Source of the DNA: a virus
Taxonomy: Duplodnaviria; Caudoviricetes
Virus record (IMG/VR): IMGVR_UViG_3300038365_000077
Span: 1 to 44,002 of that record
Direction: 5' to 3' (one strand)
Length of the DNA: 44,002 nt
In this document: piece after piece, positions 1-44,002 of the stretch
How the letters are laid out: the number at the start of each line of letters is the position of its first letter
Numbering within the stretch: the stretch's first letter is position 1
Notes under the pieces: generated by a model
Told to the model about the DNA's origin: nothing
Database searches by the model: none
The model's input: only the letters and a program-made list of their open reading frames with translations
Translations under genes and position numbers: made by a program

Positions 1-396
1 GCCTTGACACGCCCCTTCGTGGCGTCTCCCTCGGCGTTCACCCGTGCCGTCTCGGCTGCTGCCCGTTCTCCTTCAGCTGCCACTCTTTCATTCTCTGCCT
101 TGACACGCCCCTTCGTGGCGTCTCCCTCGGCGTTCACCCGTGCCGTCTCGGCTTGCACCCTTTCGCTTTCAGCTTGTGCCCTGACCTCCTCTGCCCCAAT
201 TCTGTCAGCCTCGCTATTTTGTCTTACATTCTCCTTAGAATTTCTTTCGGCTTCATCTTGAACTCTTGTAGCTTCATTCTCAATGCGATTGCCCTCATTG
301 TTTTGCCTTATAATTTCGGCTTGTACCCTTTCATTTTCTGCCTTGACGCGCCCTTTCGTGGCGTCTCCCTCGGCGTTCACCCGTGCCGTCTCGGCT
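1..396. repeat. Three 57-bp coding direct repeats (1-57, 97-153, 340-396)
   Basis: Copies 1 and 2 identical, copy 3 has 2 substitutions; encode AETARVNAEGDATKGRVK. Confidence 0.95.
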
Positions 397-935
397 GATA
401 CTCTTAAACCCTCACTTACTTGTATTTCGCCTTCCAACTCTGAAATAGAATCTCCAGCACCAACAGCCGGTTGTCTTAAATATGCAATAAAATCTTCATA
501 AGTGCCGACATTGCCCAAGTCAAGCCAGATTTGATAAGCATCATCTCCACCATCACCCTTATCTCCTTTAAACCCAAGCAGGACATCCGAAGACGTGTTG
601 ACTGTGTAGACATCATCTGCATCAGCTGTAAATGGCACAATCCTAAACGGCACGACATCCGTTTTACACTTTAAATCTCCGTCAGGTTGCCCAGCATCCG
701 GTAAGGTGTACTCAAAAACAAGCCTGTAATCACCCTTGATTGTTGCAACCTCTTTGGGTATGTTGATTGACAACACATTATCCGTGACGGTAAACAGGTT
801 GTGTTCGATGGTCGCCCCATACACAACAAGTGTCAGCTTCATGTTGGTTGCTGTCGATAAATCCTCGGGTTGCCCTGCTCTTGTTATCGCCCAAACAACA
901 TCAAAATCGTTCCCTTCCCTGATTCTTATCTTCAT
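1..935 (-). CDS. Tail fibre-like/virion coiled-coil protein, 3' partial (absent from ORF track)
   Basis: Manual translation from ATG at 935 (MKIRIREGNDFDVVWAI...KGDKGDGGDDAYQIWL...) is open to the window edge, with E-x-x-R heptad repeats. Confidence 0.8.
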   Translation of the reverse strand, partial: MKIRIREGNDFDVVWAITRAGQPEDLSTATNMKLTLVVYGATIEHNLFTVTDNVLSINIPKEVATIKGDYRLVFEYTLPDAGQPDGDLKCKTDVVPFRIVPFTADADDVYTVNTSSDVLLGFKGDKGDGGDDAYQIWLDLGNVGTYEDFIAYLRQPAVGAGDSISELEGEIQVSEGLRVSAETARVNAEGDATKGRVKAENERVQAEIIRQNNEGNRIENEATRVQDEAERNSKENVRQNSEADRIGAEEVRAQAESERVQAETARVNAEGDATKGRVKAENERVAAEGERAAAETARVNAEGDATKGRVK

Positions 936-956
936 ATCTTTATTTTATTATTGGTT

Positions 957-1445
957 TCACAAATAATATTTTTTATATTTTTCCGGCATGCTGTTTCTCA
1001 GCGCCATTTCGATTTCCTTCACCGTAATATCCAGGTCTTTGTTCAAATCAAACACCTTGTTCTGCTTTGCGACAATGTCGGGCGCGATAACAAAATTCGG
1101 ATTGCCCATTGCCTTTGGATAGAAGACGGCCAGATAAACATCTATCCAGCGTTTCATCCTGCCCCTATACGGCCTTAAATAAGCCAGCACGTAGTCCAAC
1201 TGCTGAACGTTGCTCATGCGCCTCAGAACGTCCGTAGTCGTGCCTAATGAGCGTGCCGTAGATGGCATGAACTGTATCAGTCCGGTTGCACCCGAAATTG
1301 AGTTTACCGCCTGCGGGTTCAGCTTGCTTTCAAACCACATCACGAACATCAGCCAGTTTGCCTCTATTCCCAGCTCATTGGAAATATTATTTACTTTTTC
1401 GGTAAACTCTTCCCTGTTTTCTTTTATGTATTCCTCGAAATTCAT
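957..1445 (-). CDS. Endolysin, lytic transglycosylase (SLT/lysozyme-like)
   Basis: FES catalytic Glu motif and GATGLIQFMPSTA. Confidence 0.85.
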   Translation of the reverse strand: MNFEEYIKENREEFTEKVNNISNELGIEANWLMFVMWFESKLNPQAVNSISGATGLIQFMPSTARSLGTTTDVLRRMSNVQQLDYVLAYLRPYRGRMKRWIDVYLAVFYPKAMGNPNFVIAPDIVAKQNKVFDLNKDLDITVKEIEMALRNSMPEKYKKYYL

Positions 1446-1879
1446 GCTTCTTTCTTATATGTTCCCAATCTCGGTTTTCTCAATTGGCATTCGGAAACAA
1501 AGCAGATGTTGCCTTCTGCAATTTTCCGCTCCTTAATTTCGTTGTCGATTGTCTTCTGCATTCCGCTGATCTTCCTGTCGTTCTCTCCAACCTTGAATTC
1601 GAGAGTTTTCAGCTTCTGATTTGCTTCCTCCAGCGCTGTTTTATACCCGTCAATTAAACCCTGCTGTTGTTCGATCAGCTTGTCCTTTCCCTCGATGATC
1701 TTGTTGAACCTGTCCTGCTGTGATCCTATCAGCTCCATCATCTTGTTCATCGCATCGGTGGAAGAATCCACTACATCCGCTTTAGAGCCAGCCTTGTCTT
1801 CCTTGATCTTGAATAGCCATGATACCCCTCCACCCGTGAGCAGTCCAGCCAGTGCCGAAATAATTACATCCCATCCCAT
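1442..1879 (-). CDS. Holin-like membrane-anchored coiled-coil protein
   Basis: N-terminal hydrophobic helix, long coiled coil, C-terminal CxxxxC; overlaps endolysin start. Confidence 0.55.
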   Translation of the reverse strand: MGWDVIISALAGLLTGGGVSWLFKIKEDKAGSKADVVDSSTDAMNKMMELIGSQQDRFNKIIEGKDKLIEQQQGLIDGYKTALEEANQKLKTLEFKVGENDRKISGMQKTIDNEIKERKIAEGNICFVSECQLRKPRLGTYKKEA

Positions 1880-2064
1880 TATTTGTCGCTTATGTCAAAT
1901 TTAATATTCCTGCTCTTCAGCATCCTTTCTATCTCTCTTACGTCGTCGGTATCTATGTAGTAGACGTTCGATCTTGTCTGTGAAAGCACTTTTTGAAGGT
2001 ATTCGCTCGAATCGAATAAGTCCTGAAACCTCGCCAGACTCCCGAATCTTATGTATAGCTTCAT
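1879..2064 (-). CDS. Hypothetical phage protein
   Basis: 61 aa, overlapping start/stop with both neighbours. Confidence 0.7.
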   Translation of the reverse strand: MKLYIRFGSLARFQDLFDSSEYLQKVLSQTRSNVYYIDTDDVREIERMLKSRNIKFDISDK

Positions 2065-2321
2065 GATAGTACCGCTTTAATGGCGTCGATGAATTTTGGA
2101 AGGGCATATTCCGACACTTTCCTGATTATTTCGCATTCTTTGTCGCTGAATTCCTCCTCTCCTTCCGAATTGTATATCTTATAGGCCAGAGAGTGGCACT
2201 CTATGCCGTTCGTCCGGCTATATATCATATTCGCGAATGAACTTCTAACGTCCACCGTCTCCTTTTCGGTTTTCTCAATGTTGAGAAACATTTCCAGTTT
2301 TGTAAAATCTATTTTCGTCAT
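2061..2321 (-). CDS. Hypothetical phage protein (tail region)
   Basis: 86 aa ORF coupled within the late operon. Confidence 0.75.
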   Translation of the reverse strand: MTKIDFTKLEMFLNIEKTEKETVDVRSSFANMIYSRTNGIECHSLAYKIYNSEGEEEFSDKECEIIRKVSEYALPKFIDAIKAVLS

Positions 2322-2331
2322 AATTATGTGA

Positions 2332-4773
2332 TTATTGTCCGTAGTCTCTGTGCACGTACCAATACCCCGAGTATGTCAAAACCGCCATAGTTCCAGCGTC
2401 TATCGAAAAGTCCTTGTTCTGTTGCGTCCTTATATTGCTGCCCGCGACAGAAGGACGCAACATGAGCGTGTAGCTTGAACTCACATTCACAATTATCAGT
2501 AGCTGCCCGGAGGACGGGGCCGCGCCGCCGGCATTGAGAATTCTGTATATGCCTCCGCCAGATCCGGTGCTTACCGTGAGCAATGATATGTCGCCAATGC
2601 TTACCGACACGTTTGTACCCGGGTTTATGTATAGCGGGGAGGACGCCAATTCAATTCTGCCAAGGGCGTGCAATCTTCTTACATTCGACAGGACCGAAGA
2701 ATTAAAATCTATGTTATTGTTGAACGCGTCCCCCGGCGTCACCGTGATGGCATCTCCGAAAAGATCTGTCCCAATGCCAACGCCGAATGAAGACGACAAT
2801 TTAAGGTACCCATCGGGATCGCAAGTGATCTGACCTGCATAGGTGCCCATGCCAGAATACCACTCGACCTTCTGTGAATTTGAACCGTCGTAGATAAGCA
2901 ACAGTCCGGTATTGTCGAGCCGGCCGACCTGGTCTGAAAAACTTGGCGGCAGATCTATATATCCCCCCTCACTGATTGTCAGGCTTCCTATCTCTCCGCT
3001 TGTTGCGGTTATTTTACCCTTGTATTGTGAATTGCCCGCAGCATCCCAGGTAATGTTTCCCGACGCGAGGCTACCGCTCCCGTCCGAGCCGTCAAGCATG
3101 ATTTTCCCGTCCCCGATATTCAGCAGAGCGCTGACAAGATCAAAGTATGTCTTGCCGTCCTGCGATACGATTCTGTCCGTCGTTATTCTCCCCGGCAGAA
3201 TCTCTGTAAACCCGTAGAGCTGCGCAAATCTTCTTGTAGAGTTGTTCTCCGAATTCAGCAGCCCCAACAGCAGGTGGTAATAGCCGGAAACGCCGTCGAT
3301 CTCGACCGGTGTCTCGCTAAGGATATACTCGCCCGTCTCGGCAGAGGCGCTGCATTTCGCATACAGGTAGTAATACTTATCCGGATCGAGTGATCCGAAG
3401 GCCGACAGAGGAACGTTCCAGAACTTGTACTCGTGTGTCGGAGAGATATCGGTGATCCCCAGCGTGATGTGCTTGATCCACCCGGCATACACGGTCAGCG
3501 TTCCAGACAGGTAGCTAACGGAATGGCTCACCCTGACAGGGTTAGCCTTGCTCTCTACGAAATAGAACTGCAGGCTTTCATCCCCCACGATCAGCTGCAT
3601 CATCTGTGCGGTGATGGGGTTGATGGACTCGGAATATTTCAGCAAGCTGTTTTCGAGTGCCGTCTGTGTCTCCACCACGTCATCGAACAGCGACTCGGCA
3701 TATACCTGTGCCTGTCGCTTCTGCTCCTCTCCAATCGCCTTCCTTGCCGTTTCCTCGGCAGCGATCAGCAGGGACAGCTTGGACAGGTATTCGTCGATCA
3801 GATCAGATACGGCGGAGATCTCGGATGGCGTGAGCGTGCCGGTCGAGATAATCGTATTGATCCCCGAAACGACGTTAGTATAAGCGGTATCGTAGGCCGT
3901 CTTTGCCGAAGCATATGCCGTCTTGTCCGCTCCGACAAGGTATATGTTGTCATAGAATAGTGAATACACGTCATCGGCCCTCGATTTGTCCGCCTCATAA
4001 GTTCTCAGCTTTTCATAGTATCCTGCCACAAGGTTGATCGTGCTTCTCACTTTCTCCTCGTACTGCCTGTACTCCGCTATTCTCGTGTTGTACGCGTCTA
4101 CATAGTACTGTGCCTGGGCCGACTCGGACGGGGTAACTGTACCGTCGGAGATATATGAGTTTATCGCGTTCACGAGCTCGCTATAAGCCGAATCGTACGC
4201 TGTCTTTGAGGACGCATACCCGGCCTTCGTCCCGCCCGTGATGTACTGGTGCCCGTGCAGGTCGGGATATACCGCTTCGATCTGAGCTTTTTCGCGCGCA
4301 TACTTCGCGAGGTCGTCATTAAGAATGTTGACGACTATGAGCGTTTTGGAGATTGGTTCGGCGAAAGCCATGAACGCACCGGACGAGGAGAGATACTCGC
4401 TTTTCCTCATATTAATCCCGTCCACCTCCTCGGTCGTAAGAGTATCATCCGACAGCGCGTTATTGGTGTACGTTATGAACTCCCCGGCTTTCATGTCGAG
4501 AGTATTCTTAAGACTATCAAGTTCCGCCTTGATGATTGCCCCGATTACGGTCGAGTCGTTGATCAAGTTATAGACTCCCGTCAATCTAGCAAGGTCGGTG
4601 TTAACTAACTCGAGGTATGACTTCAACTCGATCACGAGAGGGTTGGCTGGTTCGGGCTGCGGTTTGCCGACCTGCTCACTTAGACTGCTTATTATGCGGT
4701 CATAGTTTTTTTGGGTGTCGGGTACCAGCTTTTTGTTCCTCGGTTTTGCGGGTATGTAAGTCTTCCTGATCAT
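2332..4773 (-). CDS. Tail tip/fibre protein with helical repeats
   Basis: 813 aa; repeats such as AYDSAYSELVNAINSYISDGTVTPSE; Gly-rich beta C-terminus; position after tape measure. Confidence 0.75.
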   Translation of the reverse strand: MIRKTYIPAKPRNKKLVPDTQKNYDRIISSLSEQVGKPQPEPANPLVIELKSYLELVNTDLARLTGVYNLINDSTVIGAIIKAELDSLKNTLDMKAGEFITYTNNALSDDTLTTEEVDGINMRKSEYLSSSGAFMAFAEPISKTLIVVNILNDDLAKYAREKAQIEAVYPDLHGHQYITGGTKAGYASSKTAYDSAYSELVNAINSYISDGTVTPSESAQAQYYVDAYNTRIAEYRQYEEKVRSTINLVAGYYEKLRTYEADKSRADDVYSLFYDNIYLVGADKTAYASAKTAYDTAYTNVVSGINTIISTGTLTPSEISAVSDLIDEYLSKLSLLIAAEETARKAIGEEQKRQAQVYAESLFDDVVETQTALENSLLKYSESINPITAQMMQLIVGDESLQFYFVESKANPVRVSHSVSYLSGTLTVYAGWIKHITLGITDISPTHEYKFWNVPLSAFGSLDPDKYYYLYAKCSASAETGEYILSETPVEIDGVSGYYHLLLGLLNSENNSTRRFAQLYGFTEILPGRITTDRIVSQDGKTYFDLVSALLNIGDGKIMLDGSDGSGSLASGNITWDAAGNSQYKGKITATSGEIGSLTISEGGYIDLPPSFSDQVGRLDNTGLLLIYDGSNSQKVEWYSGMGTYAGQITCDPDGYLKLSSSFGVGIGTDLFGDAITVTPGDAFNNNIDFNSSVLSNVRRLHALGRIELASSPLYINPGTNVSVSIGDISLLTVSTGSGGGIYRILNAGGAAPSSGQLLIIVNVSSSYTLMLRPSVAGSNIRTQQNKDFSIDAGTMAVLTYSGYWYVHRDYGQ

Positions 4774-6803
4774 ATCTCGATAAGATTATAGGTACAGTTC
4801 TCCATCTTCACGTCTTCCTCGCCCCCTGCGACGACAAACGTCTTGTTCAGGTGCGGCTCGACATAGAGGGTATAGGGTTTTGCGTCATTTTTCAGCGTCG
4901 GGTCAATCACGTATCTCGGAGAGTTGTACAAGTCTGTCACCCTCGCAAGCAGTATGTGCTCTGCCATCCCCGCCCCATACACGTCGGTCACGATCCCGCC
5001 GAGAAAATCCTCGTAGCCGTCGGATCCTTGGATTACGGAGCTTAGTGCCAGCTTCCCGTCAGGGTTAGTGCATATCTTAAGATCTATCTCGTCCGCCTCC
5101 TCCACATAGTCCCCCTCTATCACGTTCTCATAGATTATGTCATTTTTGCTGTCCTTGTCGACCCAGTCACTGTATATAGACGTCTCGTCGGGGATGGCGT
5201 AATCAACTCTTATATCCCTGTAATATAGATACTGCGTCCCAAACGTGGTTAGCGGGGATACCGGTGCAGCCTCGATACAATACAGTATCAATTCACATTC
5301 GCCGCGAAGCAGGAATGAAGGCGCTTTGAATACATAGCCAGTCAGATCGCCCAGACCCGTATCGAATGAATTCGTATTCTCAAGCGGCCTATACTGTCCG
5401 TATTTTTTTCCGTCCTTCTCGTAGATAACCTTCATCCCGAATGTCGACGGCGTGGTAGTCCAGGTCGTGCCGTTATAGTAATGTTCACCTACGCGGAACG
5501 CAGCCTTTTGATACGCAAACCCGTCAGATGCATAGGTTTCCTTTCTGTCATCGCTGCGTGTGTACTCATTTGTCTGCCTCTTGAATCTCAGGCTAATGCA
5601 GAAGTGTACATCCTTGTGGACAAGTATCGTTCCTGCCGACTTCATCCTGAGTACCGCCGAATTGTTGTCGAGGTGCATGCCATTAAGGGCGGCCGTCCTG
5701 TCTGTATAAGTCTTGACCTGCAGCTCGTTCAGCATCGACAGGGCCGCGGGCGGTTTTTTTGTCTCGTATTCGGCCGTCTTGACAAAAGAAGATCCTGCGT
5801 TATTCCCAAACACCGGCAGGGAACTTTCCGTTGCGTTGCCGGGATCTCCGCCAGCATAATGGAAAAAAGTAAACCGGGGTTGCACATATTTCCTTACTAC
5901 CCCAGTGTAATCCCCGTCCTGAGATGTGTGCGTTCCGACGATCGTGGAATAAGTGGCTTTCTCGTCGTTGAATTCCGGCAGGATGTTTTTTATCTCATAT
6001 AGCGAACAGTTAATTGTTGCTTTATTTTTTCCGGCTATCCGGCTTAGCTTCGCCCCCGTTCCGCGGTAGTTCGATACGGTTTTAGCGTCGGACAGCGTTA
6101 CGGTTGTTCCGGTCAGCCCGTCCAGTTTCGTATAGCTGTTATGCCCCGCCCTGATGGCGGCATAGTCGAGCAGGTACAGATCCGCGCCATGCGGAGTGAA
6201 GCAGCATCCCAGATACTTTGCAATCTCTTCCAGCACTTCGTAGTAGGTCATCGCTTCGCCCAGCTCGTCGTAGAAGTTCGCGGACGATATCTTGAGATCC
6301 AGATAACTGCCGGTCGATGTTCTTACAGAGTTGGTAAGGTAAGCGAACTCATACCCTGCGTAGACAACCGCCTGGGCGATAATTTCCCTAAACGTCACGA
6401 AATCGTCGGTAAGATCGAATTCCTTGTATTTAAGCGTCGAGAGGGCAGCAACCACCTCCATTTCATAGATGAATTTTGGCGATGAGAAGTCCTGACTGAA
6501 CGTATCGGGAGTAAGATATCCTAACCTCTTAACCAAACCGTTCTCGTACAAGGTAGCTCTTATTCCCTGTGGGCCGCTTGCGTATAAATCCTGTAGATAG
6601 TCTGATCCGAACACCTGAATTGATCCTCTCCATGACCGAATCGGCGCAAGCAGATCAAGCGTATCATCTTTTGGACGAAAAGGAGACTCCCCGGCTTTCA
6701 ATTCCATTGGCTCGCCCGCGAACCCATCCACCTCGAGGTTTACCTCGCACGGCGCCTCGGAAATAGTTTTAAACGGGATTATGTATTTTAGTCCGTAACT
6801 CAT
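4770..6803 (-). CDS. Tail tip/baseplate hub-like protein
   Basis: 677 aa directly downstream of the tape measure gene. Confidence 0.65.
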   Translation of the reverse strand: MSYGLKYIIPFKTISEAPCEVNLEVDGFAGEPMELKAGESPFRPKDDTLDLLAPIRSWRGSIQVFGSDYLQDLYASGPQGIRATLYENGLVKRLGYLTPDTFSQDFSSPKFIYEMEVVAALSTLKYKEFDLTDDFVTFREIIAQAVVYAGYEFAYLTNSVRTSTGSYLDLKISSANFYDELGEAMTYYEVLEEIAKYLGCCFTPHGADLYLLDYAAIRAGHNSYTKLDGLTGTTVTLSDAKTVSNYRGTGAKLSRIAGKNKATINCSLYEIKNILPEFNDEKATYSTIVGTHTSQDGDYTGVVRKYVQPRFTFFHYAGGDPGNATESSLPVFGNNAGSSFVKTAEYETKKPPAALSMLNELQVKTYTDRTAALNGMHLDNNSAVLRMKSAGTILVHKDVHFCISLRFKRQTNEYTRSDDRKETYASDGFAYQKAAFRVGEHYYNGTTWTTTPSTFGMKVIYEKDGKKYGQYRPLENTNSFDTGLGDLTGYVFKAPSFLLRGECELILYCIEAAPVSPLTTFGTQYLYYRDIRVDYAIPDETSIYSDWVDKDSKNDIIYENVIEGDYVEEADEIDLKICTNPDGKLALSSVIQGSDGYEDFLGGIVTDVYGAGMAEHILLARVTDLYNSPRYVIDPTLKNDAKPYTLYVEPHLNKTFVVAGGEEDVKMENCTYNLIEI

Positions 6804-8635
6804 AGTCGGCTGTTTCTTTTCCTTTCCTGCTCAAGTATGCCGACTAGCCGGCTGCCTTCTATCTCAAATCTCACATTGCCGTTCGAACCACTTTGTAGCG
6901 CCCCGGCAAGGTTGTTCTGCTGCGCCCTGTTGAGTATCAGCTCGCCGGAGTTGACCCGGGCGAGCATCTTGTCGCCTGAATAGGAGTTACCCGGGACGAT
7001 CCCGCCAAACTCGAACTTGGGTATGTTCATCAGTGCACCCATGATCGACAGGACGGCACCTGCCGCGAGAACCGGGCCGACGATGGGGATGCCTGCCACC
7101 GCTGCCGCTCCCCCGGACGCCGCCACGGAGGCGTTGGCGTTTGCAAGCCCTATCAATGCCGGCAGGGATCTGCCTACCGTGGAGACGACGTTCGCGCCCC
7201 ATTGCAGCCATTTTCCCGCGCTCTCGCCGAGTACGTCGCCAAGACCGTAGAGTACGTCGGAAACGCCGTACACCGTATCGATAAGATCCCTGTTCTTGTC
7301 GGCTATCTCGCTAAGGTAAGCGGAGTAGGAGCGACCTTCCTCCGGCACCTGGAACGACCCGGACATGTCCGTATGTTTTACGCCCTTCAACGGCGCAAGC
7401 GGATCCGCACTGGTGAGGGTGGATCCTGCCTCTATATTTTTCAGGTCCTTGTACTTGAACTGGATCTCGAGTACTGCCTTTCTGCTCTCCAGGTCTTTTA
7501 TTAGCAGATCCGCCGCGGCTCTCGCCTCGTCGGTCGTTGCATTCAGAAATGATTTTCGAGCGTCCGCGATCTGTTTCTCCAGATCCGCTATCGAGCCGGT
7601 CGGAATAACCTCGACCGCTACCGTCGCGGATCCTCCACCGCCACCCGATTCCTTCTCGATGCGGGACTGCAGTCTCGGAAGCGATCTGTTAAGTTCCAGC
7701 TTGCGGGCGTTGAGTTCCGTCCCGACTTGGTCGTATGTATCGAGTTTCGTTCTTATGTCCTGCAGCTGCTCGTCGGTCATCCGTTCGAGCAGGGTATTCA
7801 TCACGATCGCGTCCTTATATCTCTTCGCTGCTTCCTCCTGCAGCTTGCGTCCCTCGTCCGAGAGTATGCTTTGCGACACGGCACCATAGTTTGTGCCCTG
7901 CGTGATGGTAGTCGTGTTCTCAGCGGCGATACGTTTGAGTTCTTTCTGATACTCGTTATATTGTTCCCGCATTTTCTTTTTCACATCCTCCCGGGCGGAT
8001 CCTTTTGCATCGAGCAGGACGAACCTGTCGAGCATCTCCATCGTAATGTCGCCGGGATTGAGAAGATTGTGTGAGGCCGCAATTTTCTGAGTTGCGTCCA
8101 GCACATCCTTCCGGTAGGTATTCGCGTATTCTTCCAGGTCCGTGACTGCGGTTCTCCACGCACCGATGGCCTTATACCGCTCCTCTTTCGACAGCTCCGG
8201 ATCGTATGCATCCGCACGGGCTTCGGTGATGGACGCCTGCGCCATCTTCGCGGCACGGGAGTAGGAGTTCTGTGTGTTCCACAACTGGTCGAGTGCCGCC
8301 TGCGCCGCGAATGCCTTCTTATAGATCGCGTCCAGACCGTTCGTGAAGACAGAAAAATCGCCGGTGGCCAATGACTTGAAGAATTGATCGACCGTTCCCT
8401 TGGCCGCGCCTATGGAGTTTTGAAATGCGTCCGCCGTGGTCTGACTGTTCTGGATGATCTTGTTCAGCGTCGCACCGGCACCGGCGGCAAGCCCGAGCGC
8501 TCCGGCAAACTTCGTCACCATCCCGGATGCCAAGCTTCCGATCTGGTTAAAATTAGATACCTGCTGCTTACTCTTTGTAAGTGTATCGTTGAACTGCTTG
8601 TCGTTCAGTATTATCCGGGTAACTAAGTCTGCCAT
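6800..8635 (-). CDS. Tail tape measure protein
   Basis: Ala/Gly-rich helical protein, C-terminal FEFGGIVPG...ARVNSGELILN motif, follows the tail chaperones. Confidence 0.85.
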   Translation of the reverse strand: MADLVTRIILNDKQFNDTLTKSKQQVSNFNQIGSLASGMVTKFAGALGLAAGAGATLNKIIQNSQTTADAFQNSIGAAKGTVDQFFKSLATGDFSVFTNGLDAIYKKAFAAQAALDQLWNTQNSYSRAAKMAQASITEARADAYDPELSKEERYKAIGAWRTAVTDLEEYANTYRKDVLDATQKIAASHNLLNPGDITMEMLDRFVLLDAKGSAREDVKKKMREQYNEYQKELKRIAAENTTTITQGTNYGAVSQSILSDEGRKLQEEAAKRYKDAIVMNTLLERMTDEQLQDIRTKLDTYDQVGTELNARKLELNRSLPRLQSRIEKESGGGGGSATVAVEVIPTGSIADLEKQIADARKSFLNATTDEARAAADLLIKDLESRKAVLEIQFKYKDLKNIEAGSTLTSADPLAPLKGVKHTDMSGSFQVPEEGRSYSAYLSEIADKNRDLIDTVYGVSDVLYGLGDVLGESAGKWLQWGANVVSTVGRSLPALIGLANANASVAASGGAAAVAGIPIVGPVLAAGAVLSIMGALMNIPKFEFGGIVPGNSYSGDKMLARVNSGELILNRAQQNNLAGALQSGSNGNVRFEIEGSRLVGILEQERKRNSRL

Positions 8636-8868
8636 AATTGTCTTTTAATCGCTTCCGCTCTTTTCGCCAATTCTTCTCTTTCTTCATCCGTCACAACCGC
8701 GACCGGTTTATCATCGTCCCAGGGAAATTTAACGATGTCAGTAGATTTTATCGTCTTTTTCGAGTTGACCTGTGCGATGACCTGCGCGATCATCCTCGCC
8801 ATGTCCTTATTGTCCCTGTCGCGGTATTGGATAGACCCCAGTATCTCCGTTGCCTCGTAGGTTTTCAT
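8623..8868 (-). CDS. Tail assembly chaperone, C-terminal (-1 frameshift) segment
   Basis: -1 frame is open from the slippery A9G into this ORF (AVGWREVFRILVVESGIDPGYVLDK-MKTYE). Confidence 0.75.
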   Translation of the reverse strand: MKTYEATEILGSIQYRDRDNKDMARMIAQVIAQVNSKKTIKSTDIVKFPWDDDKPVAVVTDEEREELAKRAEAIKRQLWQT

Positions 8869-8936
8869 TTTATCGAGGACGTAACCGGGGTCTATTCCGC
8901 TTTCAACAACAAGAATCCGAAAAACTTCCCGCCAGC

Positions 8937-9233
8937 CTACCGCTTTTTTTTTACGTCGTCACCGGTCGCCTCCGCGAGCTGGTTTTCCACATCCATCTGC
9001 TTTGTCGCCCAGCGTATCGCATCGTTCAGGTCGGGTATCGCCACACCGTCGATGAAGTCGTCCAGCTCGACTCCGCAGTCCGGCGATCCGGCCAGCAGCA
9101 TCGCATAGACGAAGATCGTCCAGTCCGTCGTGCCCTGCAGGGAGAAGGACTTGTCCGCCATCTTCTCGAAGAGTATGAGCGCACGAATGCCGTAACACAA
9201 CTGATAGCTCTTGTCTCCTAATTTCAGTTCCAT
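8937..9233 (-). CDS. Tail assembly chaperone (lambda gpG-like)
   Basis: Between tail tube and tape measure; ends in slippery GTA AAA AAA AAG. Confidence 0.8.
   Translation of the reverse strand: MELKLGDKSYQLCYGIRALILFEKMADKSFSLQGTTDWTIFVYAMLLAGSPDCGVELDDFIDGVAIPDLNDAIRWATKQMDVENQLAEATGDDVKKKR
8943..8952 (-). other. Programmed -1 frameshift slippery site
   Basis: A AAA AAA AAG just before the chaperone stop; fuses the two ORFs. Confidence 0.8.
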
Positions 9234-9234
9234 A

Positions 9235-9696
9235 TCAAGTGGTTGCTACTGCGGGGGTTAATTTTCCTTTTCCCTTCAGGGAGATACTCATCGTAGCGTT
9301 CTGTCCGTCAGCCGAGTTGAGGGTTACTCCGGTAATTGTAGCCTTGCCCTTGTAGCCTCCGGCCGTTGGGGGAAGCCATCCGCCTACCGGCATCTCACCG
9401 TTCGTGATGTTCGAAGGGATGGCCAGATACACGTCGATAGGTTCCGCCGCCATCCATGCGGCCACCAGCTTGCCGTGAGGATCCTCGACACCTATGCCTC
9501 CAACGAAGTGTTCACTCGTTGCATTCCACAGTAATTTTGTAACCTCCGAATCGTCCCAGAGCCCGGAGTCCTTGTTGCTCGTCCCCTGCGTTTCGGCTTG
9601 CAGGTCGAGGGCGTGGTTCGTCGCATACGCAACAGTCTCCAGCCCGGCGCCGCCGAGGTCGAAGAACAACATGATGTCTTTACCGTTAATAATCAT
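9235..9696 (-). CDS. Major tail tube protein
   Basis: TSNKDSGLW and terminal SISLKGKGKL motifs; position. Confidence 0.85.
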   Translation of the reverse strand: MIINGKDIMLFFDLGGAGLETVAYATNHALDLQAETQGTSNKDSGLWDDSEVTKLLWNATSEHFVGGIGVEDPHGKLVAAWMAAEPIDVYLAIPSNITNGEMPVGGWLPPTAGGYKGKATITGVTLNSADGQNATMSISLKGKGKLTPAVATT

Positions 9697-9703
9697 AGTT
9701 TTA

Positions 9704-10096
9704 TCAGTTTAATACGTTTATAAGAATTTCAAATGTAAGTTGCTGCACAAAGTAATTTTCGTCCGCGTCCTCGAGACTGTCCGACAGCCTGATATCGTCA
9801 ATGTTCACCCCCGCGATCAATCCTCTTTTGCGCTCCACCGCGTTAATCACCGCCGTGTATATCTGCGTTGTCTTGCTGTAGCTCTCGCTTACGATCAGCA
9901 CGTCAACAAAGATGGAGTCCTTCCCCCTGCTGTCCTTTTGATACGAAGGGAGAAGTCCTGTCCTGCGGTAGACGATGAAAGGCCCCGGTACGTCCGCCTG
10001 CACTACTACCGGGAAGATCTTGTCTTCCACCAGCCCGGTCACCGCCTCACTGGCAAGCAACAGGGTGCTTATAGCCGCTCCTGCCCGTTCCGTCAT
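9704..10096 (-). CDS. Tail terminator/completion protein (DUF3168-like)
   Basis: KIFPVV...PFIVYRR; synteny. Confidence 0.7.
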   Translation of the reverse strand: MTERAGAAISTLLLASEAVTGLVEDKIFPVVVQADVPGPFIVYRRTGLLPSYQKDSRGKDSIFVDVLIVSESYSKTTQIYTAVINAVERKRGLIAGVNIDDIRLSDSLEDADENYFVQQLTFEILINVLN

Positions 10097-10611
10097 TTGT
10101 ATTTAGCGTTAATCCGTGTAACATGTTTCGAAAAAATCTGATCCATCGAGCCAAAAACCTGTCTCTCCGACATCTCCTTCCCCTTTACGAAGAACTTCGA
10201 GGCGTCGATCCGGCCACGGAATCCACCTTTTCCCGCTCTGATCTTATAGACCCTTGCACCCTTCCAGTACTTTCCCGTTACCCTATGCCCTTTCGTGGTC
10301 CTGTCTTTCGTGCCTAATTCAAAAAATTTAAGCCGGAAGTCGCCCATTATGTGAACCTTTGCTTCTTTTGCGTTTTTTGCGACCTTGTATCTCACACCGG
10401 ATTCCATCGTTTTGCCGGTTGTCCTGCCCTTACTTCCCGAGCGTAGGGTTCCCCTTTTCGTCCTCACTCCACGGAGCTGTTTTCTCGTTTCACGTACCAA
10501 AATCCGTGAGGCTTCGCCCAGCCCGCTGCGAAATACAAGCCTGCGGTGCTTCTCGTCGAATTCGGAGAACATCGCCAGTACCTTCGTTGCGTCAACCTGT
10601 ACGTTACTCAT
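10093..10611 (-). CDS. HK97 gp10-like neck protein
   Basis: Basic protein with KFFELGT motif; synteny. Confidence 0.7.
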   Translation of the reverse strand: MSNVQVDATKVLAMFSEFDEKHRRLVFRSGLGEASRILVRETRKQLRGVRTKRGTLRSGSKGRTTGKTMESGVRYKVAKNAKEAKVHIMGDFRLKFFELGTKDRTTKGHRVTGKYWKGARVYKIRAGKGGFRGRIDASKFFVKGKEMSERQVFGSMDQIFSKHVTRINAKYK

Positions 10612-10924
10612 TGATTTTTCGTGTTTTAAGCGTTATTAACTGCTTGTCGGGGTTCGGTAGCACCGCTTCGATCTTATACTTGCCGCCGGCGAATAACACC
10701 CGCATCGTATCGTTTACATCGTGATACTGCCGGATGAAGAAGTCGATCCGGTACTCCGTGAATGCCTCCCGGTTCTCCAACAGTGCGACGCCATCCTTGT
10801 ACGTAGCGTCCGCGTTTGTAGTAATCACGGTAGTCCAGGCCTTCACCCGTTCGCCGAATTCGTTTCTGACTTCGGTGTACGCCTGAATTTCAATCCTGTG
10901 TTTCCGTAATCCTCCCGCTCTCAT
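10604..10924 (-). CDS. Head closure protein / head-tail adaptor
   Basis: MRAGGLRKHRIEIQ...NEFGE motif. Confidence 0.8.
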   Translation of the reverse strand: MRAGGLRKHRIEIQAYTEVRNEFGERVKAWTTVITTNADATYKDGVALLENREAFTEYRIDFFIRQYHDVNDTMRVLFAGGKYKIEAVLPNPDKQLITLKTRKINE

Positions 10925-11232
10925 CGTTCGTAATTTCTAAGCAGCGACATCAGTCTGTCCGACGCCTGCCGCATCCTTGCGGATTCGCTGTTCTGTATCT
11001 CGTCCTCCCTGTTCTTGTAGTAGGAACCGATAAGAAGGAGCATCGCCCGCCTCAGCGGTCGGGGCAATGCCCCCTTCTCGGTCACTATCTCACTGATGGG
11101 CACGCATATCTCGCTCTCGACGATCTCCTCCACGTCGAGGATCAGATCCTCGATGTACTGGTCGTCGCCGGTGTAGGCAGCATCTACGACGAGATGTTCC
11201 TTAGCTTCCGATAGAGTGATATATGCGCCCAT
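10921..11232 (-). CDS. Head-tail connector (HK97 gp6-like)
   Basis: ITLSEAKEHL...AMLLLIGSYYKNRE. Confidence 0.85.
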   Translation of the reverse strand: MGAYITLSEAKEHLVVDAAYTGDDQYIEDLILDVEEIVESEICVPISEIVTEKGALPRPLRRAMLLLIGSYYKNREDEIQNSESARMRQASDRLMSLLRNYER

Positions 11233-11245
11233 AGTTTTCAGGTCA

Positions 11246-12499
11246 TTAAGTTGTAGGAATGAAGCTTCCCAGGCTGAACGAGTACTTCGTGAAGGACTCG
11301 GTTCTGATCGCGCCCATATCCCAGTACGAATTCACGGTTAGCCGCACCATACCGGTCGTTGCAAGTGTATAGGGATCAACTGTTATGTCCATTCCACCCC
11401 ACTGCCCAAGGAAGTAGTGCGCCCAGTTACCGAATACGATACCGTACTCGTCTTCAGTCACCGCCAATTCGGTCGGAATGTTGTTCGTGCGGAAAGCATT
11501 GTAACCATTCAGGTAGCCCTTACCACCATCCCCGATGATGAATCCGCCCGCGCCGGAGGCGTCTTTCACCTTCACCTTGGCGGCTCCGACCAATGCCGGG
11601 TGCATGATATAGGCCAGATTGCCGAACTGCGCGTTCTTCAGGTCGGCAGCTGTTTCCATTGCCACTACGTTCGCCCAGGAGATATCCCCCATGGAAGTGT
11701 AAGTCTGGAACATGCCGTCAGGCACACCGTCGGCGTGAACCGCTTTTCCGAATGCCGTTTCTTCGATCTTCTGCGCGATAGCTTCGGCCAGCAGCTGGCG
11801 CACAAGCAACTCGACGGAGCGGTTCTCCTGCACGAGTAACTGCTTCGAGATATCCACGTAAGCTGTCAGACGTTTCGGTGTAAATGCCGTACCCTTCGAG
11901 ATCGAAGGAGCTCCGTCCTTTGCAGCCACGTTCTCTCCCTCCCAAGTAACACTCGCGGCAGTGGTCTTCGGCCAGTAGAGGTTCCCCACCAGACCGGTCA
12001 TTATTCGCGCGCCTGCCGAGGCGAGTACCAGGTTATTCCCGAGAGGAAGCAGCATCTCCATCTGATCCTCGTCGATCAGCACGCCAGTAGCGGCTTCGGT
12101 TCCGGCAGTGAGGGCAGCACGTACCTCGAAAGGCACGATCAGGTTTCCGGTCCCTTCCGCAGATACGGACCGATGAGCTTCAGCGGCCTCCGCTATCACG
12201 GCTGCCTCGGAATCTCTCTGCGCTACACCCTTCATCTGCGCCACGATCGCACGCCTCAGGGAAAACTTCTCTTGCGTGGACGGGGTGTATGTCTTGCCTC
12301 GACCTCGATTTTCTTCCTCGTGCGCGAGGATGTCGGTACTTAACTCGGCAATACGAACGTTAAGTTCGTTATGCTCTTTCATTTCTTCATCGTTCAGCGT
12401 GCGCTTTTCCGCCTTCGCCTTCTCGGTGATCTCTTTCGCGCGTTTAACGGCTTCTGCCTTGTCGGCGCGTAATTCGGCTAATGATTTTTCTTTTGCCAT
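11246..12499 (-). CDS. Major capsid protein, HK97 family
   Basis: 417 aa with N-terminal coiled-coil delta domain, WEGE and VFGNW motifs; after protease. Confidence 0.9.
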   Translation of the reverse strand: MAKEKSLAELRADKAEAVKRAKEITEKAKAEKRTLNDEEMKEHNELNVRIAELSTDILAHEEENRGRGKTYTPSTQEKFSLRRAIVAQMKGVAQRDSEAAVIAEAAEAHRSVSAEGTGNLIVPFEVRAALTAGTEAATGVLIDEDQMEMLLPLGNNLVLASAGARIMTGLVGNLYWPKTTAASVTWEGENVAAKDGAPSISKGTAFTPKRLTAYVDISKQLLVQENRSVELLVRQLLAEAIAQKIEETAFGKAVHADGVPDGMFQTYTSMGDISWANVVAMETAADLKNAQFGNLAYIMHPALVGAAKVKVKDASGAGGFIIGDGGKGYLNGYNAFRTNNIPTELAVTEDEYGIVFGNWAHYFLGQWGGMDITVDPYTLATTGMVRLTVNSYWDMGAIRTESFTKYSFSLGSFIPTT

Positions 12500-12500
12500 T

Positions 12501-13082
12501 TTAATTCAAAAATTTATTTAGGTTAGTATAATACGCGTCCAGCTCTCGCTCGCGCTGTTCTCTCAGTTCCTGTTCCAGTTGTTCCTTCCCCCGCATGTAC
12601 ACGGTAGTTCTGGAATATGCGGCATCATACACAGGTGATACGTCGTACAACTCGTCTATTTTTTTTATGGTCCTCTTCCAGGTCTCTCCCTTCTTCTCCC
12701 AGACGTCTTCCGCGACTGTGAAGGCGAAGGAGGACTCCGTTACCTCGCCTCGTTTCAGATATTCCAACAGCTCATCGCCAAGCGCCGTTCTGGGCGCGTC
12801 GAACCTGTATCGGAGTCCTTTCCCGTCGACGGTCAGCGACAACGTGCCCGCCCCCTTCTTGCTTCTTGCCAGGATGCCCCTTCGCTCGTCGTGATTCAGA
12901 AGGGCGAATACGTTACTTCTTTCGATCACACCATCCAGCGCCCTCGGCTCGATGATCTCCTCGATGTCCAGGCCGTCCGAAGGCACGTTGAAAAGCAGGG
13001 CATATCCCTCGACCTTTCGGCTCTCTTCGTCGACGGTCACTTCCGCCGCTATGTTTCTGATTTCTTTCTTATTCTGTTCCAT
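12501..13082 (-). CDS. HK97-family prohead protease
   Basis: EGYALLFN, LLNHD, SSFAF, LYDVSPVYDAAY. Confidence 0.92.
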   Translation of the reverse strand: MEQNKKEIRNIAAEVTVDEESRKVEGYALLFNVPSDGLDIEEIIEPRALDGVIERSNVFALLNHDERRGILARSKKGAGTLSLTVDGKGLRYRFDAPRTALGDELLEYLKRGEVTESSFAFTVAEDVWEKKGETWKRTIKKIDELYDVSPVYDAAYSRTTVYMRGKEQLEQELREQRERELDAYYTNLNKFLN

Positions 13083-14295
13083 CGTTAGTTATGTTTGTGC
13101 CGTCCGGATTGCCGGCGGCGGCTTTTTTTAAGGGTTGCACATTCACCTGAACGAATGTTTCATCTCCTCCTTCTACCCGGGAGAGGTTAACCTCGCGGCG
13201 GATCTCGTTCGGCTTTGCGGCGCCTATCTGGAACATCGTGTTCCAGTACGAAGCCTGCGATGCCTTGTCGGTTCTTAGCAGTACGGAGGTATTGAATTCA
13301 GCGATCATGTTTTTCCGTTCGGCGCGGAGAAATACCTTTCTGTTGAACTCCGTCTCGAACTTGGTCAAAACCGGCAACAGCGTGTCGTTCAAAAACTCCA
13401 ACTGTGTGGCCTCGATGGTTGCGTAGCTGGATTTAGTCAGGTCGAAAGCCTTCACTGGCGATACCGAGAAGAACCTGCATATGTCGATCACATTGAATTG
13501 CCTAGATTCGAGCAGTTGGGAGTCTTTCGGGGTCACCGAGATCGGTTGATATTTCTGATTGCCTTCCAGGATCACCACCCCATTAGGATTGCCCGTAACT
13601 GGATTCGTGCGCGACTCCCACTCCCTGTAATTCTGCGCCTTCTGTTCTTTCGTGAGTCTCGCGCCCTCAATGGTCAGCACTCCAGCCATGTTGGCGCCAG
13701 ATTTGAAAAATCCGGAGGCGTGGGCCTCACTGTCCGAAGCGATCTGCAATGTTTGTCTGGCATGAGTAAGCCTCGACACGCCGGTTATTCCATCATAACT
13801 GAAATCTGGAATGTGGATCATGTCCTGCGGGTCCACAAGCGCTGGCAGATCGTAATCGTCGAAGCCGGTAACCCGGTAACGCTTTCTCTTCTTCCCATCA
13901 ATCTTCAGAAATTCAATGCTTACATGGTTTGACGGGATATATATCAGCTGCTGCACCCGGTTGTTCTCCCTCTCTATGTATGCATAAGCATTCCCGCGGA
14001 GCAGCATTGACGCCGCCATGACCTTGAAAAACACGAAGCGGGTCATGTCCTCGTTAGGTTCGAGGTTCAGGATATCGAATATCTCCGTATCCCGCATCGG
14101 GGTCTTGAATCCATCCGCATCGATCCGGTATGTCTCGAGCGGAAGGACAGCGATCGAATCGGAAATCAGGTCAACGCAACGGTACACCGTGCTGAGCAGC
14201 ATCGGCGTACTGGTGCTCTCCAACCACGACGGGTAAAACGACGCAGTCGGCAGCACCTCGCGAACTTCTTTCTTCTTTCTCCTGAAAATTCCCAT
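13069..14295 (-). CDS. Portal protein, HK97 family
   Basis: VYRCVDLISDSIA, LLRGNAY, QLLESRQF, PNEIR. Confidence 0.93.
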   Translation of the reverse strand: MGIFRRKKKEVREVLPTASFYPSWLESTSTPMLLSTVYRCVDLISDSIAVLPLETYRIDADGFKTPMRDTEIFDILNLEPNEDMTRFVFFKVMAASMLLRGNAYAYIERENNRVQQLIYIPSNHVSIEFLKIDGKKRKRYRVTGFDDYDLPALVDPQDMIHIPDFSYDGITGVSRLTHARQTLQIASDSEAHASGFFKSGANMAGVLTIEGARLTKEQKAQNYREWESRTNPVTGNPNGVVILEGNQKYQPISVTPKDSQLLESRQFNVIDICRFFSVSPVKAFDLTKSSYATIEATQLEFLNDTLLPVLTKFETEFNRKVFLRAERKNMIAEFNTSVLLRTDKASQASYWNTMFQIGAAKPNEIRREVNLSRVEGGDETFVQVNVQPLKKAAAGNPDGTNITNDGTE

Positions 14296-14304
14296 CCAGT
14301 GGCC

Positions 14305-14340
14305 TTTTTATTACTAACCACAAAAAGCGATATCACTTTT
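14305..14340 (-). promoter_or_regulatory. Late-promoter-like motif, copy 1 (upstream of portal)
   Basis: 35/36 identical to 18406-18441. Confidence 0.65.
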
Positions 14341-14353
14341 CGTGTCCGGGCAT

Positions 14354-14378
14354 AAAAAAAGCCTGCATCTTTGCAGGC
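14354..14378 (-). terminator. Rho-independent terminator after the glycosyltransferases
   Basis: GCCTGCA-AAGA-TGCAGGC stem followed by T7 on the minus strand. Confidence 0.8.
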
Positions 14379-14399
14379 CTTAATATAATTTAACAAAAT

Positions 14400-14936
14400 T
14401 TAAAATAAGTGTTGTATATATCTGCGCGGATCCGGGTGCCCTAACCGGTAGTCGTGGAACACGTACACCCCCTGCATGACGCCGAGTCTACCCCCATCCA
14501 TTCTTACTTTGTCCGTGAACTCGGAATCGAACCGGATGGAATTGTCGGAAAACCGGTACTTCTCCCATGTTTTCTTTTTGAAAACCATCAGGAACCCCGC
14601 AATATTGATGTCCGTCTCAACAACATCCGTGTACCTCTCCCGTTGCAATCTCTCCGCAATGGCCTTGTGATATAACACGTCGGTGTTGTCGCAGAAATCC
14701 CCCGGTCGCTGGTGATGAGATGCGATCCGGTTCGTCAGGCATCCATACACCTGGAACTCATCGTCGTGCTCCGCGATCACATCGGTGATCTGCTTCTTCG
14801 AATCGGGAAGCAGGAACAAGACGTCCGAATCCGTCACGCATATCCAATCCTCGGGATCAGGCACCAGTGCACAATGGTCATTGTGCGACTTGCCGATGCG
14901 CTTCAACGGGTCGAATGGTGCGAAGTAGTAGATCAT
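14400..14936 (-). CDS. Glycosyltransferase (GT-A fold, single domain)
   Basis: WICVTDSDVLF DxD motif, IAGFLMVF, VYVFHDY; ATGA overlap supports start at 14936. Confidence 0.7.
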   Translation of the reverse strand: MIYYFAPFDPLKRIGKSHNDHCALVPDPEDWICVTDSDVLFLLPDSKKQITDVIAEHDDEFQVYGCLTNRIASHHQRPGDFCDNTDVLYHKAIAERLQRERYTDVVETDINIAGFLMVFKKKTWEKYRFSDNSIRFDSEFTDKVRMDGGRLGVMQGVYVFHDYRLGHPDPRRYIQHLF

Positions 14937-16399
14937 TTGTGTTTGAACCATGCCACGTTGTTTGCTTTTTCATCCTTGAAAACCGTATTAACCTGGGTGC
15001 CGTGTACGACGCGCCCTTCGAAATGTTTCCTTACGATATAGTTGAACAGCCCCATGTCACCATCACCGCACCCTGGTCTATCATTGTAGAACTTGGCCTC
15101 CGCGACCGAATTAAAGTAGAACAGCAGGAATCTGCCTATGAACTCGATCACCACGTCCACGCTTCCGCCACACAGCCCGGCATTAAGCAACACGTCGGTA
15201 TTGTCCTTCATGAACTCCTGCAACTCCCTGTTCGGGTGATGTTTTAACATCCACTCGCAGCCTACTATCTGTGGCTCATCTCCAACATAGAGGATGCCGT
15301 CTTTCATCGAATTGAAAGGATTCCGCAACATGACCACGTCCGATCCGTCCGTTATGAAGACCTTGTCGATATCGCTCCTGTGTTCAAGTAGGTACCGGTA
15401 ATAGCTCACCCATCGCTGAAAGTAGATGTTCCGGACATGCGTTTCAACCTTCACGTACTCGACATTGCCTTCTCGAGAAGGCCCGAGTGAATCCGAAACT
15501 ACAACTAGCTCCTGACCCTTCATCGAATCGATAAGGGCCTTAAGGATGTTCTTGTCCGCCGGCATCGGTGCATCGCGCTGCGGGTCGTCTATGCCTGAAA
15601 ACAGACAGGTCAGGATGACGTTTTTCTTCTCCATGAACGGGATGTACTCTCTCGAGTCCTTCCGCTCATCGTACAGTCGTGCATTTCTCTCGATCCATTT
15701 CCGCCTCTCGGCGCCAACAACGGTTGATCCCTCGTTGCTCGTGTGCTCGTCGCGCGAATAGATCAGATCATAACTGCCGGGAACGTCCATATACCTGAAC
15801 GAAGTCAGCCCGGCATTATAGATCCTGTCGGACAGGGACGGGTGCTCGTATCCCCACAGGCCGAACACGGGATCCATGCCGCCTACCCTGTCGAGGCATA
15901 TCCTCTTGTAGTAGCACATGCACCCGCGAACATGGGAGTAGGCTACGATAGAACTGTCCTGGTACAGAACCATCATGTCGTTAAGTTTTGCGGCCCCTTG
16001 TGCTTTGAATTCCGCGAAGATATAGTTCAGGTGAGGCTCCCGGCTCTCGACATAAGGCTTGTACCAGTCTGCGCACTTCGGATAGCAGTCGTCGTCGAAC
16101 AGAAAAAAATGTTCGCACCCTGCCTTGTATAGCAGTTCGAAGCACTTGTTCTTCGCCCTTGCGACACCTACATTCTGCTCATACCGGAAGGTAGCCTCCG
16201 GGCATGGACTCGTACTCGCATCATCCACAATCACCAGCACCGAGTTGGCCGGTGCAAATTTTCTTATCTCCGTGTAAGTCTTCCGGAATATCTCATGCCG
16301 GTTACGCGTCGTGATCGCAATACCGATCGGCGGGGAGCCGACAGCCGAGATCTCGTCCTTCAAGGCATCCAATTTTTGTTTAATCTGTTCTACATTCAT
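14933..16399 (-). CDS. Two-domain glycosyltransferase (GT2 plus second GT-A-like domain)
   Basis: IAITTRNR, IVDDAS, FLFDDDC, GLWGYEH; second domain VFITDGSDV...LNAGLCGG...DMGLFN. Confidence 0.85.
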   Translation of the reverse strand: MNVEQIKQKLDALKDEISAVGSPPIGIAITTRNRHEIFRKTYTEIRKFAPANSVLVIVDDASTSPCPEATFRYEQNVGVARAKNKCFELLYKAGCEHFFLFDDDCYPKCADWYKPYVESREPHLNYIFAEFKAQGAAKLNDMMVLYQDSSIVAYSHVRGCMCYYKRICLDRVGGMDPVFGLWGYEHPSLSDRIYNAGLTSFRYMDVPGSYDLIYSRDEHTSNEGSTVVGAERRKWIERNARLYDERKDSREYIPFMEKKNVILTCLFSGIDDPQRDAPMPADKNILKALIDSMKGQELVVVSDSLGPSREGNVEYVKVETHVRNIYFQRWVSYYRYLLEHRSDIDKVFITDGSDVVMLRNPFNSMKDGILYVGDEPQIVGCEWMLKHHPNRELQEFMKDNTDVLLNAGLCGGSVDVVIEFIGRFLLFYFNSVAEAKFYNDRPGCGDGDMGLFNYIVRKHFEGRVVHGTQVNTVFKDEKANNVAWFKHK

Positions 16400-16412
16400 G
16401 TGTTTTGTCGTT

Positions 16413-18020
16413 TTAAATCGTTGCCGAATATCGTGGATTGGACAGGTACGATCCAAGCGACTCGAGCATCGCGATCACCCCGTCGATCTTTTTTTCCTCG
16501 AATTTTTTGGAGGGCTTCACGTTTCCGTTGTTGTCACGGGCCATCACGACGTTGCGGAAACAGTGCCGTGTAATAATGTTGTTGTCGATAACCGCCCTGC
16601 CTGACAGGATTATGCGCTCCAGTTCCTTCGTGGGGCGGTTGAAGTTGCCCAGATTCTGCCCGTATGGCGCCATGTTTATACCCTTTTCTGTTGCATTTAT
16701 CACGAACTGCGTGGCATTCCACGGGTCATACGCGACGGAACTGAGGAATAGCAGATTATGCGCCTCCATCAGGTCGTTTAGGATGTAATCGTAGTCCGTC
16801 ACGTTGCCGGGCGTGAGGGTCAGCAGTCCGAGCCGGCGCCACTCCGAATAGGTTTCCCTGAACCGTTTTTCGGTCAGCGCGGCCTGCGGAAGGTAATATT
16901 TTGTCAGAAAATGAAACTTGTCGTCCTGAGGGATCATGTAGTTCACACAGGTAAGGTCCGATGTGGCGGAAAGGTCGATACCTGCGTAAGCCTCCGCATC
17001 CTTGAAGTCCTCCAGCCTGATATCCTTCGAAGCCTCGATGATGTAGCTGTCCGGGATCCACACTTCGGACGAGTCGCACCAGATGTTCAGGTTCTTCGTC
17101 TTCACGTTCACCTCGTCAGAGGGGGTGTTGATCGCCTTGCGTATCTCTTTCTGCAAATATTGAGGCCGAACGGTAACGTTAAGGTTCGGATTGCTTTTGA
17201 TCCATACCCTGGGATCCTTCCAGTCGTCGTCCTTATCCAGGGTGAACACCGCGCAGAAAAACGAATCGTCCTCTTTCAGATTGTGGAGAATATCGACCGC
17301 CGTGTCCCTCAACTCGTAGCAGGGACCCAGCTTGTCAAATCCGGCAGTCGTGATGATGATCGCGAGCGGGTTCTCCCGGTTGCCCTGCCCGGACTCGAGC
17401 ACGGCCTTTACGCTGTTGTTCTTTGCCGCATGGTACTCGTCCAGGATGAACATGTGCGGGTCGGGGCCATCCAGCTTTGTGGAGTCGGATGCCAGAACTT
17501 TCAGAAACGATTTTGTGGCGTCGAATTTCACGGTATCGCGGTAGACGGTTAGAAGTTTTCCCTTCGGATCCAGGCCGGTTGCGAAGTTGGAGCACAAAGG
17601 CCAGGCGGATATTTTCACCTGGTCGCGGGAGTTGGCCGCGAAATAGATCTCCGCGCCATCCTCTCCGTCGTTGATCAGACCATCCAATCCCATGCCCGCC
17701 GCGAGTGCCGTCTTTCCGTTCTTCCTCGCGATCTCGATGTACGCCGTCTGCGTGAGCCTGGTGCCGTCGTCGTTGAAAAATCCGTACACGCTTGCAACGA
17801 TCCACTGCTGCCACGGCTCCAGGAGAAAAGGCTTTCCGGAGTGCCGGGACTTGAAGTGCTTCAATATCGAATAGAACCGGATCTTGTCATCCACCACGTC
17901 CTCCCTGAATTCGTAGAGATCCATGAGGGAGAAGAACCGTTCGCAGGCAAGCCTTATCAGCTCGCATGCGACGATCTCCCCGGATATGACCTGCTGCGCG
18001 TACTGGACGTATTGTTTCAT
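16413..18020 (-). CDS. terL: Terminase large subunit
   Basis: LEPWQ, ARKNGKT Walker A, ILDEYH Walker B, GIDLS, KKIDG. Confidence 0.95.
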   Translation of the reverse strand: MKQYVQYAQQVISGEIVACELIRLACERFFSLMDLYEFREDVVDDKIRFYSILKHFKSRHSGKPFLLEPWQQWIVASVYGFFNDDGTRLTQTAYIEIARKNGKTALAAGMGLDGLINDGEDGAEIYFAANSRDQVKISAWPLCSNFATGLDPKGKLLTVYRDTVKFDATKSFLKVLASDSTKLDGPDPHMFILDEYHAAKNNSVKAVLESGQGNRENPLAIIITTAGFDKLGPCYELRDTAVDILHNLKEDDSFFCAVFTLDKDDDWKDPRVWIKSNPNLNVTVRPQYLQKEIRKAINTPSDEVNVKTKNLNIWCDSSEVWIPDSYIIEASKDIRLEDFKDAEAYAGIDLSATSDLTCVNYMIPQDDKFHFLTKYYLPQAALTEKRFRETYSEWRRLGLLTLTPGNVTDYDYILNDLMEAHNLLFLSSVAYDPWNATQFVINATEKGINMAPYGQNLGNFNRPTKELERIILSGRAVIDNNIITRHCFRNVVMARDNNGNVKPSKKFEEKKIDGVIAMLESLGSYLSNPRYSATI

Positions 18021-18400
18021 TTTTTCTTCGATGCCAAAAATTCCTCGAGTGCCGATTTTTGTTCGTCACTCCCGGTATCTTTCATCTTCGCCCGGGACTT
18101 GACGGTCAAGCCGTACTCTTTCATGATCGCCAGCACCTGGTTATAATTCTTCGAGGCGATGGTCTGCGCCGGGTTTGGCACGTCGTCACCAAGCCGGGAC
18201 CTGGTGACTGGTCCCTCATCAAGTAGTTTCTCTGTCGCCTGCAGATACATCTCGTACGAGGTCATCAGCATGTTCAGCGCGCCGGAGTCGAGGACGTCCA
18301 GTTTCTGTTTTGCCCGAAGTTCCCGGATGATGGCCTTCATGAATTTTGCCGTTTCCTCGCTTACGTTGCCCGGGATCGGAAATGTAAATCTCGTTGCCAT
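18017..18400 (-). CDS. terS: Terminase small subunit, P27 family
   Basis: NPA...EYGLTVKSRAKM motif; ATG start at 18400. Confidence 0.85.
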   Translation of the reverse strand: MATRFTFPIPGNVSEETAKFMKAIIRELRAKQKLDVLDSGALNMLMTSYEMYLQATEKLLDEGPVTRSRLGDDVPNPAQTIASKNYNQVLAIMKEYGLTVKSRAKMKDTGSDEQKSALEEFLASKKK

Positions 18401-18405
18401 ATGCT

Positions 18406-18441
18406 TTTTTATTACTAACCACAAAAACCGATATCACTTTT
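18406..18441 (-). promoter_or_regulatory. Late-promoter-like motif, copy 2 (upstream of terS)
   Basis: AAAAGTGATATCGSTTTTTGTGGTTAGTAATAAAAA duplicated. Confidence 0.65.
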
Positions 18442-18615
18442 TTGAAAATATCATTTTGATACTTTTTAACTAAAAAATGGATTTTTGAAAAAATGCCGTG
18501 CGTGTGAAGTCTGGTTTGTGGGGGTTTCAGAGCCTTAATCCTCTAAAATTTTACCCCATACCCCCACTGCCGAAAAATTTCACTATCATTTTGTCAATAC
18601 CGGTATGTCATTTTG
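18442..18615. other. Probable cos packaging region
   Basis: Non-coding gap between HNH and terS with G-runs and A/T tracts, as in HK97-like phages. Confidence 0.5.
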
Positions 18616-18927
18616 TTATTCTCTGCCACCTGCATGTTTCTTCGCGTGACACTCGTCACACAGGCTCATCAGAATGTCGAAGTCGAACGCGAGTCGAAGA
18701 CGTTCAAGGGGATCATCGGTCGACATGAACGATATGGTGTGATGCACATCGTCCGCCGGCGTGATCCTGCCCTGCTTCTCGCACTCCTCACATAGCGGAT
18801 TACATATCATCTTCCACGCCCTGAGAGCACGCCAGCGCTGCGAGTTGTAGATCTTCATCCTCTCGCGCCGCTGACGGTCGTGATCCCGGGAACTACTGTT
18901 CTTCTTCGGCTTGTATATTGTTGGCAT
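18616..18927 (-). CDS. HNH endonuclease (packaging-associated)
   Basis: PLCEEC, VHH, LMSLCDECHAKKH. Confidence 0.9.
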   Translation of the reverse strand: MPTIYKPKKNSSSRDHDRQRRERMKIYNSQRWRALRAWKMICNPLCEECEKQGRITPADDVHHTISFMSTDDPLERLRLAFDFDILMSLCDECHAKKHAGGRE

Positions 18928-19219
18928 GCCTGTTGTGTTTCTGTCTGCTGCGATGATCGTGTATGGTCTGGAACATTATCATCTGGAACCTCTCTCGGAC
19001 CCTGTCGATAACTTGCAAAGGTTCGCAGCCCTCCCGTACAACGCGCTCGATGGCGTCATGAAGGACATCCTCCGCATCCACGCCGCCATGGCATCTGGCA
19101 TCTTCGCACAGCTCCCCCCTGAGTGCATCATACTCCTTGCCAATCAACTCAAGTAACTCCCGGTCGGCAGGCTTCTCAAGTAGCATCCTGTTGCGCCGCG
19201 GCCTTGGATATTGTTTCAT
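18893..19219 (-). CDS. Sigma-70 region 2-like protein, putative late activator
   Basis: DAEDVLHDAIERV resembles the ECF sigma DAEDxxQ motif; no region 4. Confidence 0.5.
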   Translation of the reverse strand: MKQYPRPRRNRMLLEKPADRELLELIGKEYDALRGELCEDARCHGGVDAEDVLHDAIERVVREGCEPLQVIDRVRERFQMIMFQTIHDHRSRQKHNRHANNIQAEEEQ

Positions 19220-19358
19220 CGCAGATCTGTGTTATTGAATTTCGCAGCAATATCCTGATAACTGCCGACTGGCTGATGCCCATCATCTCCGCCAGCTCCC
19301 TTATCCGCATGTCGTCCGATACGCTGATCCTGATTAGTCTGTTTATCCGTCTTCCCAT
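19176..19358 (-). CDS. Ribbon-helix-helix DNA-binding protein
   Basis: IRIS...IRELAEMMGISQSAVIRILL. Confidence 0.7.
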   Translation of the reverse strand: MGRRINRLIRISVSDDMRIRELAEMMGISQSAVIRILLRNSITQICDETISKAAAQQDAT

Positions 19359-19365
19359 TCTATCA

Positions 19366-20733
19366 TTAGTTTATATATTTATCAATCAAGGCTTTGGTTG
19401 CCTGCATCAGCGCCTCCTGCCCCGTATTCTTGTTCTCTATCGCCTGTATTACCCGCTGGTCGTGCGTGTTGTGTGCCACCAGCCGGAAGATCATCACGGG
19501 CCTGGTCTGTCCTTGCCTGTGAAGTCTCGCATTCGCCTGCAGGTACAACTCGAGGCTCCAGGGCGTGGAGAACCACACGATGTTGTTGCCTCCCTTCTGC
19601 AGGTTCAACCCGTGCCCTGCACTGGCGGGGTGGGCGAGCAGTACCTGTATTTTTCCTTCATTCCAGTCCTCTATGTCCTGCCCGGTATCAAGCTGCCGGG
19701 GGTTGTACTCCTTCAGTCTCTTCATCATTCGGCTAAGTTCGTGCTTGTAGTTGTAGAAGATTAGCACTGGACTGTTCGCCGCCTCGACAATTTCCTCCAA
19801 CATATCCAGCTTCTCGTCGTGCACATGGTGAACATTCCGGTCAGCATCGTACACGGCGCCGCTGGCATACTGCAGCAGCTTGTTCGTCAGTGCCGCGGCG
19901 TTCACCGCCGTTATCTCCGTGTCCTGCAGCTGCAGTACCTGCTCCTTCTCGAATTCGTCGTACTTCCGCTGCGCTTCCGCGGACAGGTGCACCGGGATAT
20001 CACGGACGATCTTGTCCGGCAGCTCGAGATAATCCTCTGCCTTCATCGAGATGCAGATATCCGATATCTTCTCGTAGATCTCCTGCTCGCTGCCGGTGTT
20101 GGCCTTGTACTCGTACACCACGTACCCGTTTGATCTTCCGGGACGGAAATATCGGTTCCTGTAGCTTCCGATGGACCTTCCAAGCCGTTCGCCCATGTCA
20201 AGCAGGTACAGCTGGCTCCAGAGGTCGATCAAACCGTTCGGTGATGGCGTTCCGGTCAGTCCCACGACACGTTTAACCTTTGTCCGCACCATCCTCAGCG
20301 CCTTGAATCGCTGGGAGGCGTGGTTCTTGAAGCTGGACAGCTCGTCGATCACGACCATGTCGAAGGGAAAGGCGGATCCGTACATAGACACCAGCCATGC
20401 CACGTTCTCCCGGTTGATCACGTAGATGTCGGCGGCGCGGTGAAGCGCTTCCTTCCGCTGCTTCTCCGTGCCTAATACCAGGGAGAGTCTGAGATGCTTC
20501 ACGTGCTCCCAATTTTTCACTTCGTTCATCCAGGTGTCCTCTGCCACGCGCTTCGGCGCGACAACCAGTACCCTGCAGATCTCGAAGCTGTCGTACATCA
20601 GCCTGTCTATCGCGGTCAGCGTGGTGATCGTCTTGCCGAGTCCGAGGTCTAAAAACAAAGCACATCCGGGGTGGTCGAAAATATGTTGGATCGCCTGCTT
20701 TTGGTAGTTATGTAGGTTCTTTTCGCTCAACAT
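19366..20733 (-). CDS. SNF2-family helicase
   Basis: LGLGKT, IDELS, LTGTP, GHGLNLQ, QANARLHRQGQ. Confidence 0.93.
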   Translation of the reverse strand: MLSEKNLHNYQKQAIQHIFDHPGCALFLDLGLGKTITTLTAIDRLMYDSFEICRVLVVAPKRVAEDTWMNEVKNWEHVKHLRLSLVLGTEKQRKEALHRAADIYVINRENVAWLVSMYGSAFPFDMVVIDELSSFKNHASQRFKALRMVRTKVKRVVGLTGTPSPNGLIDLWSQLYLLDMGERLGRSIGSYRNRYFRPGRSNGYVVYEYKANTGSEQEIYEKISDICISMKAEDYLELPDKIVRDIPVHLSAEAQRKYDEFEKEQVLQLQDTEITAVNAAALTNKLLQYASGAVYDADRNVHHVHDEKLDMLEEIVEAANSPVLIFYNYKHELSRMMKRLKEYNPRQLDTGQDIEDWNEGKIQVLLAHPASAGHGLNLQKGGNNIVWFSTPWSLELYLQANARLHRQGQTRPVMIFRLVAHNTHDQRVIQAIENKNTGQEALMQATKALIDKYIN

Positions 20734-21005
20734 CCCAGTTCCTCCAGAAATTTCTGCAGTCCTGCCTCGTCGTCGATCACATCGACCCGGAACCCCAGAC
20801 CCCTGAGTTCCTGGTGAACTATCTTCTGCCTCGGCGTCGGCTTCTTCCCGGTCGTCTTGATCTCCACGAACCGGATCCTCCCACCGGGCATCAGGATCAT
20901 GCGATCCGGCAAACCGGTGTAATATTGCGACTGCAGTTTCACGGCGATCCCGTTCAACTTCCCGATCTCTATCCTCAATTTCTTCTCTATCTGCTTTTCG
21001 CCCAT
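20727..21005 (-). CDS. VRR-NUC domain nuclease
   Basis: EKQIE, GLPDR, FVEIK, PRQ. Confidence 0.9.
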   Translation of the reverse strand: MGEKQIEKKLRIEIGKLNGIAVKLQSQYYTGLPDRMILMPGGRIRFVEIKTTGKKPTPRQKIVHQELRGLGFRVDVIDDEAGLQKFLEELGC

Positions 21006-21034
21006 TTTCTTAAAATTTGTAAATTAAATTAAGA

Positions 21035-21300
21035 TGTGACACTGTGACGTCTTTCGCGCGCGTAGACGTATCATGTTTAGCATGCGTTTTTTGCGTTTAG
21101 CATATGCGTTTATACGTTTTTACTATGCTAATCATCTTTTTTTTAGTTTATATATCATTTTAGGTGTCACAGCGTCACAATCTAATTTAAATATCTGTCA
21201 ATCAAGTATTTAAGTGTGACACATACCCTGTCACAATGGCGTCACACCCCGTCACACCTGATTTCCGACAGGTGTCACACCCTGTCACACATGCGTCACA
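21035..21300. repeat. Iteron cluster (11 GTCACA/TGTGAC), probable phage origin
   Basis: Direct and inverted copies around an AT-rich tract downstream of the primase-helicase. Confidence 0.75.
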
Positions 21301-23682
21301 CTATTTTTTATCTTTTTTAACAAAGCCACGTACCATAATACCCGCCCGACGGAATCTCTGATACTTCCAGTCCTTCTTCCGGTCCATAATTTTCTTGATC
21401 CGGTTCTGGCTTGTGTAGTCGATCGGCTTCCTCTCGCCGAACGCCCCCTCCCAGATCTCCCGGATGGTCACGCTGTCGCGGAGAACCGCGTTCTCGTCAT
21501 CCACATCCTCGAAAAAGTCCGTCGCCGATGGCGGTAAGATTTCCCAGTTTGTCGGCACCGGCCGGCCCAGGAACTCGTCGATATCGTCCTCCCAGGCGTC
21601 GATCTCCATGTGCTCCTGCTGCTTCTGCCTTGCGATCTTCTCCAGCCTGTCGGACAGGTACGGACGCGCTCCGGCCTCGTAGTAGTGCTTTGCTTCCGCC
21701 CAGACCTGGTCCAGTTCCTCCTCCGTGTATTCCTCCCAGTCCCGGATCCTTCTTTCCTTGTTGACTTCACAGGGCCAGAACCGGCGATCCCCGCCGATCC
21801 CTTGAAGGAAGTTAAGATTGTTGCCAGAGCCGAAGAATATGCACTGCCTTGGCTGGTCCTGCGGGTATCGGTCGTATGCCGCGCGGTAGAAGTCGGAACG
21901 CTTTGACAGGAAGTTCTTCGCCTCGTCTGTGCCGCTCTTGCGAAGGCCCACAAGCTCGGCGATCTCCACGATCCACTTGCCCCGGATGTTTTCGTATGCC
22001 TCCTTGCCGGTAATCGGACAGCTGTCGACGAACCATCTCGTGTCCCTGGAGAGCCGGTCCAGCAGCTTGCTCTTGCCGATCCCCTCCTCGCCGATGAACA
22101 CCATCACGTAGTCCATGTAGGATCCGGGCTCCATCACGCGCTGCACCCCGGCCACGAACATGGCCTTCGTGACGGCTCTCGAGTACTCGCTGTCCTCTAT
22201 GCCCAATGCGTCGATGAACAGCGTTTCCAGCCTCTTTTCGCCGTCCCAGGCAAGGGCGTTCAGGTAGTCCCGGATAGGGTGGAATGAATGCTTCGCGCTC
22301 ACCGACTTGAACACGTCCGTGATGAGGTCCTTCCCCTTGATGCCGTACCGCTTCCCGCTGAGGTACAGCCTCAGCTCCGCGTCGTCCGTGTCGTTCCAGA
22401 ACGGATCCCTGTCCTCCTTCTTGCGCCAGAACGGCCGGCGGAATATGGCGATGCGCTTCGAGAGCAGGTCGTTGCCGAACACTCCCTTCAGGTTCGGATC
22501 GTTCTCCATGATCAGGCGCACGTTCTCCGGCGTGGAGAGCAGCACTCCCTTGCGGTCGTATTCCAGCCTCTCCGCCCATTCTCCTGCCTCCACGTCCTCC
22601 ACGTCCTCTTCTGCGAAGTCCTCGAGCGCCGACTGCATCTTTTCCTCGAACACCTGCTTTCTCACCCTCTCGTCCGCGGCCGCGAAGTCCATCATCGCCT
22701 GGAAGGATGGCAGCTTCGTGATGTTCGTGCGCGGATCCGCGTCGTCGTCCTTCAGGCCGAACAGGTGGATCCTTACAAGGTCGAAGGCGTTGCACAACTT
22801 CCCGGATGCCGGGTCGGTGCCATGGTGGGAATATGCCCACTTGTCCTCGTAGGTGACAAGTCCTCCGACCGTGCTGCCGTGCCTGTACGAGTACCTGTTG
22901 TCTTCATTGTCGCACTTCTCGTAGTAGTCCGTCAGAAGTTCCTCGATGGCCTCGTGGATGTCATAGGAGCGGCAGAACGCCCCCACGATGCCGGTCTTCG
23001 CCGTCGGGTCCTCCGCTTTTTTGATCTCGCGTGAGATCACGTGCGATACCCGGGAGCTGACCGGCCATCCGGACGAGTCCCGCCAGTCGGCGTACTCCGC
23101 CAGCACCGCGTCGGGGTCGAGCCACTCGCCGTCCTGCACCTCGAACACGAACTCCGCGTCCTTGGCGGTGGATGGCCAGTACATGAGCCGCTCCGCCTCG
23201 AACGTCGTGTCGTCGAAGTCGTCTATTCCGACGGCACCGGCCACGCGTCTGCCGATCGCCTCGTATTCGTCACGCTGCACGGGGCGGGAGAGCGGGATCA
23301 CAAGCCTCAGCCTGTTCTTCTCCGGGGTGTGCTTGTGCGTCGAGTACACGCACGCCGCGCAGTCGTACATCAACGTGAAGGTATCCCACAGGCCGCCCTT
23401 CGAGAAGTCGGCATCGAGGGAGAGGATGGACCGCTCCAGCACGTTTCCGGCCTTGCGTCTTCCACCTGCCAGCGTGCCGCCCACGAAGCCACCCACGTCC
23501 TTGATCTCGTCCTGCCGTGTCTTGCTCGCCTTCATGTACTCCGCGAACGTCTCGTGCGTCCGCGTGGTCTTCGAGAGCTTGCCAAGCAGCTCCGACCACA
23601 GCACCTCCCTGTTCTTCCAGTGCAGCTCCTTTCTCGATGCCCCCGTGGAGATCGGGAGGCTTCCGTCATGCGTTATGTTCAT
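21301..23682 (-). CDS. Primase-helicase (prim-pol plus VapE/VirE)
   Basis: LDAD, YSTHKH, GEEGIGKS Walker A, EIAEL, GDRRFWP. Confidence 0.9.
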   Translation of the reverse strand: MNITHDGSLPISTGASRKELHWKNREVLWSELLGKLSKTTRTHETFAEYMKASKTRQDEIKDVGGFVGGTLAGGRRKAGNVLERSILSLDADFSKGGLWDTFTLMYDCAACVYSTHKHTPEKNRLRLVIPLSRPVQRDEYEAIGRRVAGAVGIDDFDDTTFEAERLMYWPSTAKDAEFVFEVQDGEWLDPDAVLAEYADWRDSSGWPVSSRVSHVISREIKKAEDPTAKTGIVGAFCRSYDIHEAIEELLTDYYEKCDNEDNRYSYRHGSTVGGLVTYEDKWAYSHHGTDPASGKLCNAFDLVRIHLFGLKDDDADPRTNITKLPSFQAMMDFAAADERVRKQVFEEKMQSALEDFAEEDVEDVEAGEWAERLEYDRKGVLLSTPENVRLIMENDPNLKGVFGNDLLSKRIAIFRRPFWRKKEDRDPFWNDTDDAELRLYLSGKRYGIKGKDLITDVFKSVSAKHSFHPIRDYLNALAWDGEKRLETLFIDALGIEDSEYSRAVTKAMFVAGVQRVMEPGSYMDYVMVFIGEEGIGKSKLLDRLSRDTRWFVDSCPITGKEAYENIRGKWIVEIAELVGLRKSGTDEAKNFLSKRSDFYRAAYDRYPQDQPRQCIFFGSGNNLNFLQGIGGDRRFWPCEVNKERRIRDWEEYTEEELDQVWAEAKHYYEAGARPYLSDRLEKIARQKQQEHMEIDAWEDDIDEFLGRPVPTNWEILPPSATDFFEDVDDENAVLRDSVTIREIWEGAFGERKPIDYTSQNRIKKIMDRKKDWKYQRFRRAGIMVRGFVKKDKK

Positions 23683-23846
23683 ATCGGGTTTTCGTATAAT
23701 AATCGTACAACCTGTGCACCGTGTCTCTCTTTCACTTCGCCGCGCAGCCTCTCGAGGTCCTTTGTCATTGCGGTGAAATGCAAATTCTTCCGTCTGCCAC
23801 CCTCGAAGTAGAGGGTGGCTCCGGTTACTATGTAGATTTCTTTCAT
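23679..23846 (-). CDS. Small hypothetical protein (55 aa, not in ORF track)
   Basis: MKEIYIVTGATLYF...YENPI; ATGA overlaps at both ends. Confidence 0.7.
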   Translation of the reverse strand: MKEIYIVTGATLYFEGGRRKNLHFTAMTKDLERLRGEVKERHGAQVVRLLYENPI

Positions 23847-24244
23847 CGGACCCCCGTCTTGAGATTGTTGTCGGTCATTATTCTCCAGAACTTTTCACCG
23901 TTCAGCTCGACCGGGTAAGCACTGATCATGAATGCCGCCTTTGATTCCAGCATGTCGATGTCGGAGAATATCTCCCGGACCATCCCGACACTGTTGACCG
24001 ATAGCGTTCCCGAGCTGCGGTTCTGCCACACTTTGAATCCCTCGTCCGCTTTCGTGATATGTATATACCAGTCGTGCGGCCTGTCCTCATCTCGGCAGAA
24101 CTCCAGTCTGGTACCATGTTCGATCCCGGTTAAATCGCCTGCCAGTGAGGAGAATGTGATCAACCCGACGGCATTCATTTTGACGAACGCCTCACCTCTT
24201 TTCTGTTTCCCGACCGTGTCGGGAGTGTACTTTTTAAGTCTCAT
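23843..24244 (-). CDS. Hypothetical phage protein
   Basis: 133 aa, coupled to neighbours. Confidence 0.75.
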   Translation of the reverse strand: MRLKKYTPDTVGKQKRGEAFVKMNAVGLITFSSLAGDLTGIEHGTRLEFCRDEDRPHDWYIHITKADEGFKVWQNRSSGTLSVNSVGMVREIFSDIDMLESKAAFMISAYPVELNGEKFWRIMTDNNLKTGVR

Positions 24245-24603
24245 ACCTTTGCCTCCTTTATTCTGTGGAGGATCTCCGTGTAGCCGGCCAGATCCACCAG
24301 GTTATCCCTCTTGTGCTTGTAACTCTCCCGCGCAAGTTTCACCGCCATCAGCACGACGGTGCAGTCTTCCGCAGTCAGCTCCTTTTTCAGTATTGCCGAG
24401 GCAATGGCGGCAATGTGCCTGAAATTCTCCACAGGGTCGCTGTAGTCGACCTGTCTATCCCCGTTCACGATCCTGTCAGCCTCCAGTAGGATGCTTTCTT
24501 TTGCCGGCAACCTTATATCAGCGGTCGAAGAATATGCCGAAGTCACTTTTGTCCCGTCAAAGTCCTTCGGAAACCATTTGTTCTCTTTGTCCTGTAAGCT
24601 CAT
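24241..24603 (-). CDS. DUF6378-like phage protein
   Basis: EADRIVNGDRQVDY...KLAR...DNLVDLAGY. Confidence 0.75.
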   Translation of the reverse strand: MSLQDKENKWFPKDFDGTKVTSAYSSTADIRLPAKESILLEADRIVNGDRQVDYSDPVENFRHIAAIASAILKKELTAEDCTVVLMAVKLARESYKHKRDNLVDLAGYTEILHRIKEAKV

Positions 24604-24739
24604 AACTTCAAAATTGTTTATATGGTACTTTTTAAATGCTCCTTAAACTCGCGTATTACACCCTCCAACTTATTTAGTTTTGCAACATACTGTACGATAC
24701 TATCATTTTTTGTTGCGTATATTTCGGTGTTACCGCCAA

Positions 24740-24919
24740 TTAAACAGACGGCTCATAAATCACATCAATTTCCCATAGGTGATGAATAAAATTCGCCATT
24801 AAATTAGCGGCTTCATCAATTTTGCCGTCAGGAATAATGTCAGCGTTTTCATCAGCATTTCCGATATATACAAATGCTTCCTTTTTAATTTCTTCTAATG
24901 TCATTTTTTTAAGTTCCAT
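24740..24919 (-). CDS. Cassette 1 microprotein (59 aa, acidic)
   Basis: MELKKMTLEEIKKEAF...YEPSV fills the cassette. Confidence 0.65.
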   Translation of the reverse strand: MELKKMTLEEIKKEAFVYIGNADENADIIPDGKIDEAANLMANFIHHLWEIDVIYEPSV

Positions 24920-24939
24920 TTTGATTTAAAATTAACTGG

Positions 24940-25037
24940 CGGTAACAGCGGTTTAGCGTAATGCCGCAATCCAAGCCAGTGGTTAATAATTTACATTTTT
25001 ACGAGCGGCACATACGCCAAGCCGCATAACGTTAGCG
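24940..25037 (+). other. attC-like site A
   Basis: CGGTAAC-A-GCGGTTTAGCGTAATGCCGC...GCGGCACATACGCCAAGCCGC-ATAAC-GTTAGCG. Confidence 0.75.
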
Positions 25038-25043
25038 GAAAGG

Positions 25044-25289
25044 CTACGAAACCTCCCAACCATTATCTTTAGCATATTTTAAAGCTGCGGACTTAGTCGG
25101 AAACCAAGCTTCAATAATATTTTCCATATCAGAACAACCTACCCATAGCAAGTAGTAATTGACACCTTCCGCATATTTCAATTTGAGTTTTTCACTTTTG
25201 GGAGGATTTTTAAAGCCAAAACATTCCCGATAGGTTTTTCCTTCTTTCTTTCTATTTTTCAACAAGTCAACCCGCCCTTCCGCTAACAT
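25044..25289 (-). CDS. Cassette 2 protein (81 aa; start uncertain, could extend through attC B)
   Basis: MLAEGRVDLLK...GWEVS; ATG overlaps the attC core. Confidence 0.6.
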   Translation of the reverse strand: MLAEGRVDLLKNRKKEGKTYRECFGFKNPPKSEKLKLKYAEGVNYYLLWVGCSDMENIIEAWFPTKSAALKYAKDNGWEVS

Positions 25290-25411
25290 CGGCTTGCCGT
25301 AATGGCTGTTTAAATCTTTATTCATCTTTAGTAACATTTTGAACATTAGTAATAAATTCGGCTTTTGTGCTTCTATATACGCCACTAACGGCAAGCCGTT
25401 TCCCGTTAGCG
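25281..25411 (+). other. attC-like site B
   Basis: CGCTAAC-AT-CGGCTTGCCGTAATGGC...GCCACTAACGGCAAGCCG-TTTCCC-GTTAGCG. Confidence 0.75.
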
Positions 25412-25418
25412 GTCAGTG

Positions 25419-25532
25419 CTACCTTGCCTTAGTTCTTCGGTCATATACCGCCCAAACTTCGTCTTGTTGTGATGGATTAAGGTCAGCGAAATACTTACCG
25501 TAAAGTTCCTGTGCAATTTGATTGATGTTCAT
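25419..25532 (-). CDS. Cassette 3 microprotein (37 aa)
   Basis: MNINQIAQELYGKYFADLNPSQQDEVWAVYDRRTKAR with AT-rich leader. Confidence 0.6.
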   Translation of the reverse strand: MNINQIAQELYGKYFADLNPSQQDEVWAVYDRRTKAR

Positions 25533-25557
25533 TGTCTTAAAATTTACCGCACCGAAC

Positions 25558-25652
25558 CGCTAACAAGGCATTTACGCTACCCCTGCGGACGATACGCTGT
25601 TCAATATTGGTTTTGTAATTACTGGGCAGCGCAAAGCCGTGAACCGTCAGGT
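25558..25652 (+). other. attC-like site C (degenerate core GTCAGGT)
   Basis: CGCTAAC-AA-GGCATTTACGCTACCC...GGGCAGCGCAAAGCC-GTGAACC-GTCAGGT. Confidence 0.6.
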
Positions 25653-25718
25653 GGCATTATTCCTCCCTCAAATGCTAAATCGCTTTCTGCTGGCAAATAT
25701 TCTTCTGCTGTCATTCCC

Positions 25719-27724
25719 TTAATCTTTTTTGTAATACTCTGTTTCATATCCGTCAGCCCGGAGCAGCAGCCCCGGCGCCCAGCTGATCGGCTCGCCCATG
25801 ATCAGGCAAGCCTCGTCCATCGTCTTGCCGTCATACGGCTCCTCGATCACCACCTCGTCGTGCACGTGCATGACGATATTAAAACCCTCCTCCGCAAGCC
25901 GGAGCATCGAGTGCGCCAGACAGTCGCGGGCGATCGCCTGCACAATGTTTTCCACCAGCTTTCCCCCGTATGTCTCCTGCTTCTCCCACTTGCGTGTTGT
26001 CTGGTTGATGCCCCAGTACGTGATCGAGTCTCCGCCGAAGCGGTTCCTCCCGATGCCCGGTGTAGCGTAGCACAGGCTCCGGCCCGATGGCAGGGTGATC
26101 CACATCAGTCCCTTGTCCCACTTGAACCGGCAGCCTCGAACTTCTACCATACGGCCTATGTTGCCTATCACGGCCATAGCTGCCTCCTGTATGTCGTACC
26201 ACAAGCGGACGATGTTAGGGTTTGCCAGCCTCCAACTGTCCACGATCTCCTGCATCTCCGGCTCCGACAGCCCCATCCGCTCGCCTCCCATGGTCTTGAG
26301 CGCGCCGACGCCGCCTTGATAGCCAAGTGCCAATTCCGCGATTTTTCCCTTCTGGCGAAGCGGACTGCCCTTGTCTATGCTGTCGATGGGCACCTTGAAC
26401 ATTTGCGACGCCGAGGCCTCGTAAATCTTGCCGTGGCTTGCGAACACGTCGAGCCTCCACTTCTCCCCCGCAAGCCACGCAGTCACACGGGCCTCTATGG
26501 CCGAGAAGTCGGCGACGATGAAGCGATGCCCCTCCGGTGCGACGAACGCCGTCCGGATGAGCTGCGAGAGCGTGTCGGGCACGTTGCCGTAGAGCAACTC
26601 GACCAACTCCCTGTCGCCCTTGACTACCGTCTCGCGTGCAAGGTCGAGGTCGGGCAGGTGGTTCTGCGGCAGGTTCTGCACCTGCACCAGGCGGCCCGCC
26701 CACCGACCGGTTCTCGAGGCACCGTAGAACTGCAGCAGCCCCCGCACCCGCCCGTCGGTGCACACTGCGTCCAGCATGGCCTGATACTTCTTCGTCGAAG
26801 TCTTCGCCATCTCCTGCCTTAATTCCAGCACCCGGGTGACTTCTTCGGAATCCGAGTTCTCCATCATCCCTGGGATGTCGGTCTTGCTGAGGGATGTCAC
26901 CTCCTCGCCCGTCTGCTCCGTCAGCCACTCCTTCAGTTGTGCGGGAGAGTTCGGGTTGTCCAGTCCGGTGAGCTCCGTCGCTTCCGCCGTGAGGATCTCC
27001 TTGTGATCGTCGTCCATGCGGATGGCGTTCTCCACCATCCGCCGGTCGATCAGCACGCCGGTGCCGATGATCCGCTGGTCCAGCAGCCACAGCTCCCGCT
27101 CCTTCTGCGGGATCGTGAACCATCTCTCCTTGTTGCGGATCGCCCTTTCGGTCTCCACGTCCTGCCTGCAATAATCCTTGAACAGCTCCCATTTGTCGGG
27201 GTCGTGGTGTGGCAGGTTTCGCGTTCTCATGCCGTTCGACTTCGTCGGCTTGCATGGCATTGAGAAGTAGCGTATCAGCGCCCGCCCCGCCGCCATCTTC
27301 TGCTGCTCGAGGTTGAGAGCCTTGGCAACCCCGTCGAGGCTCATGGGAAGCCCCAGCATGGCGCTCTTGACCATCGTGCATTCCCACTGATCCGCGGGCA
27401 GGGTGGAGATTTTCCAGTCCCACCCTCTCTCCGGGGCCGGACCTTTCAGCATCGGAGAAGCTATTTTTTTCAGTGCTTCCCGAAGACAGGTGATTTCAAA
27501 GTTGGCGTTGAATGCCGTCTTCAGCACGGTAGGGTTGATCAGGTCGGAGTAGACGTCCGGCGGAAAGGTTTCACCGCTCGAAAGGTCGATGACCTCCACC
27601 GGCCCGTCGTCGTAGGCATACGCAAACAGCAGGATCTCGAAGTCTTCCGCCTCAGCGTATTTGTACACGCCCGTTTTTGTCAGGTCTTCACTGCTGTAGG
27701 TTTCAATGTCAATGGATAGGGTTT

Positions 27725-27728
<4 letters not shown>
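25719..27728 (-). CDS. Phage family A DNA polymerase with 3'-5' exonuclease
   Basis: IDIETYS, AFNANFE, DFSAIEARV, RQKGKIAELALGY, HVHDE. Confidence 0.93.
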
Positions 27729-28358
<630 letters not shown>

Positions 28359-28362
<4 letters not shown>

Positions 28363-28886
28363 GGCTCTACCGCTTTGGTGTAAAAATCAGCTTTCATAAA
28401 ACAAACCCAGTGGGTCTTTTGAGATTTACCGGAAGGGTGTCCAAACAGTGGCCGATACATTGTAAGCCCAAGTATTTCGCTTAATCGAATGTCAGTTTCA
28501 TTCCACTTGAATATTAGAACTCCTCCTTCTTGTAGGACCCTAAAGCACTCTTCGAATCCTTTTTTAATATCATCTTTCCATGTTGTTTTGTCTAATTTGC
28601 CATACTTAATTGCCATGTACGAATTATCGCCTAAGGATGTAAGATGTGGAGGGTCGAATACTACAATTTTAAAAGAATTGTCTGGGTAAGGCATAGCTCT
28701 AAAGTCTGCAACTACGTCAGGGTTACATTCAAATTGCCTTTTATTCTTCCCTGTGCCCACAATTACGGGTTTAACCCTTCTGCGATCTTGAAATAGCACA
28801 TGCGGATCCGTTTTATCAAACCAAAACATCTTTGCTCCGCAGCAGGCGTCCAATACTGATTTTTCTGAAAACGACTCCCTGTTCAT
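28359..28886 (-). CDS. SAM-dependent methyltransferase (amino-MTase-like, DPPH)
   Basis: LDACCGAKMFWFDK, VVFDPPHL, LIFKWNE. Confidence 0.85.
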
Positions 28887-29248
28887 CTCAGCCCCTCCAT
28901 CTTTTCGCCTATCACCGCGAGGATCTCCCGCTGCGAAGTGTGATAGTTAAGTTCCAGAATCTCGCACAAATACCGCTTGAAGTCGCTGGCGTTCATCTTC
29001 CAAACTTCCGGCTGCTCCCTGATATCGAGGTCCTTCACGAATTCACGTTTCGTGATATCGTCGATGTAGTCGTCCGTGAGAAAACGTTCCGCCACTTCCT
29101 CCTCCACACCCGGGTCGCGCTGTATCAGATCGATCAGGATGTCCGCGGGGATCATCAGACGCTCTGCATCTTCATCGTCCCAGTCGAGGTACTTCTTGTA
29201 ATCCGGGATCTCCAGCTCCGGGATTGATCTGTTCTGTCTCTTATTCAT
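28883..29248 (-). CDS. Hypothetical phage protein
   Basis: 121 aa acidic ORF within the operon. Confidence 0.7.
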   Translation of the reverse strand: MNKRQNRSIPELEIPDYKKYLDWDDEDAERLMIPADILIDLIQRDPGVEEEVAERFLTDDYIDDITKREFVKDLDIREQPEVWKMNASDFKRYLCEILELNYHTSQREILAVIGEKMEGLR

Positions 29249-29873
29249 ACCAGGCCTTGTTAGTTGATGAAACTTCGGGTTTGTAGTTCAATGCCTCCTC
29301 GATGGTGAACATCGGCCTTGTTTGCAGCTCAGGATCCATCGGCGTCCACACGGCCATGATCAGCACCTTGGATTCGGAGTATAGCGACTCGATCATCATA
29401 CAGCGCTTTGAGCTGATCCGTATCGTGAACTCCTCCTTCAGCAGATCGAACAGCTGGAACGCGGCGTGCAGCTGCGAGGCTTGGAAGGTTACCCGCACCG
29501 GGTCTCCGTCTGCATTCTCCCCGGTTAGTCCGAGGTCGATGACCGCCTTATTCTCTCCTTTTCCGAGCCTGTACACCTTTTTCACCGCGGCTCTCAGATC
29601 GTCGATCCTGTCCGTGAAGGATATGTCGTCCGTGTACTTGGCAGGGATGACACTTTCGTATCTTACATTGTTGCCCGGTTCCGGATCCCCGTTCCTCCGG
29701 TACGCCTTGCCCTCACGTTCTTCCGGGTAGCCGCACTCCACCACGGCAAGGATGTGCCCGTCTGAGGCATAAAGTTTGCCGTTCTCGTGCTTCACCGACT
29801 TGAGAGCCGCGCTAATTTGCTTCTCCGGCGCAAAGTCCTTGTACAGCAGGTTGTATAATTTTTTTAAGTCCAT
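29241..29873 (-). CDS. Hypothetical protein, sliding-clamp (beta)-like motifs
   Basis: YASDGHILAV and YESVIP. Confidence 0.55.
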   Translation of the reverse strand: MDLKKLYNLLYKDFAPEKQISAALKSVKHENGKLYASDGHILAVVECGYPEEREGKAYRRNGDPEPGNNVRYESVIPAKYTDDISFTDRIDDLRAAVKKVYRLGKGENKAVIDLGLTGENADGDPVRVTFQASQLHAAFQLFDLLKEEFTIRISSKRCMMIESLYSESKVLIMAVWTPMDPELQTRPMFTIEEALNYKPEVSSTNKAWYE

Positions 29874-29923
29874 TGTTGTTGAAAGGTTATGCAGGCCGGG
29901 TGTCACACCGGCCGGCCGGTTTA

Positions 29924-30484
29924 TTACTTAAAAAGATCGTCCTCTTCCTCGAGATATTCCGCGAAGTCGTTCTCCGCGCTCTGGCGTCCGCCCAGCGGTT
30001 CGCCGTCCTCGAGTTTTAGAAGGTTGTTGAGTCCTGCCGCAACGCCCCTGTTTCCGCTGGCGTCGAACGGGTAGAAATTGATCGAGGCCCTGCCGTAGCA
30101 GCCGGAATACAGCTCTTCCTCGTCGGTGATCTGCTGACGGTTCTTGCCTATCAGCCCGGGCTTGGTTCTGGCCGAAGCGTTGATGAACATGCAGCCTGCG
30201 TAGGCTTCATCGTCCCTCTCCTCGTCGCCGTCACGTAACGGTGTTTTCAGCCCCTTGGGGATCTTGCCGCCCCACTTGGCCTTGCCCATCTCCATCGCGG
30301 CTTTAATTGCCGCCTCGCACTTGGCGATTGTCTCCGTGTCGGTCTTCGGGATGATAAGCGAAACACTGTACTTCTCGTCCGAGCTGTCGTTGATCGCCTT
30401 GGGGCGAAATACATTGAGGTAGGAAAATCTTACTTTTCCCGTGACCACCTTCGTGGCCTGCATCTGATTTTGATCTGTTGTCAT
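29924..30484 (-). CDS. DUF2815 ssDNA-binding protein
   Basis: VRFSY, PLRDGD, YSGCY, GEPLGG, acidic tail. Confidence 0.9.
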   Translation of the reverse strand: MTTDQNQMQATKVVTGKVRFSYLNVFRPKAINDSSDEKYSVSLIIPKTDTETIAKCEAAIKAAMEMGKAKWGGKIPKGLKTPLRDGDEERDDEAYAGCMFINASARTKPGLIGKNRQQITDEEELYSGCYGRASINFYPFDASGNRGVAAGLNNLLKLEDGEPLGGRQSAENDFAEYLEEEDDLFK

Positions 30485-30506
30485 TTTGTAATTGATAGTT
30501 AGTGAA

Positions 30507-31667
30507 TTATTCTGAAAAATCTTTTATTGCGGATTCTGTTGAATTCCACTCCGGACGCTTGTCCGAAGCGGGTACTAAAGTCGGTTTGCCCTGTGGCTTC
30601 ACGATAAGATCGGACAGCAGCGCGCCGAATGTCTTCTTCGTGATCGCCTGCTCCATCTTCGTGATGCCGAGCAGCTTCCTCTCATATATGATCGCCTCCG
30701 GTATGCCGTTTGCGACGAGTTTTTTCACCACCTCGTCCTGGTCCCTGTACATCCGGACGCTGCGGCCCTCCACCAGCTTGTATCCCGGCCAGTGCTTCCC
30801 GTTGTCGACGGCTTCTGTGAGGGCGTATTCCTCCACCTTGCCGAGCCAGTTCTTCAGGTCTGCGGACCTGTCGAGCACGTCAGCGATCTCCGCATCGGTG
30901 AGCAGGTCGGACGGCCTGAATTCGTACTTCGCGATCTCCAGCTGCTTCTCGGCATACGCCCGGCACCGTACTTTCGCCTTGCAAAACAGGCAGTGGTCAC
31001 CCGGCACCAGATCGCCATCGCCCGCATAGGCCATGGCCGCCCGGGGTTTCAGCTCCTTTTCCGCCCAGTCGAGCAGGTAGGGCATTGATACTCCGAACTC
31101 GCTTATATTGTCCGTGCGCGGCTGGTAGATCGTCATTCGAACCGAGTAAATGTCGTAGAAGATGGAGGCCTCGCGGATGGCGCCCAGCGCGTAGAGCATC
31201 ATCTGCTTGTTGTCCACCGCCGACACCGTTACGCCCTTGCCGTACTTCAGGTCGATTATGTGGAGTTCGTTATCGGCGATGATCTGCGCGTCTCCGGTAC
31301 CGAAGCCGTCCTCGACCCACTCCCGCAGATCCAGTTTCGTCTCGAGCAGCAGCTCCGCGTCCGGGGTGATCTTCTTCGCCTCCTCCCACTGTGATAGCAC
31401 GAAGTCCCGGTATCCTTCCATCAGCTCCTGCATCTCGGGGCTGTAATAGTCACTCTCCGCGATCTTCTTCAACTCGCTGTTATACTTGCGGGTCGTGATC
31501 TCTCCCTTGGCCTGCCTGAGCAGCAACTCGCCCAGCTCATGCGCCAGCGTGCCCTCCGCGGCCGCGTCTCCGGCCCTGTCGGGGAACATCTCCTCCATCC
31601 TCGCGGACGGCGTGCATGCGAGCCACCGTGCCGCAGAGGATGGTGATAGTAATGCGTGTGAGGCCAT
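30507..31667 (-). CDS. DUF2800 PD-(D/E)xK exonuclease
   Basis: HALLSPSS, EGTLAH, FGTGD, IIDLKYG, QMMLYALG. Confidence 0.9.
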   Translation of the reverse strand: MASHALLSPSSAARWLACTPSARMEEMFPDRAGDAAAEGTLAHELGELLLRQAKGEITTRKYNSELKKIAESDYYSPEMQELMEGYRDFVLSQWEEAKKITPDAELLLETKLDLREWVEDGFGTGDAQIIADNELHIIDLKYGKGVTVSAVDNKQMMLYALGAIREASIFYDIYSVRMTIYQPRTDNISEFGVSMPYLLDWAEKELKPRAAMAYAGDGDLVPGDHCLFCKAKVRCRAYAEKQLEIAKYEFRPSDLLTDAEIADVLDRSADLKNWLGKVEEYALTEAVDNGKHWPGYKLVEGRSVRMYRDQDEVVKKLVANGIPEAIIYERKLLGITKMEQAITKKTFGALLSDLIVKPQGKPTLVPASDKRPEWNSTESAIKDFSE

Positions 31668-32095
31668 TACGCGGTAAGTGCTTGCATGAACTCCGCGTAC
31701 CTGTCCTCCGCAATCGTGGAGATGCTTGACGCGCCCACACTGTCGAGGCACTCGCGCAGGAAGCCGTTGCCTTTCACGGCGGCCACCTCCTTGGCCTTCG
31801 CCCGGATGGTCGTGATGGAGTAGTAGGAGGGTACGTTCGCTGTCGGAGCGGGGTCTGCCTGTCCCACCGGCACCGTGATGGAGGGGATTTCCGTCTGTTT
31901 CACCGCTTTTTCGGCGTTCACCGGTGCGGGCCTGACTGCCTTCTCCGGTTCGGATCTCTTGTAGTACTCTACAGGAGGATCCACTGTCGTTGCGGGTTGT
32001 GGTTCCGGTTGTTTAGGCCCCAGAACTCCGGCCAGTGCAGTCAGCAGGCTGTTAACCTGGTGAGGCTGCACGTCGATAGAAAAATTAATTGTCAT
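31667..32095 (-). CDS. Hypothetical phage protein with Pro-rich linker
   Basis: Typical partner upstream of DUF2800; TAATG overlap. Confidence 0.75.
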   Translation of the reverse strand: MTINFSIDVQPHQVNSLLTALAGVLGPKQPEPQPATTVDPPVEYYKRSEPEKAVRPAPVNAEKAVKQTEIPSITVPVGQADPAPTANVPSYYSITTIRAKAKEVAAVKGNGFLRECLDSVGASSISTIAEDRYAEFMQALTA

Positions 32096-32482
32096 GTCGT
32101 TGAAAATTAAAGGGTTGATAAAATAAATAAAAAGGTTGATCAGATTAAAACGGGAATAGTTTTCTCACCCGATTATGACAGAACAAGCTGTTTTATTGTG
32201 CCTCTGTCTTTTGTGGTCTTTTAGCCGAAGTATTAACCACATTTTTTATTATATCCTGCATTACGCTTCGTTCGGTCTTTCTACGCTGTGTATCATTTCA
32301 AGCGTATAGGCCCCGGATAGGCCGCAAAGCCACACCGGGTAATATTATCACGTATTGACAGGGTAGTTATCGCAGCACTGATTTTGATAATCAGCCACTC
32401 CAGCATTCCGTTTTCACGTACTGTCAATACTTGCGCTATTCTTGTTATTTATACACGGTTGCCTGTCGCCGTGTGTATTTTT

Positions 32483-32498
32483 CAATATGTCAAAGATC
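32483..32498 (-). promoter_or_regulatory. boxA-like antitermination element
   Basis: GATCTTTGACATATTG. Confidence 0.45.
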
Positions 32499-32509
32499 TT
32501 GTTGTTGAG

Positions 32510-32615
32510 TGGAGAGAGCAGGGATCGAACCTGCACGGGAACACTTTCTTGCCACGTCTGGCATTACTCGTTATCTACCTGCTATAGTAGCGTCTACCAA
32601 TTCCGCCATCTCTCC
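32510..32615 (-). ncRNA. tRNA-like RNA / pseudo-tRNA (Leu-like D arm)
   Basis: Acceptor GGAGAGA/TCTCTCC, D arm GCGGAATTGGTAGACGC, T arm GCAGG-TTCGATC-CCTGC; irregular middle. Confidence 0.7.
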
Positions 32616-32671
32616 GTGTTGCCGCCTTCTTCGCAGAAGGCTTGTGTCCGCTTATAAAAGTTATCTTCATG

Positions 32672-32848
32672 CTATATCTGCACGGTCGCTACCGTTGTAC
32701 TTCTGGTTTCATCGAGTACGTAGTACCCTGTAATTTCCTTTCGTTCGATCCTCGGCTCGATGTTGGTTCTCCAGTTGAGCCCCCATGCCCGGCAGTGCCA
32801 TAGCGCTTCCTCGAATGCCTTCTGTTGTCTGATGATCCTGTCCGTCAT
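32672..32848 (-). CDS. Small hypothetical protein (58 aa)
   Basis: MTDRIIRQQKAFEEALW...VQI; ATGA overlap. Confidence 0.6.
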   Translation of the reverse strand: MTDRIIRQQKAFEEALWHCRAWGLNWRTNIEPRIERKEITGYYVLDETRSTTVATVQI

Positions 32849-32955
32849 AATGCCTGAATGAATTGTACTATTGCTATTATCGCCATGGCGACGAAGTATA
32901 TCGCAATCGGGATGAGGACGGCGAACATCGCCCTTTCTGTTTTAGAGGTTTTCAT
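32845..32955 (-). CDS. Small membrane peptide (36 aa)
   Basis: MKTSKTERAMFAVLIPIAIYFVAMAIIAIVQFIQAL. Confidence 0.55.
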   Translation of the reverse strand: MKTSKTERAMFAVLIPIAIYFVAMAIIAIVQFIQAL

Positions 32956-33038
32956 GATCTTTTTCTTTTTTTTGTGGTCGGATCGGCCCGGCTCTTCACG
33001 CCTGAAGATTTTTTTTTTGTTTTTGTTCTGATAATCAT
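32952..33038 (-). CDS. Basic micropeptide (28 aa)
   Basis: MIIRTKTKKKSSGVKSRADPTTKKRKRS; ATGA overlap with the next ORF. Confidence 0.35.
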   Translation of the reverse strand: MIIRTKTKKKSSGVKSRADPTTKKRKRS

Positions 33039-33062
33039 TTTTTTTATTCCGGGCCTTTCCAA

Positions 33063-33260
33063 TCACGAGTGTGACTTCCAATATCTTCTAATCTCCTTAC
33101 CCTGATACAGCCTTCTCTTGTTCACCTTGTGGAACATGCATTTGATATACCCGTTTTGGGTGTGTTCGAGAAGGGTGCTCCGGTGGATGCCGAGCAGCTG
33201 TGCGGCCTTCCCGATGGGCACTCTTGCGTTGTCGTCGATGTCGGGTTCCGTGTAGATCAC
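33063..33260 (-). CDS. Excisionase-like HTH protein
   Basis: IGKAAQLLGIHRSTL; GTG start overlapping the upstream stop. Confidence 0.7.
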   Translation of the reverse strand: MIYTEPDIDDNARVPIGKAAQLLGIHRSTLLEHTQNGYIKCMFHKVNKRRLYQGKEIRRYWKSHS

Positions 33261-33457
33261 AGTGCCTCCGCTGTTATGGTGATTTTCCGGTTTGCAAAAT
33301 CGGCCTTGCACGAGTAGCGTTTCCCGTTTTCGGGCTCCATCTTCGTGAGCCGGTACGCAAGCACTCTTGCGACGTCGATATCGCGCGGATGCGACACCCT
33401 GAAGGTCTTCGACGCCCCCGGTTGGATTGCCCTGATATCCTCGGATTTAACTTTCAT
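33257..33457 (-). CDS. First early gene (Cro position), hypothetical
   Basis: 66 aa, divergent from repressor. Confidence 0.7.
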   Translation of the reverse strand: MKVKSEDIRAIQPGASKTFRVSHPRDIDVARVLAYRLTKMEPENGKRYSCKADFANRKITITAEAL

Positions 33458-33485
33458 GATTATTTTGTTCTTTTCATTGTAAATA

Positions 33486-33517
33486 TTTGGCAGTTACAAA
33501 AATAGTCGCTACATTTG
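33486..33517 (+). promoter_or_regulatory. Bacteroidetes sigma-A promoter for repressor operon
   Basis: TTTG-N20-TACATTTG, exact consensus. Confidence 0.75.
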
Positions 33518-33599
33518 CGCCGATGATGTATGTATGGTTACGCTAATTATCGTAACGGCTATTTTTGTGCCCTGCTCTTTCTTTCGTTCTTTCTTTTCA

Positions 33600-33652
33600 C
33601 AAAGATAAGACGCAGTTGCGACATAAAAAAATAATCGGACGCAAAATCGACA
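33600..33652 (-). promoter_or_regulatory. Lytic promoter -7 box with two putative operators
   Basis: TATCTTTG on minus strand; repeats GACGCAGTTGCGACA and GACGCAAAATCGACA. Confidence 0.55.
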
Positions 33653-33673
33653 CTTTTAAGATTCTTTAACTGT

Positions 33674-34405
33674 ATGGAAAACAAGAGTATTTATACCGAT
33701 TGGGAGCAAACGTCTATCAATGAAAGAATTAAGTACATAGTTGATACTTTTTTCAAGGGCAACACGACGAAGATGGCGAAGTCCGTTTTTGTAAGCCAGT
33801 CCACCCTCCGGGACATCGTCGGCGAACGCAACAGCGCCCCGTCCTTCGAGACGATGAAACAGATTGTCGATTCGGCGACGTTAAGGATCAACCCGGTGTG
33901 GCTCCTGACGGGGCAGGGCGGCGTGCAGACGGGCGAGAATCAATCCGGAGCGTCTTCTACAAGCACGTTGAACAGGCTCTATCCTCCGAAGCCCTATGTA
34001 GAGAACATACAGGCATCATGCGGGACGGCAAACGGCTTTTCCAGCGCGATCGAGAGAAACGGACACAGGCTGATCTCGCTACCGATCAGTGCCGACTACG
34101 ATTTTGCCATCGAGGCGACCGGGCTGAGCATGGTTAACCGGAAGGATCCGGAGAGGTCTATCAACCCGGGGGATCTTATCGCGCTGAAGATAATAACTGC
34201 GATGACTTACCTGAGGTGGGGCGAATTGTACGCGGTGGCGACCTACGACGACATCGTCGTGAAAAAGATAATGCCCTCTGAAAAGGAGGGATTCATAAGG
34301 TGTGTAAGTTTCAACTCCGAGGACTATCCGGACTATGAGATGCCGGTAAGCGAAATAACCGGCTGGGCCGCGGTCAAGGCAGTAGTAAGCATCCTGAAAT
34401 TTTAA
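33674..34405 (+). CDS. CI-like repressor with S24 peptidase domain
   Basis: HTH, INPVWLLTGQG, ATGLSM (Ser), VVKK (Lys). Confidence 0.9.
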   Translation: MENKSIYTDWEQTSINERIKYIVDTFFKGNTTKMAKSVFVSQSTLRDIVGERNSAPSFETMKQIVDSATLRINPVWLLTGQGGVQTGENQSGASSTSTLNRLYPPKPYVENIQASCGTANGFSSAIERNGHRLISLPISADYDFAIEATGLSMVNRKDPERSINPGDLIALKIITAMTYLRWGELYAVATYDDIVVKKIMPSEKEGFIRCVSFNSEDYPDYEMPVSEITGWAAVKAVVSILKF

Positions 34406-34417
34406 GCGCTCAAAACC

Positions 34418-34891
34418 ATGGAAATTCTAATAATTGTGATTGTTATCGGGATTATGCTGGCCGCAATTCTTTTATCGGGTAAAAGAATCAGCAAAGAAGA
34501 ATACTCCGGGCCACAAAGGAAAGATCTAAACGTCAGTCAGGAAAAGAAAGCAAACTTTTTCAAAGAGGAGTTCAGGCCCGAGTACCGACAGGGAAAGGAA
34601 TTTAAAATCGCTGGAATTAATAACGTGCCGCCGTTCCAGACGTTCGGGGATTTTGAGGGCTATGTTAAACCGGATGTTAACAATAAATATGACGAATACG
34701 CCATCAGTATACATTCCAAGTATAACGATGAGCTTGTGGGATACCTCCCGAGATCGGGAAATAATAAAAAACTGTTCGAGACAATGCTGAAAGAGGATGC
34801 TGCATTGTACGCGAGCGGGTATATATCGGATTTCACGGATGAACAAGGTGCGACAAGATTATACGGCAGAATTTATTTAGACATACAATAA
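34418..34891 (+). CDS. Membrane-anchored HIRAN-domain protein
   Basis: N-terminal TM helix; IAGIN, NKYDEYAI, VGYLPR. Confidence 0.7.
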   Translation: MEILIIVIVIGIMLAAILLSGKRISKEEYSGPQRKDLNVSQEKKANFFKEEFRPEYRQGKEFKIAGINNVPPFQTFGDFEGYVKPDVNNKYDEYAISIHSKYNDELVGYLPRSGNNKKLFETMLKEDAALYASGYISDFTDEQGATRLYGRIYLDIQ

Positions 34892-34896
34892 GCAGC

Positions 34897-35145
34897 ATGA
34901 AAAAGAGAAGAAATTACACGGGGTGGATCGTCGCCCTGCTCGTCGTGCTCGTCTTCGCGGTGACAACACCGAAGAGCCTGGAACAGTTCGGCGAATCCGA
35001 TATACGGTACTGGAGAGTTAACAATTACTTGCTATTCTCTACTTGTTCGGCGAGTTACCAGGGCGGCGATGTTTGGAAGGTGCACCAGATCGGTGTGCTT
35101 GGAATGACGTTCAAAATCAGGGGAACGGGCAAAGATCTGTTCTGA
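34897..35145 (+). CDS. Small membrane/secreted hypothetical protein
   Basis: Basic N-terminus plus hydrophobic helix. Confidence 0.65.
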   Translation: MKKRRNYTGWIVALLVVLVFAVTTPKSLEQFGESDIRYWRVNNYLLFSTCSASYQGGDVWKVHQIGVLGMTFKIRGTGKDLF

Positions 35146-35165
35146 TAGTTGCAAATTAGTTGCAA
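35146..35165. repeat. Tandem TAGTTGCAA repeats, putative integrase arm sites
   Basis: Two copies about 55 bp from the att core. Confidence 0.5.
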
Positions 35166-35220
35166 GTTGAAGAAATACAATTATATAGTATTGATTATCA
35201 GCTATTAAAAATGGTATTCT

Positions 35221-35270
35221 CCTGCCTGTCACGCAGGGGGTCGCGGGTTCGAGTCCCGTCCATACCGCCA
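35221..35270 (+). tRNA. tRNA-Asp(GTC) 3' fragment, attachment site
   Basis: Anticodon arm CCTGC-CTGTCAC-GCAGG, T arm GGTTCGAGTCC, 3' GCCA; 5' half and D arm missing. Confidence 0.85.
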
Positions 35271-35303
35271 GGTACCGAAGACAAAAGACGACAAAACAAA
35301 GAC

Positions 35304-35339
35304 AAACCCTTCAGATTCAGTGAATTTGAGGGGTTTTTT
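35304..35339 (+). terminator. Terminator-like hairpin after the tRNA fragment
   Basis: AAACCCTTCAGATTC/GAATTTGAGGGTTTTTT. Confidence 0.6.
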
Positions 35340-35392
35340 CATTTATTGTGGCTTTAAGCAAAGTCAAGAAAATGCCAAAAAATGACATCTTT

Positions 35393-35462
35393 TGTACCCC
35401 AAACTGTACCCCTTTATCGATTTTTACCTAGGGGGTACACTTTTTTGAAATCAGGGGGTACA
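35393..35462. repeat. Four TGTACCCC/GGGGTACA repeats, putative arm-type sites
   Basis: Two direct and two inverted copies upstream of the integrase. Confidence 0.7.
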
Positions 35463-35564
35463 GTTAGTCCTATATTGGCAGTCTGCTGTCGTCTTTTGGC
35501 ACATGTATAAAACTCATTACTAAATAGTTAAAATTTAATTTTGTAACATTAAAAGAATGAGATT

Positions 35565-37013
35565 ATGCAAAGTACATTCAGAATTCTTTTCTATTTGAAA
35601 AGAGACAAACAAAAAGCAGACGGCACAGTTCCTATTTGGTGTCGCATTACAATTGACGGGCAGGCAGCACGATTTAATACCAAAACAAGTCTTAATCCTG
35701 ATCTGTGGGATGCAAAAGCTGCTAAAGCAATTGGTAAATCGAAAGAAGTTGATGCTATAAACTCTTTATTGGACGCCATCAATGCAAGTATCCACAAAGT
35801 ATATTACGATTTACAAATCCTGGAAAACAACGTTAATGCTGAACTGGTCAAAAATCGTTTTCTTGGTTTGGAGGTGAAAAACCAGACTGTGCTTGAATTA
35901 TTCAAGCGTCATAACGAAGATATCGAAAAACAAGTTGGAATTAACAGGACAAAGGCAATGCTTCAAAAATATGAAATCGCTTACAAAAGAGTATCCGATT
36001 TTATCCAGGAGTATTATCATTTATCGGATATCTCTTTGAAAGATGTTAATCATGATTTTCTGAGAAATTTTGAAGTATATCTGGTGACAAGTTGTAAATG
36101 TGGGCCTAATACCACAGCAAAGTTTCTACAACGCTTCCGGACCATCATTATTTTAGCCAAGAATAACGGTTGGATTCAGAAAGATCCATTTGCAAATTTT
36201 AAAATCAGATTTCAGAAAGTTGATCGTGGTTACCTTACTCAAGAACAAATTGAAATTTTAATGAATAAAGATTTTTCTTTAAAGCGCCTGGAACAAGTAA
36301 GGGATATTTTTGTTTTTTGCTGTTACACGGGGTTGGCTTATATTGATGTTAGTAAATTGCGTCAATCTAATATCCGTAAATCCTTTGATGGAAAACTGTG
36401 GATCATGGGTAAACGCGAGAAAACGGGGATAAGTTTTAATATACCGTTATTGGATATAGCGAAGGAAATACTGGACAAATATGCCGGGACACTGCCTGAT
36501 GACAAAGCATTACCTGTTTTGAGCAACCAGAAAATGAATTCATACTTGAAAGAAATCGGCACGTTGTGCGGAATTAATAAAGAATTAACCTTTCATCTTG
36601 CGCGTCATACTTTTGCGACCTTAACTTTAAGTAAAGGGGTTTCCATTGAAAGTGTGAGTAAAATGCTGGGACATTCCAATATTAAAACAACTCAAATTTA
36701 CGCCAAAATAACCGATGCAAAAGTCAGTAATGATATGGCCGCTTTTGCAAAGAAAATTGAAACACAACGGTCAGGTACATCTACAAAGATAGATTTATTG
36801 TTTGAGTGTTTGTCTTTAAGTGAAAAAATGATTTTATTCGGACTTCCCGGAACACTTTCTCACGACGAAGAAAGGGAGAAAAGAATAAATCAGATGTGGT
36901 TTACACTTTCCGAAGAAGAAAAATCGATCATGTGGAAAAACACTTTTGAAACGGATAAAGATATGATATTAAAGCCTATAAATACTATACATAAAATAGC
37001 TATCAACCAATAA
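35565..37013 (+). CDS. Bacteroidetes-type tyrosine integrase
   Basis: Arm-binding N-terminus, TGLAYID, HLARHTFAT, LGH, TTQIYA. Confidence 0.95.
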   Translation: MQSTFRILFYLKRDKQKADGTVPIWCRITIDGQAARFNTKTSLNPDLWDAKAAKAIGKSKEVDAINSLLDAINASIHKVYYDLQILENNVNAELVKNRFLGLEVKNQTVLELFKRHNEDIEKQVGINRTKAMLQKYEIAYKRVSDFIQEYYHLSDISLKDVNHDFLRNFEVYLVTSCKCGPNTTAKFLQRFRTIIILAKNNGWIQKDPFANFKIRFQKVDRGYLTQEQIEILMNKDFSLKRLEQVRDIFVFCCYTGLAYIDVSKLRQSNIRKSFDGKLWIMGKREKTGISFNIPLLDIAKEILDKYAGTLPDDKALPVLSNQKMNSYLKEIGTLCGINKELTFHLARHTFATLTLSKGVSIESVSKMLGHSNIKTTQIYAKITDAKVSNDMAAFAKKIETQRSGTSTKIDLLFECLSLSEKMILFGLPGTLSHDEEREKRINQMWFTLSEEEKSIMWKNTFETDKDMILKPINTIHKIAINQ

Positions 37014-37544
37014 ATGAAAATTATGGAACTTCAACTTATTCAAAAAAAGATTTTTGAGATACGCGGTTGTAGGGTGATGCTGGATTTCCATTTAGCAGAA
37101 CTTTATCAAGTTGAAACAAGAGCTTTAAAGCAAGCAGTCAAACGCAATATCGATAGGTTTCCATCCGATTTCATGTTCGAACTCACCAAAAATGAATGGA
37201 ACGAGGTTATCACAAATTGTGATAACCTACCCGAAACAGTGAAATACAGTCCTGCTTTACCTTTTGCGTTTCTTGAACAAGGAGTTGCCATGTTATCGTC
37301 GGTACTTCGCAGTAAAATGGCTATTCAAGTAAATATTGCCATTATGCGTGCTTTTGTTTTGATGCGGCAGATGATTATTGGTTACGATGAACTCCGAAAA
37401 CGTATCGAAGAGCTTGAAATTAGTACTGACGCTCAGTTTTCAGAAATTTATCAGGCTTTGACAGAACTATTAAGTGATAAACAATTGGAAGAAAAACCCC
37501 GTCCAAGAATTGGTTATTTGAGGTATGGAGAAGAAAATGGGTAA
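37014..37544 (+). CDS. ORF6N domain protein
   Basis: IRGCRVMLDFHLAELY...VKRNIDRFPSDFMF...EQGVAMLSSVL. Confidence 0.9.
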   Translation: MKIMELQLIQKKIFEIRGCRVMLDFHLAELYQVETRALKQAVKRNIDRFPSDFMFELTKNEWNEVITNCDNLPETVKYSPALPFAFLEQGVAMLSSVLRSKMAIQVNIAIMRAFVLMRQMIIGYDELRKRIEELEISTDAQFSEIYQALTELLSDKQLEEKPRPRIGYLRYGEENG

Positions 37545-37694
37545 CGAACTGATTGATAAACTCTGTATAGATCGGATAACTTGTGTCGAATGTATGACAA
37601 CCGCTACCATATAGTCTTGGAAACTTTTAGATAGCAATTTCGCACACCTACCTTTGAAAAGCATTAATGGTGATGCGCTAAAAATTAATCAATT

Positions 37695-39092
37695 ATGGAA
37701 GAAAAATTAAAAGACAAAGACAAAGAAATTCTTCTGGTAAAAGAACCTGAAAGTGATAAGCTAAGAGTAGTTTCAGGGATGGAAGAAAACGGTAAGATGA
37801 AAACAGTTGAGCCTACAAAAGAAAATCAATCACAATTTTTGATTATTGACACAAACGGGAATATGTTGGAAAATTTTATGACCAATTTTATGCGTCAGTA
37901 CAACAATCCTACTGAATTCAATTTTTTGAAAATACCATTAGATAGGCTCGACGAGGGTATTTCCAAATTTCAGGAAAAGATGAAAAATCCCGATTTCGAC
38001 TTAAAAAAACTGGACGAAGCTGTAGATCCACAGCAATATGCCAAGCAAGATTCTTCTATCGATGAGAGTCGCATTAATTGGAATCAATTGGACCGACTCG
38101 GTGTAAACCGTGAAATCCTTGAACGTACAAAGAGTTTGGAAGCTATGCTTAACCGGCAAAAATCACCAGTATTGTTACCAATAGCTGCTAAGTTTGATGA
38201 TGTAATACTGCGTACGGATGCCCGGTTGTCGTTCCGTGAAATGCCTGATGGAAACCTTACTGTGGTTATTAATGCCATCCGAAAAGAACCTGAATTAGAC
38301 AGGCTTTATTTCGGTGTGAAATTTACCGATGAAGATAAACAGAATCTTCTTTCTTCAGGTAATCTTGGCAGAATTGTTGATGCTGAATTCAAAAAAGGGG
38401 AAATTACTCCTGTTTTTATCTCTGTTGACCGGCTTACAAACGACTTAGTAGCCATGCGGACAGATAAGCTAAGAATCCCAGAAACAATTAAAGGTGTAAC
38501 TCTTGATGCTAATCAAAAACAACTGTTGAGTGAAGGGAAACCGGTTTACCTTGAAAACATGACTTCGAAAAACGGAAAGGAGTTTTCGGCAACTGTTCAA
38601 ATTAATGCTGATAAAAAACGATTAGAGTTTTTATTTGATCAACAACCCTGTCAAGCCCAAGAAAACCGACAAAAACCGGAAGATGACTTTCATTTACCCA
38701 AAACAATCGGTGGTGTTGAATTAACCGACAAACAACGAAATGCACTCCATGCCGATAAAACAGTGTATATATCCGGTATGGTGGACAAGCAGGGCCAGGA
38801 ATACAATGCCTATGTGAAAATTAACAGGGATCAAGAAAAGTTGGATTTCTTTAAATGGAACCCGGATAAATCGAAAGCTAAAGAAGTAACACCGGACAAT
38901 GCGAGTAAAACCCAAGTTGCCGTTAATTCCGAAGGAAAGACCAGTGAAGCTACTAAAAAAGTAGATGAACCCTTGAAAAAGGGTCAATCCATGCTAACTG
39001 ATAAACAAACAGAGAAGCAGTCAATCAAAGAATCAAAAGAACCCAAATTGTCCACGGATAAACCCAAAAAGACGAGGGGACTGAAAATGTGA
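37695..39092 (+). CDS. DUF4099/DUF3945 ICE protein
   Basis: ENFMTNF, GNLGR, repeated GVELT modules, QVAVNSEGKT. Confidence 0.85.
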   Translation: MEEKLKDKDKEILLVKEPESDKLRVVSGMEENGKMKTVEPTKENQSQFLIIDTNGNMLENFMTNFMRQYNNPTEFNFLKIPLDRLDEGISKFQEKMKNPDFDLKKLDEAVDPQQYAKQDSSIDESRINWNQLDRLGVNREILERTKSLEAMLNRQKSPVLLPIAAKFDDVILRTDARLSFREMPDGNLTVVINAIRKEPELDRLYFGVKFTDEDKQNLLSSGNLGRIVDAEFKKGEITPVFISVDRLTNDLVAMRTDKLRIPETIKGVTLDANQKQLLSEGKPVYLENMTSKNGKEFSATVQINADKKRLEFLFDQQPCQAQENRQKPEDDFHLPKTIGGVELTDKQRNALHADKTVYISGMVDKQGQEYNAYVKINRDQEKLDFFKWNPDKSKAKEVTPDNASKTQVAVNSEGKTSEATKKVDEPLKKGQSMLTDKQTEKQSIKESKEPKLSTDKPKKTRGLKM

Positions 39093-39116
39093 TTTTTATA
39101 ATACAATTACTGGAAA

Positions 39117-39431
39117 ATGAAAATCAAAATATTTCCAGATTTTGAATTAGCCCAAAGCTTATTAAAACAGAAGAGCAAAAAAATATTTGATTCGGTGTAT
39201 GAATACTGTAAAGGAACAATTTTTAATTATCTTTCCATTCCCCGAAACGGTGAATTTATCGATATTGAAGATATTATGTGGGAATGGGCAAAAAAGTATT
39301 ATAAAGATTCTGCAAGTGAAATGTTAAATAAATTATGGCCTTTTGTCCGAAATGAATCGTCCGTTCATGAGGTAACCTATCATCGGAGTTTCATTTCAAT
39401 TTCATGTAAGGATATGTATTCGATAGAATGA
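39117..39431 (+). CDS. Hypothetical protein
   Basis: 104 aa ORF. Confidence 0.5.
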   Translation: MKIKIFPDFELAQSLLKQKSKKIFDSVYEYCKGTIFNYLSIPRNGEFIDIEDIMWEWAKKYYKDSASEMLNKLWPFVRNESSVHEVTYHRSFISISCKDMYSIE

Positions 39432-39550
39432 TTTGTTGTTCTGACTTTTGTGGCCTCGTTGAAGAGATTTAGTGAGGCTAATCTATATAATAACATTTCT
39501 TTTTATCGATTTATTCCTTAATTTTGCAATGTATACAAATTCACGAAGAA

Positions 39551-39625
39551 ATGAATATTTGAGATAAGAAAAAACGCTCAGAAGTAATGTCTAAAATACG
39601 GTCAAAAACACCGTGTCGAAAATGA
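39551..39625 (+). pseudogene. vsr: Vsr endonuclease 5' remnant
   Basis: MNI*DKKKRSEVMSKIRSK with stop at codon 4; TAATTTTG box upstream. Confidence 0.65.
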
Positions 39626-39844
39626 TTTCATGTAAATTTTTTTAAAGGCAAAAGCCTGTATATGAGTTTATGATCGCTTATAAAGGATTTGTGGCGCACT
39701 TGCTGTTTTTTTAAATTTAAAAAAAACAATTTATATGTGGTAGACATAAACATTGGAAATATATTGTGTTTTATTTTCTATCTTTGCATTTGTATTTCAA
39801 TTTGAAAGTATATTTCTCTAATAAATGAACACACGCTCTGTTGT

Positions 39845-40783
39845 ATGGATTACAGATTAGAATTATTATCGGACGACGATTTTGAGGACTTGATAAATAG
39901 GATCTGCCAAAAAATCCTAGGAATGGGTGTTATTTCGTTCTCAAAAGGTAAGGACGGCGGAAAAGATGGCCGGTTTACGGGCAAAGCTGAGCGATATCCG
40001 TCATCTGAAAAACGGTGGGAAGGAAAATTTATTATTCAGGCAAAGCATACAGCCAATCCGATAGCATCTTGTAGCGATAGCGATTTTACTACTATTGTAA
40101 ATGGCGAAATAGAAAAGATAAAAAAACTGAAAGAGGACAACGAAATAGATTGCTATTTGTTATTTACAAACAGAAAGTTCACCGGCGTAAAAGGAGACGA
40201 CTTGAGGAACAAGATAATAAAAGACACCGGGCTTGAAAACGTGGAGATAATAGGAAAAGAGCTGATTAACGACCTCTATCTGAGTCCGCACAGAGATATT
40301 GTAAGAGAATTTCAATTGAATTTACTGCATATCCCCTTCGATTTTTCGGAATATGAAATAAAAAATATCATAGCCGAGTTTAAAGAAAGCTTAGGTGAAA
40401 TTTCGCCGGATATTAAACTTCAAGTGGAGAGAATTAAAACCGATTACGAAAGAATTGGGTTGGATGAAAAAAACGAGAAAAATGCGTTGAGCAAGGAGTA
40501 TTACGAAAACCAGATACTGGCATCGTCGTTGCAAGATTTCGAGAAAATAAACGCTTTTTTATCCGACCCCAGAAACGATGACTTAAAAGAACAGTTTTTT
40601 GATATTGCAACAGAGTTGAGTAATCTAATTCATATTCAACGAGATAATTTTCTTGCATTTGAGGAGATATTTATATTCATATACAAAAAAATATGCGACG
40701 GCGCGAAAGACATCAGAGGTAAAAGGCATATATTTACCTTGTTGCACTTTATGTATTGGGAATGCTACATCGGAATAAAATGA
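39845..40783 (+). CDS. lmuA: Lamassu/ABC-3C effector, Mrr-like nuclease plus CTD
   Basis: DDFEDL, GKDGGKDG, IIQAKH; C-terminal FMYWECYIG. Confidence 0.75.
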   Translation: MDYRLELLSDDDFEDLINRICQKILGMGVISFSKGKDGGKDGRFTGKAERYPSSEKRWEGKFIIQAKHTANPIASCSDSDFTTIVNGEIEKIKKLKEDNEIDCYLLFTNRKFTGVKGDDLRNKIIKDTGLENVEIIGKELINDLYLSPHRDIVREFQLNLLHIPFDFSEYEIKNIIAEFKESLGEISPDIKLQVERIKTDYERIGLDEKNEKNALSKEYYENQILASSLQDFEKINAFLSDPRNDDLKEQFFDIATELSNLIHIQRDNFLAFEEIFIFIYKKICDGAKDIRGKRHIFTLLHFMYWECYIGIK

Positions 40784-41022
40784 TAAAACCAGATAGATAT
40801 ACAGATCCTAAAATTTCAGTTATCAACATCAGTTCGCTGATTTTGAGCGAATTGAATGATTTTTATGCCATTCAATACGATAATTTATTGAAAAAGGTAG
40901 TAAAAGTATTGGGCGATGATGCTAAAAGCAATTTTCCGTATGCACTTAATTTTCTTTTTTTGTCAGATAGGCTGAAATACGACCGAAAAACGGATACATT
41001 CAAATCAAATGAAACTAAGTAA
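40780..41022 (+). CDS. lmuC: Lamassu/ABC-3C middle component
   Basis: 80 aa with ALNFLFL motif, coupled between effector and ATPase. Confidence 0.7.
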   Translation: MIKPDRYTDPKISVINISSLILSELNDFYAIQYDNLLKKVVKVLGDDAKSNFPYALNFLFLSDRLKYDRKTDTFKSNETK

Positions 41023-42823
41023 ACTATATTCCAACAGCGATTTATTTAAGGATGTAACATTTAAATTAAACGGATTGAATGTGATATATGCTGACGTAGT
41101 TACGGATATTGCCGATAAAAAAAACTCACACAATCTTGGAAAATCAAAACTTGCCGAATTGATAGATTATTTACTGATAAAAAAATTAGATAAAAAAAGT
41201 TTTCTGGCAAAAACCACAGACGCAAACAATGAACTTGCATTTGGCAAACACATTTTTTATTTGGAAATACTGTTAAATTCCGGCCAATACCTTACCATTC
41301 GAAGAGATTTGCAGGAAGCTTCAAAAACATCGTTCAGCCTGAACGCACAATCTACCCACGCCTACACACCACCGCTGAATTGGGAACACGAAAACTTGGG
41401 AGTTGCAGTTGCTAAGGAGAAGCTGGCAGAGTATTTGAATTTTGATTTTTTCAAAAATAAACCCTATGACTACCGGAAAGCCATCAATTACTGCATCCGG
41501 ATGCAACCCGATTACGACGATGTGTACCGATTATCAAAATTTAAAGGAGGAAAAGACATTGATTGGAAACCTTTTATGTTTGACTTGTTGGGTTTTGACG
41601 GTGAAGTATTACGCCAAAAATATGAAAACGATAAATTACAGGAAAAAATAGAGGATGATATTGCTACATTAAGACGGGATTTCTCGGTAGATGACACAAA
41701 CCGCGATGAAATTGTAGCTCAAATCAACTTACAGGAAAGCAAAACACAAAATGCCGAAGCAAAAATAGACCAACTTAATTTTTTTGAGCAAGACAAAGAG
41801 CTGATAGAAAAAGGAATGGATAAAATTGAAAATAGTATTTCCGACCTAAATACACTCTCTTATAACCTTAATTTCGATATTGAAAAATTACGCGGTTCAA
41901 TAAAAAACAATTTTGCTTTTGACATCAACAAGGTAGAAAAAGTATTTGAAGAGTTTAAACTCTATTTTCCCGAAAACCTGAAAAAAGAGTATTCAGACCT
42001 TATCCGGTTCAATGAAGAATTGACGAAGGAGCGAAATAAATTACTGACATCTACTTTGGCGAAAAAAAAGAAAGAACTTCAAGAGGTAAACTCAAAACTC
42101 GAAAAGCTGAATAAAGAAAAAGAAAACTTACTGAGTTTTCTGCAAGATACTGATACGTTCAGACGATTGAAACAGTACCAAAAAGAGCTGGCAAAGCTGG
42201 CTTCTGAATTGATACAATTAAAGGAGAGATTAAGGGTAATTGACCTTATTATTCAGAAAAACAGAGAAAAAGATTTGTTGAAAAAGGAGATAGAAACCAC
42301 CATTGATACCATAAAAGACATATCGCATCATACGGAGAGAAACGAAAAATACGAATTGATAAGAAAACTGTTTTCTGAATACTTTCATCATATTATGGAC
42401 GAAGATGCTTATATTTCGTGGACGGTTAATTCCAACAACAACGTAGATTTCAATCCGCCCGTAATAAAAACAAAAGACAGTTTATCAAAAGATACCGCCA
42501 AAGATGAAGGACGCACATACAGGAAAATCCTCTGCGTAGCCTTTGACTTAGCTATCTTGGTGGCTTACAACAGAGAGAGTTATTTCCGTTTTGTGTATCA
42601 CGATGATGTCCTGTCGCAACAAGATAATGGGATAAAAAATCGTTTGCTGGAATTGGTACACAGCATCACGTCAAAATACGATATTCAGTATATTCTCTCG
42701 GCAATAAAATCAGATTTGCCAACAGATGAAGATGACAATTTCATCTATTTTTCCCCCGAAGATATTGTCTTGGAACTTAACGACAGGGATGCATCGGGAA
42801 CTTTGTTCGGATTTGAGTTTTAA
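41009..42823 (+). CDS. lmuB: SMC-like ABC ATPase (DUF2326)
   Basis: HNLGKS, central coiled coil, LCVAFDLA, FVYHDD, QYI. Confidence 0.8.
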   Translation: MKLSKLYSNSDLFKDVTFKLNGLNVIYADVVTDIADKKNSHNLGKSKLAELIDYLLIKKLDKKSFLAKTTDANNELAFGKHIFYLEILLNSGQYLTIRRDLQEASKTSFSLNAQSTHAYTPPLNWEHENLGVAVAKEKLAEYLNFDFFKNKPYDYRKAINYCIRMQPDYDDVYRLSKFKGGKDIDWKPFMFDLLGFDGEVLRQKYENDKLQEKIEDDIATLRRDFSVDDTNRDEIVAQINLQESKTQNAEAKIDQLNFFEQDKELIEKGMDKIENSISDLNTLSYNLNFDIEKLRGSIKNNFAFDINKVEKVFEEFKLYFPENLKKEYSDLIRFNEELTKERNKLLTSTLAKKKKELQEVNSKLEKLNKEKENLLSFLQDTDTFRRLKQYQKELAKLASELIQLKERLRVIDLIIQKNREKDLLKKEIETTIDTIKDISHHTERNEKYELIRKLFSEYFHHIMDEDAYISWTVNSNNNVDFNPPVIKTKDSLSKDTAKDEGRTYRKILCVAFDLAILVAYNRESYFRFVYHDDVLSQQDNGIKNRLLELVHSITSKYDIQYILSAIKSDLPTDEDDNFIYFSPEDIVLELNDRDASGTLFGFEF

Positions 42824-42974
42824 ATAAAACAAATTGTAGATTTGATAAAGTGTAATTCAGTTCTTTGAAAAGAAATACGGTTGTGTAAATTAAACTGTGT
42901 CAGGTTTTATTTTTATAGTTAATTTGGCACCTTTTTTCTAATGGGTAATGCTGAGACCTGAGTTTTTGTTGGTC

Positions 42975-43009
42975 AAAAACGGTTAGGGGTCGAGCCCCTA
43001 ATCGTTTTT
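42975..43009. terminator. Bidirectional terminator-like hairpin in IS 3' region
   Basis: AAAAACGGTTAGGGG-TCGAG-CCCCTAATCGTTTTT. Confidence 0.55.
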
Positions 43010-43097
43010 ATGTTCCAATGGTGCAAAGCATCGCCATCGTCTTGTTGGTCACCACAAAACTAACGAAAATTATTGGATCGCCATTATTATCAAAAAT

Positions 43098-44002
43098 TTA
43101 ATCGAAAAGTTTAAATCTTTCCGGAAAAAGAATTGCCAGTTGCTGGGCCGTCTGTCCCCAGTCTTTCAAGGGCATGGTCCACTTCTTGCGGATATTGCGG
43201 TAGGCCAGATAAACCAGTTTTTCCAATGCCGTGTCATTCGTGAAAACCCCTTTGTTTTTTGTCACCTTGCGGATCTGACGATGATATCCCTCCACCGTGT
43301 TGGTGGTGTAGATCAGTCGCCGTATAGCGTCAGTGTACTGGAAATAGGCCGATAGTTTATGCCAGTTGTCCCGCCAGGATTTAATCACCAGTGGATATTG
43401 TTCTCCCCAGTTCGACTCCAGATTGTCCAGCTCTACTTCCGCCTGTTCCTTGCTTACAGCCTGGTAAACGGGCTTGAGTTCCTTCATGAAGGCTTTCTGG
43501 TACTTGCTGGCAACATATTTGAGGGAATTGCGTATCTGATGAACGATGCAACTCTGAACGATTGTTTCCGGAAACACACTGTTGATCGCATCGGAGAAAC
43601 CTGTTAAATTATCGACACTGGCTATTAAGATATCCCGTACCCCCCGGGTTTGTAAATCTGTCAGGACCGAGAGCCAGAAATTGGCACCTTCACTCCTGGA
43701 GATATACATTCCCAGCAGATCCTTATGCCCGTTGCGGTCGACTCCGAGCACATTGTAAATGGCGCGGGTAACCGGTCGGTTTTTATCATCCATCACCTTG
43801 TAGTGGATGGCATCCATCCACACTATGGGATATACTGAATCAAGGGGACGGGTACGCCAGGATTGAAGTTCAGGCAGCACCCTGTCGGTAATGGCGCTGA
43901 TGGTATCGGCTGAAACCCGATTACCCAGGTTCTCCTCCATCCAGTCGCTGATCTCCCGCGTACTGTTGCCTAACGCGTATAAGCCAATGATACGGTCAGC
44001 TA
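43098..44002 (-). CDS. IS256 transposase, 5' partial
   Basis: YPIVWMDA, QSCIVHQIRN, IYTTNTVEG; frame open to the window end. Confidence 0.95.
   Translation of the reverse strand, partial: ADRIIGLYALGNSTREISDWMEENLGNRVSADTISAITDRVLPELQSWRTRPLDSVYPIVWMDAIHYKVMDDKNRPVTRAIYNVLGVDRNGHKDLLGMYISRSEGANFWLSVLTDLQTRGVRDILIASVDNLTGFSDAINSVFPETIVQSCIVHQIRNSLKYVASKYQKAFMKELKPVYQAVSKEQAEVELDNLESNWGEQYPLVIKSWRDNWHKLSAYFQYTDAIRRLIYTTNTVEGYHRQIRKVTKNKGVFTNDTALEKLVYLAYRNIRKKWTMPLKDWGQTAQQLAILFPERFKLFD

Follow-up and report, generated by a model that had tools for sequence, protein, structure and literature searches.

The system closest to the array described here is the integron, whose integrase gene intI has been defined by the I2 insertion (PMC2426708, in the part available to us) and whose canonical attC sites carry two or three extrahelical bases near L'' with a 5-6 nt spacer on each arm (PMC5027507, likewise in part). 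By standard tools almost no integrons are found in Bacteroidota (bioRxiv 10.1101/2022.02.28.482270, accessible portion), and none were found in Elizabethkingia anophelis (PMC11523902, accessible portion). Clusters of attC-like sites without an integrase are nevertheless already published from phage genomes: the sections of Qi et al. 2023 (PMC9892861) covered here report 17 phage CALINs and activity of IntI1 on five of six sites, treat the sites as ordinary attC for IntI1, and say nothing of a cognate enzyme, of reversed polarity, of fused leaders or of exchange between related phages. The system described below is likewise absent from the available parts of 10.1101/2022.02.28.482270, 10.1101/2024.07.02.601686, PMC8618304, PMC13616975 and PMC11523902, and in the literature that we searched, which included few subscription papers, no I2-less enzyme, reversed polarity or leader fusion was described.

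The array and its relatives share with integrons a RYYYAAC/GTTRRRY-type core, a folded-strand site with strand bias, self-complementary cassette ends, a half-site beside a recombinase of PF13495 plus PF00589 composition, and a crossover that falls within the 5' AAC on whichever strand folds better. They differ in that the array-linked recombinase is without the IntI insertion, the sites have no conserved extrahelical bases and a one-sided 4-nt spacer bulge, and the phage ORFs lie on the folding strand, each after its own hairpin, which can supply the start codon. The array works like an integron, yet departs from one in integrase, extrahelical bases and polarity. Xer-like recombinases (XerA/XerC/XerD; NF040815) resemble the array-linked enzymes in size and in having no insertion, and NF040815 is the best NCBIfam match for seven of eight of these; the array-linked enzymes, however, sit beside hairpin arrays, and only one of the eight passes the NF040815 cutoff. 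Xer acts on double-stranded dif sites.

The window, by which we mean the whole 44,002-nucleotide stretch of DNA analysed, is a virus record with a completeness of 77%. It holds a tailed prophage with its genes on the - strand (head, tail, terminase, VapE, SNF2, PolA, DUF2800) and a GC content of 52%, adjoined past the prophage by DNA of 35% GC. A family search placed Arm-DNA-bind_5 and DUF3945/DUF4099 genes in this flank, families that we take to be associated with Bacteroidota, and on that ground the phage host is presumed to be a member of this phylum. The array, a block of 39% GC, occupies the polA-DUF6378 interval of the replication operon, and the preliminary description was right to place cassettes in such an operon of a prophage. 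Along the coding strand it reads stub, hairpin A, 37-aa ORF, hairpin B, 93-aa ORF, hairpin C, 59-aa ORF and half-site D, with units (hairpin plus following ORF) of ~241, 374 and 302 bp:

25719..27755, - strand: family A DNA polymerase (PF00476), upstream flank
25619..25747, - strand: fixed stub after polA, reading into the first hairpin, the outer anchor of the array; common to the relatives P0018 and P0019
25556..25654, - strand: hairpin A, attC-like, core TGAC instead of TAAC; covariance model E 7.1e-6, folds weakly alone
25405..25564, - strand: cassette 1 body with 37-aa ORF (25419-25532), from end complementarity
25279..25413, - strand: hairpin B, attC-like, ~125-nt class, carries the cassette 2 start codon; z -4.8, alignable with 53 phage and bacterial sites
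25031..25287, - strand: cassette 2 body; 93-aa ORF 25044-25325, its first 12 codons in the 3' arm of hairpin B by translation
24938..25039, - strand: hairpin C, attC-like, ~90-nt class; covariance model E 3.9e-9
24729..24946, - strand: cassette 3 body with 59-aa ORF (24740-24919); 91% identical copy in phage L206
24700..24737, - strand: site D, attI-like terminal half-site (TAAC, non-G, ~5 nt, ATATACGCA), without a full partner arm
24729..24732 and the next 15 bases, - strand: position of half-site D
24241..24603, - strand: DUF6378 protein (PF19905), downstream flank

The three complementary end pairs quoted in the preliminary description are all present. Complementary bases number 14/16 at the ends of the cassette 3 segment (24729-24946), 13/16 for cassette 2 (25031-25287), and 9/9 and 10/15 for cassette 1 (25405-25564); in the first two the start pairs best with its own end (13/14, as against 7-10 crosswise). 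GTT...AAC segments with 9/9 end complementarity occur three times in 24601-25720 and four times in the whole window. Chance can be excluded as the origin of these three, because 1000 dinucleotide shuffles of 24601-25720 gave a mean of 0.045 such segments and reached three in 0/1000. Set against shuffles, folding is strong for hairpin B (z -4.8 on the - strand) and moderate for hairpin C (z -1.7/-2.5), while hairpin A does no better than shuffled sequence (z -0.6/+0.3). A covariance model built from 54 sites, with hairpin B in the training set and A and C outside it, matched all three on the - strand (B, E 2e-18; C, E 4e-9; A, E 7e-6); below E 1 it found nothing further in the window except the reverse of B, and site D did not match it. 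The three palindromes first proposed to separate three tiny ORFs are therefore recovered, with half-site D added as a fourth site; the ORFs are present too, though the middle one is 93 aa long and starts inside hairpin B. From AAC to GTT, sites A-C measure ~85-125 nt, inside the attC range of 57-141 nt, which some other members of their family fall below or exceed. Rfam returned no family at threshold for the array region or for 20 related loci, and the exact patterns of hairpins A and C matched 0 viral contigs.

Judged from sequence, the sites of the window belong to a Bacteroidota-wide family. Pattern scans returned at least 121 and at least 123 viral loci and at least 121 genome loci, many high-GC matches in the viral scan with at least 121 loci being due to chance. 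Among the genome matches listed, 77 of 80 loci are titled Bacteroidota or Ignavibacteria, and in a sample of 151 genomes, drawn from the order to which one Bacteroidales genome belongs, 99 match the covariance model. Being of the 125-nt class, the model missed the shorter sites of phages Leef_1 and P12002L, which were assigned by eye. Across 54 aligned sites, compensatory change is seen in 19 of 20 stem pairs and 92% of cells pair, the first ten stem pairs having been partly selected by the site detector and the next nine being free of selection. All 54 have AAC/GTT, with flanking R/Y letters loosely kept. Two G.T pairs fall on one strand (54/54 and 52/54), the one that is the coding strand in phages; a folding asymmetry in 143 of 177, partly selected by the detector, was also recorded.

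The sites did not prove to be canonical attC: the 3' arm pairs over 20 columns with no conserved bulged base, and the spacer bulge is one-sided, with 4 nt on the 5' arm and none on the 3' arm (4-to-0). We accordingly give very little credence to an ordinary CALIN recombined by a canonical IntI of the host. Such an explanation would draw on the fit of the core to the attC R box and on the phage sites recombined by IntI1 (five of six in the part of PMC9892861 covered), but the sole IntI1 failure there, P12002L_attC1 of a Polaribacter phage, has by our own reading of Table S3 the shape of the present family, conserved extrahelical bases are lacking, and no IntI lies beside any array examined. The strand assigned as bottom for P12002L_attC1 in the sections of PMC9892861 consulted is the same as ours.

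Comparison of the polA-DUF6378 interval across relatives, proposed in the preliminary description, found it not to be invariant. One of 80 polA-related loci is close (L001, 93% identical over polA and 86% over DUF6378), and its interval is a different 449 bp without sites; the array itself was matched by 0 of the 80 and by no GenBank phage, and among 401 bacterial genomes two matched, over polA only. Two further relatives, P0018 and P0019, known from their proteins only, share the stub after polA and change sequence right after the AAC/GAC core codon, presumably continuing into other hairpins; one of them keeps the same GAC codon as the window. Cassette 3 recurs at 91% identity in the unrelated phage L206, where the match spans exactly GTT to AAC and the hairpins on both sides differ from those of the window, and in phage L115 a hairpin 90% identical to hairpin C precedes a different cassette start. 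Phages L245 and L276, both complete and 99%+ identical in their backbones, are set apart by two indels, 439 and 476 bp long, each of which is one unit, a hairpin and the body following it. Their breaks fall in TAACG with 5-7 nt of shared sequence, which puts the crossover on the folding strand, at its 5' AAC. Breakpoints at the GTT/AAC cores, as originally anticipated, are thus seen in the comparisons with L206 and P0018/P0019 and between L245 and L276, and we hold it highly probable from these alignments that cassettes are exchanged at the core.

The same comparisons bear on a block captured once from a low-GC phage and now frozen, with its sites as relics. The GC content of the array (39%, against 52% for the prophage), the change of core A to TGAC and the lack of an array-type recombinase in the window would all suit such a history; cores B, C and D are intact, however, and in P0018 and P0019 the stub is retained while the sequence beyond the core codon is another, even where that codon is the same GAC, so that we consider a frozen relic improbable. 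A separate candidate, in which the array interrupted a single gene, is unsupported: without the array 76 codons stay open in one frame (24621-24731 plus 25647-25747), but P0018 and P0019 both leave that frame and the downstream piece has no convincing relative in the fetched loci.

To define the mobile unit, 258 cassettes (181 viral, 77 bacterial) were cut from all loci after dropping exact duplicates. In 15 pairs of homologous bodies the upstream hairpin is shared in five, the downstream hairpin in none and neither in ten, whereas hairpins drawn at random attain 80% identity 0.9% of the time. Together with the L245/L276 indels, this argues against an ORF paired with the hairpin after it, as in integrons: as read from these sequences, the mobile unit in this site family is a hairpin plus its downstream ORF. 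The rule is not absolute, given the ten pairs sharing neither hairpin, the window's cassette 3 among them. Orientation divides phages from bacteria. Viral cassettes have the ORF on the folding strand in 115 cases versus 3 (37 of 155 uncalled), and bacterial cassettes on the opposite strand in 58 versus 2 (16 of 76 uncalled); bacterial members thereby match the integron unit, ORF then attC, in 58 of the 60 called.

Since the folding strand is sense in phages and antisense in bacteria, the structure appears to work as DNA rather than RNA. The hairpins could alternatively be RNA signals, for translation start or processing, with cassettes moved through recombination at the short core, driven by microhomology or an annealing protein, a mode of movement that has been proposed for the PeSL cassettes of T4-type phages. 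In phages the folding strand is the mRNA strand, many hairpins contain start codons, and this phage encodes a single-stranded-DNA-binding protein and a PD-(D/E)XK nuclease; set against these points are the same structure on the antisense strand in bacteria and the mere 5-7 nt shared at the L245/L276 breaks, and neither the cassette-specific complementarity of the ends nor the adjacency of recombinases would be explained. We judge such an origin quite unlikely.

An in-frame ATG in the upstream hairpin that reads via GTT into most of the body is found in 40, 24 and 7 of the 181 viral cassettes in the three frames, and cassette 2 of the window is a case of it. The protein cluster of cassette 2 has 18 members with at least three different leaders: among the 15 members listed, four have the leader of the window, nine a second, one a third and one none. 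Both main leaders are found with both body alleles, and bodies must therefore change hairpins over time. Hairpin swapping by exchange at the second box is plausible by analogy with attC, in which removal of the extrahelical bases raises top-strand recombination (PMC5027507, in the part available); homologous recombination between cassettes could yield the same mixing of leaders and bodies. We also entertain, with rather less than even confidence, a broader proposal in which Bacteroidota phages carry an inverted, IntI-independent integron running on a host enzyme, where the hairpin serves as translation start and bodies swap hairpins and N-terminal leaders because both ends recombine, the sites having no extrahelical bases. 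If so, protein variants would be made combinatorially, and ordinary genes would have a direct route to gaining a recombination site (cassette birth).

That no IntI lies in the window was confirmed by family search, which found no I2-less recombinase of the array type there either. The sole tyrosine recombinase in the window is an integrase at 35565-37013, and for that reason alone it might be supposed to move the cassettes; it is, however, of the arm-binding type (PF17293 plus PF13102), 26% identical to the array-linked enzymes, in a separate clade and 10 kb away, and we regard its involvement as extremely unlikely. Elsewhere, a tyrosine recombinase of the I2-less type is found 0.3-2.1 kb from each of nine arrays (six bacterial, three viral), and in the eight cases with an identified half-site it lies between recombinase and array; five further recombinases of this type had no cassette detected in their locus. 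All six array-adjacent recombinases scanned contain PF13495 plus PF00589. The enzyme initially assumed, an integron integrase, is likely not the one at work, as 10 of 10 aligned array-type sequences are without a 31-residue stretch of IntI1 (the I2 insertion). All eight array-linked enzymes score below the TIGR02249 integron integrase cutoff of 265 bits (139-208 bits), and the recombinase tree did not place the I2-less family relative to IntI1.

Supply of the recombinase in trans, by contrast with the nature of the enzyme, is a part of the preliminary description that gains support. Among 50 viral records, comprising 49 with arrays and L001 as control and not counting L214, five encode the I2-less enzyme; of 12 near-complete array phages two have it, and the other 10, like the window, are without it. 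Phages L245 and L276 are complete and have no I2-less recombinase, yet differ by exact units, which makes supply in trans the simplest reading; the recombinase likely acts in this way on the array of the window also. The pattern of site D is the same as that of the half-sites abutting recombinase genes in Leef_1 and in bacterial arrays, and it ends other phage arrays too; beside site D of the window there is no recombinase gene. By analogy, site D may act as attI.

Array and recombinase are found on the same phage in the cultured Polaribacter phages Leef_1 and Freya; the portion of the paper on these phages available to us (PMC8776804) interprets the integrase as pointing to lysogeny, and 'integron' and 'cassette' do not occur in it. 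In Leef_1 the array, half-site and recombinase occupy L450:5800-8864, and a related recombinase is present in Cellulophaga phage Ingeline. Of the Freya_10 and Freya_1 records (L459/L460), that of Freya_1 has as its first bases precisely the AAC of the half-site that precedes the recombinase, and the lengths of the records of ten Freya isolates vary by as much as 5 kb; the assemblies may break at a heterogeneous array. A complete platform, a recombinase followed by same-strand genes with four covariance-model matches, is carried by the Chryseobacterium plasmid NZ_CP041688 (L453:7776-16477), with an IS110 element and a group II intron inside the array. On the Acinetobacter plasmid NZ_CP041297 (L452:4067-6200), tet(X3) follows a truncated tnpF-type recombinase, 49% identical to the I2-less family; the segment has a site-D-like half-site before it, runs from GTTA to CTAAC and is followed by a truncated hairpin arm. 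From this arrangement tet(X3) looks like the first cassette of a Bacteroidota-type platform, of which no description was found in the literature searched.

Taken together, we consider it probable that the cassettes are exchanged by an I2-less enzyme acting in trans on folded DNA. The window would then hold a three-cassette array whose members vary at the TAAC core and are likely exchanged as circles; the catalyst would presumably be an integron-like tyrosine recombinase without the IntI insertion, supplied by the host or a co-resident phage; and the coding strand would fold as single-stranded DNA and be cut in the 5' AAC like an attC bottom strand. Cassettes would be transcribed along with the replication operon; no promoter-like site was found on the ORF strand by a sigma-70-type model, outside which Bacteroidota promoters fall. 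The one weak match to this model, near site D, runs opposite to the ORFs and scores lower than the mean of shuffled sequences.

If this mechanism holds, hairpin-cassette recombination would need neither the IntI insertion nor the extrahelical bases thought to define it, and Bacteroidota would hold a common cassette system shared by hosts and phages. It would surprise integron specialists, although the publication of phage CALINs (PMC9892861, in the sections covered) means that, of the phage-borne cassette platform first put forward, the presence of a cassette array in a phage is supported without being new. The window is a small member without an enzyme; what it contributes is support for a recombinase acting in trans and for the swapping of leaders. 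The same layout around tet(X3) suggests a route for gathering Bacteroidota genes, and because the cultured Leef_1/Freya phage-host pairs carry the complete system, the mechanism is testable now.

The microgenes themselves presumably serve accessory phage functions. The three cassette proteins gave only sub-cutoff Pfam/PHROG matches, the best score in an ESM Atlas search was 0.79, at chance level, and fold searches returned no match at E<=0.001. Cassette 1 has no exact copy in the protein collection and no relative in the fetched loci, and the cassette 3 protein falls in a cluster of 34. The AlphaFold model of the cassette 2 protein (pLDDT 77) has no significant fold match. Cassette 2 was not found in viral contigs; the best of four metagenome loci is a distant, hairpin-free ordinary gene (45% identity over 56 aa), which fits recruitment of cassette 2 from the phage gene pool.

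Three other features of the window are recorded here. Just upstream of polA two DNA methyltransferase genes stand side by side (27709-28886; PHROG 757 and 954). Between the terminase and portal genes, 14400-16456 encodes a 507-aa protein with weak glycosyltransferase matches and has a 183-aa gene of no assigned family. In the low-GC flank (39845-42823) an Mrr-like nuclease with an ABC-three-component CTD12 domain adjoins a DUF2326 gene, a pair that is probably a defence system.
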